Source: a virus
IMG/VR virus record: IMGVR_UViG_3300027970_000012
Span: 27,445-91,444 of that record
Reading direction: 5' to 3' (one strand)
Length of the DNA stretch: 64,000 nt
Shown here: positions 1 to 64,000 of the stretch, piece after piece
Layout of the letters: each line of letters opens with the position of its first letter
Numbering within the stretch: position 1 is the stretch's first letter
Position numbers and translations under genes: made by a program
The notes under the pieces: model-generated
The model's input: the letters and a program-made list of their open reading frames with translations, nothing else
Databases searched by the model: none
Told to the model about the DNA's origin: nothing

Positions 1-63
1 CTTCGCGCATAATAATTTAATCTCACTTCTATACTGTAATTTAACCTAATATGATTGTAAAGA

Positions 64-936
64 TTATAAATCTTCTATGTCCCTAAATCCTAAGAAAACA
101 GGATGCCTAGGCAATTCCTTCACTCCGTGAGCAAAATACTTATATTTTACCAATTTACCAATATAATATTCTTGATTCTCCCAAATCTCATTCCGCACTT
201 CATCATTTAGTCCAGAACCAATACTGAACTCCAATCCAGATGTATTTCTAACCCAGAGTGCTCCAGCAGTTCCTGTAGCTACCATTCCATCAAGTGCTGA
301 CGAACGTTTAGTTCGCCCAAAGTTATCCTTCTCCGCGAGATTTTGATTACTCAGTTTTTCTTCAATTCCTAAGATAACTGCTTCATCATCTAGAAATCTC
401 TTTACTTTGAGTAGAATATTATCATTTACAGTGGACCTACCGAACTTATATGTTCCCATTGGGTCACGAAGCATTACTCCCTCATATCCAGCCTCTAAAC
501 AAATTTGCTCATATGCATTCAATTCTTCAAGTGTCTTTATACTAATTCCAGATAGTATTTGATATTCAAATGGAATATCAAGTTTAGGAAGATTAGGCAT
601 TCTAAGATAAAATGGAAGAATTTCCGTGTCGGATGGGTCAACGTAATCAAAAATCCACATTTTAAAATTAGGTTCTCCCTCAATGGTCATAATTCCAGAA
701 GTTGAGTCCTGAAAGTTATTTCCACAAGTCAGTTCTCCATCAATACCCTCTGGTAAAAATATTCGCAGTAGTTCCTGAATATAAACGTTCCTTATAGGTT
801 TGAATGTTCTAGATACAGCTTGCCCGTCAATCATCAAGGTTCTAATTCCATCAATCTTAGGAGTAGCAATATAAGGAAATTTCGCTTTATTTGGGTCAAA
901 TTTTCCCGCTAATAGTGGCTTGGTTATTCTAGGCAC
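64..936 (-). CDS. lig: Minimal ATP-dependent DNA ligase, Chlorella virus PBCV-1 type
   Basis: Motif I KIDGIR, EGVMLRDP, YKFGRS..LLKVKRF, latch-like KDNFGRTKRS, C-terminal PRHPVFLGFR; 290 aa. Confidence 0.95.
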   Translation of the reverse strand: MPRITKPLLAGKFDPNKAKFPYIATPKIDGIRTLMIDGQAVSRTFKPIRNVYIQELLRIFLPEGIDGELTCGNNFQDSTSGIMTIEGEPNFKMWIFDYVDPSDTEILPFYLRMPNLPKLDIPFEYQILSGISIKTLEELNAYEQICLEAGYEGVMLRDPMGTYKFGRSTVNDNILLKVKRFLDDEAVILGIEEKLSNQNLAEKDNFGRTKRSSALDGMVATGTAGALWVRNTSGLEFSIGSGLNDEVRNEIWENQEYYIGKLVKYKYFAHGVKELPRHPVFLGFRDIEDL

Positions 937-1480
937 TGTTAGTTTCTATCCAATCAGGTTTTCTATGCGGGGCACGAACATAATCGGTCGCTGCCCAAGG
1001 TTTTGATGCAATGTATCTTTTATATGCCTCAAATGTGGAGATAGATTCATCATATTTAAGCTCATCGGGCATAGCTCGTGTAAATTCGTTTAGCTCACAT
1101 AAATGAGGAATTCGATTTGGCCGCATTCCAATATTAGTCTCAAAAATATTGTATGCAACAATTAGTGTGTCTAAGCAACCGTGAGAGCGTCCGTATCTCC
1201 TATCAAATTCATCACATAATCCAAACCCATGCATTATCAGCCAAGCAAGATTATTTACATTTCTTGCTGCCCATACTGTGCAAGGATGATTGCGAAATGC
1301 ACCTCTTTCGGTTTTATATGGAGTTCTATCTTTTTTAGGTATGGTTCCCCAATCAAAATACCACTTGGAATACACAAGTGCAATCATTTGACATGTCTCA
1401 ATCCCCATTTTACATATATGAGAGTCAGGAAGTACATTAGCACTATCAATTGGATTTGATGAGGTCACAAAAATATTCAT
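929..1480 (-). CDS. Pyrimidine dimer DNA glycosylase-like protein
   Basis: MNIF..P..SA..LPD.H..KM..E..QM start, NHPCTVW, FTRAMPD, AYKRY motifs typical of this cyanophage family. Confidence 0.7.
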   Translation of the reverse strand: MNIFVTSSNPIDSANVLPDSHICKMGIETCQMIALVYSKWYFDWGTIPKKDRTPYKTERGAFRNHPCTVWAARNVNNLAWLIMHGFGLCDEFDRRYGRSHGCLDTLIVAYNIFETNIGMRPNRIPHLCELNEFTRAMPDELKYDESISTFEAYKRYIASKPWAATDYVRAPHRKPDWIETNSA

Positions 1481-1498
1481 AATAAAATAAATTCAAAG

Positions 1499-1801
1499 TT
1501 ATGATAAAGAAAGTGCAAGTTCAATTGCACTTTTAGCTGATGGTAGAGTTGGCCAGCCTAAATGTAAATTAGCTACATTAAGCTCTTTTTCTGAGGGCCT
1601 TCTCATTTGAAATCCAATTAAGTCATCATCAGGAGAACAATTCCACTGAAAGCTAATGGGACGAATAAAATAAATTCCAGCGTGAGCAACTACAATGTCC
1701 TGTAGGTCAACAAATCCTAATCCACGTAATGCACACTCAAGCTTAAGAGAGTAGCATCCATCAATTACTTTAAGTCTACTCGGCATTTGATGTAAAAGCA
1801 A
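1499..1801 (-). CDS. Hypothetical protein (start may be the ATG near 1786)
   Basis: Intact ORF, co-directional and tightly packed. Confidence 0.65.
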   Translation of the reverse strand: MLLHQMPSRLKVIDGCYSLKLECALRGLGFVDLQDIVVAHAGIYFIRPISFQWNCSPDDDLIGFQMRRPSEKELNVANLHLGWPTLPSAKSAIELALSLS

Positions 1802-1823
1802 GATTTGAAATATTTATTTCAAC

Positions 1824-2105
1824 TCACCAAATAACATCAAAAAGTGGAGGGTCCGTCCCTGTTAAAATAAATACAATAGCTTCACCTAATTTAAACCCTT
1901 CTGAGCTTGAAAACATAAACGTAAGCGGCCATCCGTGTTTACATTCCCAACCACCTTGACCATAAAAATAAATTAGAGCTGCCCGAGTAGCTAACAGTTC
2001 CAACCAATTATCTTGATATGATACTGCAGAAGGTGCTCTAAATTGTACTGGGGAATCCTCTTCGGTGTGGACTTCTTTAATTTTATAGTAAAATTTCTTT
2101 TCCAT
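1824..2105 (-). CDS. Hypothetical protein
   Basis: Intact 93 aa ORF downstream of a sigma70-like promoter. Confidence 0.65.
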   Translation of the reverse strand: MEKKFYYKIKEVHTEEDSPVQFRAPSAVSYQDNWLELLATRAALIYFYGQGGWECKHGWPLTFMFSSSEGFKLGEAIVFILTGTDPPLFDVIW

Positions 2106-2190
2106 ATACTTTAATATGTGGGTAGTGGCTTCAAATCTGGGTCTAATTCAAGAGCAATAGCAAACATACTCATTTAGCTTCACTTCGTTC

Positions 2191-2219
2191 ATCCTAGCAG
2201 GACTACGAACTCAAGTCAA
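2191..2219 (-). promoter_or_regulatory. Sigma70-type early promoter
   Basis: TTGACT-N17-TAGGAT with extended -10 TG. Confidence 0.65.
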
Positions 2220-2355
2220 GTCTTCCCAATTTGTATTTCTCATTCCCTAGTTCAATAATATTCTCTCCATTCTCAGATAAAGCTATCTGTAGTTACTTTC
2301 TTAATTTTACATCTGCAAGAATTTCTTTCATTCTATCTGAAATATGAGCTTTCAT
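2203..2355 (-). pseudogene. Small ORF with an internal TAA
   Basis: MKAHISDRMKEILADVKLRK*LQIALSENGENIIELGNEKYKLGRLDLSS*; stop at 2293-2295; starts 2 nt after the upstream gene's stop. Confidence 0.55.
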
Positions 2356-2357
2356 AA

Positions 2358-3062
2358 TTAATACTTCTCTATGGAATACATTCCATTCTTTTCCACAATT
2401 GCGGAACAGATATCGCACCAATCACCACAACACATATAAGTGATTGTATCAAATCTTCTAATATTTGGAACGTGAATGTGCCCACAAATGATTCCATCGT
2501 ATTTTTCATCTCGTTGAGCACAATATGATGCTATATCAGTCTCATATTGCTGAATATATTTTCTTCCGCGAATACTATTCTTAAGTAGACTAATCAGTGA
2601 AAACTTCAAATATTTTTCTAAGAAGATATTCAGTGGAGTCACAAATTCATAACCCTTATTGAAGAGTAATTGCTTCCAGGACCCAGAAGAATACTCAGAA
2701 TACTTGTCACCATGAACACATAGGAATTTATGTCCAGTTGAATCTATATGAACATATTCGTTCACTATATTCAGATTTTTGTACTCAAACTTAGCATATC
2801 TACGAATCTGAGCCTCGTGATTTCCTAGAATATAAACTACTTCCGTTCCAGTTTTCATTAAATTTAATATCTGATGAATGCACTCAGTATGTTCTCTTCT
2901 CCATCTTGTGTTATATTTCTCCATACAGTAGATGTCTACAATATCACCTACTAGCACCAATTTTTTAGTTTTGAGTTCCTTTAAAAACTTAAGAAGTTTT
3001 TTTGTATTACATCGGTCAGTTCCCAAATGTGAATCTGATATAAAGACTGTATCATATTTCAT
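2358..3062 (-). CDS. Calcineurin-like metallophosphoesterase (UDP-2,3-diacylglucosamine hydrolase-like)
   Basis: DSHLG, GDIVD, GNHE, HGD, GHIH motifs. Confidence 0.9.
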   Translation of the reverse strand: MKYDTVFISDSHLGTDRCNTKKLLKFLKELKTKKLVLVGDIVDIYCMEKYNTRWRREHTECIHQILNLMKTGTEVVYILGNHEAQIRRYAKFEYKNLNIVNEYVHIDSTGHKFLCVHGDKYSEYSSGSWKQLLFNKGYEFVTPLNIFLEKYLKFSLISLLKNSIRGRKYIQQYETDIASYCAQRDEKYDGIICGHIHVPNIRRFDTITYMCCGDWCDICSAIVEKNGMYSIEKY

Positions 3063-3664
3063 AAAATACTGGCTTTTATGTATTTAGTTTTCGGTCTGGC
3101 CTGGACCAGAGTAAGTATTTCTACATTTTCAATGTATCGTTTAGCAGTTTCATGACGAGTTTCCCCAGGGTACTTACGGGCCACTTGCATAATCAAATCT
3201 AAGTATAATGCTTTGTAATCTTTGGTATCTACTGAAGATTCTTTTGATTCAATTAACATTGCTTTCGTATTTTGTGGCGAGACTGGAGTAGTCAATACTT
3301 TACTCCATTTTTCATAAAGTTCTTCCTTGGTCAAGTGAGTTAGGCCCGTCTCACTCGTATCTATACATGACATTATTGCCGCGCTTCTTAATCTCTGCTC
3401 TCGTGCGAACATGGCACACATCTCTAGACTTTCTCTTCCTTTATCACTCAAAAGAACGTCTAGAATATCAACAGACGATACTCCAGAAGAATCTATAGTA
3501 ACTTTAGGATGATTACGTTTATATTCTTTACGTTCCCATAAGTATTGTTTATATTTTAATTTAGTTTTTTTAAAAAATTCACCATAACAACAATACCTCT
3601 TCTTTTTTGTATGAAAATGCCCAGTAATCATCCGTATCCTCATTATAATATACTTTAACTCCAT
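3059..3664 (-). CDS. Hypothetical protein; 5' end uncertain (possible frameshift near 3565-3585)
   Basis: Long ORF whose annotated start overlaps the upstream gene by 86 nt. Confidence 0.55.
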   Translation of the reverse strand: MELKYIIMRIRMITGHFHTKKKRYCCYGEFFKKTKLKYKQYLWERKEYKRNHPKVTIDSSGVSSVDILDVLLSDKGRESLEMCAMFAREQRLRSAAIMSCIDTSETGLTHLTKEELYEKWSKVLTTPVSPQNTKAMLIESKESSVDTKDYKALYLDLIMQVARKYPGETRHETAKRYIENVEILTLVQARPKTKYIKASIL

Positions 3665-3797
3665 CTCCTAACTCATTAACTAGAGAATTTATTTTAGTTA
3701 CTTCTATCTCATTCTCAAATTGATAAAAATTGCCAATTACGACTTCCATATCTTCTGAATGCTTTTGGAGTTCTTCAATTAGTGCCTTGAGTTTCAT
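3579..3797 (-). CDS. Hypothetical protein
   Basis: 72 aa ORF preceded by AAGGA. Confidence 0.7.
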   Translation of the reverse strand: MKLKALIEELQKHSEDMEVVIGNFYQFENEIEVTKINSLVNELGDGVKVYYNEDTDDYWAFSYKKEEVLLLW

Positions 3798-3809
3798 TCA
3801 TATTTCCTT

Positions 3810-4175
3810 CTAATGCTTTTTGTTGAAGCTTGAATGATGGTTCCATATATATTTCTTAAATCTATCTACTATACCCTGACGAACATACCTATCCAGAAGA
3901 ACAGAGCCGCAATTTGGAGGCATTTCACCCAAAGTATTTTCATAATGATGAACAAATAGAGGTTTCCAATGTAGATGATGTTGCATTAAAGCCTCTTTAT
4001 TTACTTTAATTTTATACTCTAATTCTGGAATTAAGCCATCATTTACGAGGCTACGTTCCTCAATCTGAATCGCATCGACATCGTCAAAAATATTATATCA
4101 TGGTATATGAATACCTTCTTTATCTAACTGCTCTTTAACGGAGTCACTAATGTAGAAGTCTTGATATAGAGTCAT
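3810..4175 (-). pseudogene. 121-codon ORF interrupted by one in-frame TGA
   Basis: MTLYQDFYISDSVKEQLDKEGIHIP*YNIFDDVDAIQIEE...HHSSFNKKH*; TGA at 4098-4100; fills an apparent intergenic gap exactly. Confidence 0.6.
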
Positions 4176-4215
4176 TTTACTTACACTAAAATTAAATTAT
4201 ATAGAAAGAAGTATA

Positions 4216-4914
4216 TTATGTCAAGTGATTGAGGTTGATAAATGACAACACATCCTCAATTGGTAAAATATCAGTAAGATGTTCGGTCATTCCCCGACCC
4301 ATGCTCATTTCAGTTAATGGTGACTTGTATTGAGAAAACTCCTTCAAAACTTTCTTTTCTAAATTCCATATATCTATAGATTTTCCTGACCACTCTCCAA
4401 TAAGCTCAGACGTTTCCTTTTTACGATATAGCCAACCTTTATATGACCTACCTATTTTATAATTACCATTGTGAAGTTTTATAAAGTAAAGTTTATCTGG
4501 TCTCTCATTATCTTTTGGTCTCTGAAATCCAGACCAAGGTTGCCCATTAGCTGTTATTCTTTTTCTTGCTTGGGAATACTTCTCAAGTGTTTCCTTACTA
4601 TATGGAGTTGAATTTTTTACTCCTTCGGGTCTCCCACCAACTCCAGGACACTTTTTACCCTTGTTCCAGGGTGATTTTTGGTGAGCAGGATTATTTTTTC
4701 CAAGTTTTGCCTTTCTACCACAACAAGTTTTACTGGTCTTCATACCGCAAACTAGTATTTCTCGTTCACCAGAACATTCACAATATACCTTTATCCTTTC
4801 TCTTTTTGTATGAGTTCTATTTTCGCCCCTATATTCCAATTTCCTATTTTCACAAAGCTTATTTAGTATATCAAATGTGTAAGTTCCTTTCATAAAACTC
4901 TCATAAGTTTCCAC
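4216..4914 (-). CDS. Free-standing putative homing endonuclease (NUMOD-like motifs plus C-terminal GIY-YIG-like/T5orf172-type domain); likely start ATG 4893
   Basis: SPWNKGKK and YSKETLEKYS motifs; LYFIK..YKIGRS..LEKKVLKEF..GMTE; late promoter directly upstream. Confidence 0.7.
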   Translation of the reverse strand: METYESFMKGTYTFDILNKLCENRKLEYRGENRTHTKRERIKVYCECSGEREILVCGMKTSKTCCGRKAKLGKNNPAHQKSPWNKGKKCPGVGGRPEGVKNSTPYSKETLEKYSQARKRITANGQPWSGFQRPKDNERPDKLYFIKLHNGNYKIGRSYKGWLYRKKETSELIGEWSGKSIDIWNLEKKVLKEFSQYKSPLTEMSMGRGMTEHLTDILPIEDVLSFINLNHLT

Positions 4915-4917
4915 TAG

Positions 4918-4925
4918 TATTTATA
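4918..4925 (-). promoter_or_regulatory. T4-type late promoter
   Basis: Exact TATAAATA. Confidence 0.75.
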
Positions 4926-4950
4926 TAAAAGGAGCCCACGTGGGCTCCTT
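4925..4950 (-). terminator. Rho-independent terminator after psbA
   Basis: Palindrome AAGGAGCCCACGTGGGCTCCTT running into a T tract on the - strand. Confidence 0.8.
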
Positions 4951-4957
4951 ATGAGCA

Positions 4958-7131
4958 TTACCCAATTGCTGGAGCAGTAAGGGCAATAGAGGTTTCCTTG
5001 GTCATAGCAAGGTCTAAAGGAAAATTATGGGCATTCTTATATTTCTTTAGGTTTCTGGTATTACTACCAGGATTGGACTATATCATCATCATTTCTGATG
5101 CCGGACGCTTAAACCTGTTATTAAGAAAACTATATTCCTCAGGTAGTCTCTGAACCTTTCTTAGATGTATCTAAGACTTGGCTGCTGATTACCCACTTAG
5201 GGTTTCCAGCAATTCATCCGATTTAAAGAGCGCAATACCCAAATCTACGCTCGTGCATAACTTCCAGTCCCAAGTTTGCCCGATTAAGAACATCAGCCCA
5301 GGTATTAATAACGCGGCCCTGATGGTCTAAAATACTCTGATTGAAATTTAGTCCGTTCAAATTGAACCCAGACATAAAAATACCAGCAGCGGCAAACCAT
5401 ATCCCGATGACAGGTAGAGCAGCCATTACAAAATGCAGTGAACGACTATTGTTAAACGATGCATATTGAAACAATAATCTCCCCAGATATCCATGTGCGG
5501 AAACTAAATTATAAGTTTCCTGCTCCTGTCCGAACTTATAACCATAGTTCTGGCTCTCATTCTCTGTTGTTTCTCTAACAAGAGAGCTAGTGACCAATGA
5601 ACCATGAACTGAACTGACCAGGGCTCCCCCGAATACACCAATAACTCCAAGTTGATGAAACGGATTCATAAGAATATTATGTTCAGCCTGAACACTTTAC
5701 CCAAACTTTCGTAAGGGAGTGGACTATATCATCACCCCATAATGGGGGCAGGGCGCTTATTCTGGTTATTAAGAGGACTAAACCTCTCCAGTAGTCTCTG
5801 AACCTTTTGGAGGTGTACCTCCAACTTGGATGCTGATTTCCATATTATATTGTTCTTTTAAAAATTGAATAAATTGTTCTTTTGTATTATTACCATACCC
5901 ATATTTATTGTGAAATTCTTTATGAATTTGCTTTGTTAAAAGAATTCCATTAGTAATATCATATCTTAAATCTGGATATGCGTTCCAACCATATAAATGG
6001 TGGACCACTAAATCTTTTTTAGACCCGGTGACGCAACAATAACGTCCAACTCTTTTCCTGACGGCGTTTATCCAAATATAATAATCTGTTGAGGGATTAT
6101 GAAAATCTCTACTTAATGTACCTTTGAAAGCTGGGTGATGTTTTCCATATACACCTTTCAAAGAACCTTTTCGCCCAGTTGCCTTTTTACTTAATTTTTG
6201 TCTAGTTTGTACAGAAACAAATTTATTAGTATGCAATTCAGAAATTCTTTTCTTTTTGCAATGTGGGCAACCTGTTTTAGGTGAGTTTTTATAAGACGCT
6301 AAAGATGTTTCAAATTCATTATTACAAGTAAAACAAAGAAACTTTATTTTACTTTTAACGCAAGTATACCCGTCCATAGAAATTAATTTATGATTTCTAG
6401 ATTCGGCAATATTTTGAATATGCTCAAAAGAAAGTGGTTTACTCATTTAATATCATACTAACATATTTTATTTATATTAGCACAATATTGAAAGACTGCA
6501 AATATAACTTAGGGTTCCAGCAGTTCACCCTATTTAGCCAAGGAAATTACTTTCCAGGAGTGCCTCAAACTGACACTAACATAAAATTAAATTGACCAGA
6601 AATTCCTAGAGGAAATCCATCAGAAAACGAACCTTGTGAAATAGGATAGGCTAGAAAAATTGCAGTTGCAGCAGCTACGGGAGCAGAATATGCAACAAAA
6701 ATAAATGGACGCATTCCCAATCGGTATGATAATTCCCATTCACGACCCATATAAGCATAAATGGCAATCATAAAATGGAAAACAATGAGCTGATATTCAC
6801 CACCATTATAAAGCCATTCATCAAGAGACTGTGCTTCCCAGATTGGATATAGATGCAATCCAATAGCATTGGAACTAGGAATTATGGATGCTGTAATTAT
6901 ATTATTTCCATACATTAAAGAGCCAGAGACCGCCTCCCTAATACCATCCAAATCAGTTGGTGGTGCGGCAATGAACCCCAAAATAAAGCAAGTAGTAGCA
7001 ACTAAAGCTGTCGGAATCATCAGAACTCCAAACCAACCGATATACAATCTATTATCAGTTGAGGTTATCCAGGAACAAAATCGTTCCCAGAGATTTTCGC
7101 CAGAACGGCGTGTAGCAATTGTAGAAGTCAT
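4958..7131 (-). CDS. psbA: Photosystem II D1 protein, three exons (7131-6573, 5692-5247, 5035-4958), 360 aa after splicing
   Basis: Joined exons total 1083 nt in frame and restore NFMLV-F-QAEHNIL and [15 protein letters not shown]. Confidence 0.97.
5036..5246 (-). mobile_element. Group I intron, 211 nt, no ORF, between D1 codons R334 and N335
   Basis: Exon ends in U, intron ends in G; P1 GAGCGU/GCGCUC; P10 UGGGUAUU/AAUGCCCA; core AAUUGCUGGAAA, AAUCAGCAG, GUUCAGAGACUA, GAUAUAGUCC. Confidence 0.93.
5778..6446 (-). CDS. Intron-encoded HNH homing endonuclease (Zn ribbon, NUMOD3-like, HNH)
   Basis: CFTC..CPHC; [12 protein letters not shown]; [21 protein letters not shown]; 3' end reads through the intron core. 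Confidence 0.9.
   Translation of the reverse strand: MSKPLSFEHIQNIAESRNHKLISMDGYTCVKSKIKFLCFTCNNEFETSLASYKNSPKTGCPHCKKKRISELHTNKFVSVQTRQKLSKKATGRKGSLKGVYGKHHPAFKGTLSRDFHNPSTDYYIWINAVRKRVGRYCCVTGSKKDLVVHHLYGWNAYPDLRYDITNGILLTKQIHKEFHNKYGYGNNTKEQFIQFLKEQYNMEISIQVGGTPPKGSETTGEV
6469..6476 (-). promoter_or_regulatory. T4-type late promoter inside the intron
   Basis: Exact TATAAATA 22 nt upstream of the HNH ATG. Confidence 0.75.
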
Positions 7132-7142
7132 AAGTTAACAAG

Positions 7143-7246
7143 TAAAATGTGTTCAGGGGAATGAACAATACAGTATTTTCACGCTACCCTCAGGCGTGAA
7201 TATGAGAGACGTATTTGAATTGCTCATAAGTCTCGGTGAAGCAATA
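7143..7246 (-). ncRNA. PhotoRC-II-like structured psbA leader RNA
   Basis: ACCGAGAC..GTCTCTCATA..GAGGG..TTCCCCTGA pattern; stems ATTGCT/AGCAAT, TTCACGC/GCGTGAA, TGTTCA/TGAACA; loops complementary (GAGAC/GTCTC, AGGG/CCCT). Confidence 0.7.
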
Positions 7247-7270
7247 GAAGCCTTTGTCAGCCTTCCAACA

Positions 7271-7305
7271 TATTTATACTAGCAGATGTTACGTTTTGTT
7301 ACAAT
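7271..7305 (-). promoter_or_regulatory. psbA composite promoter: sigma70, T4 late and HLR1-like direct repeat
   Basis: TTGTAA-N17-TAGTAT overlapping TATAAATA (7271-7278); GTTACGTT-TT-GTTACAAT at 7288-7305 on the + strand. Confidence 0.65.
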
Positions 7306-7317
7306 GAGTAGAATTAC

Positions 7318-8022
7318 TCAGTCCTTCCGCAACCGATAAGGAATTGTGATTTCCTGCCATCTATTTTCTATTAGATTCAAGTATGAATCTTTACTACAGG
7401 TTCCCCAAGGATAATATCCCAATGACCATCCATCATTCACTTCTACTAAAAGCAAATCTGCATCTTTAGTATGACCAACATCAAGACTATACCCAATGGG
7501 AGAATCTTTGTAATCTTGAACAATTTGATTCACTTTAGATACATCAATTGTATCATTCGGGCCATCATCATACTGTGAGTATCCTAAAATTTTATTTTCA
7601 AGAACATAAAATCTAAATTCAGAGGTGAATTCTACTGGGTCAGATACCCACACTGAAGTGTCTGAATGTATTTCTAACTCTAATTCAGACTTAATATCTC
7701 CAGTAAAAGATTTATTTTCTTTTGGTTTAACGAAAAGATGGTCTTCTACTTCTCCAAATACAGAACTCCAAACATTTCGGTTTAAGTATTTCTGTAAAGA
7801 CTTTGGATAGTTGATTGGCTTAGGGCAGGTAATGTTCATTACTTCAAAATACTTCTGAACATACTCAACCGAGCCAATGGGTATGGGTAGATATTCCCCG
7901 ATGGATTTTGCATCCAAATCTTCATAAGAAATATAAGAGAAGCTATCACTTGCACTAGAAATAACTACAAATTTTTCTGTGGGTAATATATCTCCTGGCT
8001 GTAAAATATAACTAGACATCAT
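7318..8022 (-). CDS. ATP-grasp protein (DUF4343/R2K-like)
   Basis: GSVEY, YPKSLQKYLNR, FVKP..K.FTG, SEFRFYV, YSLDVG, LVEVNDGWSLGYY. Confidence 0.8.
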   Translation of the reverse strand: MMSSYILQPGDILPTEKFVVISSASDSFSYISYEDLDAKSIGEYLPIPIGSVEYVQKYFEVMNITCPKPINYPKSLQKYLNRNVWSSVFGEVEDHLFVKPKENKSFTGDIKSELELEIHSDTSVWVSDPVEFTSEFRFYVLENKILGYSQYDDGPNDTIDVSKVNQIVQDYKDSPIGYSLDVGHTKDADLLLVEVNDGWSLGYYPWGTCSKDSYLNLIENRWQEITIPYRLRKD

Positions 8023-8029
8023 CTACTCC

Positions 8030-8698
8030 TCAAAACTCAAAACTACTATCACTGTCTAATCCAATCCAGTATGTTAAATCATGATTTTGATTTCTAAATT
8101 CTGCTATCAATTCTTTAGAAACATTTACAATATAATTCCCAGGAATGATTTTAACATTCTCAATTTTAAAATTAAGAGAGAAGTCATCATTAGTTTCGCC
8201 TACCAATACTGCAACTTCATTTGAGGACGAGTTTTCTTTATCTCTCACCTTCACATTAATCTCACCATTCTCTCCTACAATAGATAGGTCAGGAAGAGAA
8301 AAAATATTGGAAGATTTTACAAGTTTTTCATATTGTTCGGTAGTCAACTCAAAAGAAACATCGGTTGAAGGAAGTTTGATGTCTCTATCTTCTGGATAGA
8401 AAATTAGAGACGGGTCAGTTAATCTATATGTAATTTTATGCCTGCCTTCTTTAATGATTACACAATTATTCTTACTAAAATCTAAACTTGGTTGGTCATA
8501 AATCTTGAGCCCATTCAAAAATTGATTTAGGTCATAGAGTGCAAAAGAAGTTTCAAATTCATCTCCAATCTTAGCCTTAGCAGCAATATTTCCAGAAACA
8601 GAGATAGTTCTGAGAACATTTCCTTCCCGAATATAAATGCTAGAATTGATTGCTGAGAAATTTCTCAGAATTGCAATTGTATTTGGAGAAATATTCAT
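8030..8698 (-). CDS. gp45: DNA polymerase sliding clamp
   Basis: LRNFSAINSSI, FALYDLNQFL, FKIENVKIIPGNY; 222 aa. Confidence 0.93.
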   Translation of the reverse strand: MNISPNTIAILRNFSAINSSIYIREGNVLRTISVSGNIAAKAKIGDEFETSFALYDLNQFLNGLKIYDQPSLDFSKNNCVIIKEGRHKITYRLTDPSLIFYPEDRDIKLPSTDVSFELTTEQYEKLVKSSNIFSLPDLSIVGENGEINVKVRDKENSSSNEVAVLVGETNDDFSLNFKIENVKIIPGNYIVNVSKELIAEFRNQNHDLTYWIGLDSDSSFEF

Positions 8699-9117
8699 AG
8701 TGGCTTAAACTCATCAAGGCCATTTTCAAGTCTAGAGTAATGCTCATCGAAATGCAACAACAACATTGCATAATGAATCACCTTCATAATATCTTTTTTA
8801 TTTCTCCCATTTTTCTCCCCATAACGAGAAGCATACTTAAGAATGGATGCTTGACAAAATGGTACTGCGAGATTCTTCACTCCCATAAGGTCTATAGTTT
8901 GGATATTCCTATCTTCAGTATCTGTCCCAGTGTAATGCCCACTATAAGTTGAAATTACGTAATCTTTAATATCCTTAAGAATTTTGTCCTCACTATACTT
9001 CCACATTGGAATATAAAATTCATTTGATATAGTGGGAGGTGCAGTATAATACTGTGAGCTTGTTCCCGAAAGTAAGATATCTGGGTTAGGATAGTCTCCT
9101 ATTGAGGCTTCGGTCAT
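8695..9117 (-). CDS. Conserved cyanomyophage hypothetical protein (DUF3310-like)
   Basis: KYSED..YV.STY.GHY, LKYASRYG.KNG, KVIHYAMLLL; usual position between gp46 and gp45. Confidence 0.7.
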   Translation of the reverse strand: MTEASIGDYPNPDILLSGTSSQYYTAPPTISNEFYIPMWKYSEDKILKDIKDYVISTYSGHYTGTDTEDRNIQTIDLMGVKNLAVPFCQASILKYASRYGEKNGRNKKDIMKVIHYAMLLLHFDEHYSRLENGLDEFKPL

Positions 9118-9139
9118 AATTTATCGTCGTAGTTAGTGT

Positions 9140-9168
9140 ATTTTACACAGTATTCACCGCTAAGTCAA
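9140..9168 (-). promoter_or_regulatory. Sigma70-type early promoter
   Basis: TTGACT-N17-TAAAAT with TGTG extension. Confidence 0.7.
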
Positions 9169-10872
9169 GATTTTAGAGAACCCATTTACCTTCTTAACTT
9201 CTAAAACTCTTTGAAATTTATCTTCAAATCCTTCTCGGTGAGAGATTACAAAGATATTGGAATTCACGATTACATAATTAATAATCTTAAGAAAGTCATC
9301 AATACCTGTTGCATCTAGAGAGGAGTCTAAAGTTTCATCAAAAAAGATAAGATTACAATTTGCACAATTCTTTAATCTACAAATTTCTCTCCAGGATAGA
9401 ATAGTTGCAAGATTGATTCTTTGCTTCTCTCCTTCTGAGAATGAGCTATATGAAAATCCTTCGTGTAGTGGAGTATTGATATTCTCTTTAAATTCCTCAT
9501 CCAAATTAAAATTAATATACATATCCATCAACTGTAAATATTTGTTAATTTGCTGATTGATAATTGGAATATACTGTTTGATAATCTTCGCCTTCACTCC
9601 ATCATCACGAAAGAGTAGATTAGAAAACTCAAAATAGTATAGTGCTTCCTGCGCCTTCTTATGCTGTGCTTCAAGTTTAGAGTGAGTCTTAAGTAAATCA
9701 AGTAATGTCGCCTCCTCAGAGCTTTGTGTGTCTAAACTGTGCCGAATTTCATCAATCTCCTGTTCTAACTCACGAATCTGTTTATTTACAATTCCAGTTT
9801 CATTCCGAATGTTTGATAGTTTGGAATTGAGTTGAGATATATTTGAGTTAATTTCATTAACTCTGCTTTGATTTTTTTCCTGTTCTTGAATTGTAAGCAA
9901 CAGTTCTTGATGTCCAGAGGAAATTGTCTCAAATTCAGAATTTAGTTCTTTAATTTTATTTTGAGTAAAGTCAACTTGTAGGTCCTGTTTGCAAGTTGGA
10001 CAAGTTGATTCCGAATGAAAGAATTCACGTTCTTTCATCAGATTTTCTAATTTTTGAGACAACTTACCTTCTAAGGATATAAATTTGTTGAGTGATGATG
10101 AAGAAAATGTGATTTCGGATAGAGAAGTTTGAACGAACTCAAGTTCAGTAAGAAGATTTTGTGAATTGGAGTCTAGTTCATCTCTATTCAAAATTAGTTG
10201 TTCAATTCTACTTTCTTTATCTTCAATTAACTTCAATCCATTTTGCTTGAGTTGTGAGATGAAGTTTCTCTGCATTCCTATCTTTTCAGATGTAGAAGTT
10301 TTAGCTACTTCAAATTCTTTTAACTTTAATGAAATATTTTTAACTTTAGTCTTAAGAATGGAACTCATTGTGGAGAAGATTTTAATGTCCAACAATTCTT
10401 CCACCAAATCTCTTCGGTCTGCAGCAGAGAGCTGCATAAAGGGAATGTAGTTATTACTTCCTAGAACAACAACTTGCATAAACGTCTTATACGTCATCTT
10501 GAGAATGTTAATCTCCAGATACTTTTGTTGGTCTTTCACTGCAGAAAGCTCATCCTGCAGCACATCATTGATATAAATTTGAAAAATATTTGGAGCAATA
10601 CCTCTTCTTATCAAGTATTCTTTACCATCTATTGAAAACTCAACTTCAACCAGACAATCTTTTTTATTCACAGTATTAACTAACTGCTTCTTTACCGTTC
10701 CCCGATTTGACTTACCATAAAGTCCAAAAATTAAAGCAGTAATAATTAGGCTTTTACCTTGGCCAGAATTTCCTCGGATAAGTGTGGTTGAATTTAAATT
10801 AAAATCTATCTCTGTGAACTGATTTCCTGATGAAAGAATATTTTTATATCTAAGTTTTTTTATGAGCAGCAT
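9160..10872 (-). CDS. gp46: Recombination endonuclease ATPase subunit (Rad50/SbcC-like)
   Basis: Walker A GNSGQGKS, zinc hook CPTC, signature FSEGEK, DETLDSSLD, VISH. Confidence 0.95.
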   Translation of the reverse strand: MLLIKKLRYKNILSSGNQFTEIDFNLNSTTLIRGNSGQGKSLIITALIFGLYGKSNRGTVKKQLVNTVNKKDCLVEVEFSIDGKEYLIRRGIAPNIFQIYINDVLQDELSAVKDQQKYLEINILKMTYKTFMQVVVLGSNNYIPFMQLSAADRRDLVEELLDIKIFSTMSSILKTKVKNISLKLKEFEVAKTSTSEKIGMQRNFISQLKQNGLKLIEDKESRIEQLILNRDELDSNSQNLLTELEFVQTSLSEITFSSSSLNKFISLEGKLSQKLENLMKEREFFHSESTCPTCKQDLQVDFTQNKIKELNSEFETISSGHQELLLTIQEQEKNQSRVNEINSNISQLNSKLSNIRNETGIVNKQIRELEQEIDEIRHSLDTQSSEEATLLDLLKTHSKLEAQHKKAQEALYYFEFSNLLFRDDGVKAKIIKQYIPIINQQINKYLQLMDMYINFNLDEEFKENINTPLHEGFSYSSFSEGEKQRINLATILSWREICRLKNCANCNLIFFDETLDSSLDATGIDDFLKIINYVIVNSNIFVISHREGFEDKFQRVLEVKKVNGFSKILT

Positions 10873-11128
10873 CTTGTTTGGGTGGAATCACAACATCATC
10901 TTTTCCGATAATCACATAATTATAATTATACATCTCACAGGTTTTCGTTGCAATATCATTTGCAACCTCTACTACGTGAAGCTCAGGATAATCATCTGCT
11001 TCAAGTAGTCCAGCGTATCTTTCTGCATCATCATATTCCTCAAAGAAGTATATCACTTTGTCTCCATATTTGTCAAGTACGCAGAAGGCTCCTTCTCTAG
11101 CTTCCTCTGTAAGATTTAAAATAAACAA
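10850..11128 (-). CDS. Conserved cyanomyophage hypothetical protein
   Basis: FEEYDDAERYA..L motif; usual position between gp47 and gp46. Confidence 0.75.
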   Translation of the reverse strand: MFILNLTEEAREGAFCVLDKYGDKVIYFFEEYDDAERYAGLLEADDYPELHVVEVANDIATKTCEMYNYNYVIIGKDDVVIPPKQDAAHKKT

Positions 11129-11132
11129 CGTA

Positions 11133-12179
11133 TCATACCTCCAATTCTAACGCTTCTTTATAGACATCAAGAATCACTTTCTTAACAAATTCTTTATTTA
11201 AACTGAAATCTGAATTATCAATATATTTATGTAAAATTGATAAAGTGTCTTCAATTTCAATTTCTGAAATATCTACTTCAGTATCATCATATGTTTCCGT
11301 ATTCACGATTTTTAAATCAATAATATCCAACTCAAGTAATTTTGAAACTAGTGAATTATATTGAGATTCATTTGTCTTTTTATTAACGACTAATTTTAGA
11401 TATTTTCCCGATAATTCTGCTGAATCATAATCTTCAATTGCACTATCGCTATAGTGAACTTTCTTATATAACTCATGAGGATTTTTGATGAACTCTAAAT
11501 CATATGTCCTCAGATTGAAAATATTAAATCCTCGTTCATCATTCACATCTCCCCAGAACATCTGATATGGATTTCCTAGATAATGCAATTTACCATTATT
11601 ACTTCGGGTATGAAAATGCCCAGAGAATACTCTATCAAATTTATTGAATAAATTTCCATCTAATCCAGTAGTGCATATTTGACCTGGAAATAGAGTAAAT
11701 CCCGATACTTCTAGATGCCCAAATGCTAATTTAGCTTCCGTAGCTTGCATTAGTCTAAATGTTTCCTCTTGATTATCCTTACAAATCCAAGGAATAAAGA
11801 ATATTTCCACTCCGTCAATAATATAAGTAGAGGGTTTTGTAATGGGAATCACGTTATCATAATCACGAAGAAGTGTGTCTATTGCATTGTGCTGATTCGT
11901 TGATTTTAGCTGTGTGTCGTGATTACCACAGATTTGGTACACTGTTATCCCCAGAGATTTAAACCTGTCGTAGACGTGCTCCTGAGCCCACCTGAGGCCC
12001 CAATAATCAATGCCCTTTCTATTGTCAAACGCATCTCCCAAATGAATAACGGTTTTAATATTCCTCTCAATCAATTCTGGAAAAAATACATTTTCATAAA
12101 ACTTTTGAAAGTAATTATGAAAGATTTGATTTGAATTTTTAAACGAAATATGAGTATCTGTTATACATCCAATGTTCAT
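11133..12179 (-). CDS. gp47: Recombination nuclease subunit (Mre11/SbcD-like)
   Basis: TDTH, HLGDAFDNRK, GNHD, SGHFH, YLGNPY. Confidence 0.95.
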   Translation of the reverse strand: MNIGCITDTHISFKNSNQIFHNYFQKFYENVFFPELIERNIKTVIHLGDAFDNRKGIDYWGLRWAQEHVYDRFKSLGITVYQICGNHDTQLKSTNQHNAIDTLLRDYDNVIPITKPSTYIIDGVEIFFIPWICKDNQEETFRLMQATEAKLAFGHLEVSGFTLFPGQICTTGLDGNLFNKFDRVFSGHFHTRSNNGKLHYLGNPYQMFWGDVNDERGFNIFNLRTYDLEFIKNPHELYKKVHYSDSAIEDYDSAELSGKYLKLVVNKKTNESQYNSLVSKLLELDIIDLKIVNTETYDDTEVDISEIEIEDTLSILHKYIDNSDFSLNKEFVKKVILDVYKEALELEV

Positions 12180-12181
12180 AA

Positions 12182-12670
12182 TTAAGAATACTTCGTCTGA
12201 ACTGCATCCTTTATTGAGTTGTAATCTGAGCTGGAAAAGTTTTCATCTGCAGTGAACACTTCATCAAATTGACTACGTTCAATAATTTTATCTTTAATCT
12301 CCATTTGCTTTTTCTCTCTTCCTATTCTTCTCAGAAAAGCATAATAACAAATCTGTGTAAAGTATGCAAATGGATTCATCTTACCTCCAGTTTTAGGACT
12401 GGTGTAATCTGGGTCAAAATTATGAATATAAGTTAGTTGATTTTCAACCGCATCCGATACCATATCATCCCGATATTGATAATTGCAGAAATTGGGTCGG
12501 TATGATAAATGCGTTGCTATTTTTAGAAAACAACTTCCCAAATACTTAGATACAACAGGCTTATCTGTGCCTGCTTCCTTCGCACGAGTACACAGAATCT
12601 TATACTCCACAAGAGCTTGATAGAATTCTTTATTATTTACGTAATGCTCGGTCTTTTCTCTTTTTGCCAT
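12182..12670 (-). CDS. gp55: Late transcription sigma factor
   Basis: HYVNNKEF, HLSYRPNF, NPFAYFTQICYYAFLRRI. Confidence 0.95.
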   Translation of the reverse strand: MAKREKTEHYVNNKEFYQALVEYKILCTRAKEAGTDKPVVSKYLGSCFLKIATHLSYRPNFCNYQYRDDMVSDAVENQLTYIHNFDPDYTSPKTGGKMNPFAYFTQICYYAFLRRIGREKKQMEIKDKIIERSQFDEVFTADENFSSSDYNSIKDAVQTKYS

Positions 12671-12734
12671 TTTAAAAAATATTAATATACAAAACTATAT
12701 CATATTCGTCAATCAATGTATAGAATTGAATTTC

Positions 12735-12762
12735 TTGACTTAACTTTCAGAACTGCTATAAT
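12735..12762 (+). promoter_or_regulatory. Sigma70-like promoter oriented antisense to the gene block
   Basis: TTGACT-N16-TATAAT with extended -10 TG. Confidence 0.5.
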
Positions 12763-12802
12763 AAATCTGTTGGTTTCAAGCCTATCTAGAACTTATAGAG
12801 TA

Positions 12803-13207
12803 CTAGAGTGTTGGTTCAGGAGTTGAGTTATAAGACTTCTCTAGTCTTTCTCTTGCGTCTGAGACTGTAGCAACGTATCCCATATCAGAATTGAGTTTAG
12901 TTCTACTCGTTACTTTATTGTGCTCCCTAGTGTATCTCTGATGCATCTGAATGAGAGTTTCATCCTTAACCTGAGTCATTGTGATGATTTTATCTCTATT
13001 GATGATAAATGTGGTGTCCAATGTTAATTTCATCCACGGTGTAACTTGTGCAATAGGCCCTCCAAGTTTAGGAGAAAATCTAGTTTCAACAAAAATTGGA
13101 TGGTCTAATACAACTAAGACTTCATCATTCTCTTCAAATCCACATACTTTAGAAAATATTTCCTCTCCTGAGACTAATTTTAGTGACGCATAAAACTCTT
13201 CATTCAT
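12803..13207 (-). CDS. Conserved cyanomyophage Sm-like protein
   Basis: FYASLKLVSGEEIFS, PWM motif; between uvsW and gp55. Confidence 0.75.
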   Translation of the reverse strand: MNEEFYASLKLVSGEEIFSKVCGFEENDEVLVVLDHPIFVETRFSPKLGGPIAQVTPWMKLTLDTTFIINRDKIITMTQVKDETLIQMHQRYTREHNKVTSRTKLNSDMGYVATVSDARERLEKSYNSTPEPTL

Positions 13208-14684
13208 TTGGCTTCTCCTGAAATTTTATTTTATGAATTTGATAATTAAAATTCTCTTCATTATAAATTTTAACTCTTTCTATCAAGTGATTTAATGTAT
13301 AGTTTTTTCGGTTTTGATTAGACATATCATCTGCAATATCATATAAGATTGCTTTATTCTTTGTATCTGATTTTCTTAGAACTCTTCCAATACTTTGTAG
13401 ATTTCTTATTTTGGATTTAAATGGACTGGCGAAAATTAAATTATTCAAATTTTTAATTGAAATTCCAGTGCTAAAAACTCCATATGAAGCTACAATGATT
13501 GCATTATTCTGAGTTTCAGTGATTTCTCTTATATGCTCTCTATGTTCAGTATCAACTCCACCGTGAACAAAAAATACTTTTCGTTCATCATTTATAACTG
13601 AACTATTTATTAAATCAAAGAGAATTTGTCCGTGAGTTTCTACTCTTGAAAATAGAATTAATGTATTTCCAGTTAAGTCTAAGGTTAAGTTTTTAATAAA
13701 TTGATTTCGTTTTTCGTGAGTGATAATGTATTGAACTTCATCCTCATAAGTTTCAAAGGATTTCTTACCGTGTTCCAAAATTAAAATATTAATTTGAAGC
13801 TTAGCAATGGTTCCTTTATGCATAAGTTCATCAGTACGAATCACCTTATACACAGGCCCAAATAGACCTTCTAGTGTCCAGATATGAACCTTCTCTGGTT
13901 GAGTTGTTCCCGTCATACCAAATCTATATTTCACATCGCACATCTTATGTAAAATTCCACAAATAGACGCAGATTTTGCTGTGTGTGCCTCGTCTACAAT
14001 CACTACATCAAATTGCTCAAAGTAAGATTTTGACATATCAGAAATACTCTGATACGTTGAAATCATCACAGAATCATTCGTATCTTTGGCTCTTCCTCCA
14101 TACACTCTATGAATTGGAATGTTTTCATCCCAACCATAATTCATAAAGTCTTTATACCCCTGTTCTATCAAAGAAGTTGTGGGACATATGATGAGAACTC
14201 TCAATCCTTGTTCTACGTAATATCGTGTGATACAGTATGATATGATAGTTTTTCCAGATGATGTAGGAGAAACTAACAATTTCCGATTATGTCTAAGTGC
14301 CTGATATACTGCTTCAATTTGATATTCACGAACTTCAAAACTTGGATTCAGAATTCTTTTAATGTATGTTTCTACTCCAGCTTCAGAAATCATCTCATTT
14401 TCATCATATGGAAGACCATAGAATTTGCTATCCTCAAATTCATATGAGAAATCACAAATCTTAATCTTTTCTATGAGTTTATCTAAAAGCCCAATATAAA
14501 GTTCTCCAGTATGTGTGGAGAGCATTCGCACTTTTCCATCCCAATGCTTATACCTAGAGCTTTTCATAAATTTGGCTTCTGGAACTTCAAACTCAAAGTA
14601 TGGGGCGAGTTCATATAAAATATGTGGCTCACAATGAAGCTTTAGATAAACTTCATTTTTCTTCTTAATGATAATGTCACTCAT
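13200..14684 (-). CDS. uvsW: RNA-DNA and DNA-DNA helicase UvsW
   Basis: SPTSSGKT, DEAH, GMTGT, QSIGRVLR. Confidence 0.95.
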   Translation of the reverse strand: MSDIIIKKKNEVYLKLHCEPHILYELAPYFEFEVPEAKFMKSSRYKHWDGKVRMLSTHTGELYIGLLDKLIEKIKICDFSYEFEDSKFYGLPYDENEMISEAGVETYIKRILNPSFEVREYQIEAVYQALRHNRKLLVSPTSSGKTIISYCITRYYVEQGLRVLIICPTTSLIEQGYKDFMNYGWDENIPIHRVYGGRAKDTNDSVMISTYQSISDMSKSYFEQFDVVIVDEAHTAKSASICGILHKMCDVKYRFGMTGTTQPEKVHIWTLEGLFGPVYKVIRTDELMHKGTIAKLQINILILEHGKKSFETYEDEVQYIITHEKRNQFIKNLTLDLTGNTLILFSRVETHGQILFDLINSSVINDERKVFFVHGGVDTEHREHIREITETQNNAIIVASYGVFSTGISIKNLNNLIFASPFKSKIRNLQSIGRVLRKSDTKNKAILYDIADDMSNQNRKNYTLNHLIERVKIYNEENFNYQIHKIKFQEKPNE

Positions 14685-14685
14685 A

Positions 14686-15114
14686 TTAACTAAATCCTGC
14701 TTGGAATTTCATTACGTCTATGCTATTCTTGATTTGAAAGCTTCGGTTCTCAATATTCTTAATAATGCTTTCCAAAAATTTCAACATAATATTATAGTAT
14801 TGAAGTTTCGAATTTGACCGAATCAATTCAGCATCAGAATCCATATACTTATCTAGGTCTGATTTTAATACTTTGTAATCAAATGGATTTTCTTTATAGA
14901 CTTCTGGACTAGCTTTTCCAGAATAATACAGCCATTTTTCTTTATGTAGTTCTGCGCAATTTGCCTCCTCTTTAATGCGAAGAAGATATAAATTATTGTA
15001 TATTTGAAAATATTTTGAATGTAATAGTGGTATTCTAATACTCTCTAGATGAAGATTATCTGGGTCAATGATACTATCTTCACGCCACTGAGTTTCAATT
15101 TCAGATAAATTCAT
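14686..15114 (-). CDS. uvsY: Recombination mediator UvsY
   Basis: IP.LHSKY, YYSGKA, R.FQIKN.I. Confidence 0.92.
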   Translation of the reverse strand: MNLSEIETQWREDSIIDPDNLHLESIRIPLLHSKYFQIYNNLYLLRIKEEANCAELHKEKWLYYSGKASPEVYKENPFDYKVLKSDLDKYMDSDAELIRSNSKLQYYNIMLKFLESIIKNIENRSFQIKNSIDVMKFQAGFS

Positions 15115-15136
15115 AATATTCTGACCTTAAACTCAT

Positions 15137-15165
15137 ATTATATCATCAATTCTCAATTCTTTCAA
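15137..15165 (-). promoter_or_regulatory. Sigma70-type promoter for uvsY
   Basis: TTGAAA-N17-TATAAT with extended TG. Confidence 0.65.
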
Positions 15166-15694
15166 TATCATAGATGGTATATTTAAACACTGCCTGAGCC
15201 TCTAGATATGTGATATCAGTTTCTTTAGTATTAAATTCTGGAGCAGATAAGGAAACTGGAAATAAATCTTTGAAGTTTACTTGAATATTTGGTCTATAAT
15301 TGCTATTGTAAATGATGAGAGTTCCATCACTCATTCCTGAGATTGCAGTTTGTTTTCCTGTATTATACTCCTCAGAGTCCAATAAGTCTTGATACTGCCG
15401 AGCAGACTCTGGAAAGCCAAATTGAGTTAACCAAGTATGATTTTCAATATAATTGTCCATATTCTCATCAATCATATATTTGATAACTAAGTCATCAAAT
15501 GATAGAGTTTCTCCTGGAATGGGAATATTTTTCAGATATGTTGCTTGTATTGCTACTCCTAAATTGATTCCTGGAATCTGAGCTTGATTGCAAAAGAAAT
15601 CTAATTTTGGTTTTTTTGATAGAATGAATTTGAATCCAGTTGGAGATAGAAAATTCTTGTTTTCAATCTGACCTCCCCAAGAAAAACTAGACAT
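15146..15694 (-). CDS. gp3: Tail tube terminator / tail completion protein
   Basis: NFLSPTGFKF, IPGINLG, FKDLFPVSLS. Confidence 0.9.
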   Translation of the reverse strand: MSSFSWGGQIENKNFLSPTGFKFILSKKPKLDFFCNQAQIPGINLGVAIQATYLKNIPIPGETLSFDDLVIKYMIDENMDNYIENHTWLTQFGFPESARQYQDLLDSEEYNTGKQTAISGMSDGTLIIYNSNYRPNIQVNFKDLFPVSLSAPEFNTKETDITYLEAQAVFKYTIYDIERIEN

Positions 15695-15737
15695 AGTATA
15701 AAATTCGTAGTATAGTATTTAGAGAACAGGCCTAAGA

Positions 15738-17246
15738 ATGTCCATTAAATTACTACCTCTCATACAAGCACATTGGGAGAAGTCTAAATTTATATCGTTA
15801 TCAAAAAATTTAAGTCTGGTCAACTTAATTAAAGCCGAAACGAGCTTCTTAGATAAAATCTACTCTCAAATTTCATTAAGAACCCGAGCATATGTAATAC
15901 AAAACCAAATCACTTTAGCTACACTACCCAAATGTAAGTGTGAATGTGGAAAATACGCAGGAATCAATCATACAAATCCCGAATTAGGATTTCGCTTATA
16001 TTATAATGTAACTTGCTCTCGTAGAAATAAAACTATAGATAAAGAGATTCTCAAGAAGCTTGATGATTATCAATTTTTATATGATGAGAAAATAACAAAA
16101 AACAAGTCTATAGAACAAATTGCTTCCGAAAATAACGTTTCCATCACTCCAGTAGTTAAATATTTGAAAAAATATGAACTATATCAACTAAATGATGCAA
16201 GAAGAAGAAACAATAAGGCAAATATAGTTCTTGAAGATAAGAAAGAATTGGAGTTATTATATGCTACCAATACAATGGAGAACATTGCTGAAACTCTAGG
16301 AACTACGAAAGGAACTGTTTCCCGATGGTTTAAAGTTCATGCCATTTCAGCAAAGCCTACAAATTCATACGAGAGAAAAATCAAAAGAGTCTCAGGAGAG
16401 GAGATGGAACTCTACGATTACATAAAGAGTATATCTTCATATGAAGTATTTCAATCTAATCGCTCAATTCTAAATGGAAAAGAATTAGATATCTACATTC
16501 CAGATAAAAACTTAGCAATTGAATATAATGGTCTTTATAGTCATTATTATAGACCTTGGGAAGACTCCTCAGGATTAAGAAAGGATAGTAGTTATCATTT
16601 ATGGAAAACTGAGGAATGTGCAAAACAGAATATACAATTACTACAATTCTATAGCGATGAATGGAAATTTAAAAAATCAATCGTACAAAATATCATAACG
16701 TCTAAACTCGGACTCAATGATAGAATTTATGCAAGAAAATGTGAAATAGTATTAGTGGACACATATACTAAAAATGAATTTCTAAATGAATATCATATTC
16801 AGGGTGAAGATAAGAGTTCAATAAAGTTAGGTCTTACATATGAAAATACTCTAGTTGCGATTATGACTTTTGCTAAATCTAGATTTAATTCAAATTATAC
16901 TTGGGAACTAACTCGGTTTTGTGTGAAAGGAGGAACTAGTGTGATTGGTGGATTTAGTAAATTATTAAAAAGCTTTACAAATGAGCACGGAACTTCTATT
17001 ATATCTTATGCGGATAGAAGATATTCAAATGGAAATGTCTATGAAACAAATGGATTCAATTTAATTGCGACAAATAAGCCATCATATTATTATGTGGATA
17101 AGAATCATCTTCGTAGAATAAATCGTATGAGATTTCAGAGAAAATATATTGGTGCTTATGACTGTACCGAATATGAAAAAGCTAGAGAACTGGGATATGA
17201 AAAAATCTGGGATTGTGGAACCTTAAGATACGGATTTTCCCAATAA
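15738..17246 (+). CDS. Hef-like free-standing homing endonuclease
   Basis: Tandem HTH repeats, ELDIYIPDKNLAIEYNGLY, IYARKC, WELTRF, SYADRRYSNG, IWDCG; the only long + strand gene. Confidence 0.8.
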   Translation: MSIKLLPLIQAHWEKSKFISLSKNLSLVNLIKAETSFLDKIYSQISLRTRAYVIQNQITLATLPKCKCECGKYAGINHTNPELGFRLYYNVTCSRRNKTIDKEILKKLDDYQFLYDEKITKNKSIEQIASENNVSITPVVKYLKKYELYQLNDARRRNNKANIVLEDKKELELLYATNTMENIAETLGTTKGTVSRWFKVHAISAKPTNSYERKIKRVSGEEMELYDYIKSISSYEVFQSNRSILNGKELDIYIPDKNLAIEYNGLYSHYYRPWEDSSGLRKDSSYHLWKTEECAKQNIQLLQFYSDEWKFKKSIVQNIITSKLGLNDRIYARKCEIVLVDTYTKNEFLNEYHIQGEDKSSIKLGLTYENTLVAIMTFAKSRFNSNYTWELTRFCVKGGTSVIGGFSKLLKSFTNEHGTSIISYADRRYSNGNVYETNGFNLIATNKPSYYYVDKNHLRRINRMRFQRKYIGAYDCTEYEKARELGYEKIWDCGTLRYGFSQ

Positions 17247-17270
17247 AAAAGGAACCTTTCGGCTCCTTAA
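17245..17270. terminator. Terminator hairpin between convergent gp23 and endonuclease genes
   Basis: AAGGAGCC-GAAA-GGTTCCTTTTTT on the - strand. Confidence 0.75.
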
Positions 17271-17293
17271 ACATTCCAACCAAAGATTGGGTA

Positions 17294-18685
17294 TCACATA
17301 AGATTCTTAATAAGAGTTCTCTTGTAATATCTATTAGTATTAACTTGAAGTCTACCCAGTCCTTGGTCAGTACCTTCGGCAAAAGGATTAGCTACGATAC
17401 CGTATCTAGTCTTGAAGCCGATTTTTGGTTGGAAGCTCCTTTCACCAACAGCACGAACCATTTGTAGAGGAACGTAAGGGCAGTAGAAAAGTCCAGCATC
17501 ATAAGGATTTGGACCCTTATAACCAACGACGTAGTATTGATATTGGTTGGTATAACCGTTTGCAGCATAAGGGTCAATAAAGACCTTAAACTTACCGTTT
17601 AGAGTACCCGCGAAAGTATTACCAGTATCATCTACCTGCATATTGGAGTTCAAAGCAGGAGTATAATCTAGAATACCAGCGTGAGTTAGAGAAGAAGCAA
17701 CGTCTGCGGAACACAGAACGATGTTACCCTTTCCTCTACGAGTCCTTTGAGCAATGCTGTTAGCGTCACGTTCAATTTGGAAAATCATTCCTTTGAACTT
17801 CTCAACGGACCAACGACCATTGGAGTCAACGTCAAGGTCAAATACACCTTGAGTAGCGACGTTCTGTTGTGCGCCAGGCTCAGCAATCTTATAGATTGTT
17901 CTGATGACTTCACGGTTGATTTCGGCAAGAATTTCGCTTGAAAGAATGTTTGCAAGCTCAGCTTCTGCATTCAGTCCGTGAATAGCCTTCAAGTCCTGAG
18001 CAAGCTCAAGGCTGTATTCGGCTTTCAGAGCACGGCTCTTAGCAGTCACTGAAATTCTTTCAATGCTGAGTGCCATTTCAGCAAATTGGTCTCCAGCATT
18101 GGTGCCATCACCAAGATTTTCTGCGTCCCCAGTGTTCATACCTTGACCTAGGTTATAAGCTCCTAGAGGTGATGCAGTTGGGTTAAGAAGACCAGGGTTA
18201 GAACCTACTTGAGATGTAGTACCAAGACCAGCAGCGGCGCTAGAGAAACCAGTTAGAGATTTTCCTGCGTTCTGTCCTGAGAATGCGGTATTTACTTCAT
18301 TATAGAATGCTTCTGGACCAGATTGATTGACATAACGGCTTCTCATTGCGAAGATAAGGCTTACAGGGCCGCTCATTGGTTGAACGCCAGCCAAATCATA
18401 AGCAACAAGATTAGGCATTGAACGTCTAATCATAGAGATTAGAACGGGGTCAAAACCTGCTACTGGACCTGCGGCAGCAGAGCCGTAGCTAAATCCACCA
18501 GTTCCCGCAGAAACAGTTGGAGATTCGGATAGAAACTCACTCTCTTCACGAAGAGCTTGTTCTTGATTTTCTAACAGGATAGCAGTAACCGCCCTACGAT
18601 GTGAATCTTTGATAGGTTCTAGACCGTTATAGTCTAGTAAGGGAGCCCACTTTTCCTGCAGTTGTTCGGAATTGAACATTTGCAT
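17294..18685 (-). CDS. gp23: Major capsid protein
   Basis: LQEKWAPLL, GVQPMSGP, AKSRALKAEYSLELAQDLKAIHG, FQPKIGFKTRYG. Confidence 0.98.
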   Translation of the reverse strand: MQMFNSEQLQEKWAPLLDYNGLEPIKDSHRRAVTAILLENQEQALREESEFLSESPTVSAGTGGFSYGSAAAGPVAGFDPVLISMIRRSMPNLVAYDLAGVQPMSGPVSLIFAMRSRYVNQSGPEAFYNEVNTAFSGQNAGKSLTGFSSAAAGLGTTSQVGSNPGLLNPTASPLGAYNLGQGMNTGDAENLGDGTNAGDQFAEMALSIERISVTAKSRALKAEYSLELAQDLKAIHGLNAEAELANILSSEILAEINREVIRTIYKIAEPGAQQNVATQGVFDLDVDSNGRWSVEKFKGMIFQIERDANSIAQRTRRGKGNIVLCSADVASSLTHAGILDYTPALNSNMQVDDTGNTFAGTLNGKFKVFIDPYAANGYTNQYQYYVVGYKGPNPYDAGLFYCPYVPLQMVRAVGERSFQPKIGFKTRYGIVANPFAEGTDQGLGRLQVNTNRYYKRTLIKNLM

Positions 18686-18739
18686 TTGAATTTACCTCTA
18701 ATTAAAATTTTGGTTTAGTTTGATTTTATGATATATAAA

Positions 18740-20023
18740 TCACTTTTTTGAAACACGCTCAAGAGCACTCATATAAACTCCCATTGTTCCACTTGGAATG
18801 GAATATGGAGTATATTCTGTAGAATCTTCTACAAGATAGTCCTGGCCATTTCTCTGAGTTCTAGTAGTTGTGGTGGGGAAATAAGATTCCTTGAGTGCAA
18901 CTAGTTTCTCACGATATTCTTCTTCACTATCAAACTCAACACTTTCCACAAGAGAAGCAAGCTTATCTTTCTGAGAAAGCGCAAGGCCCTCAGAAATTTC
19001 ACTAAAGATTACATCAGTTACTGATTCTGCTAGTCTTTTGTTGAGAGAAACATTTCTCTCTATTTGTTCGTTGAGTTTATTCTCCATCTCGTCAAGTTTA
19101 TCAGTCATTGCCTCTAGCACATCATATCTATCTTCAGGAATTGTTACATAGTGATTTTCAAAAAGTTCCTTGAGGTTCACAAGGAAACTCTCGGTCATTT
19201 CGGCACGAAGTCCGTTTTCTATAGCTAGAGCATTTTCTTCAATCCATTCTTGAGCAACATACTCAAGATATGAATCTACTCTTTCGGTTAAAGCCTCAGT
19301 GATAACTTCAATCTCTTCGGCTAGTTGTTCTTCATATTGAAGAATGACTGCTTCTTCAATTTGTTCTGTTCTGGAATTCAGAGCAGCTTCAAATACAGTC
19401 TTGGCTTTAAATCTAAATTCTTCGGAGAGTTCTTCGCCTGAAAGAAGAGCATCTACATCTTCTTCAATCTGAGATTCAATTTCTTCAATCTGTTCTTGAA
19501 CTTCTTCTTTCTTTTTATCAGACTTCTTGGACTTCTTAAACTCTTTAGGAGTTTCTTCATCCTCGTCATCTTCTTCATCGTCATCGGACTTAGAGGATTC
19601 GTCATCTTCTTCATCGTCATCATCAGACTTGGAAGATTCTTCTAATCTAGGCTCATCTTCGTCATCTTCTAAATCAGATTCGTAATATTCATCATCTTCT
19701 AAATCTTCTTCATCTAAGTCTTCCTTTACAGCACCCTTAGGTAAGGACTTCATTGAGTCTGCTTTACCAGCTCCACGATTTACAACATCTCTAACTTGAG
19801 CTAGAACTGCCGATGCATCTTTCAGCTTGGCGCTATCATTATCAGGCTTGTAATTATCAGGTGTTGGACCACCTAGGTCTTCCCAACTGGCCGTCTGACC
19901 ATCGGGAATATTTTTGGTAAGTTTAGGAAGTGGTTCTGCAGGTTTTGCTCCAGAGTTCACAACATTTTTTACGTGCTTTGTGCCTACTTCCATTTCTTGT
20001 AGATTTTTTCTTCCACGAGGCAT
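18740..20023 (-). CDS. gp22: Prohead core scaffold protein
   Basis: WEDLGGPTPDNY, LSEEF..KA.TVFEAA, YLEYV..EW; acidic coiled coil. Confidence 0.93.
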   Translation of the reverse strand: MPRGRKNLQEMEVGTKHVKNVVNSGAKPAEPLPKLTKNIPDGQTASWEDLGGPTPDNYKPDNDSAKLKDASAVLAQVRDVVNRGAGKADSMKSLPKGAVKEDLDEEDLEDDEYYESDLEDDEDEPRLEESSKSDDDDEEDDESSKSDDDEEDDEDEETPKEFKKSKKSDKKKEEVQEQIEEIESQIEEDVDALLSGEELSEEFRFKAKTVFEAALNSRTEQIEEAVILQYEEQLAEEIEVITEALTERVDSYLEYVAQEWIEENALAIENGLRAEMTESFLVNLKELFENHYVTIPEDRYDVLEAMTDKLDEMENKLNEQIERNVSLNKRLAESVTDVIFSEISEGLALSQKDKLASLVESVEFDSEEEYREKLVALKESYFPTTTTRTQRNGQDYLVEDSTEYTPYSIPSGTMGVYMSALERVSKK

Positions 20024-20062
20024 TTTGATTCTCCGAAAAACTTAAATTTGTATTTCTGTATA

Positions 20063-20070
20063 TATTTATA
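20063..20070 (-). promoter_or_regulatory. T4-type late promoter for gp22
   Basis: Exact TATAAATA. Confidence 0.75.
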
Positions 20071-20088
20071 TTTTTTAGTTTTTGTGCT

Positions 20089-20568
20089 TTATTTTGGTTC
20101 TCTTAAACCTTTTGGACCTTTTTCATAATACTTATCTCTATGGACATTATTTTTAGCCTCGAATTTAGGTCTATCAATATATTTAATTGACACCCATCTT
20201 GGGGGTCTTCCTGCTCTTGAAGTTCTCCTTAGTCCATCAGACTTTCTACCGTGCTTAGATTCACTGGGCATTCTTGGCTCTTGACTAAAATAAAAATTGT
20301 GTCTACCAAGAGCATAATCTCTTTCGTCTTTATGTTCTATATTCTTATTCCTTTTAGAGTTCTTTTCTTGACTGTGAGCTAAATGTAGTTTCCCATATCT
20401 TTCTAAATCTCTATGACTTGGAGTGGAATTAGGATTCTCTATTTCCAATGAAATTCTTTTGGCTCTATTCTTTTCTCTAGGAGTCCAGCCACTCGCTAAT
20501 CTACTGTTCCAGGGAACCTTCTTTTCAAGTAGGATACATTCTTCAATAAACTGAAAATAGGTTTTCAG
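20089..20568 (-). CDS. Basic putative internal head protein; CTG start, N-terminus (M)KTYFQFIEE
   Basis: Frame is open 40 codons upstream of the ORF-track start; N-terminus resembles the T4 capsid-targeting sequence. Confidence 0.6.
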   Translation of the reverse strand: MKTYFQFIEECILLEKKVPWNSRLASGWTPREKNRAKRISLEIENPNSTPSHRDLERYGKLHLAHSQEKNSKRNKNIEHKDERDYALGRHNFYFSQEPRMPSESKHGRKSDGLRRTSRAGRPPRWVSIKYIDRPKFEAKNNVHRDKYYEKGPKGLREPK

Positions 20569-20586
20569 TTTAGTCTTTTTATATAT

Positions 20587-20907
20587 TTATGAGAATTCAC
20601 CCAATGCTCTCTGTTTTCTCAACTTTTTAGAATTTTTAGTTGGTGTTGGAGGATTAGTTTTTCTTTCTTCTGGACTTAATCTATATGTTGGTTCTCAGAA
20701 TTTATCTTTTCTATCTCTACTACGCTGCAAATTATCAGATTCCTTATTTGGTTCCAATCTAGCTCTAGACTTTTGAAGTAAATTATGATATGCCCACCAC
20801 TTTTCGGATCTTTTTTCTACTGAACCACCTCTTAAAATATCAACAGCTCTATCTACAATTCTTTGAGTAGTGGAGCTTTCAAGCATAAATTGTTTGAAAG
20901 TTTTCGT
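20587..20907 (-). pseudogene. Putative internal head protein gene with an ACG start and an internal TGA
   Basis: ACG-KTFKQFMLE...KDKF*EPTYRLSPEERKTNPPTPTKNSKKLRKQRALGEFS*; TGA at 20695-20697. Confidence 0.55.
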
Positions 20908-20910
20908 GAC

Positions 20911-21564
20911 TCAGATTAAACGAAGATAGTTTTCAAAGTGTTCTAGTTTTCTTTCTTCGGTAAGTCTTCTACCAATCACATCTCTTTCAATCACTTGCTT
21001 GATGTTCTGTGCAATCCATTCTTGCTTTTTGCTATCATACAACCAACTTACTCCTTCATATATCCCCTCTACAAATGCAGATGGTGCAGATGGGTCGTGA
21101 ACAATATCCGCAGCAGTAGAAAGCATAAAGTCTTCACTTACTCTATTGAAACCCTCATTTGTAGGAACTAAAGAACCAACTCCACGAGAAGAAACTCCAA
21201 GTTTGACTCCTTCTTCATAAAGTCCAGCAGCAATCTTACCTAAAGGTAATGTAGTTAAAATCTTAGCTTTTCCAATAAAATTATTTCCATTTTCCTTCAA
21301 TGAAATAATCTTATGTGAAACTCTATCTAAGTTGATGGTGGGAGTTGGTGAGTGCCCAAGTTCTCCAACAGCTCTACCTTTACTCAAATAATTCTCAACA
21401 TAAGTATTTACTCCTCTTCTCAGAGTGTTCATTGGATAGATTCTTTTGTTTCTATTGCAGACATCTCCCTGAAGAAATACTCCTTCAATATAAAGATTCT
21501 TCTTACCGTTAACCTCCTCAACGATAACTTTTACATTTTCAGCTTCTTCTGTGATGAGTTTCAT
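20911..21564 (-). CDS. gp21: Prohead protease
   Basis: MKLITE, GELGH, LGVSSRGVGS, ADIVHDPSAPSAFV. Confidence 0.96.
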   Translation of the reverse strand: MKLITEEAENVKVIVEEVNGKKNLYIEGVFLQGDVCNRNKRIYPMNTLRRGVNTYVENYLSKGRAVGELGHSPTPTINLDRVSHKIISLKENGNNFIGKAKILTTLPLGKIAAGLYEEGVKLGVSSRGVGSLVPTNEGFNRVSEDFMLSTAADIVHDPSAPSAFVEGIYEGVSWLYDSKKQEWIAQNIKQVIERDVIGRRLTEERKLEHFENYLRLI

Positions 21565-21566
21565 TT

Positions 21567-22127
21567 TTATGAATACGAGTTTACTTGAATTTCTGTGATA
21601 TGAATCCGACTGGCTCCAGACCCAGCATTATATGCAGCTACACGAGTAACTTTCCTCAATTCACCATTAGGAGTAGTAATGATACCTACAAAAGCGGAGG
21701 TATTCCAATTCAATGTAAGTCTTGTATTCATAAAACTATCATAAGACATTCTCTCATCTACTGTTGCAACAGTAGCAAATGTAGTGTTTAGTCCAGCAGG
21801 AGAAGCACCAGTAAGAGCAACAGAGTCACCAACATTAAATCCATTTCCAGTTCCTTCTGGAAAAATTACAGTTGTAGTTGCTCCAGTAAGAATTCCCACA
21901 AAATTCTTAGAACCCCACTCTTGCTTTAGAACAACATCTGTTCCACCAGGAACCCACAAACTGGTTGTTGAGTTAACTCCTGGATTTGCTCCTACTTCAA
22001 TGTATGTGTGTTGAGTAGGTGCAATTCTCAAATATCCAGTTTTCATTGCAATAGGAACAGAAGTAGACACTCCATCCACAGTGGGAACATCTACAGCCGT
22101 AACATTTTGAACTATTTTAAACGCCAT
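21567..22127 (-). CDS. Conserved head-region virion protein
   Basis: Beta-rich, Thr/Gly-rich; usual position before gp21 in cyanomyophages. Confidence 0.7.
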   Translation of the reverse strand: MAFKIVQNVTAVDVPTVDGVSTSVPIAMKTGYLRIAPTQHTYIEVGANPGVNSTTSLWVPGGTDVVLKQEWGSKNFVGILTGATTTVIFPEGTGNGFNVGDSVALTGASPAGLNTTFATVATVDERMSYDSFMNTRLTLNWNTSAFVGIITTPNGELRKVTRVAAYNAGSGASRIHITEIQVNSYS

Positions 22128-22167
22128 TATAATATAACACTATATGAGTTATTTATGAAAGTTCTAA

Positions 22168-22329
22168 TCACTCAGAATCTTCGTCATCTGAGCTAAATAC
22201 TGAATTTGCAACATAAGGTTGTAGTTCAGAAATTGTATTTGCAGCTTTGGTATAAAGAATTTCCTTAATTTTATCACTAATATCTGATGGATTTCCATCA
22301 GTTGCAATCATCGTTACTAGGTCTTCCAT
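22168..22329 (-). CDS. Small acidic prohead core protein (gp67/68-like), not in the ORF track
   Basis: MEDLVTMIATDGNPSDISDKIKEILYTKAANTISELQPYVANSVF...; 53 aa directly after the portal gene. Confidence 0.7.
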   Translation of the reverse strand: MEDLVTMIATDGNPSDISDKIKEILYTKAANTISELQPYVANSVFSSDDEDSE

Positions 22330-22356
22330 AATTTTTAAATATTGTTTCAGTATTAT

Positions 22357-24024
22357 TTAGATTTCTCCAGGTTCTATGTTTGCAGTAGATACTCCAGGCT
22401 CTTTTACTGGCTTACCTAAAGTATCTACATTTCCAGGAGGAGCACCTTCTGGAGGAACATCCATTTGTTGAGCCAGCATATCTGCGGGATTCATAATGAG
22501 CCCAGCTTCAATTTCATCTTTAATCTGCTTATCAATTTGAACAACTTCGTCATCAGTTTGCTGTAGAATATTTTGTCTAATATATTTAATTGAAAAATAC
22601 TTACCTAGATATGGGTCCATTGCAGCAACAACACCCAATTTATCATTCATAATTTCATTCTTCTTCAATTCAGAAAAATGATTATCATAAAGATAGTCAA
22701 ATTGTATATGGTCAGATAACGATGACCAATCTTCTGTACTTACGACATTCTTAAGAATAAGTTGAGTTTTCAGCATATCTAAGAACATATATGAAAATCT
22801 CTTACGCAATCTTCCTACAAATCGTGTAAATTTTAATTCATCTCGTAGAATTTCAGAAGACCTACCTAAGTTGAATCCACCACCCGCATCTAATCTTGTG
22901 GACGGAACTCCTAGAGACTTATAAAGTTTCTTTTGAAAATATTCAATGTCCGCAAGTTCTCCAAGATTCTGTCCACCAGGAAGAGTACCTACTTCTGTTC
23001 CTCTACCACCTTCTCTTCGGGGAAGCCAATAATCTTCCATCATCGCCATATATTTCTTGTCGTCTTTAATTTCTCCAGTATCTGCATTATAGACCAATCT
23101 ATTGCGATATCTGTTCATTACATCTCGCATATATTGTTCTGCCTTTATCTTAGGTAGATTTCCAACGTCAATATAGAAAAGTCTCTTTTCACTCGCACGA
23201 GAAAGACGATAGATTACAATGCTATCCTCAATCATTCTTAGTTGATTTAGAGATTTAATTGCCTTATGAAGATAGGATAGGACTGTCTGCTTATTTCTAT
23301 CCACAAGCCCAGAAGTTACCGAAACTACGCTATCATTGGTCAATTTGATTGAATTCTTTTCGGAAGTGAAGCTTGTCCGAATTGCAGAATTACCTAGAGA
23401 CGATGAGTTTGCATTGGGGTCGTACTGATAAAATTCCTCAATCTCTGGATTCAGAATTGCACTATTGAGGTCTTCTTGAGTAATGCGAATATTTTGTGAC
23501 TTCTCTTTTTTTATTCTTCTGATGTACTTAATTTTAAGTGGGTCTATGTATCGCAGCTCTTTAATTCCCTCGGACGGGGCAGCTAAGTCAATCACTTTAT
23601 GATAATATAGTTTTCCATCTACATACCAATTTCGGAAGATTTCATGAGCCTTCTTATCAAAGTCCATAATTTCTTTGATATATTTAAATTCCTGACGAAT
23701 TCTATCCTTCAGTTTATCCGTAGCAGGAAGATTTGTTAAGTCAATTTGAACAGGACTATCATTTAAATCTGATACAATAGCCTCATTTACAATGTCTTCT
23801 ATTGCACTGTCGCATTCTGGATGAAGCGACATTTCTCTATATCTTTGTATTAAATCTGCTTCTGTTTTATATACGCCATCAATGTCTACATACTGTCCGT
23901 GAAATCCACTACCTACAAAATAATCAGATTGGTCCTCATTATTCTTTGGAACTGGAGATAATATCTTACTCTTTTTATTATTATCTCCAGATGAATCAAT
24001 CTGAAATCCAAATAATTTAGCCAT
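22357..24024 (-). CDS. gp20: Portal vertex protein
   Basis: NQLRMIEDSIVIYRLSRA, FYIDVGNLPK, EDYWLPRREGGRGTE. Confidence 0.98.
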   Translation of the reverse strand: MAKLFGFQIDSSGDNNKKSKILSPVPKNNEDQSDYFVGSGFHGQYVDIDGVYKTEADLIQRYREMSLHPECDSAIEDIVNEAIVSDLNDSPVQIDLTNLPATDKLKDRIRQEFKYIKEIMDFDKKAHEIFRNWYVDGKLYYHKVIDLAAPSEGIKELRYIDPLKIKYIRRIKKEKSQNIRITQEDLNSAILNPEIEEFYQYDPNANSSSLGNSAIRTSFTSEKNSIKLTNDSVVSVTSGLVDRNKQTVLSYLHKAIKSLNQLRMIEDSIVIYRLSRASEKRLFYIDVGNLPKIKAEQYMRDVMNRYRNRLVYNADTGEIKDDKKYMAMMEDYWLPRREGGRGTEVGTLPGGQNLGELADIEYFQKKLYKSLGVPSTRLDAGGGFNLGRSSEILRDELKFTRFVGRLRKRFSYMFLDMLKTQLILKNVVSTEDWSSLSDHIQFDYLYDNHFSELKKNEIMNDKLGVVAAMDPYLGKYFSIKYIRQNILQQTDDEVVQIDKQIKDEIEAGLIMNPADMLAQQMDVPPEGAPPGNVDTLGKPVKEPGVSTANIEPGEI

Positions 24025-24052
24025 TCACAAACTCAAAGTTAACTCAGTTTAT

Positions 24053-24703
24053 TTAGGTAGTTTCCGAAGTTCCCAGCATACTTGTAGAAGAATTCTCTTC
24101 AAATGTATCCCACCACTGATATTGTAGAGTTACTTGGAATTCTTGAATCTGGTCTGTGCTATCATAAGATAAGTCAATAGGACTAATATCAGATGGGAAG
24201 CAACCATAGAATTTATAGGTCTTCAATACAGGCATATTTGCCGAAGTTGAAGGTAGAGATGCACCAGTTGCACCACCCTGATTTACAACTCCTCTTCCAA
24301 GTTGATACACCAACATTTCTCTTTGATATGCAGCAGGAGTAATAACGCCAGCATTATCGTCGTGACGATTCATGAAGTTGCTCCACTTCTCAAATGCATT
24401 ACGAATCTTGAAATTGGTATCGTTAATAACTGTAATAGTCCAAGGTTCAAAGGTTCTATCTCCAGCAACTTTCAGAGTTCTTCCACGAAATGGAACTCCG
24501 ATTGAAGAAATGGTAGAACCAGGAATTTGTGAACCCTTAACCATAATTCTAAAATCTAGGTCAGGTGTAATACCAATTTCTGGGAAATTGAGTACACATT
24601 CAAACAGATTCGCTCTTGCTCCACCACCAACTAACCTAGCTTTAAAGTCGTTGATAGTTCTCTCTGAGTACTGGGGTAAATTTGATGTTGCTTCGTTAGC
24701 CAT
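24053..24703 (-). CDS. gp19: Tail tube protein
   Basis: GGARANLF, VPFRGRTLKVAGDRTFEPWTIT. Confidence 0.96.
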   Translation of the reverse strand: MANEATSNLPQYSERTINDFKARLVGGGARANLFECVLNFPEIGITPDLDFRIMVKGSQIPGSTISSIGVPFRGRTLKVAGDRTFEPWTITVINDTNFKIRNAFEKWSNFMNRHDDNAGVITPAAYQREMLVYQLGRGVVNQGGATGASLPSTSANMPVLKTYKFYGCFPSDISPIDLSYDSTDQIQEFQVTLQYQWWDTFEENSSTSMLGTSETT

Positions 24704-24722
24704 TGGTTATTCCTCTAGTAAA

Positions 24723-26873
24723 TTAAACGCTTCCTACAACTTCGGAGAATGAAACTCCTGTTTTTGTAGCCACAAAAGTCAGTCCTACAAAATTGATAGA
24801 CCTGTTTGGTTTGATATAAATATCAGCCTTGAATTCATTTGCATCAATCACATCAGGAGTGTTGTTTGACTCATCACATACCAATATAAATTCTGAAATT
24901 CCACGTTTTGCTCTTACATCTCTTAGATAAGGCTCAACAATATTAATGAAGTTAGTTCTTGTGATAGAATCGTTAAATTCAAATAACTGGGCTCTGGCAG
25001 CCTGCTCAATAGATTGTTCTAAAGTTAAGAATAACATTCTCACGTTGATTCTATCAAAGGCTGATGGGTATGCTAGACCTGTCTTATCTCCAAAAAGAAT
25101 ATATCCAGAACCTGCAGAAGAGATGATAGGATTGATTCTGTTTGAATATAGTGAATCTCTTTGAGTTTTTGTTGGATTGTAAGCTAGTTTGATGATATTG
25201 TTGATAGTTCCTCTGGTGCTTCCAGCAGGAGAATACCAAGGATAGCTGTTTATAGAAGTTCTTACAATTGCTCCTGCAACATCAGAATTACAAGGAATAT
25301 ATACAAACTTGCTATTGAAACGGTCTAGAGTATACTTATATCCACTATCAAAGATTACATAAGAAGAAGATTTGATAGGAGAGAAGAACTGTAGAATGGC
25401 GTTTGTTTGAGTAGTACTATTATTACTTCCCACTACACTAGACTTGTATGGAGAAACAACAGCAATACAGTCTTTTCTAGACTCTGCAATGTTGATAAGT
25501 TCATTTGCCTTTGCTTGAGCATCATAAATTGTTGGTCCACCAGATGGTCCACCCAAAATAAAGTTAATAGAACTTGCTTCTACATTTAGAAAGAGTCTAT
25601 ATGACGTAATAATATCTTGTGTACTGACTGAGTATCCACCAAGGAAATTCACTCCGCTATAATCTGTTCCTCCAACTAAGTTATAAAGTCGTGAGCCGAT
25701 TACGTTGTAGGATTTATCTTGAACCGCAGTTCCCCAAGGACTTGAAGTTAGACTATAAGTATTTCCACTCAGTTGAGTGATATCTGAAACTCTTCCTGCT
25801 TCTGGGAATCCAACAAAGACATAGTTTGAATTCTGATTTACAAATTCTTTATAGTAGATGGGTTGAGATGGTGAAATTCGGGCATCAATACCTTTGGATA
25901 GTCCAGTGAATTTTTCAAGAACGTTTCCAGATACTCCACTAATTACACCAGTATCATCTACAACTACAACGTGAACCTCATCACTCTTTGCATTTCTTTC
26001 TAGAGCATATTGAGAAGTTCCAGGCTTTGGTGCAATGGATTTCCAATAGATAATTCCATTCTTGAGTGATATAACTTGATTATCATACCAGTCTTGAATA
26101 GCTCCAGAACTTACAGTGGTGACTACAGTTCCTGCAGTTCCAGTAACAGTCAGTGCAGTAGTGGTGGGTGCAACTAAAGAGGATACCACAGAGCTGTAGT
26201 TGTAGTTAATATCAACTTCTTGACCAGCACTTGGAACTCTGCTGATAACTTTAATATCAAAGGAACTATTACCAATACCCGTAATTAGTCCTCTGACGTA
26301 GCCAGTGAATGTGCCCACAGTACCATCAGCTTGTAGGTATTGTGTAGCAGTTTTGGTTTGTGTGACCGCAAGACCTACCTGAATACCACTTGTGGAAATT
26401 CCAGTTACAGTTTGGTCTGCTGCAGCATCAATTACACAAACTTTCAGGTCATTTGCCCAGGAACCAGGATTTCTTGCAGAAAATACCCAATCCACATCAT
26501 TGATACGATTGCTTTGATAATCTTCGTATGAAGTGATTTTTAACGAAATGGAAGTATTTGCAATTGTAACATTAGAGTTAATCAGTGCAGAAGGATTTCC
26601 AGTAACATCGCTTCTTACAACATTCAGTGCTCCACCATAAGATAGGTAGTTAGATGCAGACAACCAGTATTCATATTGGTCTTCTGATGTTTGTGGTTTT
26701 CCAAAAATATCTAATAATTCTTGTTCTGACTGAATGATGGTTGGAACATTTACTGGACCCTTCTGAAATGGACCGACAATGGCTCCAACATTCTGTCTAC
26801 TTGAAACAATATTTCCTCGTGTTAAATCAACCTCTCTTATATTCACACCAGGAGATACCAAATTGATAGCCAT
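24723..26873 (-). CDS. gp18: Tail sheath protein (start at MAINLVSPG)
   Basis: LVSPGVNIREVDLT, PWYSPAG..RG, AFDRINVR, FVATKTGVSF. Confidence 0.96.
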   Translation of the reverse strand: MAINLVSPGVNIREVDLTRGNIVSSRQNVGAIVGPFQKGPVNVPTIIQSEQELLDIFGKPQTSEDQYEYWLSASNYLSYGGALNVVRSDVTGNPSALINSNVTIANTSISLKITSYEDYQSNRINDVDWVFSARNPGSWANDLKVCVIDAAADQTVTGISTSGIQVGLAVTQTKTATQYLQADGTVGTFTGYVRGLITGIGNSSFDIKVISRVPSAGQEVDINYNYSSVVSSLVAPTTTALTVTGTAGTVVTTVSSGAIQDWYDNQVISLKNGIIYWKSIAPKPGTSQYALERNAKSDEVHVVVVDDTGVISGVSGNVLEKFTGLSKGIDARISPSQPIYYKEFVNQNSNYVFVGFPEAGRVSDITQLSGNTYSLTSSPWGTAVQDKSYNVIGSRLYNLVGGTDYSGVNFLGGYSVSTQDIITSYRLFLNVEASSINFILGGPSGGPTIYDAQAKANELINIAESRKDCIAVVSPYKSSVVGSNNSTTQTNAILQFFSPIKSSSYVIFDSGYKYTLDRFNSKFVYIPCNSDVAGAIVRTSINSYPWYSPAGSTRGTINNIIKLAYNPTKTQRDSLYSNRINPIISSAGSGYILFGDKTGLAYPSAFDRINVRMLFLTLEQSIEQAARAQLFEFNDSITRTNFINIVEPYLRDVRAKRGISEFILVCDESNNTPDVIDANEFKADIYIKPNRSINFVGLTFVATKTGVSFSEVVGSV

Positions 26874-26963
26874 ATGTTTTCCTCTGAACCAAAGTCTCAT
26901 TTCCTAGTAGTATTTAGGAAAATTGATTTTTATCAGACCAGTTGTGTTAAATTATACAAAAAT

Positions 26964-28211
26964 TTATCCCATATAAAATTCGGACGAAACATCTCCATAC
27001 TCATCTAAATTCCATACTTCCATCGGCATATTTTCTGTATTCGCCATCATCCAAACATCTCCAGTTTCTTTTTCAACTGTAATTTCATCATCATTCTCTA
27101 ATCCAGTATTAATAAATCCAAATGGAGCCATATCTTGTTCAATCTGCTCCTTCTGTTCAAGATACATTCTCTTACGAATGTCATTGTTGGTAATTTCTTT
27201 GAAGTATTCCTGAACAACTAACCAAGAGAAAATTACGATACACATACAAAGGTCATCATTCGTTCCAATTTCAGCTTGATATGAATTATTTTTGGATATG
27301 AATGTAGTTAACTCACTAATAATATCAAAGTCTTCAATGATAAGTTTATTGTCCTCAATGATGGTTTTCATATTAGAACAACCCACTCTCTTTACTTGCT
27401 TGGACATTTTGATTCCTAACTGTGAGGTCTTACCCGAAAATCCTTGTCCAACTAATTGTCCAGCTCTACCTCTCATAGAACACATTAGAAGATTTTCATA
27501 CTCAAGTTCATATTGTAAGTCTTTGGCTACTTGGTCTCCTACACTTGCGATTTCAATGAGAACATAAGCTTTGTTATATGAATTTGCTACCTTATAAATG
27601 ATATCTGGAAGAAGTAGTGGCTTAAGTTCATTATTTTTATACTTTGCAACAATCTTGTATGGAATATTTGTGATGTCGTATATGATGAATGCGTGATAAT
27701 CCTTACCCGTTCCTTCTGAAACGTCCACAGTCATAATGTAATTGTGTTCCTCTATAGGAGGTTCATACACATCAAGTCCTTCAGACCGAGTAATTGGGTC
27801 GTTGTATATTAGGTTTTGTAGTTTTGATGAGGTAATGAGCGTATCAACAGAACCTAGGAAACTACAGTTGTGTGATACTATATTGTTAGAATAATAAAGA
27901 TGGTCTTCTCCAGAGTTGACAATATCAAATAATTCTACTTCTTTCTTAATGGTTCGGTATGATTTGAGAAATGTTCCACCATTCTTGGTAAAAACTTCTG
28001 TTGTCTTATTTAAATTCTTAGCTTTGACAATACCATCTATTGTAGAGAGTGGATGGTCCAAAGAGCACTTGAGTTCATTTCCGTCTTCAAATATTAAATG
28101 AATATATTTGTTCTTCTTAATCTTATTGACGCCCAGAAAAGATTGAAATCCATTTGGAGTTGAGATTTTAATCTTTTTATGATTTAATACTATGGTTTCT
28201 GGAAGCTTCAT
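26964..28211 (-). CDS. gp17: Terminase large subunit C-terminal fragment fused to split intein C-half
   Basis: 115 aa IntC ending SHN, then CSFLGSVDTLI; RNase H-like VDVSEG..DY and NDDL motifs. Confidence 0.93.
   Translation of the reverse strand: MKLPETIVLNHKKIKISTPNGFQSFLGVNKIKKNKYIHLIFEDGNELKCSLDHPLSTIDGIVKAKNLNKTTEVFTKNGGTFLKSYRTIKKEVELFDIVNSGEDHLYYSNNIVSHNCSFLGSVDTLITSSKLQNLIYNDPITRSEGLDVYEPPIEEHNYIMTVDVSEGTGKDYHAFIIYDITNIPYKIVAKYKNNELKPLLLPDIIYKVANSYNKAYVLIEIASVGDQVAKDLQYELEYENLLMCSMRGRAGQLVGQGFSGKTSQLGIKMSKQVKRVGCSNMKTIIEDNKLIIEDFDIISELTTFISKNNSYQAEIGTNDDLCMCIVIFSWLVVQEYFKEITNNDIRKRMYLEQKEQIEQDMAPFGFINTGLENDDEITVEKETGDVWMMANTENMPMEVWNLDEYGDVSSEFYMG
27867..28211 (-). mobile_element. 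Atypically split intein, C-half (115 aa)
   Basis: IKISTPNGF, block B CSLDHP, block F LFDIVN, block G IVSHN|C. Confidence 0.9.
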
Positions 28212-28236
28212 TCAGTTAGGAACTTTATACATCTAT

Positions 28237-28356
28237 TTAATGTTTCTTGTTTATATGAGTTCTGGTCTTAAATCCATATTTTTCTGCTATTTGTTGATGA
28301 GTCATATTTAGATTATGATAATCAAATTCAATCTGTTCCTTGGTTGGATAGTTCAT
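28237..28356 (-). pseudogene. 39-codon stub of an HTH-bearing endonuclease-like gene between the split intein halves
   Basis: MNYPTKEQIEFDYHNLNMTHQQIAEKYGFKTRTHINKKH*. Confidence 0.55.
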
Positions 28357-28432
28357 TATAAAGTTCACCTATGGTGGTTTCAACTACAATACCATTAACC
28401 ATTATATTTATCAAGGTTTCAGGTAGGAACGA
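28328..28432 (-). mobile_element. Atypically split intein, N-half (34 aa, Ser1)
   Basis: QEFE|SFLPETLINIMVNGIVVETTIGELYNELSNQGTD*: block A and the TI.ELY helix only. Confidence 0.85.
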
Positions 28433-31400
28433 TTCAAATTCCTGATTCCATTGCTCTAAGCTCGTATTTGCGATACTTTGCTGCTTAAATTTCTCGTCTC
28501 TACCTGGAACCTCACTCCAATGAACCTCAGTTGGAACATATTCATTCTTACCACGTATGGCGTCATTCCAAAATCTATAAAAGGTATTCATTCCTTTAGG
28601 GGTTTGGTGGCCTAAAAAGTTGTTGTATAATACCGAGTGCGCCCAAGAATCATCAGCAATATCGGGTAGAGAAACATCAAAAACTTCATTCTCACTTAAT
28701 TTAATATCTTTAATTTCTAACCAAATCATATTTTCGTTCACATTATCATCAAAGAATCTTTTAATATTTTCATTAGAGCATAACTCTTCTTTATTTTCTA
28801 ATAGAAGTTGTCTAGAATAATTTTTAAATTCCTTATGCCTTCTTCCCAATGAAGGCATTCCATTTTCAGCTAGAATTACTGCAGAATTTGGAATAATATC
28901 GGTTCTACTTCCAACTCTAGTTGAAGCTTTCAATAGATTGATTCTTTCTAATTTTCTTGGTAGAGAGAACCCAATTTGAGAGAAATATTCAAATGCATAT
29001 TTACCGACTATTTCAATATCAAAATGAGTTGAACTAACTTTAACTCTTTCTGAAGGTCCAGAAGTAGCTATATAAATGCTACCTAGTATGCCCATATTAG
29101 CTAATAATAATTGAACTTGACGAATTAACTCTCTTGAAGTTGAAGTATATTTAACTCTTCCTTTATTATCAATACCTCCATCACCATCAAACATCCCTCT
29201 TAATAGAGCTGTAATGTTAGATTTAGACCAGGACAACACTTTATCTGGCAGTGTTTTTACTCCAGCTTTATTTGTAATATCAAATCCTAGTTCTTTAAGA
29301 AAATCTACAAGTTGCTTTGAATTGATGACATAATGTACATCATCAATCTTTTTATATGGAACATTTAGAGTATTCAAACAATATGAAATATCGTCACCAC
29401 AACTGATTACAATTTGTCCACCAGTAATATTGTGAGTATTCTTGGATACACAGTCTCGCGCATATCCCTCTGCAACATAAAGCCCGACAAAATATGCAAT
29501 GTCTTCAGTTATATAATCACAACAAAATGTGTCAATACATTTTCCCTGTTCTGGATGAAATCCGATGTAATCTTCATTTCCAAAAACTTGATGATTATAT
29601 TTTATGGCTAAATAATCGCCTACTTTTAGATGTTTACTCTCTACGTAATTATACTCATTGTTGTGAAACGCCCAAAGTTTATGAGTTTGAGAGCATTCTA
29701 ATGTTTCATACCGAGTGGTTATAATATTTGTAGAAGAAGCTTGATGATTAACAATAATATCACTGGTATAGAACTTATTCTTACCCATTACAGTATACTC
29801 TGGAACTTGATAAGCACCTGTTTTGGAGATATCAATAAGCCTCTCAATTTTTCTGTATCCTTTATTTGTAAGAAGATAGGTATCTTTTGATACACAAGAA
29901 ACCATAATTACCTTGGTGTACTTACCAGAAGTAATCGTAGGATATACAGAACTAAAAAACTCGTCTGCAATTTGATTCGGAATGAACGCAAATTCGTCCA
30001 GGAAGATTACATTATATGAACCTCCTCGGACGGCAGAACCAGAAGTAGAAGATGCAATAATTTTTGAACCATTGTCCAGTTCTAGAGAAGCCTTATTCCA
30101 AATCTTAACTCCATGTTGCATCCATTTGGGTAGATTCTCATAGGCAAGCTTTAGTCTACCTAAAATATCTTTTGCAGTTTGAGCTTTGTTAGCTAGAATG
30201 GCGACATTAACATTATCATTGAATATGATATAGTGAAGTAGATATGAGATAGCTGTAGTCGTATTATGAGTAGGAATGAATGTTCTTCCACATAGAAATA
30301 AGTGAGTTTCACTATCTACTTGAATACACGCTACAGGAACACTCTCCACTTTTTCTATATTTTGTATATAATGTCTGGTATTCTGTGGCCTACTTTTTCT
30401 CTCAAAATTTATTAAATTTAATTTTCTTGGAAGATTGAAAATACACTCCTTACTAGCAAATCTGATGGTATAGTACCAACATTGATTAATGAGTCTTCTA
30501 CTTACTCTAGACTTTATTCCTAATGTAGCTAATAGTTCAACAACCTGAAGAATAAGCTCATAATTTTTTTGATAAAATTCAAATGATTGAGTTTTTGTAA
30601 TTGACCCATCAGAATCCATCAGTCCTCTCAACAATTCCAATCTCTGGTCTACTGATGCTCGTAGATATTCTTGAGGAATATGTTTATTTTTCAATAAACT
30701 ATTTTCTTCCAATTCTTTATTTAACCCACGACACTTGAACCGAATACAATTCTTATAGACTGTCTCCTGTTCAACATCAATTTTAGTTTTATAAAATTCA
30801 TAATCATCTTTATGGGCAACGATTCTCCCCTCGTGAGACGAACCATCACCTAACCAAAGACCAAGAAGATATGGGTCTATTGGTAAATCTTTGGGAGTTC
30901 CGACCATTGGTTTGGAGCATTCAATATAAAATGCGCCAGCCACACCTTTTCCTCTTTTGTTGTTGGCTTTTTCAGAGTATCTTAAATACATTTCATTTGT
31001 ATTGATAACTCTCTTTCCAGCAGTCCAATAAGAACTATTTACTTCCCACAGATGTTCTGCATCGGCAATAATTTCTTCACCATTATCAAAGTATATTTTA
31101 TAACATTGATGATTTAACATCGTTTCTGTTTTAAATGTTACAGAAACTGGATTCCCATTTGGAGCAAGTACCCTATCTCCGACCTGGATATCCCCAATTG
31201 TAGTCCATCCTTCAGGAGTTGGTATTGGAGTATCTAACGATAATGGCTTACCAACCTGGCGTGGTAATTTACAAATATTGAATCTATGTTGATGAAACTT
31301 CTTAATGAGTTTCTCTTGAAACTTATATAATTTAAATGGAATGAGACCTTCATCAAGGCTCACAATTTTAATATAATTTCTTGCAAAATATACTGGGTCC

Positions 31401-31507
31401 TTCTTACACTTAATGAACTCCTGAATATTTTCTGCAGTGAATTCAATGGATATATTTGCTCTCTTTAGAAGAGGATTACCAGAGTAAATTTCATTGGCGG
31501 CAGCCAT
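28328..31507 (-). CDS. gp17: Terminase large subunit N-terminal fragment with two cis inteins and a split intein N-half
   Basis: PRQVGK|TT Walker A, IFLDEFAF Walker B, VS|TPKG motif, QEFE. Confidence 0.95.
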   Translation of the reverse strand: MAAANEIYSGNPLLKRANISIEFTAENIQEFIKCKKDPVYFARNYIKIVSLDEGLIPFKLYKFQEKLIKKFHQHRFNICKLPRQVGKPLSLDTPIPTPEGWTTIGDIQVGDRVLAPNGNPVSVTFKTETMLNHQCYKIYFDNGEEIIADAEHLWEVNSSYWTAGKRVINTNEMYLRYSEKANNKRGKGVAGAFYIECSKPMVGTPKDLPIDPYLLGLWLGDGSSHEGRIVAHKDDYEFYKTKIDVEQETVYKNCIRFKCRGLNKELEENSLLKNKHIPQEYLRASVDQRLELLRGLMDSDGSITKTQSFEFYQKNYELILQVVELLATLGIKSRVSRRLINQCWYYTIRFASKECIFNLPRKLNLINFERKSRPQNTRHYIQNIEKVESVPVACIQVDSETHLFLCGRTFIPTHNTTTAISYLLHYIIFNDNVNVAILANKAQTAKDILGRLKLAYENLPKWMQHGVKIWNKASLELDNGSKIIASSTSGSAVRGGSYNVIFLDEFAFIPNQIADEFFSSVYPTITSGKYTKVIMVSCVSKDTYLLTNKGYRKIERLIDISKTGAYQVPEYTVMGKNKFYTSDIIVNHQASSTNIITTRYETLECSQTHKLWAFHNNEYNYVESKHLKVGDYLAIKYNHQVFGNEDYIGFHPEQGKCIDTFCCDYITEDIAYFVGLYVAEGYARDCVSKNTHNITGGQIVISCGDDISYCLNTLNVPYKKIDDVHYVINSKQLVDFLKELGFDITNKAGVKTLPDKVLSWSKSNITALLRGMFDGDGGIDNKGRVKYTSTSRELIRQVQLLLANMGILGSIYIATSGPSERVKVSSTHFDIEIVGKYAFEYFSQIGFSLPRKLERINLLKASTRVGSRTDIIPNSAVILAENGMPSLGRRHKEFKNYSRQLLLENKEELCSNENIKRFFDDNVNENMIWLEIKDIKLSENEVFDVSLPDIADDSWAHSVLYNNFLGHQTPKGMNTFYRFWNDAIRGKNEYVPTEVHWSEVPGRDEKFKQQSIANTSLEQWNQEFESFLPETLINIMVNGIVVETTIGELYNELSNQGTD
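28604..29896 (-). mobile_element. Intein with LAGLIDADG endonuclease and C-terminal Gln (431 aa)
   Basis: IMVS|CVSKDT...GLYVAEG...LRGMFDGDG...NNFLGHQ|TPKG. Confidence 0.92.
30263..31246 (-). mobile_element. Class 3 intein with LAGLIDADG endonuclease (328 aa)
   Basis: GK|PLSLDT (Pro1); WCT signature in ADAEHLW, VACIQV, PTHN|T; LGLWLGDG and LRGLMDSDG. Confidence 0.92.
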
Positions 31508-31513
31508 AATACT

Positions 31514-31690
31514 TTATATTGGTTTGATACTACTCATTGTCTCTAGAGTAGATAGGTGCAACTTTATATAGGATTTGAATAAAGACTTCAATGTGTCTAC
31601 ATTTTCGCATTTATCAATCTCTCTACACAGACAGATAAATTCAAATTGCTTACTCAAATCTTTTAATTCAATTCCATCAGAATTCGGCAT
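31514..31690 (-). CDS. nblA: NblA-like phycobilisome degradation adaptor, not in the ORF track
   Basis: 58 aa MPNSDGIELKDLSKQFEFICLCREIDKCENVDTLKSLFKSYIKLHLSTLETMSSIKPI; L..LSKQFE...REID helix-loop-helix pattern; TGATG coupling. Confidence 0.6.
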   Translation of the reverse strand: MPNSDGIELKDLSKQFEFICLCREIDKCENVDTLKSLFKSYIKLHLSTLETMSSIKPI

Positions 31691-32157
31691 CAAGTATCTC
31701 CATATAAAAATAAGGGTTTCGTGGGGTCGTGTTCACTTGGACTGAACTTCAATACTCTTGCTTCAGGGTATATCTTATTAATTTGATGAGACATTTCTGC
31801 TTTAGTAGGTCTAGAAAATCCAGAAACAAAAATTTGAAGAGTCCTAGGAATTCCTCTCCAAGTAAACAGTATATGATAAGTGTTTCCAGTTTTCTGTAGC
31901 CGTGTATACGATTCTGACATAGGAGATTCTATTGTTTCTAATTTATCATAATAATTTGGAATTTCATCTACATGTTGAGCAGCTATTGTGAGTGCTAATC
32001 TATTGTTGGTAGTATGCTCTTTTTCAATCTTATGTCCTTTATTTAGTTGTTTTTGAATAAATTTTACGGACACCCCATACTTTTTAGCCAATTGCTCAGG
32101 AGTTTTTGATGATTTTATTGAGCGTAAAATCTTTGAAAGTTCTTTGTATGATTTCAT
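31690..32157 (-). CDS. Hypothetical virion-associated protein (DUF5661-like)
   Basis: QL.KG.KIEKEHT...IA.QH..E.P.YY.KL. Confidence 0.65.
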   Translation of the reverse strand: MKSYKELSKILRSIKSSKTPEQLAKKYGVSVKFIQKQLNKGHKIEKEHTTNNRLALTIAAQHVDEIPNYYDKLETIESPMSESYTRLQKTGNTYHILFTWRGIPRTLQIFVSGFSRPTKAEMSHQINKIYPEARVLKFSPSEHDPTKPLFLYGDT

Positions 32158-32576
32158 TTCATGCTTTCCTTCAGGAACTTCTGTAGTTCTGCAGTAGAAC
32201 CCACAAAAAGAGCATTCGTGGTATTCTGAGTAACTTTAGTAGTAGATTCTTCTTTTATTTTCTTGAGTTTTTGCTGATTGTCCAACAGCTTATCAGACAA
32301 ATCTCCAACAGTTTTGAGTAGCTGCCCGACGACTTCAAAATCTCTAGCTTTTTCAGATTCAATTGCAGTATTCAACATTTCATATGTTGCAATCGTTCCT
32401 AATTCAATCAATTCGTGAATTGTAGTTCTCGCTGAAGAACTATCTCCATCGTGAATTTCAGGAGTAATCTTTAGTGGAATGGATTTCTTTGGTCTCTTGA
32501 CAATAGTTTTCTGAGACTCCTCTCTTTCAACCTCAATGCCTAGTGCATCATCTATGGGGGAAAAGCTGTCCATCAT
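32154..32576 (-). CDS. gp16: Terminase small subunit
   Basis: R.FEV.GQLLK, NALFVGSTAELQK. Confidence 0.92.
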   Translation of the reverse strand: MMDSFSPIDDALGIEVEREESQKTIVKRPKKSIPLKITPEIHDGDSSSARTTIHELIELGTIATYEMLNTAIESEKARDFEVVGQLLKTVGDLSDKLLDNQQKLKKIKEESTTKVTQNTTNALFVGSTAELQKFLKESMK

Positions 32577-33628
32577 ATGTCTACTCCTTTTCTAGGACTA
32601 TATATGAGCCCATCACCAAAATCAAAAGTTTCCTCATTGAAATCATACTCATCTTCCAGAGGAATCAGAGCATCATCCTCTGTATTGATAACATTAATCA
32701 CATCTCCTTCCTCGTGGTCAGATGAAGTCGTGTTATTTTGTGCTCGTGTTACGGTAAGAGAATTTCCATCTATATTCGTGATATACATAACTTCATTATT
32801 CAGTTGAATATAGGTATTCAATGCAAGAAAAGTTGCATCTGAAACTGTGAATTTTGTAATTTTAGAAGTAATATTCTGTGAAATATTGGTAGTTTCATCC
32901 GAATTGTAATCTTGAATTGCTTTGGGCGTGACTACATATCTTCTTTGACGAGAGGCATTGATTCTATTTGTATCGGTATAATAATCAACTTGAACTTTTT
33001 TGATGACATTTCCAGTATCATCCGTATCAATAGGACCAAAGAAATATATTTTAGCAATAAAGTTTAGTGTGGTTTGTATAAATCTTCTGGTTGTGAAATC
33101 ACCTTCATAGTCATCCTCAAATTGTGAGACACTATTTAATACCAATGGAACATCTCTTGTCTCACCTATAGAGGAAGCCAACTTTACGGTTAAATTGAAT
33201 TCTGGTCTGAAGTAAGGAAGAATCTGTTCTATAATTTGAAACATATCATCATTATACTTGGTTGCAATACTCAATTCAAACGGCAGATTATATGGAATGG
33301 GCATATAAATTTGCTTTGGATTATGATTTGGTCCTACCGTAGTATTGAAAGTTTGAAGAGTGGAAGACTTTCTGGAGGCATCATATTGCAACTGTCCAAT
33401 TTCAAAGGACATTCTAGGTAATGTAATTGCAACACGATTTCTAAAATCAGGCTTCTGCTCTAATCTCGCAAGAAATTTCTGAATTGGCCCATAGGCAATG
33501 GGAACTTTAATATAGCTAAAATCTTCGTTTTCACCATCTTGATGCCGAATATAGATATCATTAAATAATGTTCCGAATGCAGCGGAAGTTCTTCTTATGA
33601 TTTCGTGATAGTAGAAATTTCCAGTCAT
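32573..33628 (-). CDS. gp15: Tail sheath stabiliser / completion protein
   Basis: FGTLFNDI, VPIAYGP.QKFLAR, TLPRMSFE, EQILPYF. Confidence 0.93.
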   Translation of the reverse strand: MTGNFYYHEIIRRTSAAFGTLFNDIYIRHQDGENEDFSYIKVPIAYGPIQKFLARLEQKPDFRNRVAITLPRMSFEIGQLQYDASRKSSTLQTFNTTVGPNHNPKQIYMPIPYNLPFELSIATKYNDDMFQIIEQILPYFRPEFNLTVKLASSIGETRDVPLVLNSVSQFEDDYEGDFTTRRFIQTTLNFIAKIYFFGPIDTDDTGNVIKKVQVDYYTDTNRINASRQRRYVVTPKAIQDYNSDETTNISQNITSKITKFTVSDATFLALNTYIQLNNEVMYITNIDGNSLTVTRAQNNTTSSDHEEGDVINVINTEDDALIPLEDEYDFNEETFDFGDGLIYSPRKGVDI

Positions 33629-33652
33629 AATAGCTACACGCCCACATTATAT

Positions 33653-35032
33653 TTAGAAAATACCGAAAGGATTGCTTTCCGTGAAGTCTAGAATTGTATC
33701 TGACTCAGTTTGAATCTCCTCATTTGAGGCAAATGCATCATCTACATCAAATGCATCTACTGAATATAAATTGTAATTTGCCTCACTTCCAGATATAATT
33801 TCTCCGATAGCAAAGTTTCCATTTAGAATTCCAACTTTAAGAATACGACTAGTGTAATTCCAATCTTTCACATAAGCACTTGTTCCACTGGATACTCCAC
33901 GAATAATTTCATTGTAAATATAATTTCCTTCTGAGATTGAATCTGGAGGAGCAATTGTAATTGCTGGTGAGGCAGTATATCCAGAGCCTGCATTTATATA
34001 TCGCAGTTGAGAAATTTGACCTGATGAATTTCTGACCGCAACAATTTGAGCATTATTTCCAGTTGGAGAGGATGTGACTCCAACAGATGGAGCTGTGGAA
34101 TATTGATTTCCAGAATTACCAATAGAGATTGGTCCAGGTATTCCTGTGGAGATAATTGTGGTGGCTATGAATCCAGAACCAGAAGTAGATGCTATGGAAA
34201 TTTTTGGAGGAATCGTATATCCAATTCCTGGATTGATAATTAAAATCTTATCTATGGTAGACTCAAAATTCTTTGAGGTCATAATAGCTACAGCAGTAGC
34301 TCGTTCTCCTACTGTTGGTTTCTGTATGGTAATGGTTGGTGTGGACTTATATCCATATCCACCATTTAGAATATCAACATACGATACCGATTTACCCGAA
34401 GGAATACTATACTGAATTGCAGCTAATTCTACTGCAGCAGTCGCTGATGCTGCAGTAGAATCCATCATTCTTAATGTTGTAGTGTATCCAAAATCTTTAA
34501 TTGTTTCATCCACTTCTATAATACCAGTATCAATAATCTCATCTTCATATTCAAATAGCTCACATTTAAATTCAAATACATATAAATTATTCAACTGATA
34601 GAACGGTGATTTTGGCTCAACAAATTTGATTTCAAATAATGCATTATCTAAAGGAAAATAAATCAAATCACCTTCTTGTGGCCTGGTGGTTAATTTTATA
34701 TTGTCTTCATTTGTTATAAATGGTAGTATAAAAGTTTCAAATCTTTCTTTAGATATCACCAGAGTAATTTCATCTGTACTACGAATTCCAAATTTGGAAA
34801 GAATATCACCTTGACCGCCAAATCCATCAGTAGTTTTTAAGTATGCCTCTAAATGAAAGCCTTCATCAAATTTCGATACTAAAAGTTCTTTAATAATTTG
34901 CTTTTCAGTAATAAACTTTCTCGGCATATAGATTATATCTAATCCAAACATATCAATTTGTTCATTCACTAAACTTTGAAGTAGCTTTTGCTCGGAATTT
35001 GTTCCGTGCATAAAATATGGATTTAGAGGCAT
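33653..35032 (-). CDS. gp14: Neck protein
   Basis: LNPYF..G, LSKFGI, RPQEGDLIYFP, LDFTESNPFG. Confidence 0.93.
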   Translation of the reverse strand: MPLNPYFMHGTNSEQKLLQSLVNEQIDMFGLDIIYMPRKFITEKQIIKELLVSKFDEGFHLEAYLKTTDGFGGQGDILSKFGIRSTDEITLVISKERFETFILPFITNEDNIKLTTRPQEGDLIYFPLDNALFEIKFVEPKSPFYQLNNLYVFEFKCELFEYEDEIIDTGIIEVDETIKDFGYTTTLRMMDSTAASATAAVELAAIQYSIPSGKSVSYVDILNGGYGYKSTPTITIQKPTVGERATAVAIMTSKNFESTIDKILIINPGIGYTIPPKISIASTSGSGFIATTIISTGIPGPISIGNSGNQYSTAPSVGVTSSPTGNNAQIVAVRNSSGQISQLRYINAGSGYTASPAITIAPPDSISEGNYIYNEIIRGVSSGTSAYVKDWNYTSRILKVGILNGNFAIGEIISGSEANYNLYSVDAFDVDDAFASNEEIQTESDTILDFTESNPFGIF

Positions 35033-35038
35033 ATTGAA

Positions 35039-35854
35039 TTATCCAGTTAGCCCCATTGGAGGAAGTTCGTATTCATCTCTGAGTTGACGTTCAATTTCTT
35101 CTAATTCTTTTTCTCCATCAGCATATATTTTCTCACCATTCATAGTAATACCTCCTGCTAATACTGCATTATTAAATTTCGTAATGTTTTGTCCCCATTG
35201 CTTCTTAATAGATGCGGATAGATATCTCTTTAACCAATAATCGTTATATACGGCTGGATAATTTGATGGGTCTACTATTCTATAGCAGTCTATAATTAAA
35301 TATGAGTCATTTGAAACTCTAGCCCAGTTAATATCTAGATATAGTCTATGTTGTTTTTTATTGAATCTAAGCTGAACATCTGGTGTTAATGTATAATTAA
35401 TCTCTGCAAGATACTGCTTGGTCATAGAGTAATTCAAAATATCTATGGACCCCTGATAATATAAATCATTTAAGAACATCTGATAGACGATATTAAACAT
35501 TCCTCCAGAAACTGTAGAGGAGTCCAGTTTAAATACCATATTTACTCCCACTACACTATCTGGAAGTGGAATGAAATTCTGTGGTTCCTCTAAAATTGCT
35601 GTAGTTACACCAGAAGAAGAGCCACCAGTTGTATATGCTGGTTGATTTTGTATGATATTTAATTCATTTGCTGTGAGTTTATGCTTTAAAAATACTCTTT
35701 CTATTCCATCAAAATGCCGTTCATAGAAATACTGAAGCGCATCATCAAGTCGGTCATTTAGTTGGTCTTCATCTACGTTAACTTCCAATACGGGAGCGCC
35801 AAGCTTTCGTAGGCAATAATCTAATAATTCTTTTCTAGAAGAGGGTTGAGACAT
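35039..35854 (-). CDS. gp13: Neck protein
   Basis: YCLRKLGAPVLEVNVD, WLKRY..A.IKKQWGQN. Confidence 0.94.
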   Translation of the reverse strand: MSQPSSRKELLDYCLRKLGAPVLEVNVDEDQLNDRLDDALQYFYERHFDGIERVFLKHKLTANELNIIQNQPAYTTGGSSSGVTTAILEEPQNFIPLPDSVVGVNMVFKLDSSTVSGGMFNIVYQMFLNDLYYQGSIDILNYSMTKQYLAEINYTLTPDVQLRFNKKQHRLYLDINWARVSNDSYLIIDCYRIVDPSNYPAVYNDYWLKRYLSASIKKQWGQNITKFNNAVLAGGITMNGEKIYADGEKELEEIERQLRDEYELPPMGLTG

Positions 35855-35875
35855 TATAGTGAATATATGTGAATT

Positions 35876-36229
35876 TTAATTGAATGCCGAAGTAGTGATT
35901 CCAGCCGTTAATATAGCACTTCCTTCATAAACTCTTTTTTGAGTAGTACCGACTCCAACAAGAACATCATAAACATATCTGCCAGGAGTTAAGTAGGAAT
36001 TTACTGGTGCTCCTAATCCTAGTTGTAATATTCCTTCTGTATGATTAACAATTCCTACTGTAAAATTTGCAGTAATATTTAGAGACTGTGGATGTTTTTT
36101 GAGACTCGCCCGAGCAGAATATCCAGTTAGGTTGAATGGTATATTACTACCCGAGATTTTAATGGGTGGAAAGACCTCCACATAGTCTGAACCAATGGGA
36201 ATGGTTATATTTTTAACATATATTGCCAT
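35876..36229 (-). CDS. Small virion structural protein
   Basis: NLTGYS, LTPGRYVYDVL, RVYEG. Confidence 0.7.
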   Translation of the reverse strand: MAIYVKNITIPIGSDYVEVFPPIKISGSNIPFNLTGYSARASLKKHPQSLNITANFTVGIVNHTEGILQLGLGAPVNSYLTPGRYVYDVLVGVGTTQKRVYEGSAILTAGITTSAFN

Positions 36230-36251
36230 TGTTTTAACCGACGATTATAAG

Positions 36252-36452
36252 TTATTTAGTTCCATTAATTAATTCCGCTACAAGCTTCTTTAATTCTGAA
36301 ATCTCAGATTTCACTTGTTCTAATTCTCTCTTTTCATTGATTCGGGTTTCTTTAAATCTTAAATATTCTGAATACTGATTTTCATTGCAATTTATAATTG
36401 CTCCAGTTGCCTCATCTCGGTATAATCCAGAATGACCCTCTACTGGTATCAT
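36252..36452 (-). CDS. Conserved cyanomyophage hypothetical protein
   Basis: VEGH..LYRD..TGAIIN plus coiled coil. Confidence 0.75.
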   Translation of the reverse strand: MIPVEGHSGLYRDEATGAIINCNENQYSEYLRFKETRINEKRELEQVKSEISELKKLVAELINGTK

Positions 36453-39400
36453 AACGTAGCAATAGCTCTCAGGTCACGAATCAATGGAACATTAGATTGA
36501 CTAGTTCCATTCATCATAATCTTTATTTGATATCCAGTAAATTGAGGCAGAGATTTTGCAGTAAATTCGTAATTTTTATACTCAGATAGAGTATTTGAAC
36601 TCTGAATTATTCTGTCTGAGCTTCCGTCATTCTTAGACAAATCTAAAGTATTTTTATTGTTATCTAGATTTGCGTATCCAGGGAACAACTCATATACCTG
36701 CTGCTCAGGAGGCATATTATCACGAATAAGACGATACGCAACTCTAATATCGTTTGTTGAGTGCCTATAGGCATCAAAAATGACGGAGAGAGAGTCTGCA
36801 GGCTGTTCTAGTGTAACTAACTTTGATACGTATACTGCAGCGTGTGGGTCCTGATAGAGTTCATTTACTCTACTATCATTGATATAGTTCAAAACTGGAC
36901 GGTCAATTCTATTGTTCGTAGCAATTATATTAATTCGGTCCAAATCTATAACAGGAGAAACTCTACGGTCATTTGTAGATAAAGTTAACTCCATAGTAAA
37001 TGATTTTTTATTTGGAAGTAGAGACAAATAATTAGTCTCATTTATCTTGGAGCAGATTATTCTTGGAGTACTGAAGAAATTATTTGAAGATAGTGCAATT
37101 GGTTCAAATCCCATATCTACAAAAGAAGCTTCTGTACCACTAATACTTGACCCAGAGATTGTTCGTATCTTTGCTGAAATATTTGTACTTTCGGGAAGTA
37201 AGGTTTGAATATTTGGTCTAATTGAGGACATTAATATATTTTGAGTAGCCTTTGGTCCACGAACAGTATTTGATTGAATTTCATTTGAAAAATATGACCC
37301 ACCAAATTTGGTTTGATTGAAGAATAGTATATCAACTAAACTCCTATCCGCTCCATTTGATGCAGTGTCAATCTTGATATGATAGCTATCTAATGTTGTT
37401 GGATATGCAATTTTATTCACAGTACTCAAATTATGAGTTCTATTGATTCTCAACAATGAGATTCCATTAAATTCATACTTCAACACGTAATCTCCTGTGG
37501 AATGATTTTGTGAAAAATAACTCTGTAGTAGAATTGGGTCTTCTGAGTTGATGAAATTTGAAGTAAATCTTTGAATTCCACCGATGGAGGACCCAACAGT
37601 GTCTACGCTGGTATATTTTATAATTTCGCTATTTATCAACACATATCCTGGATTATCCACAGAAATAGGAAGATTTTCAAACGTAGTTAAGATTCCAACA
37701 GAGTTTATATTCAGAGTAGTCGTATTTGGAATAACGTTGGAAGTTAATTTGAGTGGAGTAGTATCTGGCTCTACTCCAGTTAAGGATATAAAATTATTGT
37801 ACGCATACATTCCGTGATTATTATGCTGAACTTTAATGTGTAATCCGTCTGCAATTTCAATTGGAGTTGCTGAGACACGAGATGAGGAAATTGCACCACC
37901 ATTAACTACAATATTTGTAGGAGTATCTACATTCAATTGACCCTGCACATTAGTTAATAATATGCTATTGAATGCTGAAATTACACCAATGTTTGTGGGT
38001 ATTGTTATCAGTAAATCTCTACCCAGATTATTTGTAGAATTTGTGTCTATAGAGAGAACATCTCCTTGAATATATCCTGACCCGCCTGATATAACAGTAA
38101 CAGTTCTTGCAATTCCTGCAACAATTCCTATATTTGCAGCAGCACCTCTACCTAGACCAGTGAATGAAGTTAAGTTTACGTTATTATACGTAGTTGTAGT
38201 ATTACCGAAACTAACTTGTGGAGTACTGACGATTAGAGTAGAGCCAATTCCAATTGCACCGACAACTGATACTAAGTCAGAATTGAAATATGAATTAGAC
38301 TGTTGTGTTACTGTAGCTCCTGGAATTAATGCATTGATATCAGAATTTGTAAAACTCTTTCCAATGGAAGCCAATATCGTTCTTGAATATGCTAATATTG
38401 GATTATTTCGGAGAGAAACTACTTGATTGTTTCCAATATTGAGGTCTGGATTGTATAATTTGATACTACCACTAGTAGCAGTAAAGTCTGCTCTATATGT
38501 TGTAAACTTCAAATCCTCATATTGGCTTGGGTCCCAGGTAGAACCATTCTGAGATTTGAAGAGTGACCCCAAGAGTGGCTGCTGTGAAATAATTACTCTA
38601 TCACTCTCTGGTAATGTAGTTGTAGAGATTTCTGTCTCACCCATTCTAGATATCCAAACAGTATAGCTAGTAGATGCAGAAAGCAGTACAATTGCATATT
38701 CTCTACTTCCGTCTAAGTATACTGGAGATGGGAAATAGAATGTAGTTGGGACACTTCCATTTTCTGAGATATTTACTTTATCTGGATTTAGAGTAACAGT
38801 TCCAAATGGAATGATGACCTGAGTTGGAATTCCCAATTCAACCGTTCTAATTTGTAATGTTACTGGAATTCCACCTAAGTCTTTTCCTTGGAAATAAATA
38901 TCACACTTGGTTAAGAATATTCCATTTGTCTCATCAACGACAAAAGATTGAGCCAAGGGGTCAGTATATCTAACTGTTTGTGTACTTGAAGTATCAGTTA
39001 CGAGTCTCCGAGCAGTTACCTCTACTGTTTCAACATCAGCATTTCTAATCATTAAATTATTGGCTTCTACACTTTCCAGGACTCCAGTAGCAGTAAACTC
39101 ACCAATTCCTGAACTTTGACTTACTCCACCCACAACAGAGTTTATCTCACTTGTTGTGATAGTAAATGTTCTTGTACCTGTTTGGAAAACTGGTGTAGAT
39201 GGAATAGTTGGGTCAGGAATAAACAAGGACCCAATAAATGTACCATTTGAATCACTAATTAGTCTTAAATCGGATACTGTAGCAACAGCTCCACTGACTG
39301 TGCCCACCAATCTCATACCAATGGATATACAACCATAAAATTCAGATGCTCCAGTCAATTCCAGACTTGCAGTATCAATATTTAATGTAGTACTGGTTGG

Positions 39401-42400
39401 AGAGTAAATATTGGGCAATGAATCATTTGGATTGTAGATATTTTTTGAATATTCCTCTACCAATAGATTTGGTTCAATATTTTCACTACTTGAGTCAACT
39501 GGACCATATTTATGATTTTGCTTAACAAGTCTAAATCGTATTTGTTTTGACCCAAGAATTCCAGTAACAGTTTCTCCGACTATAAAGGTTCCAGCATTCA
39601 TATTGACTTCTATTAATTTCGGAATCATATACTCCGTCATATTCACATCATCAAAAAATGCGTAGAATCTAGTTGTAGGCTTCAATCGCGTTGCAATAAT
39701 TTCTATATTCCTAGACCTCATTGTAGTTACATTGGCCGTAGAAACAGTCTTATCTCCAAGACTGACCGTATCATATTGCTCAGTAACCTGAAACTGAGTT
39801 CCAGATTTCACTTGAGCTTGTGTAGTTGTAGTCGTGGTTGTAGTGACGGTTTCTAGATTCGTACCTGATGGTCTATCGGCTGCAAAATTACTACTTTCTG
39901 TAACATTAACGCTTGTTCCTGCCCAAGTTGTTTCCCAAGACCCCCATTGTACGGGAGATAGTCCAGTATTAGTGTCTACGCCTAAGCTAACCAAGGTAGA
40001 AGTATAGTTTCCATCAACAGTTCCAACTATTTGGTCATCCAATCTTCTGGTTTCAACCCAAGAATCGCTTGATGGATTGAATTCAATAGTACCAACCCAA
40101 TTTATGACTGCAAATGGATTAACATTTTCTATTCTTGTTGCAAATGGATTTTTTATGTACTCAACTTCGTCATAATTTAAGCAAACAATATCTCCAACTT
40201 TCTTAACTGAATTGGAACCCAAATCTACTGCATATCTTAAATCTACTGTAGATGTACTCTCTCCAATTCCAACTCCAGGAATTAAATCTAATGCTGTAGT
40301 ATAGTGAGAAGGACGCAAAATTCCATTTGCAGTATCTACACTTACTTTATAGTCTGGATTTTGAGTATCTCCAGAGTCCAATGACCTAAAGTTATCCACA
40401 AAGAATCCAGATTTGAATCTATCTAGCCCAGTATCAGTATCCCGAATGACCAAGTTTTTGGTGTCTTGCTCTAACAATGAAAGTAGAGTGTAATATTCTA
40501 TGTTCTTAACTCTAGCATCCAGTTTAGAGATATCCTGCATAGTATATCTCTTATGTTGATTATAGCTCACTGAGATTGTGTTGATATCTCTCAAATATGC
40601 TGGAATTGTAAATGTTGCAATTTCTAGTGCATTATCAAAATTCTGTGGATTAGTTGGAGGTAAAGTTGGAATTCCTGTACTCAATACAAAATTACCAGTC
40701 TTATATAAGAATAGCTTATCTATTCTTGGTAGATAATAGTCATAGCTAAGGCTTATTGTAGAATTCTTGGAGAAAATATATGGAGAGGAACTTGAAACTT
40801 CTGTAAATATTCTAGATTTAGCTTCAAATGGAGAAAATGTACCACTATATGCGGAAACAATAGGCCTAAAATCTAGAATATCCGACGCATACAGATTTCC
40901 AGTTTTTGGTAAATCTTTAGCATATCTAGCAAAATCATATGATGAAATGGATACAATATCTCCAGAAGAATTAGAAGGTGTAGTATAATTATTGTATATA
41001 ATTCTAATCTTTCTACTTGGAATATTTGAATTATCATTTCTAATAATTCTAGAGAAATCTAAATACTGCTCTCTATATCCAGAATCTAGAGCATACAAAT
41101 TGGTAATGTTGTTATCTCCAAGATTAGATTCACTAATCACCGCAGAAATCCCACTCTCTTCAAATTGTACCAGTTCTCCTACAATGAATGCATTTTCATT
41201 TGCTCCCACATATTCAATTTTAGTGGAGTTCAGATAACCTACAAAATATCCAACGGAATTACTATTGCTACCAATTATCTTCTCACCTTTGATTACATTT
41301 AATATAGATGAAGATGGAGTAGATAGAACTAAAGATGGAATTTCGGGGTCTGCGGTAGAAGAACTCTGATATATTCCCAATACTTTAATTGCTTCTGGAA
41401 CATTGAGTGAAATTTCCCTATCCTGAACTCTTAGTCCATATGCTCCACTATAGGTGAGCCCATCATTTAATGTAGTTGCACCCAATCCAGAGGATACTAA
41501 ATTAGAGTTTGTGATGATACTAGAAGAACATCTATTGAAAGTTTTTCTTCTGGATGATGCTCTGTTGAGTTTACAAGTTGCAATTAATGTAACCAAACCA
41601 GTTTGAGTTAATTTTGAAATTGTTAGAGATTTTCTATCTGAAGAGAAATTTATATTGTCAAACTCTACTAATGGTACAATATTTCCACCGTTTACATAAC
41701 TTAAAGTATAATTCTCTTCATCAAAAGATTCAAATGCTAAGTTAGCCTCACTTAGAACATAAGTGATTGAACTAGAGGAAACGTTTGTACCACTGAAGGT
41801 TTTCTTAATATTAAATGAAGTTCTACTCAGGTCTACTCCAACTGAATTATTATACTTCAAATTCAAATATAGATTTGATTTAGGATTTATAACGATTGGC
41901 TCTACTTTTTTTATGTCCGTGGTAGTTATTAATGATGTAGGCAGAGAACCACTACTCACACCAGATATAGACTGAGTTGGAATAATGCTGAATATATTTT
42001 GGCTTTGACTTATATTACTAACTCTATTGTATGTTGGTAATACTTCTCCCTGCTTAGTATATGAAATAACGTCTCCAACGTTAATAATATTGAAGAATAA
42101 TGTGGATGCGCTCACAGTACTTATTCCCGAAGATGCTGCAGATACTGTAAAGTTTTGTGAAATATTTGAGATATAGCTGGATTTAGATAATACTGGGTCC
42201 GCAGTAAAAGTTCCTATGGATACATTAGATGAATTTGCTACGACTTGATGAACATCTCCAAGTTGATAGTCCTTAATAGTAGCAATTATCTTATTACTAC
42301 TAACTCCATCTACTTTTATTGGTTCATTTAAATTAAATGAACCAGATACATCGTATAGAAATAATTGATTACTATTACTCACAGATTGGTATAAAAATCC

Positions 42401-43879
42401 TCTTGCTCCACTACTATATCCTTCAATTAACTTTGGAGTAGTTAAGGATGTGAAATTTGTATTCAGTTCAATTCTAGTGAAAAGTTGAGTATCATATAGT
42501 GAAATTTCATACTGAGTTTGTGAGCCAGAATGACGAACTCCAGCACTTTCGTAGTCATATACCTTAGAAATTCCAATTAGCTGACCACTAGAAACTCCAA
42601 CATTTGCTGTTCTAGAATCATATAATAGTATCTGAGATGTAGTAAGAAATCCAACAGGAATTGTTCCATAGACATTATTTACTACCAATATATTTCCACT
42701 ATTGATTTGTAGATTTTCATCTACGGATTTGTCGGTAGTTCTTGGCTTCTGAAAATCTAATAGAGTTGATTGTGCGTCTATTTCATATCCTCTGACGTAT
42801 GCCTTTCCAGACGAAATAGAAATGCATCCTAAATCATCACTTGCAATATTACCTTCTCTGGTTTGTTCTCCAGCATAAAATATACCATTATTTCCAATTC
42901 TGTCATTTACACATTCTTTTAATGAAATATTGAATGGTCTAACATAGTAGTCTCCACTCTCATCATAAGTTCTTCTTGCGAGTTCATCCCGAATTAAATT
43001 GTAATTCGTATCATCTACGAATTTCTCAATATTACCATTTCTTACTCTAATTAATTCTATAAAATTTTCATCATTGAAGTTATCAATATCCTTTTTGATT
43101 AAACTTGTAGTTATGATAAATCTGTCTGCACCAGGAGCAACATAATTTGAAAATCCCTGAGCATTGTCGTATAAATCTGGATATTCATCTGATGCAGTAA
43201 TGATTTCCTCACTGATAACAAATCCAATTCTATATGATGGAGTATTGGAATATTGGTCCAGAATTACAGTTTCTTTTTTTGTTTCTATGAAATATCCTCT
43301 AATGAAAAATATTCCTGATTCTATTTTTGCAGCAGAGCCGATAGCAGTGGAATTATTGGATAGAGTAGTTGCAAATGTACTATTTGCACGAATTGAGGAA
43401 TTTGAAAATAAAATATTGTCTATAGTAATTAAAGCTTCTCCATCTGCAAATTTAGATACGATGAAATTTGTATCACTAGATGAAATATACTTGATATAAA
43501 GTGTATAGTTTGAATTCTCTGACTCAGAATTTGTAATATAGTTTTCAACTATTGCAGTTACTCCACTGGTCTGCCCTTTTACAGTTTTTCCAATTAAATT
43601 TTGAACATATGCAGAAACTGGTATTCCTAAATGAGTACTATTAATTTGTACACAAGTATAATTTGGGTCATAAGCAATTTGCCCAGGAATGACCACAGAC
43701 CCATCTTTGAAGAAATGATTTCCAAATTTTTCAATTTGATTCTGAAGTATTGTTTGTAGAGTGGTTAATTCTCTTGCTTGAACTGGAAGTCCAGGATTAA
43801 ATAATACCTTTTGATAATTTCTGCTCGCATCAAAATCATCAAAATATGGAGATACATTTAAATTTGTATTTTGTGGCAT
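36449..43879 (-). CDS. Large virion structural protein (VrlC/DUF4815-like)
   Basis: NLNVSPYFDDFD, QARELT, APGADR, RFKSGFFVDNF, DPLAQSF; 2476 aa. Confidence 0.88.
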   Translation of the reverse strand: MPQNTNLNVSPYFDDFDASRNYQKVLFNPGLPVQARELTTLQTILQNQIEKFGNHFFKDGSVVIPGQIAYDPNYTCVQINSTHLGIPVSAYVQNLIGKTVKGQTSGVTAIVENYITNSESENSNYTLYIKYISSSDTNFIVSKFADGEALITIDNILFSNSSIRANSTFATTLSNNSTAIGSAAKIESGIFFIRGYFIETKKETVILDQYSNTPSYRIGFVISEEIITASDEYPDLYDNAQGFSNYVAPGADRFIITTSLIKKDIDNFNDENFIELIRVRNGNIEKFVDDTNYNLIRDELARRTYDESGDYYVRPFNISLKECVNDRIGNNGIFYAGEQTREGNIASDDLGCISISSGKAYVRGYEIDAQSTLLDFQKPRTTDKSVDENLQINSGNILVVNNVYGTIPVGFLTTSQILLYDSRTANVGVSSGQLIGISKVYDYESAGVRHSGSQTQYEISLYDTQLFTRIELNTNFTSLTTPKLIEGYSSGARGFLYQSVSNSNQLFLYDVSGSFNLNEPIKVDGVSSNKIIATIKDYQLGDVHQVVANSSNVSIGTFTADPVLSKSSYISNISQNFTVSAASSGISTVSASTLFFNIINVGDVISYTKQGEVLPTYNRVSNISQSQNIFSIIPTQSISGVSSGSLPTSLITTTDIKKVEPIVINPKSNLYLNLKYNNSVGVDLSRTSFNIKKTFSGTNVSSSSITYVLSEANLAFESFDEENYTLSYVNGGNIVPLVEFDNINFSSDRKSLTISKLTQTGLVTLIATCKLNRASSRRKTFNRCSSSIITNSNLVSSGLGATTLNDGLTYSGAYGLRVQDREISLNVPEAIKVLGIYQSSSTADPEIPSLVLSTPSSSILNVIKGEKIIGSNSNSVGYFVGYLNSTKIEYVGANENAFIVGELVQFEESGISAVISESNLGDNNITNLYALDSGYREQYLDFSRIIRNDNSNIPSRKIRIIYNNYTTPSNSSGDIVSISSYDFARYAKDLPKTGNLYASDILDFRPIVSAYSGTFSPFEAKSRIFTEVSSSSPYIFSKNSTISLSYDYYLPRIDKLFLYKTGNFVLSTGIPTLPPTNPQNFDNALEIATFTIPAYLRDINTISVSYNQHKRYTMQDISKLDARVKNIEYYTLLSLLEQDTKNLVIRDTDTGLDRFKSGFFVDNFRSLDSGDTQNPDYKVSVDTANGILRPSHYTTALDLIPGVGIGESTSTVDLRYAVDLGSNSVKKVGDIVCLNYDEVEYIKNPFATRIENVNPFAVINWVGTIEFNPSSDSWVETRRLDDQIVGTVDGNYTSTLVSLGVDTNTGLSPVQWGSWETTWAGTSVNVTESSNFAADRPSGTNLETVTTTTTTTTQAQVKSGTQFQVTEQYDTVSLGDKTVSTANVTTMRSRNIEIIATRLKPTTRFYAFFDDVNMTEYMIPKLIEVNMNAGTFIVGETVTGILGSKQIRFRLVKQNHKYGPVDSSSENIEPNLLVEEYSKNIYNPNDSLPNIYSPTSTTLNIDTASLELTGASEFYGCISIGMRLVGTVSGAVATVSDLRLISDSNGTFIGSLFIPDPTIPSTPVFQTGTRTFTITTSEINSVVGGVSQSSGIGEFTATGVLESVEANNLMIRNADVETVEVTARRLVTDTSSTQTVRYTDPLAQSFVVDETNGIFLTKCDIYFQGKDLGGIPVTLQIRTVELGIPTQVIIPFGTVTLNPDKVNISENGSVPTTFYFPSPVYLDGSREYAIVLLSASTSYTVWISRMGETEISTTTLPESDRVIISQQPLLGSLFKSQNGSTWDPSQYEDLKFTTYRADFTATSGSIKLYNPDLNIGNNQVVSLRNNPILAYSRTILASIGKSFTNSDINALIPGATVTQQSNSYFNSDLVSVVGAIGIGSTLIVSTPQVSFGNTTTTYNNVNLTSFTGLGRGAAANIGIVAGIARTVTVISGGSGYIQGDVLSIDTNSTNNLGRDLLITIPTNIGVISAFNSILLTNVQGQLNVDTPTNIVVNGGAISSSRVSATPIEIADGLHIKVQHNNHGMYAYNNFISLTGVEPDTTPLKLTSNVIPNTTTLNINSVGILTTFENLPISVDNPGYVLINSEIIKYTSVDTVGSSIGGIQRFTSNFINSEDPILLQSYFSQNHSTGDYVLKYEFNGISLLRINRTHNLSTVNKIAYPTTLDSYHIKIDTASNGADRSLVDILFFNQTKFGGSYFSNEIQSNTVRGPKATQNILMSSIRPNIQTLLPESTNISAKIRTISGSSISGTEASFVDMGFEPIALSSNNFFSTPRIICSKINETNYLSLLPNKKSFTMELTLSTNDRRVSPVIDLDRINIIATNNRIDRPVLNYINDSRVNELYQDPHAAVYVSKLVTLEQPADSLSVIFDAYRHSTNDIRVAYRLIRDNMPPEQQVYELFPGYANLDNNKNTLDLSKNDGSSDRIIQSSNTLSEYKNYEFTAKSLPQFTGYQIKIMMNGTSQSNVPLIRDLRAIATL

Positions 43880-43885
43880 TTTTAA

Positions 43886-45475
43886 TTAGAACTCCAATAT
43901 AATTTTGATATCTTCTTTCTGAGAAACAGTTCTGGGAATGGGAAATCTATTATCAAGATATATCAGCTCTCCGGACTTTTTATTATATTCTACAGAAGAT
44001 ATACCAGAAATAAAATAACTACCTAATTGATATGTCCTATTATTTATGACGGTACTAATTCCATTAAATCCAGTAGCAATGGCCAAATCTGTTCCTTGAG
44101 ATAGAGAACCATTGATTACGATATTCCCACCTACATCAGGAGAAGAAGTGAATGGATATATCTTATATCCAACTCCAACAGTTGCTAATCCAACTGGCTG
44201 ATAGTATTTCAATACTCCAGTAATATTATTCCAAGAAGCAACAAATCCAACTGCAGTTTTTCCTGTGCCTATGGTTTGAGTTATAATGGAATCTGAGTTA
44301 TATGTAGTTAGTGAGGTTATTCCAGCAAGCTTAAGTGATTGTAATCCACTCGCTTCATACTTATTTAAAATTTCTACATTACTTCCAACTACGGTAGGAT
44401 TTTTCAATATTCCAATAGAAGCAAAATCGTTTCCTGAAATTGTGTCCGGATTGTTAGTATCATTCTCAAATCTAGAATATACTAATACTCTATATGCTCC
44501 GAGTTCCCGATAAATGTCATATCCGTGTCCACCTTTAGGAGGAATGACGACTTCAAATTCGGCCAAAGTACCAGTATTAGTAAGTGTAGAAGTTATTCCA
44601 GGTGCTCCAGGAATAAACTTAACAATTCCCCGAGTATATCCAGCTCCACCATCAGTTACGAATATATCACTCACTTTTCCAAATGAATCTACTGTAATTG
44701 TAACTTTACCGTCATCACCATCTCCTAATATAGGAACATTAGTAAAAGTATTTGAGATTGGTTGATATCCAACTCCACGATTTTTTATAGTTACAATTTC
44801 AATTTTACCATCAATAGCATTTTCTTTAATTGAAATTGAATCGTCTACGGTTCCCCAATTTTCTGGAATAGGAATAAACTCAATACTATCAAATTTTATA
44901 ATCTCAATTGGCTTTATTGTAAATAAGTACTTCCAAATATATCCATCACCACTAGCTCCAGCAGGTCTAGGCTCTAAGTCTACAAATGTTGGCTCATCAA
45001 TAGATGGTCTTCCTGATGGATAATCTGGACTAGAGCCATTTTGTAAACATATGTAAACTTTCAAATCCTCATTTACTACAAAATATTTGGAATCATATAA
45101 ACTTGGCTGAGAATTTAAAGGAGTTCTATTGTAGATGTCATAATCGTGCCTATACATTTCATATGTATCTCCAGCAAACCAGGAATTTTTGGGAACCACT
45201 CTTCTTACATCTTTACTTGTAATTTGTCTTAGACTCAATATAGTCTCCTTTACTTCAGACTCTTCTTTAAATCCATCTCTGGGTGAGGGTCCATCTCCCC
45301 AGTTCGGAGACCCATACGCTAATAAATTTTGACTATTTGGTTGACCAATAAATGTATAATATCTACTTGTAGTATCACCTATAGAGATAACTCGGGCATC
45401 AGAAATATCAGAAAAACTCTTAATGAAGTTCTCCGCATTTGCAATTCTAAATTGTTCTGTAATTATTGCTGGCAT
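43886..45475 (-). CDS. gp8: Baseplate wedge subunit
   Basis: VYICLQN, DGYIWKYLF, PPKGGHG, QKEDIKIILEF. Confidence 0.92.
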   Translation of the reverse strand: MPAIITEQFRIANAENFIKSFSDISDARVISIGDTTSRYYTFIGQPNSQNLLAYGSPNWGDGPSPRDGFKEESEVKETILSLRQITSKDVRRVVPKNSWFAGDTYEMYRHDYDIYNRTPLNSQPSLYDSKYFVVNEDLKVYICLQNGSSPDYPSGRPSIDEPTFVDLEPRPAGASGDGYIWKYLFTIKPIEIIKFDSIEFIPIPENWGTVDDSISIKENAIDGKIEIVTIKNRGVGYQPISNTFTNVPILGDGDDGKVTITVDSFGKVSDIFVTDGGAGYTRGIVKFIPGAPGITSTLTNTGTLAEFEVVIPPKGGHGYDIYRELGAYRVLVYSRFENDTNNPDTISGNDFASIGILKNPTVVGSNVEILNKYEASGLQSLKLAGITSLTTYNSDSIITQTIGTGKTAVGFVASWNNITGVLKYYQPVGLATVGVGYKIYPFTSSPDVGGNIVINGSLSQGTDLAIATGFNGISTVINNRTYQLGSYFISGISSVEYNKKSGELIYLDNRFPIPRTVSQKEDIKIILEF

Positions 45476-45491
45476 TTTTAGATGTTTTTAG

Positions 45492-45499
45492 TATTTATA
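45492..45499 (-). promoter_or_regulatory. T4-type late promoter for gp8
   Basis: Exact TATAAATA. Confidence 0.7.
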
Positions 45500-45503
45500 C
45501 GAA

Positions 45504-48500
45504 TTATAATAGCCCTCTAGTTCTATACATCATTGGACCACTAGATAGCCCAATCAATCCATTGTCTTTATTCACCACAAATGCTTTAGGATTCTTTCTG
45601 GACCTATTTTGGTAATCGTATACAATACCAAAACTATAGTTACCGTAAAATCCGATGGTGTTTACACCAGAGTTTATGGTTATATTACCAGAAGAATTTG
45701 GTACAAAACTACATCTAACTGTAGAAATCCCTAGAGTTGGTGTGGTAACATTCTCAGCTTTATAGATACCATCAATAAATGTATTTGCCGTTCCAATTTT
45801 GGAATTTGGATAGTTAGACATACCACCGAGACTTGTGGTAATTCCTGTTAGAGCGTGACTACAGATTACATTACTATTGTTGATAATGAAATAATCTCCA
45901 CGTATCAAAGGAGAATATTGCATATTTGGAATGGTATTGATATAATTACGTGATGACAACTTGAACTCAATCGCAGGCGAGTTGGTTCCAAATCCAACAT
46001 TACCAGTTGGATATACGGTTACATCTACAATATTTCCATAATCGCCACGAGCTTTAATGGAGTATATTTGTTCGGAATCTACATACTCGGTTTCTACTAT
46101 ATTTGGAGCAGTTGAATTATATCCGAATCCACCATTAGTTACAGTAATGGAAGACAACCTTCCATCAGTTGCTGTAGCATTTGCAGTTGCTTTATTGATT
46201 TGAGGAGTAGAGTATGAAATAAATCCACTTGAACCTACAGAGATATATCCAGAATTATCAGATGTATCTATTGGAAGAATATCTAAAATTGAGTAGGAAT
46301 CATCAACTACTCTAGAAACCCAACTTCTTAAGTCCAAAGAAAAATATAATTTTCCAGAATTATCTAAAATGGTATACAAGTTATTATAATATCTTATCTT
46401 CAAGATATTGCTTACTATATTTGTAGGAATTAACGTCCAAGAAGATGCTCCAATATCTGAAGTTAAGACTGTGCCATCATCTCCCACAGCAACAAAATTC
46501 ATTCCAGTCCAAATCACACAGTTTAAATTCTTATTGGTAGGTACATTAACTACCGAATCCCATATCAATCCGATATCTGAATATAGTATGGTTCCTAGAC
46601 TACCAACAGATATAATATAATTTGAATTTGAACAAGTTGAAACCATATTCTCTATTCCAATTCCAACTTCATATAATCTATCTGTGGAAATTCCAGAACC
46701 GATAAATATTTTTCCAGAATTTCCTGACCCAACTACTACATCTCTTGATGCATCATATATTATGGAATTGATATTACCCTGATATGTACTTATGGACCCT
46801 GTTGGAGGAGAACCAATAGTTTGAATAAGTTTAATCAAATAAATTCGATTCCAACTAGTATTTGAGGTAACACTAGTACATCCATATGCTAATGCAGAAT
46901 TACCAACCACCACGCACTGATTATTCTTAACTGCTATAGCGTTGAAGTCTACATCAGGATTAATTTTTCTTCCAGAATTCCACACAGTAGAATTGTAGCT
47001 AAATGCGTATTCTCCAGAATTTCCAACAGAAACCCAAACTTTATCAAAAGCGACAGAATTAAATTGATTTGACGTTACAATTCCTACATTACTAGACCAA
47101 TTTAAAATTGGGTCAAATTTTATTAAGTTTGGAGCGGATACACTTATTTTTGGTGAAATTACATTTTTATATCCACTTCCAGGATTCACAATATCAAATG
47201 ATACAATAGTTCCTGCAGTAGAAACTATTGATGTAACCATAGGTTGAATAATTTCTCGGTTATCTAGAATAATCACATCTCGTAAATCTTCGTTTAATTT
47301 TCTAGTTTCATCAATATCCTCAAATAGTGGTAGTGCGCTATCCACATAAAGAACAGTATCGTTACGAGATACATCTTTAATAATATTAGCCACAGGAATA
47401 GTTCTAGAAGTTAAACTTGGCCTAGATTTTGAATAGATAGAACCATTTAGTATTCTATCTGTAGTCTGCTTAGTCCAATCCAGTGGTCTAATTTTATCTG
47501 AAGTGGTTAGAATTCCGATGCTATCATATGGGAATGTATCAATAATATTAGTTCCCACCACATCTTTAACAACTCTCTCAAATTGTGAAACATCAAATGG
47601 GTCATAAATGTTTTCAGTGATTTTAACACTATCTCCAGTTTTTATTGTTTTTGGTGGGTCTACTTGCTCTACATCTAAATCTGAGCCTCTGAAATATAGA
47701 ATGTTGCACTTTGAGCCAGATTTTGGAGCCTCAGTGAAGGATATTCTACCTGCAGAATAGGTGTATGAGATATCAGGAACTTGTAGTATATCATTTATGA
47801 AAACGAACAAATTATTTTGTATCTTAATATCGTTGGTATTTGTTCTAATGCTTACTACATTAGTTACTCCCAATATTGTCTTACTGATAATGAATCTCTT
47901 TTTGATTCCATTGAAACTAGATGAGATATTATCAAATTGAACAAATTGACCAGGATACCATCCAACAAAATTATCTGTGATAGTCTCTAGTACTGTTACT
48001 CGGAATTGACTAAAGTTCACGGTATTTGGAATGGTTGTAATACCAGAGATAACCAAATTGTCTCCTACACTATAGCCAACTCCAGTGGAATTCAATTCAA
48101 ATGAAATGATACTAGACCCATTTCCCACTATGATAGAAGCTTTAGCTCCTTGGCCTTGTCCAGAACTTCCACTAGCATAGGATAGACTCATATTATAATA
48201 ATTTTGAGGTATATCAATTCTTACCTGAGGTAAGATTGAATTTGTGTAACCAGACCCTGGATTTATAATACTTAATGATGTTATTGTGCCCGATGTTCCA
48301 ATGGTAGCTACAATTGACGCTCCTGTTCCCACAGTAGATGCAATACTTATGCTTGGAGCACTCCGATAACCAGCTCCAAAGCCTGTTAAGTATACATTGG
48401 AGAGTGTACCTAAGCCAGATACCGCAACGGTTGCAGAGGCTCCTACGAGAGGCATATAACCAAACCCTGTTGTGTATCCGACTCTACTTATTTTACCCGC

Positions 48501-51500
48501 AAGTGGAGTCCCACTTGTGAATCTGATGGTATTTTGTCCAGGAGTATCAATTACGTAATCTACTCCACCAATTTGAGCAATATTATTAATGAGAATGATA
48601 GGAGAATTATCATTATCTACTCCAGACGAACCGCCTATAATTGAATTAGTATTTGTGTATATTCCAGAAACAGTATTTCCATTAGACTTTAATACGAATG
48701 CAGTAGCTGCAATTCCGTTAAATTGGTCAGAAATATCATCAAAAATAATATTATTGTCATTCTGAGTATATGCATCAAATTGTCTAGAGAATATTCTACC
48801 AGAAAATGCGGAATTTACCTCCAGTCCTGGTAATCCAGAAGGTCCAAGAGGAGGAGAGGAGAAATAGATATTATCCTTTATAATATTATAGTCACCAGAT
48901 ACAACATTTACCTTAGTATCAATTTGATGACCTTCTATTCCTGTACCTAAGAATCCACGTTCTACTAATAATGTATTTGGGCCATATGTTCCTATATTCT
49001 TGATTCTGATATATTCGGAATCAAGACTTAAGATATCATCTAAAATTAGTGTATTTGCTCCAGAAATTAACGATATTGTTGTGTCTCCGACACTAACTCT
49101 AGAACTCAATGTTAAATTTCTATTTTTTCTATAGATTGGAGCTTGAATGATATTATCTATAGCAATAAGTGAGTTTACATTTGGATTACTCACGGAAAAG
49201 CTATGAGTTCCAATACCCAATTGGGTTAGTGTTAAATCACTTCCAGTTGAAACTCCAGAAACCTTAATTTCATCCTTATTTACTTTATTTACATATAATA
49301 TTTCAGGTAAAGTATCTGTACCAAGTTCTATAGCAGATAGGAATAGATTATCATTTGGCGAAATTCCACCAATAAGAGTTCCTGCAATTGAAATATTATC
49401 TTGTGTTGAATAATTTCTACCTCCAGACACTACAGAAACTCCACCGATATTTCCAAGTGAATCTCGGAATATATTGAATCTCGCTCCAGTTCCATATCCT
49501 ACATTAGAATTTCCTAAAATATTCAAATAATTTGCATTTGCTTGTAGAGATATTCGGGTATTTGATACTCTAGATACAGTAAACGTTAGGTCATTTGTTG
49601 GAGTTGTTCCACCAATATGAGTTCCAGATATAGAAACAGTATTTCCAACAGAATATCCACGACCACCATCTCTCAGAACAACAGAAGTTGAAATTGGTTG
49701 ACCAGTACTTGAATTATATACTATGAAAACACTAAATTGTGCTCCAATTCCAATTCCAGAAGTAGACTTCATAGGAAGATATGGGTCAGTAGCTCCCCAC
49801 AATCTGTTTTGATTTCCACTGAAGTTTGGAGTTACGTTTGAGCTAATTCCACTAAGTGTAGTTGTAATTGCTACATTATATCCTCTTTCATATATTGCAC
49901 TTCCAATTCCTCCACCAACACCCAATACGATATCCTTTCTTCCAGTTGTTTCACTTGTTGTTCCAATTCCAATTTTTCCAGAGTATAGTGGGAAATATCC
50001 ATATCCAGAAGCTCCCACGCCAATTTGAATACTGGTTATAATTCCAGTACTGGTCTCAATAAGTGGAATGAATGTTCCAATTGCTATCGGTGAAACAGTT
50101 CCTACAATTTCAATGCTAGGAGGTGTTGTAGTACTATATCCAATTCCTCCCGATGCAACACGAATTGACTTTACTGAATAGTTTTCATCAAATGATGGAA
50201 TTAATATCGCTCCAGACCCTATGGTTGTGGAGGCTATAGCAACGATTGAAGAGTATTCTGGAGTATAGTTCAATAGTTGTCCAGTTTGGAAATTGTGATT
50301 TGGAAGCATAAACACACTTCTATTCAAATCAATTGCTGTGTTTATTCCGTTTGAGGCATCAAATTCTCTATAGAATATTGGAGAACCATTGTCCGTTAAT
50401 TTGAAATCGGATTTTCCAGTAATCTTACATCCAGGAACTCTTCTTGAGAAAGATAGCGATTGAGTCGCAATTCCAACAAGTAATCGATGTGGAGAATTTG
50501 TATTAATTCCAATACTATCATTTGCAATAGTAGAAATATATGTACTATCTGGATAAAAATGATATGTAGAGAATCCTACTTTGTCTCCAACTAGCAACCC
50601 ACTAGTGGAAACTCCCAAATTGTATAGACTTGTAGATATAAATGTAACAGGCTTTGTTGCAATAACTTGAAGAATTGCTGTACCATTAAATTGTGAACTA
50701 ATATCATCAATTGTACCAACTCGGTTAGTTTTAGATAAAATGTATGGAGTTAATGTAGTTCCTTCTTCAAATACAATTCTCTCAATAGACCCATCTTCAA
50801 ATTGGTCCTCTTCAGTAACCATCGCAAAATTATGTTTGGTATAAGTTGAAGAGTAATTGTCAATGTTCACTAACAGAGATAGATTTGGTAATGATGTGGG
50901 TTTCCTGAAATTACTTGGAGAACTTACAACCTCTAAATCCGAAAATTCTTTAAATCCAGAAGGATGTAAAATTGACCTAACTGGCTCCTTCCAAATATTA
51001 TATGGAACTTTTCCGCGAATTGCATATGAAAATTTCTGATAATATTGATTGTCGGAGATTCTCATCAAATTATCATTTAACCCACCTAAGGTATTTCCAA
51101 CATAGTTAATCTTATCTCGGGTAACTCCAAGATTGGTTGTAAGATTAAATGTATTAGATGCTACAACAATTCCATTCAGTAGTGATTGTTGCCCACTTAG
51201 CATATATCCAGGTTTTAGGTCTCCTAGACAATTTACCAATCTCAACTCGTTTATTTCATTATCCCAACCACCTTCCATAACTTTCGCACTGAAGGTATTT
51301 GTTCCCGATTCATCATATCCAAAAACATTTTCATTTGAAATGTAGCTCAAGTCGTTAGCGAGCACCATTTCAAATTCCGGCATATCTTTCCGATTGATTA
51401 CGTAGCCGTATCCAAAATCGGAGGTATATTCTCCAAGAGCCAATCCATCCTTTAATCCACTTACATTGTACGTAATAGTATAATTACTACTACTAATTCC

Positions 51501-54500
51501 GGTAACGGTAAAAAATCTATAATTGTACTCAGAAGAATTATAATTATCTTGAGGAATGAGATTATCAGAAGCATCAAATATTGGAGTAATTCTACATCTT
51601 TCAATATAAATTTGGTCTCCAATAGAGAATGGGAATATAGTTTGAGTTGAGCCATATCCAATTGGAGAGAGTGGGTATGATTGTGTATTTGAATTTATGA
51701 TTTCAATTGTAATATCATTACCATTTATTGCAATATCATCTATACCATATCCATTTGAATTTCTAGTTGAAATGATTTTAAGTGGACGAGATAAATCATT
51801 GGTATTTTGAACAATCTCAACATCGGAAATTGAGGTTCCTCTAAGATTGCATTTAAGTTGAATTTTATCATTGCCTAAAATCTTCAATGTTGGAGCAGTG
51901 TTATAATTTTTACCTCCTGTGAGAACTCCAACATAATCTACTCTAGAGATACTTTCAATCTGAGCTACTGCAGGAACACTCAAAACAGGTAATAACGTAG
52001 TATCAGTTGGATAATCAAATCCATCTTTAATTCTTTCTACTGAACTTATTCTTCCAATTTTGCTGGACTTCACACTCAAATTCGCAGATGCACCAGATTG
52101 ACTTATAATATTGGAAATTCTAGGAATTCTCTTATATCCACGACCACTATAATTCAATTGAATTTGATTGATTGGTCCACTAGCATTTCTGGACTTTGTA
52201 CTATAAGTTAAACTTGATAGATTCAGTAACGTATAGGTAACGTCTTCTGGCTTACTTGCAAGATTAAATCTTAAGGTTTTATCGGAAAGTTTAACAATTT
52301 TATATTCATTATTGTAGTCACTACCTATAATTTGTATATAATTACCATTAACGACCTCCAATTCTTCATAAACATCTTCTGTAGGAGAACTAAATTTGTA
52401 GTAAAGTTCTCTAGGTAATTCTAAAGTACTCGTTCTCAGTAGATTTTGCCCAGAATTGTCGGTATATAAGAATGTCTTTAATTCATTTTTGAAATTAGAA
52501 TCCAAGTATATTCCAAGTTCAAATGAACTCATACTAGAATCACTAAGGTCAAATATTAATGTATTTCCCTTCGTGATGTTTATCTGTGGATTTAATTTTG
52601 AAATTCGTTGAGTTCCTGTTCCAATAGATGTTAGGATTACAAATCTTCCTTCTATAGCATCGGAATAATAGTTTGCAAGTTGGATTTTATTTAAATCTGT
52701 AACGACTATAAAATATTCACCATCGTTTTGTAGTCCACCAACAGTAGATTCAGAATTATTTGAATATACTATCTTATCTCCTGTGTTTAAATTCGCGGTA
52801 TCAATAGTAATTTTAGATGTAGAAACACTTATCTGAGCAGTATTAAAAGTTATATAATCCGTAGTTATTTTCTTTAATGCTGGGTTATATCTAAATTTTA
52901 TGGTTTTTGTAATTTCGGGAACAACGGATAACTTAATAGTATCTTCAGATTCTAGATTATGATTGGAGGATGTTTCCAACGTAACAGAATAGCTTTCACC
53001 ACTTCCTGATATCTCATCATATTTTGTAGTAAATGAGTGAGCAATTCCAATTCCAGTTACAGAAGAACTAAAATACAAAGACCTATATGTAGAACCGATT
53101 CCTGTAGTTGTGGTAAATCCTAGAGTTGAGATTCCAATGAAATCATTATTTACGACAACTGAATATATGGTCTGATTATTTTGTAGTTGAAATGTTGGTT
53201 GTCCTGGTGAGTTATACACTGAAAGAGGAGTTCCAGATATACCAGAATGATAAGTTAATGGTTGTCCTGTATAATAGGAATGATTTGGAATATATATTGA
53301 CTTTTCAGGAATGGTAAATGACGTAATACCAATTTTATTATATGCCTTTCCTATCTCTTGAGTAGCTATGTCCTCACTCGGATTGAAGTAATTTGTCTTG
53401 TTTGATGTTGTGACTAATTTGGACCCACTATGATAGAAGTAAAACTTGCGCGGAAGAAGTCTGGCCTGACTAATTCCTGCAGTATGTATTGCAACATTTG
53501 AAATTCTCTCCACTATGAGACTTGTAGTTTCTGGAATAACTCGGAGTATTTTTAGGACTTCTTCATCAATTTTTATGAAGTCACTCACAGTCATTCCAGA
53601 GATATTATTTAAAAATATCTCAGTAATACTTCCAGTAACTCCAATATTTGCAATGTTTGTGGAGATTCCAACTGAATTTGGTTGAGAAATTACAACTTTT
53701 TGGTTTCCAAGTAAAAATGTATATGCAGGGTCAGATACACTATTGATTACAATAGTTTCTCCTGAGGATACATCAATTGGATATTTGAGTATACCAGAAA
53801 TTTGGCTTCCTAGTTTTTCAAATATAATATTCGAAAATGTTGTGATTCCAATATTAATTGAAGAAATTGGTTCTCCAGAAATTGATAATACCGAAGCTGT
53901 AGCTCCTGACCCACCTGTACCATCATTTCTGAAATCTACTATATCACCAGGAACATAATTGTCTCCAGGACTATAGATAGAGACGCTATCAATTCCTGAT
54001 GTGGATACAGACCGAACGGTAAATTCTTGATTATATCTATCTTCAATATTGTCTATTGCATCATAATATGAATTGGCGGAATTCAAATAATATGGAGAAG
54101 TGTGTCGGATTAACTTTAATGTATTTAAATCTAAATCCTGATTATAATTTGGATTATAATTCTCCAATCTAGGAACAAATTTGAATTTAGACGCCACCAA
54201 ATATGGATATTGTGGAATGGACACACTAGAATTGTCTATAGTAGTAGTATAGAAATATGCATATACACCATTTGGAAATTGAGCATTTTGAATAAATCTT
54301 CCATTATATTCGTCTAAATCACCATATGCTGGGTTGAATTCATAATCTTGAATGAAAATTCCATCCACATAGTTTGAGGTAGTCGGTCTTAAATTTGCGT
54401 TTCTTTCAATATTTTTCCTATAGCTACTCTGAACTCTTTTAACTTGACCTTCAATAGCTAAATATGGCCCATAGATTGGACTCCCATCATAGGCCCATCC

Positions 54501-57500
54501 AAAAATTGGAGATTCTGAGAGAGAAAGAGCTTCTGTGTTCTGCGTAGTGATACTATCGTTAAGAAAGTATCTTAATTTTTTTGGAGGATAGAAGTGAACG
54601 AATTGTAGTTTATCTTGTTGAGTTCTGCCTGGAACTAAAATTCCTTCTTCATCTCCAGCAAGAAGTTGTCTATTCTTCTCAATTTGATTAATCTTCCACT
54701 CAAATACATTCGCTTGGAATTTTACATCACTTCCTCTTTCTACAATTTCAATTTTAGTGAATTTGTCATATTCAATTCCAGGATTTAGAATACGAACAGA
54801 TTGGATTTTACCAGATTCTATAATTGGATATAGTTCTGCATATTTTCCTGACCCAATAATCTTTAGGTCAATATTATTTGAATATCCACTACCATAGTTG
54901 AGTATCTGAATATCAATAATTGCACCATCTACTATAATTGGCTTCAATATCGCTATTCGTTTAATTTTAGATATACTAATGTTAGGTCTTCTATGAAAAT
55001 TAATAACCTCTGGTGTTCCATATTTTTGACCATAATTTTCAATAAATACGCTTTCAATACTACCTAGAATTACTGGTTCTAGAACTGGAGGAACTAATCC
55101 TGTGGTTTTGGTTTCTGGATAACATTCCACAACCACTTCTATTGGTGGGTATGAAAATGTGTGAGTTCCAACTCCCACAGAATTCAATCTAACATAATTT
55201 CCCTGATTGTAGTCATAATCAAGTACGGTACTTCCAGTTCCAGCAAAGCATAATTTAAATTTATCTTTGTTTATAATTTTAAGAAAGTAATTATTTGTAG
55301 TGGAGACTCCAGAAATAGTAGTATCGGTAGTTGAATATTCAACTAAATCTTTCTCATTGAAGTTATGATTTTTTGCAAAGATGTAATCTAGGTATACATT
55401 GATACCATTTCTAGATTCATTGTCATCTAAATTTGATGGAATACTTATGGATTTGGATGAATATCCTTCTCCAGGATTTATTACATCTATATTCACTATG
55501 GTATTCTTGTTGTTCAATGATTGGAAATAGTGAACTCCAGAACTTGAAGAAGTGGTAAGATTTATTTCATTTTGGCCAATACTCAGCTCAGATAGTGTTC
55601 TATACAATTTGATAGATGAATTGGAGATTACCCCAACAAAATAGAAGGAATTTTTTGGTAGCTTCTTTATGATAAGAGAGTTGGAATTCGGATCAGAGTA
55701 CTCAATTTCTGAATTACCATTTGGAATATATTCAACTACTTCTCCATTCTCAAAATTGTGTGGTGATATGAAGGTAATACTATTGGTAGTGGGATTTACT
55801 CCATTTCCATCTCCGAGAAAAGCAGACCTAGTTTTTGTCTTAATTACTGTTGGAGATAAGAGTGCATTTTTACCTCCTCCACCACGAATTGAAACTCTAA
55901 TATCATCTCTATATCCAAATCCAGAATCAACAACACGAATTGCAGAGACGGACCCAACTAGATTTGCTCGCGCAACGGCATCTGTACCATAACCAACTCC
56001 ATCCACAATATCCTCAATCTGAAGAGAGGGAGTATTGATTACATCATAATTTTTACCAGGATTTAAAATTTTAATATCTTCCAGCTTACCATAGTAAATA
56101 TTTTCATCATATAGTGTAGTTGAATATACTTCAACACCATTCAACATCACTCCAATTGGTCTATCTCCTGTAGTTTGGTCGGAGAATTCATTTGGACTTG
56201 GATTTTCTACTGTTCTTGGGAACTTTCTTAATAATTTCTGATGACCTAATTCTTTATTCTGATAATCAATTTTTGAAATTTCTCCAGATATAGACCCAGA
56301 AATCTCAATATATTTGTTCGCAATTAAGTCACTTGCGCTATATGATAATGATAACTTATTGCTTGTATCGTGTGGCCCAAATGCAGTCACATAATAAGAA
56401 CCAGTAGATATACCTAAAGTTTGATTCGGATTACAATATACCTTTTCTCCAGTATATAAGAAATGCGGAACATTTGTGTTAAGTTCAGTAGTACCTACTA
56501 AAGAATTTTCTGATACTTGAGTAGAGAAGAATATGGTTCTCGGAGTTGGATTTATGCTATACTCAGGAAGACCTGATGATGCAATGTAGAAATTACTCTC
56601 ATCAAAATCGGTATATGAATTTTGAATATTACAAGTTAGATAATTCAGACTTGGATATAATGAAGAATTTGCCTTCTTGATTTTTATACTTAATGTCGTT
56701 TTATCAATTAAATTTGTGGTTGATATAACTTCAATAACTTTATTGTTGATAATTGAGGTAATTTCCGCAGTTATTCTAACATCATCTACATATTCTGGAT
56801 TACTGAGAATTATATCCTCTTCCTGAGATACGAATATTTCGTCATAAGTTTCAATTCTATATAAATCAGAGTCGGAGATTTTGAAGAGAGATTTAATTCT
56901 ATGATTTGTGGGAAGGTTATATAACCAAGTATTAAATTGTGGATATTGATTTAGACTTACTCCAAAAGATGATAATTTGATTTTATCTCCAACTCTCAAA
57001 TTTGAAGTTAATGAGTAGTCAACACTCTCAATTACATTAATAATTCTAAAGTAAATCTGAACACCATTTACATCACAATATGCAAAATTACTACTTAAGA
57101 CGGTATCATTAACTCGTACATCGGTAATATTGTTAACAATCTCTAAAAATTGAGTTGAAGTCTTATCAGAATATGATAGAGTGAACGGATTTAAACTTTG
57201 ATTTGGACTCTGAACTATAAGTTCTCCAGATTGTGGGAATCCTACAGTACTATCTACAGTAAGTACTAAACTAGTTTTTCCAACTGCTTCTACAACATTT
57301 GTTTTACTTGTGGTAGTAAAATTAAATTGAATAGATTCTGGGTCTAATGAAATTTCATATAGAATTTTACCCGAAATTGGCCGAATTTCGACATTATATA
57401 TGGATGCATTAGTCAATCCTGAAGCTGTGTTTTGGAATATAGTGCTTCCTTTTAAACTAAGTGGGTCTATATCTCCAGAAATCTTTTCTACTAAAATGTT

Positions 57501-58217
57501 CTTTGTGATGTAATTTGAACTATTAGACGGAGTTATCAGATAATCTGATGGAGTAACAACACTAATATCTTCATTAAATAGAATTTTGAATAGAATTTCA
57601 TATGAAGTACTTGTTCCTTTGGCGGAATATAGGTCAATTGCTCTACTCAAAAACAATTTCAGATTTAATGGCTTTACTAGCTCTCTATTTTCAAATCCAG
57701 GAAGAAATTGTGTTTTGAACTTCTTGAAAATTTCATCAAAAAATAATAGATTTAAATTTTGTACTACTGTATCTTTAGAGTGAAACTGAGCTTGAGTTGA
57801 ATTGAAATTCAAACTCATATTAGCTACATTATCAATTCCACTAAAAGCTCTCACACAATCTTCAAATGTGGTTTCAGTCTTAACTTTATATGTAATGATT
57901 TCGTCATCTATTTTAAGTAGACCATATGTACTTGGAAATCCGACAGTGGATGTTACGCGAATTACGTCAGAAAATGCCTGAACATCCTGAGTTAAGATGC
58001 AGGGAGTTGTCTTATTTACAAAGGTCTCAAAATTGAAATTATCAATCTTTTTATAATCGATAAAATTATTAGCTAAATCTACTACTCCAGTAGAGTGTTC
58101 TTGTGAAATATAGTACTGCTTCAAAAATTCAGTAAATATTGGGTTATCCTCAACCAAAAACTCTGGAATTTGAGTTTCAATAAAGTTTTGAATTTTTACT
58201 TTTTTGATTTCTGACAT
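45504..58217 (-). CDS. gp7: Giant baseplate wedge initiator (gp7-like), 4237 aa
   Basis: QIPEF, LYSAKGT..SY.ILF, GWAYDG.PIYGP, YYQKFSY, LHPSG; position between gp6 and gp8. Confidence 0.85.
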   Translation of the reverse strand: MSEIKKVKIQNFIETQIPEFLVEDNPIFTEFLKQYYISQEHSTGVVDLANNFIDYKKIDNFNFETFVNKTTPCILTQDVQAFSDVIRVTSTVGFPSTYGLLKIDDEIITYKVKTETTFEDCVRAFSGIDNVANMSLNFNSTQAQFHSKDTVVQNLNLLFFDEIFKKFKTQFLPGFENRELVKPLNLKLFLSRAIDLYSAKGTSTSYEILFKILFNEDISVVTPSDYLITPSNSSNYITKNILVEKISGDIDPLSLKGSTIFQNTASGLTNASIYNVEIRPISGKILYEISLDPESIQFNFTTTSKTNVVEAVGKTSLVLTVDSTVGFPQSGELIVQSPNQSLNPFTLSYSDKTSTQFLEIVNNITDVRVNDTVLSSNFAYCDVNGVQIYFRIINVIESVDYSLTSNLRVGDKIKLSSFGVSLNQYPQFNTWLYNLPTNHRIKSLFKISDSDLYRIETYDEIFVSQEEDIILSNPEYVDDVRITAEITSIINNKVIEVISTTNLIDKTTLSIKIKKANSSLYPSLNYLTCNIQNSYTDFDESNFYIASSGLPEYSINPTPRTIFFSTQVSENSLVGTTELNTNVPHFLYTGEKVYCNPNQTLGISTGSYYVTAFGPHDTSNKLSLSYSASDLIANKYIEISGSISGEISKIDYQNKELGHQKLLRKFPRTVENPSPNEFSDQTTGDRPIGVMLNGVEVYSTTLYDENIYYGKLEDIKILNPGKNYDVINTPSLQIEDIVDGVGYGTDAVARANLVGSVSAIRVVDSGFGYRDDIRVSIRGGGGKNALLSPTVIKTKTRSAFLGDGNGVNPTTNSITFISPHNFENGEVVEYIPNGNSEIEYSDPNSNSLIIKKLPKNSFYFVGVISNSSIKLYRTLSELSIGQNEINLTTSSSSGVHYFQSLNNKNTIVNIDVINPGEGYSSKSISIPSNLDDNESRNGINVYLDYIFAKNHNFNEKDLVEYSTTDTTISGVSTTNNYFLKIINKDKFKLCFAGTGSTVLDYDYNQGNYVRLNSVGVGTHTFSYPPIEVVVECYPETKTTGLVPPVLEPVILGSIESVFIENYGQKYGTPEVINFHRRPNISISKIKRIAILKPIIVDGAIIDIQILNYGSGYSNNIDLKIIGSGKYAELYPIIESGKIQSVRILNPGIEYDKFTKIEIVERGSDVKFQANVFEWKINQIEKNRQLLAGDEEGILVPGRTQQDKLQFVHFYPPKKLRYFLNDSITTQNTEALSLSESPIFGWAYDGSPIYGPYLAIEGQVKRVQSSYRKNIERNANLRPTTSNYVDGIFIQDYEFNPAYGDLDEYNGRFIQNAQFPNGVYAYFYTTTIDNSSVSIPQYPYLVASKFKFVPRLENYNPNYNQDLDLNTLKLIRHTSPYYLNSANSYYDAIDNIEDRYNQEFTVRSVSTSGIDSVSIYSPGDNYVPGDIVDFRNDGTGGSGATASVLSISGEPISSINIGITTFSNIIFEKLGSQISGILKYPIDVSSGETIVINSVSDPAYTFLLGNQKVVISQPNSVGISTNIANIGVTGSITEIFLNNISGMTVSDFIKIDEEVLKILRVIPETTSLIVERISNVAIHTAGISQARLLPRKFYFYHSGSKLVTTSNKTNYFNPSEDIATQEIGKAYNKIGITSFTIPEKSIYIPNHSYYTGQPLTYHSGISGTPLSVYNSPGQPTFQLQNNQTIYSVVVNNDFIGISTLGFTTTTGIGSTYRSLYFSSSVTGIGIAHSFTTKYDEISGSGESYSVTLETSSNHNLESEDTIKLSVVPEITKTIKFRYNPALKKITTDYITFNTAQISVSTSKITIDTANLNTGDKIVYSNNSESTVGGLQNDGEYFIVVTDLNKIQLANYYSDAIEGRFVILTSIGTGTQRISKLNPQINITKGNTLIFDLSDSSMSSFELGIYLDSNFKNELKTFLYTDNSGQNLLRTSTLELPRELYYKFSSPTEDVYEELEVVNGNYIQIIGSDYNNEYKIVKLSDKTLRFNLASKPEDVTYTLLNLSSLTYSTKSRNASGPINQIQLNYSGRGYKRIPRISNIISQSGASANLSVKSSKIGRISSVERIKDGFDYPTDTTLLPVLSVPAVAQIESISRVDYVGVLTGGKNYNTAPTLKILGNDKIQLKCNLRGTSISDVEIVQNTNDLSRPLKIISTRNSNGYGIDDIAINGNDITIEIINSNTQSYPLSPIGYGSTQTIFPFSIGDQIYIERCRITPIFDASDNLIPQDNYNSSEYNYRFFTVTGISSSNYTITYNVSGLKDGLALGEYTSDFGYGYVINRKDMPEFEMVLANDLSYISNENVFGYDESGTNTFSAKVMEGGWDNEINELRLVNCLGDLKPGYMLSGQQSLLNGIVVASNTFNLTTNLGVTRDKINYVGNTLGGLNDNLMRISDNQYYQKFSYAIRGKVPYNIWKEPVRSILHPSGFKEFSDLEVVSSPSNFRKPTSLPNLSLLVNIDNYSSTYTKHNFAMVTEEDQFEDGSIERIVFEEGTTLTPYILSKTNRVGTIDDISSQFNGTAILQVIATKPVTFISTSLYNLGVSTSGLLVGDKVGFSTYHFYPDSTYISTIANDSIGINTNSPHRLLVGIATQSLSFSRRVPGCKITGKSDFKLTDNGSPIFYREFDASNGINTAIDLNRSVFMLPNHNFQTGQLLNYTPEYSSIVAIASTTIGSGAILIPSFDENYSVKSIRVASGGIGYSTTTPPSIEIVGTVSPIAIGTFIPLIETSTGIITSIQIGVGASGYGYFPLYSGKIGIGTTSETTGRKDIVLGVGGGIGSAIYERGYNVAITTTLSGISSNVTPNFSGNQNRLWGATDPYLPMKSTSGIGIGAQFSVFIVYNSSTGQPISTSVVLRDGGRGYSVGNTVSISGTHIGGTTPTNDLTFTVSRVSNTRISLQANANYLNILGNSNVGYGTGARFNIFRDSLGNIGGVSVVSGGRNYSTQDNISIAGTLIGGISPNDNLFLSAIELGTDTLPEILYVNKVNKDEIKVSGVSTGSDLTLTQLGIGTHSFSVSNPNVNSLIAIDNIIQAPIYRKNRNLTLSSRVSVGDTTISLISGANTLILDDILSLDSEYIRIKNIGTYGPNTLLVERGFLGTGIEGHQIDTKVNVVSGDYNIIKDNIYFSSPPLGPSGLPGLEVNSAFSGRIFSRQFDAYTQNDNNIIFDDISDQFNGIAATAFVLKSNGNTVSGIYTNTNSIIGGSSGVDNDNSPIILINNIAQIGGVDYVIDTPGQNTIRFTSGTPLAGKISRVGYTTGFGYMPLVGASATVAVSGLGTLSNVYLTGFGAGYRSAPSISIASTVGTGASIVATIGTSGTITSLSIINPGSGYTNSILPQVRIDIPQNYYNMSLSYASGSSGQGQGAKASIIVGNGSSIISFELNSTGVGYSVGDNLVISGITTIPNTVNFSQFRVTVLETITDNFVGWYPGQFVQFDNISSSFNGIKKRFIISKTILGVTNVVSIRTNTNDIKIQNNLFVFINDILQVPDISYTYSAGRISFTEAPKSGSKCNILYFRGSDLDVEQVDPPKTIKTGDSVKITENIYDPFDVSQFERVVKDVVGTNIIDTFPYDSIGILTTSDKIRPLDWTKQTTDRILNGSIYSKSRPSLTSRTIPVANIIKDVSRNDTVLYVDSALPLFEDIDETRKLNEDLRDVIILDNREIIQPMVTSIVSTAGTIVSFDIVNPGSGYKNVISPKISVSAPNLIKFDPILNWSSNVGIVTSNQFNSVAFDKVWVSVGNSGEYAFSYNSTVWNSGRKINPDVDFNAIAVKNNQCVVVGNSALAYGCTSVTSNTSWNRIYLIKLIQTIGSPPTGSISTYQGNINSIIYDASRDVVVGSGNSGKIFIGSGISTDRLYEVGIGIENMVSTCSNSNYIISVGSLGTILYSDIGLIWDSVVNVPTNKNLNCVIWTGMNFVAVGDDGTVLTSDIGASSWTLIPTNIVSNILKIRYYNNLYTILDNSGKLYFSLDLRSWVSRVVDDSYSILDILPIDTSDNSGYISVGSSGFISYSTPQINKATANATATDGRLSSITVTNGGFGYNSTAPNIVETEYVDSEQIYSIKARGDYGNIVDVTVYPTGNVGFGTNSPAIEFKLSSRNYINTIPNMQYSPLIRGDYFIINNSNVICSHALTGITTSLGGMSNYPNSKIGTANTFIDGIYKAENVTTPTLGISTVRCSFVPNSSGNITINSGVNTIGFYGNYSFGIVYDYQNRSRKNPKAFVVNKDNGLIGLSSGPMMYRTRGLL

Positions 58218-60100
58218 TATCTGGTGTAGTTTATGTTTTCATAGCTGGAGGTGACGGTATAATTCGTTCCAGATAGTTCTTGACCAGAACTAATGCTATC
58301 CTCTATTATATTTACCGTAGTATTTTCTAGACTTAGAGATAGATATAAATCCCGAAGAGCAATTACGTCATTGGATTCTGGAACTGCTTCAATTTCAATT
58401 TTATCTGGACGTTCAGTTGAAGTAATAATGATGGGATATAGAATGATTTCACCCGTAGCATAATATACTTTTCCAATATTTTGACTGATAATTTCTGGAG
58501 AATTGTTCACTAATCGAAATAGAAATAATGTTCCCTCATCCGAATTTATAGGAATATCACTTAGATATGTAGTACCAGAAATATTGCTTACGGTGAATCC
58601 ACTAGACTTGATATTATATCCAGAAGTATTGATAAATGTTTTGTTACTTATATGAAACTGATTTCCAAAACATATTTCATATGACGCCAGTTTGTTTACA
58701 ATTGGAACTAAATCTCTTCGGATTTTAACTTTTGTGATATTTGATGTAATCGCAGCATTAGTATTATCAATAATTCCAACTAACTTACTATACTTGAATC
58801 TACCCGAAAAATTATTTACTTCTGCAGAACTAGAATATGTTTGAATTGTAGAGATAACCTGATTTCGAAGCTCTACTCCAGATGAGATGAGATTGGAATT
58901 ATAATATACCGTACTATTCATTTCAAGATATAGATACTTTAAGTCCACAAGTTCTGGCTTAATTCCCGAAACTGAATATTGCTTGAGTTGTCTTTTAATA
59001 TCCTCTTTCGTAATTTTTGAAATATAACTTCCACTTCTAGGCTTAACTGAAATGAAAACCTTTCCATATTGTGGTGGAGTGGTTTCTTCTCCTCCATATG
59101 CAATAACACTTTCCACATTTGGATATAGATATGGTATAATTGCTTTATAGTCATTTGCAGTCACTGCTCTATATTGAGATGAATATAGTCTCGGAGCAAG
59201 TTGCTTGATACTAGAGATACTTTCAATCTCATCTCCATTCTCAGAAGATTGAAGTACAGTTAACAGTGAAATACCTTTAGTAATAGGATTCTGATTGTTG
59301 TCTAGAAGAATTCCGGAGAACGTAAAGTTTGCCGCGCCATTTCCACTGAGTCCATTTGTGACAATATAGGTAACATTTACGGTACTTCCCGATTGTACGG
59401 ATTTTCCTAAAACATCATCACCAAATATAATTTCATATTTTTCATCCTCTACTTCCTGAATGAGAAACATCTTGGTGTTTCTATCTACATTGAAGATATT
59501 ATTCTGTAGAGTGTACTCTTCATTTTTATTGGTATATACCTTAACTCGTATGGTGGAAGTATCCACTCCAGGATTTGGAATTATCAATCGTTGATTTTTG
59601 GTTGTATCTTCTATTTTAAAAATCTTACGAAGAAATATTCCTTCAAAAAGTTCAATATTATTAAAATTCGCAATACTATTCTTATCTACCGTTGCTGTAA
59701 TGGGCTTGGGAATGGAGAAAATATAACTACCACCTTCCATTGCACCTAATGCAATGACTCCTGCATTCAGAGTAACAGTTCGGGCACCAGTTCCACTAGT
59801 ATTCACAGAAAAGCTTACAACTGCACGAGCAGCTCTTTTTGAACGAGGAACATAGCCAATATTCTTAGCTAAGGAAACGACATTCTCACGAAGAGTGGCG
59901 CTATCAATGAATGACTCATTGACCGCCATATTTGTATTAAATGATGTAATATATGAATTATACGCTAAAATATCAATAAGTACAGAAAAATTTGACCCTT
60001 CAAAGTCAAAGTCTGTAAAAGTATCACTTGCTCTCAAATAATCTTTAATTTGAGTACGAAGTGAATTAAAATCTAAATTTGTGAATTGATTAAATGACAT
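58217..60100 (-). CDS. gp6: Baseplate wedge subunit
   Basis: DFDFEGSN, SATLRENVVSLAKNIGYVPRS, RAVTANDY. Confidence 0.94.
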   Translation of the reverse strand: MSFNQFTNLDFNSLRTQIKDYLRASDTFTDFDFEGSNFSVLIDILAYNSYITSFNTNMAVNESFIDSATLRENVVSLAKNIGYVPRSKRAARAVVSFSVNTSGTGARTVTLNAGVIALGAMEGGSYIFSIPKPITATVDKNSIANFNNIELFEGIFLRKIFKIEDTTKNQRLIIPNPGVDTSTIRVKVYTNKNEEYTLQNNIFNVDRNTKMFLIQEVEDEKYEIIFGDDVLGKSVQSGSTVNVTYIVTNGLSGNGAANFTFSGILLDNNQNPITKGISLLTVLQSSENGDEIESISSIKQLAPRLYSSQYRAVTANDYKAIIPYLYPNVESVIAYGGEETTPPQYGKVFISVKPRSGSYISKITKEDIKRQLKQYSVSGIKPELVDLKYLYLEMNSTVYYNSNLISSGVELRNQVISTIQTYSSSAEVNNFSGRFKYSKLVGIIDNTNAAITSNITKVKIRRDLVPIVNKLASYEICFGNQFHISNKTFINTSGYNIKSSGFTVSNISGTTYLSDIPINSDEGTLFLFRLVNNSPEIISQNIGKVYYATGEIILYPIIITSTERPDKIEIEAVPESNDVIALRDLYLSLSLENTTVNIIEDSISSGQELSGTNYTVTSSYENINYTR

Positions 60101-60502
60101 TTATATTCTTGTCGGAACGAGTATGAATTCAATAGTCTGAGAAGAATTAGAAATTCCAACAATATCATAGTTTATAGTTATATTTACCTCATACCCATCT
60201 TCAATAGGTTCTGCAGAAACTGACGTAATTTTTACTCTAGGTTCATAATTTGAGATTACGGATTTGATTTGGTCTTCAACTCCAATTGCATTCTCAATTA
60301 AATTGAGGTCAAATAGTAATTTTTGAACATCACATCCAATTAGAGGATTAAAAAATCTTTCTCCAAAGTTAGTTCTCACTAAATTAATGACGGATTTTTT
60401 AATTGCATCCTCATTCCGAAGAGCAATAATGTCATTTGTAATCGGATTTTTAGTAAAGGATAAACTAATATCTCGAAATGATTTTGAAATTGTAATGGAC
60501 AT
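60101..60502 (-). CDS. gp25: Baseplate wedge subunit / sheath initiator
   Basis: AIKKSVINLV.T..GERFFNP..G, YEPRV. Confidence 0.94.
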   Translation of the reverse strand: MSITISKSFRDISLSFTKNPITNDIIALRNEDAIKKSVINLVRTNFGERFFNPLIGCDVQKLLFDLNLIENAIGVEDQIKSVISNYEPRVKITSVSAEPIEDGYEVNITINYDIVGISNSSQTIEFILVPTRI

Positions 60503-60530
60503 TAAAATTCAATTCTCCTCTCTCTAATAT

Positions 60531-60689
60531 TTAGAGAAGTTTTTGTCCAGATTCTAATTTATACAGTGGAGATACATCAGAAGAATCAAGTTCTAGGTCA
60601 GTATTCTCCAAAATCTCAGTTTCTTCTGAGATATCTGGATTTTCTGCATCATATACAATTTCTTGAAGTACTTTTCTATCGGTTTTCAT
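60531..60689 (-). CDS. Small acidic hypothetical protein, not in the ORF track
   Basis: 52 aa MKTDRKVLQEIVYDAENP...SGQKLL after a TAAATA element. Confidence 0.55.
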   Translation of the reverse strand: MKTDRKVLQEIVYDAENPDISEETEILENTDLELDSSDVSPLYKLESGQKLL

Positions 60690-60717
60690 TGATATTTTGT
60701 CAATTAATCATATTTAG

Positions 60718-60900
60718 TTAATTCTTTTTGGGAAATTCCCCATATATGGGCTCTGTTCCATATTCCCAATCATCATAGTCCTCATCATTGCGAATTTTTT
60801 CGTGAACTTGATTTTGAATCTCAAATTTTCGGTTTCTCAGAACGAAAAAATTTATAAAATTGTGAAAATCTCTGATAAAATTGAGCATTGGTTCTTCCAA
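60718..60900 (-). CDS. Hypothetical protein
   Basis: HEKIRNDEDYDDWEYGTEP motif. Confidence 0.6.
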   Translation of the reverse strand: MEEPMLNFIRDFHNFINFFVLRNRKFEIQNQVHEKIRNDEDYDDWEYGTEPIYGEFPKKN

Positions 60901-60954
60901 ATAGTGTGTTATTGCAACTTTTAGAAAAATGGAGGTTGCGAAATCTCCAAATCA

Positions 60955-61296
60955 TTAACGATATACCTGACGAAGAGTATAAACATCAGAATTTAGATGC
61001 TTAAGCAGTTCCAAAGCAATTATTTTTGGATTCTTTTCACCACAAGTGTAAATATCTGCTGAAACACAGTTATGTTCAGGCCAAGAATGTAGTGAAAAAT
61101 GACTTTCTGCTAAAGTAATCACGATTGTGACTCCCTGAGGCTCAAAATCGTGATTACAAGTGTTTAAAATTGTCATTCCAGCACGAAGAATTCCACGAGT
61201 AATCACTTTCACCAATGATTTTGAGTCATTGAGTAGTGAAGATTCTACGTTATACACTTCTAAAAGCAGATGCGAGCCCATTGAGAACTTTTCCAA
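60955..61296 (-). CDS. speD: S-adenosylmethionine decarboxylase proenzyme
   Basis: G.HLL, FEPQGVT, LAE|SH self-cleavage site, H.WPE, DIYTCG. Confidence 0.92.
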   Translation of the reverse strand: MEKFSMGSHLLLEVYNVESSLLNDSKSLVKVITRGILRAGMTILNTCNHDFEPQGVTIVITLAESHFSLHSWPEHNCVSADIYTCGEKNPKIIALELLKHLNSDVYTLRQVYR

Positions 61297-61321
61297 TCAT
61301 TTATTCCTCCAAATAGAGTAT

Positions 61322-61756
61322 TTAGAGAAATTTCATCTCCAATTCTGCAGCAACGTGCAACAAATTGCCCGCAATCTGTGAGTCCATATTCATTCGGTAT
61401 TTTTGAACTACCGTTCCAATGGTTTTTGCAATAATTTGATAGTCTTCATCCTGCATTGGAAACTCAAAATCTTTCCAAATATTTTCTATGAGTTCAGTGG
61501 TTTCGGAAGAAACGAGAAACTCTTCTGAAGCAGGTTCGGGTTCGGCACATTCTTCTCTGAGCATATTCACAACCTGCAGCATATCATAAGCATCATCTCC
61601 AGGTTCAGCATTTAGCATTCCCTCTAGCCATTCTGCCCAAGACCGTCCAGATTGTCGGGCCATTCCGTTATAAAAATCTTCGTGCAGCATATTCACATTT
61701 CGGAGTTGTTCTCCCACATATGAAACTGCATCAGACTTATTGGGTGCAAAGTTCAT
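61322..61756 (-). CDS. Hypothetical protein
   Basis: Intact 144 aa ORF with ATGA coupling to the upstream gene. Confidence 0.7.
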   Translation of the reverse strand: MNFAPNKSDAVSYVGEQLRNVNMLHEDFYNGMARQSGRSWAEWLEGMLNAEPGDDAYDMLQVVNMLREECAEPEPASEEFLVSSETTELIENIWKDFEFPMQDEDYQIIAKTIGTVVQKYRMNMDSQIAGNLLHVAAELEMKFL

Positions 61757-61887
61757 TTTCCCTGCCCTCTATATGGTTTACGAGCATTATTGCCGCTGGT
61801 TTTAGCGTACTTTGTATTCTTTCCATCTCCCTGTCTTATATTTTTGGGAGAGGATTGCACTTCCATTGTTTTTTGATTCATTGCCAT
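61753..61887 (-). CDS. Small basic conserved phage protein, not in the ORF track
   Basis: 44 aa ending PKNIRQGDGKNTKYAKTSGNNARKPYRGQGK; GGAG upstream. Confidence 0.7.
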   Translation of the reverse strand: MAMNQKTMEVQSSPKNIRQGDGKNTKYAKTSGNNARKPYRGQGK

Positions 61888-61921
61888 AATTTAATTACTT
61901 CTCCAAAGGGCGGACTTCTTT

Positions 61922-61993
61922 TAAAAGGTTTAAAAGGTTTAAAAGGTTTAAGAATTCTCAGAGTTCTAAAAGGTTTAAGAATTCTCAGAGTTC
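61922..61993. repeat. Nested tandem repeats: 9-mer x3 and 27-mer x2
   Basis: TAAAAGGTT x3; TAAAAGGTTTAAGAATTCTCAGAGTTC at 61940 and 61967. Confidence 0.9.
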
Positions 61994-62009
61994 ATTCTTT
62001 ATGAACTCT

Positions 62010-62052
62010 TACGTTTCAAAGTTAATCTAAGTGAATTTGAAACGTTTGTCAA
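62010..62052 (-). promoter_or_regulatory. Sigma70-type promoter with an inverted repeat flanking the -10
   Basis: TTGACA-N17-TAGATT; arms ACGTTTCAAA/TTTGAAACGT. Confidence 0.65.
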
Positions 62053-62213
62053 GAATTCCGAGAAATCTTATACTCAACTTCAATCTTCTCCACAATTCTT
62101 CCCAAAATATAAGCAGGAAGAATCACAATATTTGTATTTCCAATGAAAAGACAAATCAATATCATAAAGAAAATGAAAAAGCCGAGAAACAATAATATTG
62201 TAAGCTTACTCAT
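62049..62213 (-). CDS. Small membrane protein, not in the ORF track
   Basis: 54 aa MSKLTILLFLGFFIFFMILICLFIG...; preceded by TTGACT-N17-TAGAGT. Confidence 0.5.
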   Translation of the reverse strand: MSKLTILLFLGFFIFFMILICLFIGNTNIVILPAYILGRIVEKIEVEYKISRNS

Positions 62214-62294
62214 ATTGAAAAATTCTTGACTGAATCCTCACTCTAGAACGAAATGAGAGAAGAGTCAAGAATCGTTCTTATATGAAAATAGAAT

Positions 62295-63050
62295 TCAGAG
62301 AACGCGAGTTTTCTCGTGACCAACTCTACAAGCTGGGTCAATCCAAATTTCAAAACCTGCTGCAATTGCATCCAAACAGAATCCCACGTCTTCTCCACAG
62401 AAGTCTACAATTTCTCCATCATTAAACTCCTGTCTCTTGATAGGAAACCAAGGATAGGTGATTTTCTCATTCTCAAAGACACCTTTCTTAATCAGTGTCC
62501 ATCCAAAGCCCGTGTAGTCCACTGTAAAGAGCTTGTTACGCTTGGTGATAGTATCTAGCTTCTCGTGATTCATCACGCCTCCATTGGTCTTGAAGTCGCT
62601 TCCAGTGAGCCAATGAGCACAGGATGTCGTATTTCCATCCTCTGTAAGATACCATCCAGAAACAATATTCTTATCGTGAAGAATTAATCTGTAAAATTGT
62701 TCTACACCAAAGACAATATCACTATCAATCCAAAGCTGATAATCATAATTAATCTTACCATCCCAAGGAAGTTGATTGGGGCCTCTTAGAACATTTGCTC
62801 CGAGACACTTACATCTGGCGAAGTTTACCACAGAGGAATAATCTTGAGAGATTTGAATACTTCCTCCATTCTGAACAATCTCAAAACAAAGCTGAACAAA
62901 GTTCTTGAGAAAGACGTAGGAGCATCCTCTTCCTGGAAGACAGAATACAATTGTCTTTCCTTTTATCATCTCTCGGGCTTTTTGAACATCCAATTGAACT
63001 TCCTGTGCATTTTCAGGAAGCTTTGCTTTCACTTTAAATCCTTTAGTCAT
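62295..63050 (-). CDS. Glycosyltransferase-like (GT-A fold) conserved cyanomyophage protein
   Basis: YQLWIDSDI (DxD), VDYTGFGW.LIKKGVFE, GEDVGFC, VGHEK. Confidence 0.8.
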   Translation of the reverse strand: MTKGFKVKAKLPENAQEVQLDVQKAREMIKGKTIVFCLPGRGCSYVFLKNFVQLCFEIVQNGGSIQISQDYSSVVNFARCKCLGANVLRGPNQLPWDGKINYDYQLWIDSDIVFGVEQFYRLILHDKNIVSGWYLTEDGNTTSCAHWLTGSDFKTNGGVMNHEKLDTITKRNKLFTVDYTGFGWTLIKKGVFENEKITYPWFPIKRQEFNDGEIVDFCGEDVGFCLDAIAAGFEIWIDPACRVGHEKTRVL

Positions 63051-63101
63051 ATAAAATTATAAATTCGGTTCATTATAATATAGCATACTTTGAAAGAGAA
63101 T

Positions 63102-63254
63102 TCAAGTTATTGAGGAAGAAACTTTTACATCTTTATTTGAACCACCAAAGAGAAAGGTATATGCCTGAATCAATTTCACAGATTCTTTTAAATTTTCTTC
63201 GGGAACTTCTTTCAATATTACTTTATTTTTCACGGACACATCATAAGTGTTCAT
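63102..63254 (-). CDS. Small hypothetical protein, not in the ORF track
   Basis: 50 aa MNTYDVSVKNKVILKEVPEENL...; ATGA coupling. Confidence 0.55.
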   Translation of the reverse strand: MNTYDVSVKNKVILKEVPEENLKESVKLIQAYTFLFGGSNKDVKVSSSIT

Positions 63255-63400
63255 ACAATCTCATCTTCCAGCTTTCTGAGTAGGTCTTCAATCTCCTCAC
63301 GGCGAAGTTCGGAGAGAATCAATTCTTCATCGTTTTCTAATCGATATGAAAGAGTCTCAATGACTAATTCAGCTTCGTACTTATCTATTTCGTAATTCAT
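63251..63400 (-). CDS. Small acidic hypothetical protein, not in the ORF track
   Basis: 49 aa MNYEIDKYEAELVIETLSYRLEND... Confidence 0.6.
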   Translation of the reverse strand: MNYEIDKYEAELVIETLSYRLENDEELILSELRREEIEDLLRKLEDEIV

Positions 63401-63475
63401 TTATTTTTGTAGCGAGAATAACTTTTTTATATATTCAATTTCTTTTGAGGTATTTGAGAATTATTTTTTGGGCCA

Positions 63476-63586
63476 GAAATTTTTTGAGAGGAATGTATAT
63501 GAGAAATGGCTTATGGCGCATTCTCACAGCCTTTATAATTTACCTCGGAAATTTTTTTGAGAGGAACGTATATGAAAGAGTGCTTA
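63476..63586. repeat. Imperfect ~38 bp direct repeat pair, 72 bp apart
   Basis: GAAATTTTTT(T)GAGAGGAAYGTATATGA at 63476 and 63548. Confidence 0.8.
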
Positions 63587-63632
63587 GCAACAGCCTTTCA
63601 GTATTCTGGGACTCCTAACATTATAACCGGGG

Positions 63633-63752
63633 CCTTATACCCTTATACCCTTATACCCTTATACCCTTATACCCTTATACCCTTATACCCTTATACCCTT
63701 ATACCCTTATACCCTTATACCCTTATACCCTTATACCCTTATACCCTTATAC
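63633..63752. repeat. Perfect octamer tandem repeat (CCTTATAC)15
   Basis: 120 bp of exact repeats, with CGGGGC on both flanks. Confidence 0.97.
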
Positions 63753-63861
63753 GGGGCAACGGTTTATATAAACATCACAATAAACATCAATTATACTGCC
63801 TATTCAAATAACTGTCAAATAAATGAACGAAGTATAAACAATAAAACAAGGAAAACTGAAC

Positions 63862-64000
63862 TTTATTATTTCCACTGTTGTATTGAAATAACATAGGCCC
63901 CTCCCATATGAAATAAAACAAGACTTGAGGCCTATTGTGATAAACGAAGGAAAATATGAGTTTATTATCGCCACTGTTGTATTAGAATAGCATAGTCCCC
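63862..64000. repeat. Imperfect ~40 bp direct repeat pair, 99 bp apart, reaching the window edge
   Basis: TTTATTAT..CCACTGTTGTATT...ATA.CATAG.CCC at 63862 and 63961. Confidence 0.8.

Follow-up and report, generated by a model that had tools for sequence, protein, structure and literature searches.

The window, a 64,000-nt stretch of an IMG/VR virus record, carries on its minus strand a psbA gene with three exons and two introns, as delineated from open reading frames (ORFs), reading of the sequence and joining of the exons. The gene spans positions 4958–7131, exactly the coordinates given in an earlier sequence-only reading, and runs from an ATG at 7131 to a stop codon at 4960–4958 (minus strand). 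With the predicted splicing, the joined exons form a single 1,083-nt frame for a D1 protein of 360 amino acids, and exon 3 encodes a 15-residue C-terminal extension beyond A344 (standard D1 numbering is used throughout; this is the window residue index minus 1). The two large exons match the Photo_RC family (PF00124) with 161 and 113 bits, above the curated cut-off, and D1 chains in the PDB with E values of 8e-101 (exon 1) and 5e-78 (exon 2).

Table 1. Features of the psbA locus in the window
Feature	Position	Strand	Evidence
PhotoRC-II RNA motif in the psbA 5′ leader	7165..7259	-	Rfam RF01717, 61.9 bits against a gathering score of 39
psbA exon 1, to V185 and the first base of the F186 codon	6573..7131	-	PF00124, PDB D1 chains
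Intron 1, group I-like, 880 nt, within codon F186	5693..6572	-	RF00028 partial match, exon junction
HNH endonuclease ORF, 222 amino acids, within intron 1	5778..6446	-	Pfam HNH_2, PHROG 1271
psbA exon 2, remainder of F186 to R334, with the QB pocket and helix E	5247..5692	-	Exon joining
Intron 2, group I without an ORF, 211 nt, between R334 and N335	5036..5246	-	RF00028
psbA exon 3, N335 to the stop codon	4958..5035	-	Exon joining
Putative terminator-like hairpin followed by a T run, directly after the psbA stop	4927..4948	-	Sequence reading

Both junctions are in frame and restore exactly the residues found in intronless relatives. Intron 2 passes the group I threshold (RF00028, 90.5 bits against a gathering score of 50). 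The 3′ part of intron 1 scores 32.7 bits (E = 2.6e-6), below the same gathering score, with the ORF interrupting the fold; its insertion site is common to two other contigs (L223 and L307). The ORF within it matches HNH_2 (22.5 bits against a cut-off of 21) and the PHROG 1271 HNH endonucleases (E = 8e-11). As predicted from sequence, psbA is intact, is split by a group I-like intron and a group I intron and encodes the photosystem II protein D1 (PsbA).

In this set of freshwater phages, psbA is an intron hot-spot (related contigs and S-SRM01: L223, L302–L304, L307, L311, L315, L318 and L322–L324), and across these contigs the gene is interrupted at about D1 residues 61/62, 83–93, 108–115, 184–187, 251/252 and 334/335. 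The core of intron 2 (5062–5223) is seemingly common to many other elements in the lake: its summed contig depth in lake runs reaches 939 compared with about 55 for the exons, and assemblies break there. Directly downstream of psbA, a 232-amino-acid ORF (4216–4914, minus strand) occupies the position of the free-standing endonuclease F-CphI in S-PM2; searches of Pfam and PHROG gave no match for it. Between psbA and the sliding-clamp gene (gp45) is an R2K-type ATP-grasp ORF (7318–8022, minus strand; Pfam R2K_2, E = 8e-31).

Few known proteins are as strongly conserved as D1. We compared the window D1 with 183 distinct D1 sequences sampled around the query: those of IMG/VR phage contigs, 12 named phages, 43 Cyanobiaceae and 76 other cyanobacteria. 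The residues that the sequence-only reading had listed as kept are all present in the spliced protein (16 of 16). They comprise the Mn4CaO5 ligands D170, E189, H332, E333, H337, D342 and A344, which mark a water-oxidising (G4) D1; YZ (Y161) with H190; the P680 ligand H198; the iron ligands H215 and H272; the QB partners H215, S264 and H252; and D61 and E130. The protein departs from the consensus of the 183 sequences at 72 sites, and 39 of its residues each occur in fewer than 2% of the set; it thus lacks invariant residues of standard G4 D1, which include P66, P111, G164, M172, T179, H195, M214, I248, L275, T292 and M293. At 16 of the 39 sites the comparison set is invariant (P66, P111, L120, G122, W142, V157, G164, T179, H195, A213, M214, I248, A250, L275, T292 and M293). 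All 26 substitutions noted earlier as unusual are present; that description suits 23 of them, M172F included, but not C144F, T286A and F93L, which are common in phages (51, 38 and 17 of the 183 sequences, respectively). Sixteen rare changes come in addition to that list: L41A, A43V, A51G, I60L, A81S, A100Q, L120M, G122A, V157I, V160A, A250S, I259L, L288A, S309H, A345M and S348E.

Rogue D1 and ChlF are devoid of Mn ligands. The exclusion of both (G1–G2) in the sequence-only reading is upheld because every Mn and Ca ligand is intact in the window D1. A hint in the same reading of a microaerobic D1′ (G3), for which the triad is G80A, F158L and T286A (PMC2776144), does not hold: the window D1 has G80A and T286A but retains F158 and so lacks the full triad, T286A is a common phage residue, and G80A occurs in only 62% of the 41 distinct related proteins that share T179Q (hereafter, the T179Q group). 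We also rejected a far-red D1, as its markers F119Y and A154T are absent and F119 and A154, the standard positions of the far-red residues Tyr120 and Thr155 that adjoin ChlD1 (PMC12121499), are kept in all 41 members. A contact of L120M with ChlD1 by analogy with far-red Tyr120 was discarded as well, given that Tyr120 corresponds to standard F119 (PMC12121499), which is kept here. The window D1 matches no named D1 isoform.

The loss of oxidisable residues proposed earlier is modest: the protein has 8 tryptophans compared with about 10, 10 methionines compared with about 12 and 2 cysteines compared with about 4, and histidine is unchanged. With a net difference of about two for each of the first three and none for histidine, we rejected such loss as an explanation of the pattern.

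Phage psbA is usually host-like, with identities of up to about 95% to host or other phage D1 (PMC2776144). The window gene falls short of this: the closest of 512 deposited phage psbA records has 77% identity in exon 1 and 80% in exon 2, and the closest cellular genome among the matches listed has 78% and 84%, respectively. Nearer relatives, at 84–89% identity, come from IMG/VR. The DNA motif that encodes F172...Q179 occurs in 10 IMG/VR viral contigs and 14 metagenome contigs, and related proteins form clusters of 25, 27 and 85 members, whose contigs reach 282 kb. The exon-1 ORF of the window has an exact protein match on 12 contigs; contigs that span 5161–7300 with zero differences are present in two further lake runs, and a run from a different study contains an identical piece of 483 nt. 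The recurrence of identical sequence in further lake runs and on 12 contigs rules out an assembly artefact. The stretch occurs in runs that are metagenomes of lake water or fresh water. The phage is T4-like (gp45, gp46/47 and UvsW are present), and its UvsW has about 60% identity to that of the closest cultured phage, the freshwater S-SRM01.

We constructed a phylogenetic tree (IQ-TREE) of 64 representative D1 sequences. All D1 with an altered QB region form one clade (30 sequences; SH-aLRT 96), and every named phage and every sampled cellular D1 falls outside it. Nested within are the T179Q group (18 sequences; SH-aLRT 97) and, inside that, the group of the window (13 sequences; SH-aLRT 97). 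The V274–M275 motif of the QB region was found in 0 of 401 cyanobacterial genomes. The clade support, the position of named phages and sampled cellular D1 outside the clade, and the motif count bear out the proposal of a distinct viral D1 class; provisionally, on the sequences gathered here, this D1 lineage appears to be known so far only from viral and metagenome contigs. A literature search that covered sources other than subscription journals returned no description of this D1 type.

Phage psbA normally resembles host genes (PMC2776144), which raises the question of whether phages took this D1 type from a cyanobacterial host in fresh water that is missing from the sampled genomes, so that its odd residues would be host features rather than viral innovations. 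Two cellular D1 paralogues, from Nostoc sp. MG11 (L083) and a Chroococcales MAG (L084), also share a few of the QB-site changes. We consider such a copy unlikely, however, given that the QB-region motif is missing from the 401 cyanobacterial genomes, that cellular identity among the matches listed is at best 84% (exon 2) and 78% (exon 1), that the sampled cellular D1 sequences all branch outside the clade, and that every member with genomic context lies on a viral or large phage-sized contig. The two paralogues carry F211V/I, F255L and F274V in an otherwise ordinary D1, and their likeness at the QB site may be convergence.

The degenerate primers in common use for psbA (psbA-F and psbA-R; PMC5083919, Table 1 of that study) fit the window gene poorly. 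The psbA-F site (6933–6958) has five mismatches, one of them at the base before the 3′ end, and the psbA-R site (5036–5256) spans the insertion site of intron 2. PCR surveys of lakes may, as a result of this mismatch, have missed the lineage.

Within the group of the window, dN/dS is 0.04–0.14, with a few pairs up to 0.27, at dS of 0.3–1.9 (Nei–Gojobori). The median of 0.078 compares with 0.067 in named phages, 0.062 in ordinary IMG/VR D1 and 0.099 in Cyanobiaceae. The gene is under purifying selection and is not decaying. Conservation, counted over the 41 distinct proteins of the T179Q group, follows three patterns: 17 of the rare changes persist in 80% of members or more, 13 further ones vary, mostly between two derived states, and 9 are private to the window D1 (A203I, A213S and M214V among them). 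H195 is replaced by N or S and is never H, M214 is mostly T, and W142F is nearly private to the window (5 of the 40 other members). The ligands that we checked are invariant or nearly so, and conservation extends to L218, V219, A251, F265 and L271 in the QB site.

These data bear on whether the substitutions arose by neutral drift in an auxiliary gene that the phage can dispense with, under relaxed selection or in decay. Many of the changes do lie at otherwise invariant sites, and the window D1, with its nine private changes, has the longest end branch of its group (0.15). Relaxed selection, which the sequence-only reading had put forward as an alternative, is nevertheless contradicted by a median dN/dS on par with that of ordinary phage D1. 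The frame is open through three exons, the ligands are kept in all or nearly all of the 41 members, and the derived residues stay fixed although synonymous sites are near saturation; drift of this kind is accordingly among the least credible of the explanations considered here.

Three groups within the QB-altered clade carry different sets of changes, so that four blocks of changes can be told apart: a block in the lumenal N-terminal part (V58T, I60L, P66A, A81S, A100Q and P111E); a block on the ChlD1/YZ side (L120M, G122A, V157I, V160A, G164S, M172F, T179Q and H195N/S); a QB-pocket block (S209A, F211V/I, M214V/T, I248L, A250S, F255L, I259L, F274V, L275M and W278L/F); and a helix E block (L288A/C, S291F, T292M, M293S and A294G). 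One small group of the clade (P0021 type) has lumenal and QB changes only, and another, long-branched group (P0027 type) has mainly QB changes. The latter (P0027, P0028, P0032, P0036, P0054, P0056 and P0061) constitutes a second metagenomic D1 group, on a stem of length 0.45. It shares the QB block, is ordinary on the ChlD1 side and strongly altered throughout its N-terminal half, and is represented by clusters of 18–36 members on contigs of up to 147 kb.

Several D1 sequences are mosaics that combine the ChlD1-side block with an ordinary QB region (P0020, P0177, L315, L319, L323 and L324, and likewise P0178 and P0135). In P0020 and P0177, residues 111–197 have 99% identity to the window D1, and residues 198–286 have 98% identity to ordinary phage D1; the same block pattern recurs in the four L-numbered sequences. 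The mosaic genes indicate that the blocks recombine in nature, possibly through co-conversion during intron homing.

It could be argued that intron homing also produced the changes themselves, as a by-product either of escape of the target site from the nuclease or of co-conversion of flanking exon tracts. The psbA of this lineage is split at at least six different sites, and the occurrence of mosaics fits such a process. The changes are spread through the whole protein rather than centred on the two insertion sites, however, and homing, although able to rearrange blocks, neither creates them nor fixes them under purifying selection. Escape from homing nucleases, also raised in the sequence-only reading, offers no explanation because intronless members bear the same changes. 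We judge an origin of the changes in homing to be very improbable.

The nearest known systems are the psbA genes of ordinary T4-like cyanomyoviruses (S-PM2, S-CRM01, S-T4 and S-SRM01), which are the same gene in the same genomic role with the same PhotoRC-II leader. The window D1 resembles ordinary cyanophage D1 in carrying E130, the D1:2-like form, and S-PM2 has an ORF-less psbA group I intron at the same R334/N335 site. It differs in its identity of at most 76–80% to those proteins and in its 39 rare residues; the D1 of S-SRM01 has ordinary residues in all four blocks. In S-CBWM1 and S-SRM01, psbA is likewise split more than once, by at least two group I introns, one with a homing endonuclease ORF, but the endonuclease-bearing intron lies at about residue 218 (S-CBWM1) or about residues 90–98 (S-SRM01) instead of 185/186, and the encoded D1 is ordinary, unlike that of the window.

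Cyanobacterial cells exchange one D1 for another (PsbA2/D1′, PsbA3/D1:2 and far-red D1) and in this way alter residues that adjoin ChlD1, PheoD1 and PD1. The isoform changes include M172L and C144P (PsbA2), T286A, Q130E and, in far-red D1, Leu in place of M172 (PMC12107152, PMC12121499). The window D1 combines M172F and T179Q with a rebuilt QB wall, and none of those isoforms has such a wall. Herbicide-resistance mutants of the QB niche are altered at residues 211, 219, 251, 255, 264 and 275, of which F211, F255 and L275 are changed in the window as well; compared with these mutants, the window set is natural, multi-site and conserved in a virus, and the classical positions S264, V219 and A251 are unchanged.

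Cofactor contacts for the altered sites were taken from the literature on ordinary D1. The side chain of M172 is directed at ChlD1 from a distance of 3.8 Å, T286 hydrogen-bonds PD1, and M172L and C144P retune the ChlD1–PheoD1 state in PsbA2 (PMC12107152). A hydrogen bond links T179 to the axial water of ChlD1, and the ChlD1 spectrum is shifted in T179H (PMC10498673). The hydrophobic QB niche consists of F211, L218, F255, F265, L271, F274 and L275 (PMC8398153), with F255 the largest contributor to binding of the QB head group and F211 to that of the tail (PMC4030317). Since polar anchors are kept and part of the walls is replaced at both sites, we infer a retuned primary donor and QB site. Judging from the positions of the changes, quinone exchange may be altered.

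We consider it likely that this psbA works as an auxiliary gene in an uncultured T4-like cyanophage of fresh water, and that it specifies a full D1 of a virus lineage with presumably retuned ChlD1 and QB sites. Both introns would splice out to give the complete protein, which most probably takes the place of host D1 in the photosystem II of infected cells and pairs with the D2 of the host. The lineage has retained the water-oxidising site together with YZ, the P680 ligand, the ligands of the non-haem iron and the hydrogen-bond partners of QB. It has replaced residues, and then fixed the replacements, in the surroundings of ChlD1 (T179Q, M172F, V157I, V160A, G164S and H195N/S, together with S291F, T292M, M293S and A294G of helix E) and the hydrophobic wall of QB (F211V/I, M214V/T, I248L, F255L, F274V, L275M and W278L). 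These changes may shift the site energy of ChlD1 or its axial-water network, and the binding or redox poise of QB, and such shifts could adjust charge separation and recombination to the needs of a D1 that has to endure until the end of infection without host repair.

No psbD was found in the 91-kb record of the window or in five related viral records (10–125 kb), all of which are fragments that are 6–58% complete, and S-SRM01 lacks psbD as well. The viral records being fragmentary, psbD may sit elsewhere in these genomes; should its absence hold, the variant D1 must pair with host D2. Chlorophyll a/b-binding (hli) families were also not found in the 91-kb record, and neither were AOX/PTOX families, although the PTOX control itself gave no match anywhere.

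Replacement of five residues of the hydrophobic QB wall, F255 included, could alternatively signify a D1 of altered function that shuts down or diverts photosystem II, for example, through a QB site that binds poorly. The Mn4CaO5 ligands, the YZ/H190 pair and the QB partners H215, S264 and H252 are conserved in all or nearly all members, however, as are L218, V219, A251, F265 and L271. Conservation of this kind is to be expected only where water oxidation and quinone reduction are still of use, and we give a shutdown or diversion of photosystem II as little credence as neutral drift.

Beyond the working, retuned D1 that we favour, a more far-reaching proposal is tentative and, in our estimation, somewhat doubtful. 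Freshwater cyanophages may have evolved a reaction-centre subunit of their own, in which Gln179 replaces the threonine–water link to ChlD1, perhaps as a direct ligand of the Mg, and the QB wall is rebuilt. Photosystem II of infected cells would then be altered in trap energy, recombination route and quinone handling, and the blocks responsible would be exchanged between phages. If this is true, such a photosystem II might have a longer life or a lower propensity to form singlet oxygen.

A selected natural lineage that alters normally conserved D1 sites and keeps the catalytic residues provides ready-made variants for questions about the tuning of the primary donor and the QB site, and the natural mosaics separate the ChlD1 and QB pockets. 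For phage ecology, the lineage indicates that an auxiliary metabolic gene can evolve far from any host form.

Follow-up and report, generated by a model that had tools for sequence, protein, structure and literature searches.

Predicted inteins at three conserved motifs of the large terminase gene of an uncultured T4-like phage

How is a large terminase of normal size obtained from a gene that is divided into two ORFs and filled with inserts, and why are the inserts there? The question is raised by the gp17 locus of an uncultured T4-like (cyanomyovirus-like) phage, which comes from a metagenomic virus record that is a fragment of ~48% estimated completeness. The window, i.e. the whole stretch of 64,000 nucleotides that was analyzed (positions 27,445 to 91,444 of IMG/VR record IMGVR_UViG_3300027970_000012), carries gp17 as two minus strand ORFs, the N ORF at 28328-31507 (1059 aa) and the C ORF at 26964-28211 (415 aa), with a gap of 116 nt between them.

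Anatomy of the gp17 locus

We used the intein-free gp17 of phage P-SSM2 (L001:1724-3367, 547 aa) as the reference to map the exteins by BLASTP. Four extein blocks were found, collinear with the reference over its full span and 61-80% identical to it. Residues 1-87, 416-537 and 969-1025 of the N ORF correspond to P-SSM2 residues 1-84, 85-206 and 207-263, and residues 116-415 of the C ORF to 264-547. The features of the locus, in the order of translation and with a slash marking each splice junction, are the following:

31247..31507, minus strand: gp17 extein 1, residues 1-87, ending in Walker A (...PRQVGK); 72% identity to P-SSM2 3-84
30263..31246, minus strand: intein 1, a predicted 328-aa class 3 intein with LAGLIDADG endonuclease (PLSLDT...PTHN/T; Pro1...THN/Thr+1), between K and T of Walker A (site a)
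29897..30262, minus strand: gp17 extein 2, residues 416-537, Walker B and start of the C-motif (...KVIMVS); 80% identity to P-SSM2 85-206
28604..29896, minus strand: intein 2, a predicted 431-aa class 1 intein with LAGLIDADG endonuclease (CVSKDT...LGHQ/T; Cys1...His-Gln/Thr+1), in the ATPase coupling (C) motif S/TP (site b)
28433..28603, minus strand: gp17 extein 3, residues 969-1025, ending in ...WNQEFE; 64% identity to P-SSM2 207-263
28328..28432, minus strand: IntN of the predicted split intein 3 (site c), 34 aa plus stop codon, at the end of the ORF; Ser1, SFLPETLI...TIGELY..., last residues GTD
28237..28356, minus strand: stump of a Vsr-like/DUF559 free-standing homing endonuclease gene, 39 codons, N-terminal helix-turn-helix part
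~28208-28254, minus strand: surviving tail of the Vsr-like endonuclease gene, last ~15 codons
27867..28211, minus strand: IntC of the predicted split intein, 115 aa, block B KCSLDH, ending in ...IVSHN, then Cys+1
26964..27866, minus strand: gp17 extein 4, 300 aa, RNase H-like nuclease domain, starting CSFLGSVDTLI; Terminase_6C (E = 4.2e-15); 61% identity to P-SSM2 264-541

The exteins add up to 87+122+57+300 = 566 aa, against 547 aa in P-SSM2. The Pfam matches were Terminase_6N, Terminase_6C, two LAGLIDADG_3 and weak matches to Intein_splicing/Hint. After removal of the inserts the protein has what is expected of a T4-type large terminase: Terminase_6N with Walker A, Walker B and the C-motif, plus Terminase_6C. 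Neither the exteins nor the splicing domains contained any internal stop or frameshift. The anatomy, junctions and extein total proposed in a first-pass annotation of this DNA were exact to the residue, and its claim that a mature terminase requires two cis and one trans splicing reactions stands as a reading of this anatomy.

The pattern of inserts is far beyond chance; inteins 2 and 3 recur at the same sites in more than 100 protein clusters each and relatives of intein 1 were found in 794 phage records, part of them outside terminases. Our answer, which we hold to be very probable, is that gp17, an essential late gene, was invaded by selfish intein and homing endonuclease elements, independently at each of three conserved motifs, and that their splicing yields the normal terminase of 566 aa. 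What the sequence establishes is the anatomy, the conserved residues, the homology to characterised inteins, purifying selection and presence or absence among relatives; from these we infer that all three inteins splice. Both LAGLIDADG domains are probably active, given their intact motifs.

Intein 1 in Walker A

Class 3 inteins are defined by three residues that co-vary, Trp at block B:12, Cys at block F:4 and Thr at block G:5, and such inteins are found in terminase P-loops; their prototype, MP-Be DnaB, has Pro1 and splices efficiently (Tori et al., 2010, PMC2807308). Intein 1 shows the triplet as Trp in AEHLW, Cys in VACIQV and Thr in PTHN. The three residues, as well as the terminal His-Asn, are invariant in an alignment with 14 relatives. 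Residue 1 is Pro and the aligned position is P, S or A in the relatives, so an N-terminal nucleophile does not appear to be required, while the +1 residue (Thr416) is Ser or Thr in every relative aligned. By these residues intein 1 is a class 3 intein. The K-P bond would be attacked by the block F Cys, which is why residue 1 need not be a nucleophile; the N-extein would then be moved to Thr+1 and released by Asn cyclisation. The LAGLIDADG_3 match has 55.2 bits in intein 2 and 46.6 bits here. Intein 1 is 64% identical to the terminase intein of Synechococcus phage B3/B23 and 37% to Catera gp206, and is also homologous to the terminase intein of E. coli phage ECD7. The triplet, Thr+1, the P-loop K/T site and the LAGLIDADG domain are those of known class 3 inteins, with Pro1 as in MP-Be DnaB. 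There is no essential difference from them, and we regard intein 1 as a further allele, located in a cyanomyovirus-like gp17; in near relatives of the intein, position 1 is Ser or Ala.

Intein 2 in the C-motif

We found 171 homologues of intein 2, nearly all with terminase Pfam domains. Over the 111 that were aligned, which all come from proteins of the terminase family, Cys1, block B His72, block F Asp407 and His420 were present in all, and at the C-terminal end His430 was found in 98, Gln431 in 103 (Asn in 8) and Thr+1 in 109. No close relative was detected in isolated phages (identity of 27% or less). Inteins that end in Gln can splice, as in CIV RNR and Pab PolII, although Pro1 or a terminal Gln can slow splicing in some inteins (PMC4031507). 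Intein 2 resembles the CIV RNR and the Pyrococcus abyssi and Methanoculleus marisnigri PolII inteins of that work in being class 1, with Gln for the terminal Asn and the penultimate His kept; it differs from them in its unrelated sequence and host protein and in its location in the terminase C-motif. Besides, Gln is here the conserved state of a large clade, whereas in the known Gln-ending inteins it is an isolated variant. A literature search of limited coverage found no description of a clade of Gln-ending terminase inteins, so this large group at the C-motif is apparently undescribed. Intein 2 would follow the class 1 route through Cys1 and Thr+1, and by analogy with CIV RNR and Pab PolII (PMC4031507) the branched intermediate would be resolved by cyclisation of the C-terminal Gln instead of Asn.

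The split intein and the decayed endonuclease gene

Intein 3 lies at E/C, in the linker that leads into the Terminase_6C nuclease domain. The junctions QEFE/S... and SHN/C give a Ser1/Cys+1 nucleophile pair, and a short IntN (34 aa) with a long IntC (115 aa) has the proportions of an atypically split intein. IntC matches PDB 6DSL chain B ('Consensus engineered intein CatC') over residues 8-120 with E = 4.5e-21; for the IntN region, at 44 aa too short as a query, the PDB matches were no better than chance. Proteins with a homologous IntC and nuclease domain numbered 109 (as clusters), with HN/C in 91 of them; the same Ser1 IntN tails appear on P0001-P0034, and Ser1 tails in 11 related N-halves. 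In the inteins of this kind already described, GOS-TerL and AceL-TerL, the natural split falls after the first helix, leaving an IntN of 25-37 aa and an IntC of 104-115 aa (PMC11766414). GOS-TerL has Ser1/Cys+1, an IntN of 37 aa (trimmable to 27) and an IntC of 115 aa, and its trans-splicing rates have been measured (PMC11766414, PMC10189870). The split intein of the window shares the TerL host with GOS-TerL, AceL-TerL and Cat-TerL; its IntN has 34 aa against 37 and 25, its IntC has the length of that of GOS-TerL, and the nucleophile pair is the same as in GOS-TerL, a likeness that consists of published lengths and nucleophiles, the sequence match itself being to CatC (6DSL_B). On these characters intein 3 is an atypically split intein of the GOS-TerL/AceL-TerL type. 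IntN, on the first polypeptide, would dock on IntC, on the second, and Ser1 and Cys+1 would then join both halves in trans.

The two products could instead form a non-covalent two-subunit terminase, in which the intein halves are only a docking module and nothing is ligated. There is a precedent in the NrdA of phage Aeh1, fragmented by a HEG (PMC3045599), and the split falls just upstream of the Terminase_6C domain. Nevertheless, Ser1, the block B His, His-Asn and Cys+1 are kept, with HN/C at the frequency given above, which would be needless for docking alone, and ligation does take place in GOS-TerL and Cat-TerL, to which this intein is homologous (PMC11766414). We find this alternative scarcely credible.

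MKLPETIV, at the start of IntC, could be taken for a duplicate of IntN block A (SFLPETLI) or for something that resembles it by chance. This was set aside; the motif is conserved in ~100 homologues, which points to a function. No clear Shine-Dalgarno sequence was seen upstream of the C ORF. A sigma-70-like site (TTGAAA-17-TATAAT, 28383-28355, minus strand), inside IntN and upstream of the C ORF, was not adopted as a promoter: promoter-like sites in the region numbered 19 against a shuffle expectation of 27.5, and the -10 hexamer is apparently not kept in the aligned L003, a relative at 82% identity.

In fractured genes a Vsr-like endonuclease gene stands free between the two halves of a split intein (Dassa et al., 2009, PMC2677866). 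The same work describes a gp41 locus without the endonuclease gene and, from GOS Lake Gatun, a fractured terminase locus that is gp17-like and of Myoviridae type. L003 has exactly the fractured layout: IntN, a DUF559/Vsr-like gene with HTH domains, and IntC, whose start overlaps the endonuclease stop. The endonuclease gene of L003 is intact (370 aa, with matches to DUF559 and HTH families). The window differs in that this gene has been cut down to the 39-codon stump, broken by an out-of-frame deletion of ~0.97 kb with its junction near 28254-28261; in BLASTN both flanks of the gap align to L003 and positions 3811-4777 of L003 are skipped. With only the stump and the ~15-codon tail in the window and the intact gene in L003, the window is, as far as sequence can tell, a decayed derivative of the fractured layout. 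The split would have originated with a free-standing endonuclease gene inside the intein, and the later deletion would have destroyed that gene and left the split fixed. That the split intein is of the published GOS-TerL type, and that a decayed homing endonuclease gene lies in the ORF gap, had both been overlooked in the first-pass annotation.

Relatives and turnover of the elements

The same intein 2, IntN, gap and C ORF are found in a second, independent contig (L002), at 99.98% identity over 4269 nt (1 mismatch) downstream of site a. At the Walker A K/T site itself L002 has a different element, an atypically split intein that comes with a Vsr-like endonuclease gene of its own. On the 5' side, six synonymous changes separate L002 from the window, all in the last 8 codons of the N-extein (a tract of ~24 nt). 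In L003 intein 2 is precisely absent, and in L030 and L031 site c is unsplit.

As dS was saturated, dN/dS ratios were unusable and the rough estimates of selection against L003 are quoted as pN against pS: 0.078 vs 0.711 for IntC, 0.241 vs 0.671 for intein 1 and 0.283 vs 0.606 for IntN. In these comparisons the exteins and IntC appear as being under purifying selection. This bears on the possibility that the locus is a decaying pseudogene whose phage is defective, or an artefact of chimeric metagenome assembly, to which the fragmentary record and the broken endonuclease gene would lend themselves. Against it stand this selection, the intact frames of the exteins and splicing domains, the retention of all catalytic intein residues, the repetition of the arrangement in L002 and an identical C ORF protein on 12 contigs, the longest of 148 kb. 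We therefore give it very little credence.

Three-site intein combinations are common in environmental phage data. Among the 114 parsed clusters with a site b intein, 8 are also occupied at sites a and c; P0002 (1060 aa) is laid out like the gp17 of the window, and in P0017 and P0065 a class 3 intein with Pro1 occurs together with the Gln-ending one. The first-pass annotation had supposed the combination to be rare and had named its being common in databases as what would refute this; the survey of combinations found eight other clusters occupied at all three sites, and by that standard the supposition of rarity fails. Its statement that each type of intein was already known was correct (class 3, Gln-ending and GOS-TerL-type split inteins all have precedents), and so was that of three splicing chemistries, namely class 3 with the block F Cys, class 1 with C-terminal Gln and class 1 split with Ser1/Cys+1.

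The same annotation had also proposed that splicing is an adaptive conditional checkpoint, with packaging gated by temperature, redox or metal and with roles of their own for the unspliced ATPase and nuclease halves. All three inteins are in catalytic or linker motifs, so that no activity is expected of the protein before splicing; for other inteins, splicing that depends on conditions has been proposed (see the discussion in PMC5050341), and the rates of GOS-TerL and AceL-TerL vary with temperature (PMC11766414). However, we found no evidence for such a checkpoint at this locus. Single elements are missing in close relatives (intein 2 in L003, the site c split in L030/L031) or replaced (site a in L002), which suggests dispensable selfish elements, and the sets of elements look combinatorial across clusters. 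Endonuclease domains in both cis inteins, and an endonuclease gene in the split one, are marks of selfish mobility. We consider a checkpoint quite unlikely.

Returning to the invasion by selfish elements, on balance we favour the idea that the locus may capture an ongoing competition of unrelated mobile elements for one target site, as seen at Walker A in the window and L002. If so, two paralogous split inteins in L002-type genomes must avoid cross-reaction within one protein, and this case would stand beside the large and apparently undescribed clade of Gln-terminated C-motif inteins. Three mechanistic variants of splicing, side by side in one essential polypeptide, amount to a natural test of orthogonality. 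The locus can also supply parts: its IntN is short and free of Cys, intein 2 belongs to a conserved family with terminal Gln, and intein 1 is of class 3 with Pro1. The near-identical and the 82% identical relatives offer a clean view of intein gain, of replacement with a short co-conversion tract and of decay of the endonuclease gene that fixes a split. The understanding of what inteins are or of how terminases function is not changed.

Comparison with known systems

No description of a multi-intein terminase was found in a literature search of limited coverage. Several inteins in one essential enzyme are nonetheless familiar. Liu and Yang are said to have described, in 2003, cis inteins alongside the split intein in Ter DnaE. 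According to a passage of PMC2874743, which cites the original work, Trichodesmium erythraeum has a split dnaE with multiple inteins and an RNR with four. The gp17 of the window is like these proteins in this respect and unlike them in being a phage terminase, with three inteins that represent three mechanistic variants. Within terminases, the mycobacteriophage inteins occupy the 'classic' K/T site of the P-loop and the C-motif (TerL6-f), splice and have active endonucleases (Kelley et al., 2016, PMC5050341). The window shares both of these sites. The proteins of that study, from actinobacteriophages, have one intein each, whereas in this T4-like gp17 three sites are occupied together.

Terminase locus

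We compared the two minus-strand ORFs that jointly encode the large terminase gp17 (N ORF and C ORF) by BLASTP with the uninterrupted gp17 of P-SSM2 (L001:1724-3367, 547 aa). Residues 1-87, 416-537 and 969-1025 of the N ORF and 116-415 of the C ORF appear as four collinear blocks, the exteins, and therefore two of the inserts measure 328 and 431 aa, with a further 34 aa forming the C-terminal tail of the N ORF and 115 aa the head of the C ORF. The exteins add up to 566 aa, and every number in the first-pass annotation proved correct. Their closest relatives are T4-like cyanophages, e.g. P-SSM2, S-SRM01 and S-SM2. The IMG/VR virus record containing the window has 91,444 bases and an estimated completeness of ~48%. 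The main features are the following (a slash marks a splice junction).

24723-26900, tail-sheath-like gene, on one flank of the terminase region (26964-31507)
26964-28211, minus, C ORF, 415 aa
27867-28211, minus, intein 3 IntC, 115 residues opening the C ORF, Ser-His-Asn last, then Cys (CSFLGS)
28331-28432, minus, intein 3 IntN, 34 residues past ...QEFE, Ser first (SFLPETLI...TIGELY...)
28328-31507, minus, N ORF, 1059 aa
28604-29896, intein 2, in the C (coupling) motif, KVIMVS/TPKG
30263-31246, intein 1, between Lys and Thr of Walker A, PRQVGK/TTT
32154-32576, gp16-like small-terminase gene (weak), on the other flank

Between the gp16-like gene and gp17 there is a 155-aa ORF with a DUF5661 domain (31690-32157, minus; E = 3e-10); the small ORFs found in this interval in cyanophage relatives are unrelated to it. 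Upstream of the window, the same virus record has Intein_splicing matches at G000:C1:9120-10183 and 18844-18951, one of which contains an in-frame TAG.

The two cis inteins

Intein 1 begins with Pro and ends with Thr-His-Asn followed by Thr, and both LAGLIDADG motifs are present. In an alignment with 13 relatives, three residues were invariant: the Trp two residues past the block B His (AEHLW), the Cys in the fourth position of block F (VACIQV) and the Thr ahead of His-Asn. Together they make up the WCT triplet, by which class 3 inteins are defined (PMC2807308). On these motifs we classify it as an ordinary member of the known class 3 family. The first residue is Pro in the window and in the metagenome protein clusters P0017 and P0065, Ser in the related contigs L003 and L030 and in P0002, and Ala in P0020, P0027 and phages B23 and ECD7, as would be expected of a non-catalytic position. 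MP-Be DnaB, the prototype of class 3, shares Pro1 with intein 1 and splices efficiently, and class 3 inteins are also known from terminase P-loops (PMC2807308). The family is widespread (794 phage records), with identities of 64% to the terminase of Synechococcus phage B3/B23, about 40% to E. coli krischviruses and 37% to Catera gp206. Class 3-like mini-inteins of ~148 aa (...IPTHN/SGK) were also seen in the metagenome terminases P0006, P0007, P0013-P0015, P0028, P0031 and P0034, inserted in front of the Walker A GK, three residues upstream from where intein 1 sits; we interpret this as a second P-loop insertion point within the same phage group.

Intein 2 starts with Cys and ends with Gly-His-Gln, followed by Thr. 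Isolated phages gave distant relatives only (27% identity or less); the metagenome protein collection gave 171 homologues, nearly all with terminase Pfam domains. Of these, 111 could be aligned over their full length. Cys1, the His of block B and both the Asp and the His of block F never vary among them; the penultimate His is kept in 98 and Thr+1 in 109. Gln closes the intein in 103 and Asn in the other 8, and thus the terminal Gln is a conserved trait of a large clade rather than a lesion. Splicing is known for Gln-ending inteins such as CIV RNR, Pab PolII and Mma PolII (PMC4031507), and the C-motif is a known intein site, TerL6-f, in mycobacteriophage terminases (PMC5050341). Literature searches found no published description of the Gln-ended terminase C-motif clade, which seems to be undescribed.

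The split intein and its decayed endonuclease gene

The IntC of intein 3 matched PDB 6DSL chain B (CatC, the consensus atypical terminase intein) with E = 4.5e-21. GOS-TerL, whose rates of trans-splicing are known from measurements, uses Ser1 and Cys+1 and consists of a 37-aa IntN, which can be shortened to 27 aa, and a 115-aa IntC (PMC11766414). Intein 3 fits closely, with an IntN of 34 aa and the same IntC length, Ser1 and Cys+1, and from both lines of evidence we assign it to the GOS-TerL type. A fractured gp17-like terminase locus of Myoviridae type was described from GOS Lake Gatun (PMC2677866). The type is common: IntC-nuclease proteins of 390-426 aa formed 109 clusters (IntC identity 49-100%), 91 of them with the HN/C junction, and Ser1 IntN tails were found on 11 related N-halves. 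Compared with L003, pN of the IntC was 0.078 and pS 0.711, a constraint equal to that of the exteins.

The first eight residues of the C ORF (28188-28211) carry a leader, M-x-(L/I)-P-(E/D)-(T/S)-(V/I), that some 100 homologues conserve and that is similar to block A of its partner IntN (SFLPETLI); the CatC chain aligns with the C ORF from residue 8 onward only. A related IntC (43% identity over IntC plus extein) was seen in a more distant terminase on contigs L022 (5190-7464) and L023 (645-2919), where the split lies elsewhere, in the Walker B region close to residues 166-170 of P-SSM2, and the halves have no endonuclease gene between them.

The two ORFs of the window are separated by 116 nt, a gap that overlaps a 39-codon ORF (28237-28356). 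In L003, whose C ORF is 82% identical, the corresponding place holds an intact gene:

L003:3712-4824, free-standing 370-aa endonuclease gene between IntN and IntC

The protein combines HTH domains in its N-terminal part with a DUF559 (Vsr-like) nuclease domain at the C-terminus. The stop codon of the gene overlaps the start codon of the IntC, and the whole corresponds to the "fractured gene" arrangement of Dassa et al. (PMC2677866). By BLASTN the window retains ~40 first and ~15 last codons of such a gene, with ~0.97 kb removed by an out-of-frame deletion. The decayed gene was presumably the originator of the intein split, which persists in the window. The best sigma-70-like match of the region (28355-28383, minus; TTGAAA-17-TATAAT, 11/12) falls within the IntN codons, ahead of both the endonuclease stump and the C ORF; taken overall it does not exceed chance, and by our reading it is not conserved in L003.

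Combinations among relatives

In L003 the Walker A site (site a) is occupied by a class 3 intein with Ser1, the gene is split at QEFE/C (site c), and intein 2 is precisely absent from its C-motif (site b), KVIMIS/TPKG being uninterrupted. L030 and L031 lack the split but carry inteins at both site a and site b. We parsed 114 clusters with a site-b intein: 22 also carry a cis intein at site a, six a split element there, seven the site-c split, and eight are occupied at all three sites. The layout of the window recurs in one cluster, P0002 (1060 aa). From these eight clusters and the mixed occupancy of the others, the three-intein combination is recurrent, and occupancy looks combinatorial; the rarity proposed in the first-pass annotation did not hold.

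An allele swap was found in L002, an IMG/VR contig 99.98% identical to window 26667-30935 outside the swapped element, with 4268 of 4269 nt identical downstream of the junction at the C-terminal end of intein 1 and the 107 nt upstream of the site-a element identical as well. Here an atypically split intein replaces the class 3 intein at Walker A:

L002:1-1570, Cys1 IntN of 39 aa, DUF559/Vsr-like endonuclease gene and IntC of 115 aa

The exteins differ from those of the window in just six positions, all of them synonymous and all within the final eight codons of the N-extein, a cluster that looks like a short co-conversion tract. The L002 terminase is thus spread over three ORFs with two paralogous split inteins, which must not cross-react; the IntCs of sites a and c share 31% identity.

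Interpretation

Our best reading is that one essential gene holds three independent selfish elements, each probably still splicing-competent, and the mature terminase would arise by two cis and one trans splicing reactions. That the inteins splice, that the endonucleases are active and that the C ORF is expressed we infer from sequence. The first-pass annotation was right in what it observed and partly so in its interpretation. The three chemistries do differ as it stated, and each is an already described type. For a regulatory checkpoint on packaging we found no support; close relatives differ in the presence or absence of the elements, which argues against a required role. Of moderate interest beyond this are the exchange of alleles at site a, the decay of the endonuclease gene and the large Gln-terminal terminase intein clade. 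Proteins with several inteins, including split ones, are known, as in the DnaE and RNR of Trichodesmium (cited in PMC2874743), and the locus of the window is a well-preserved one, of already known kinds.
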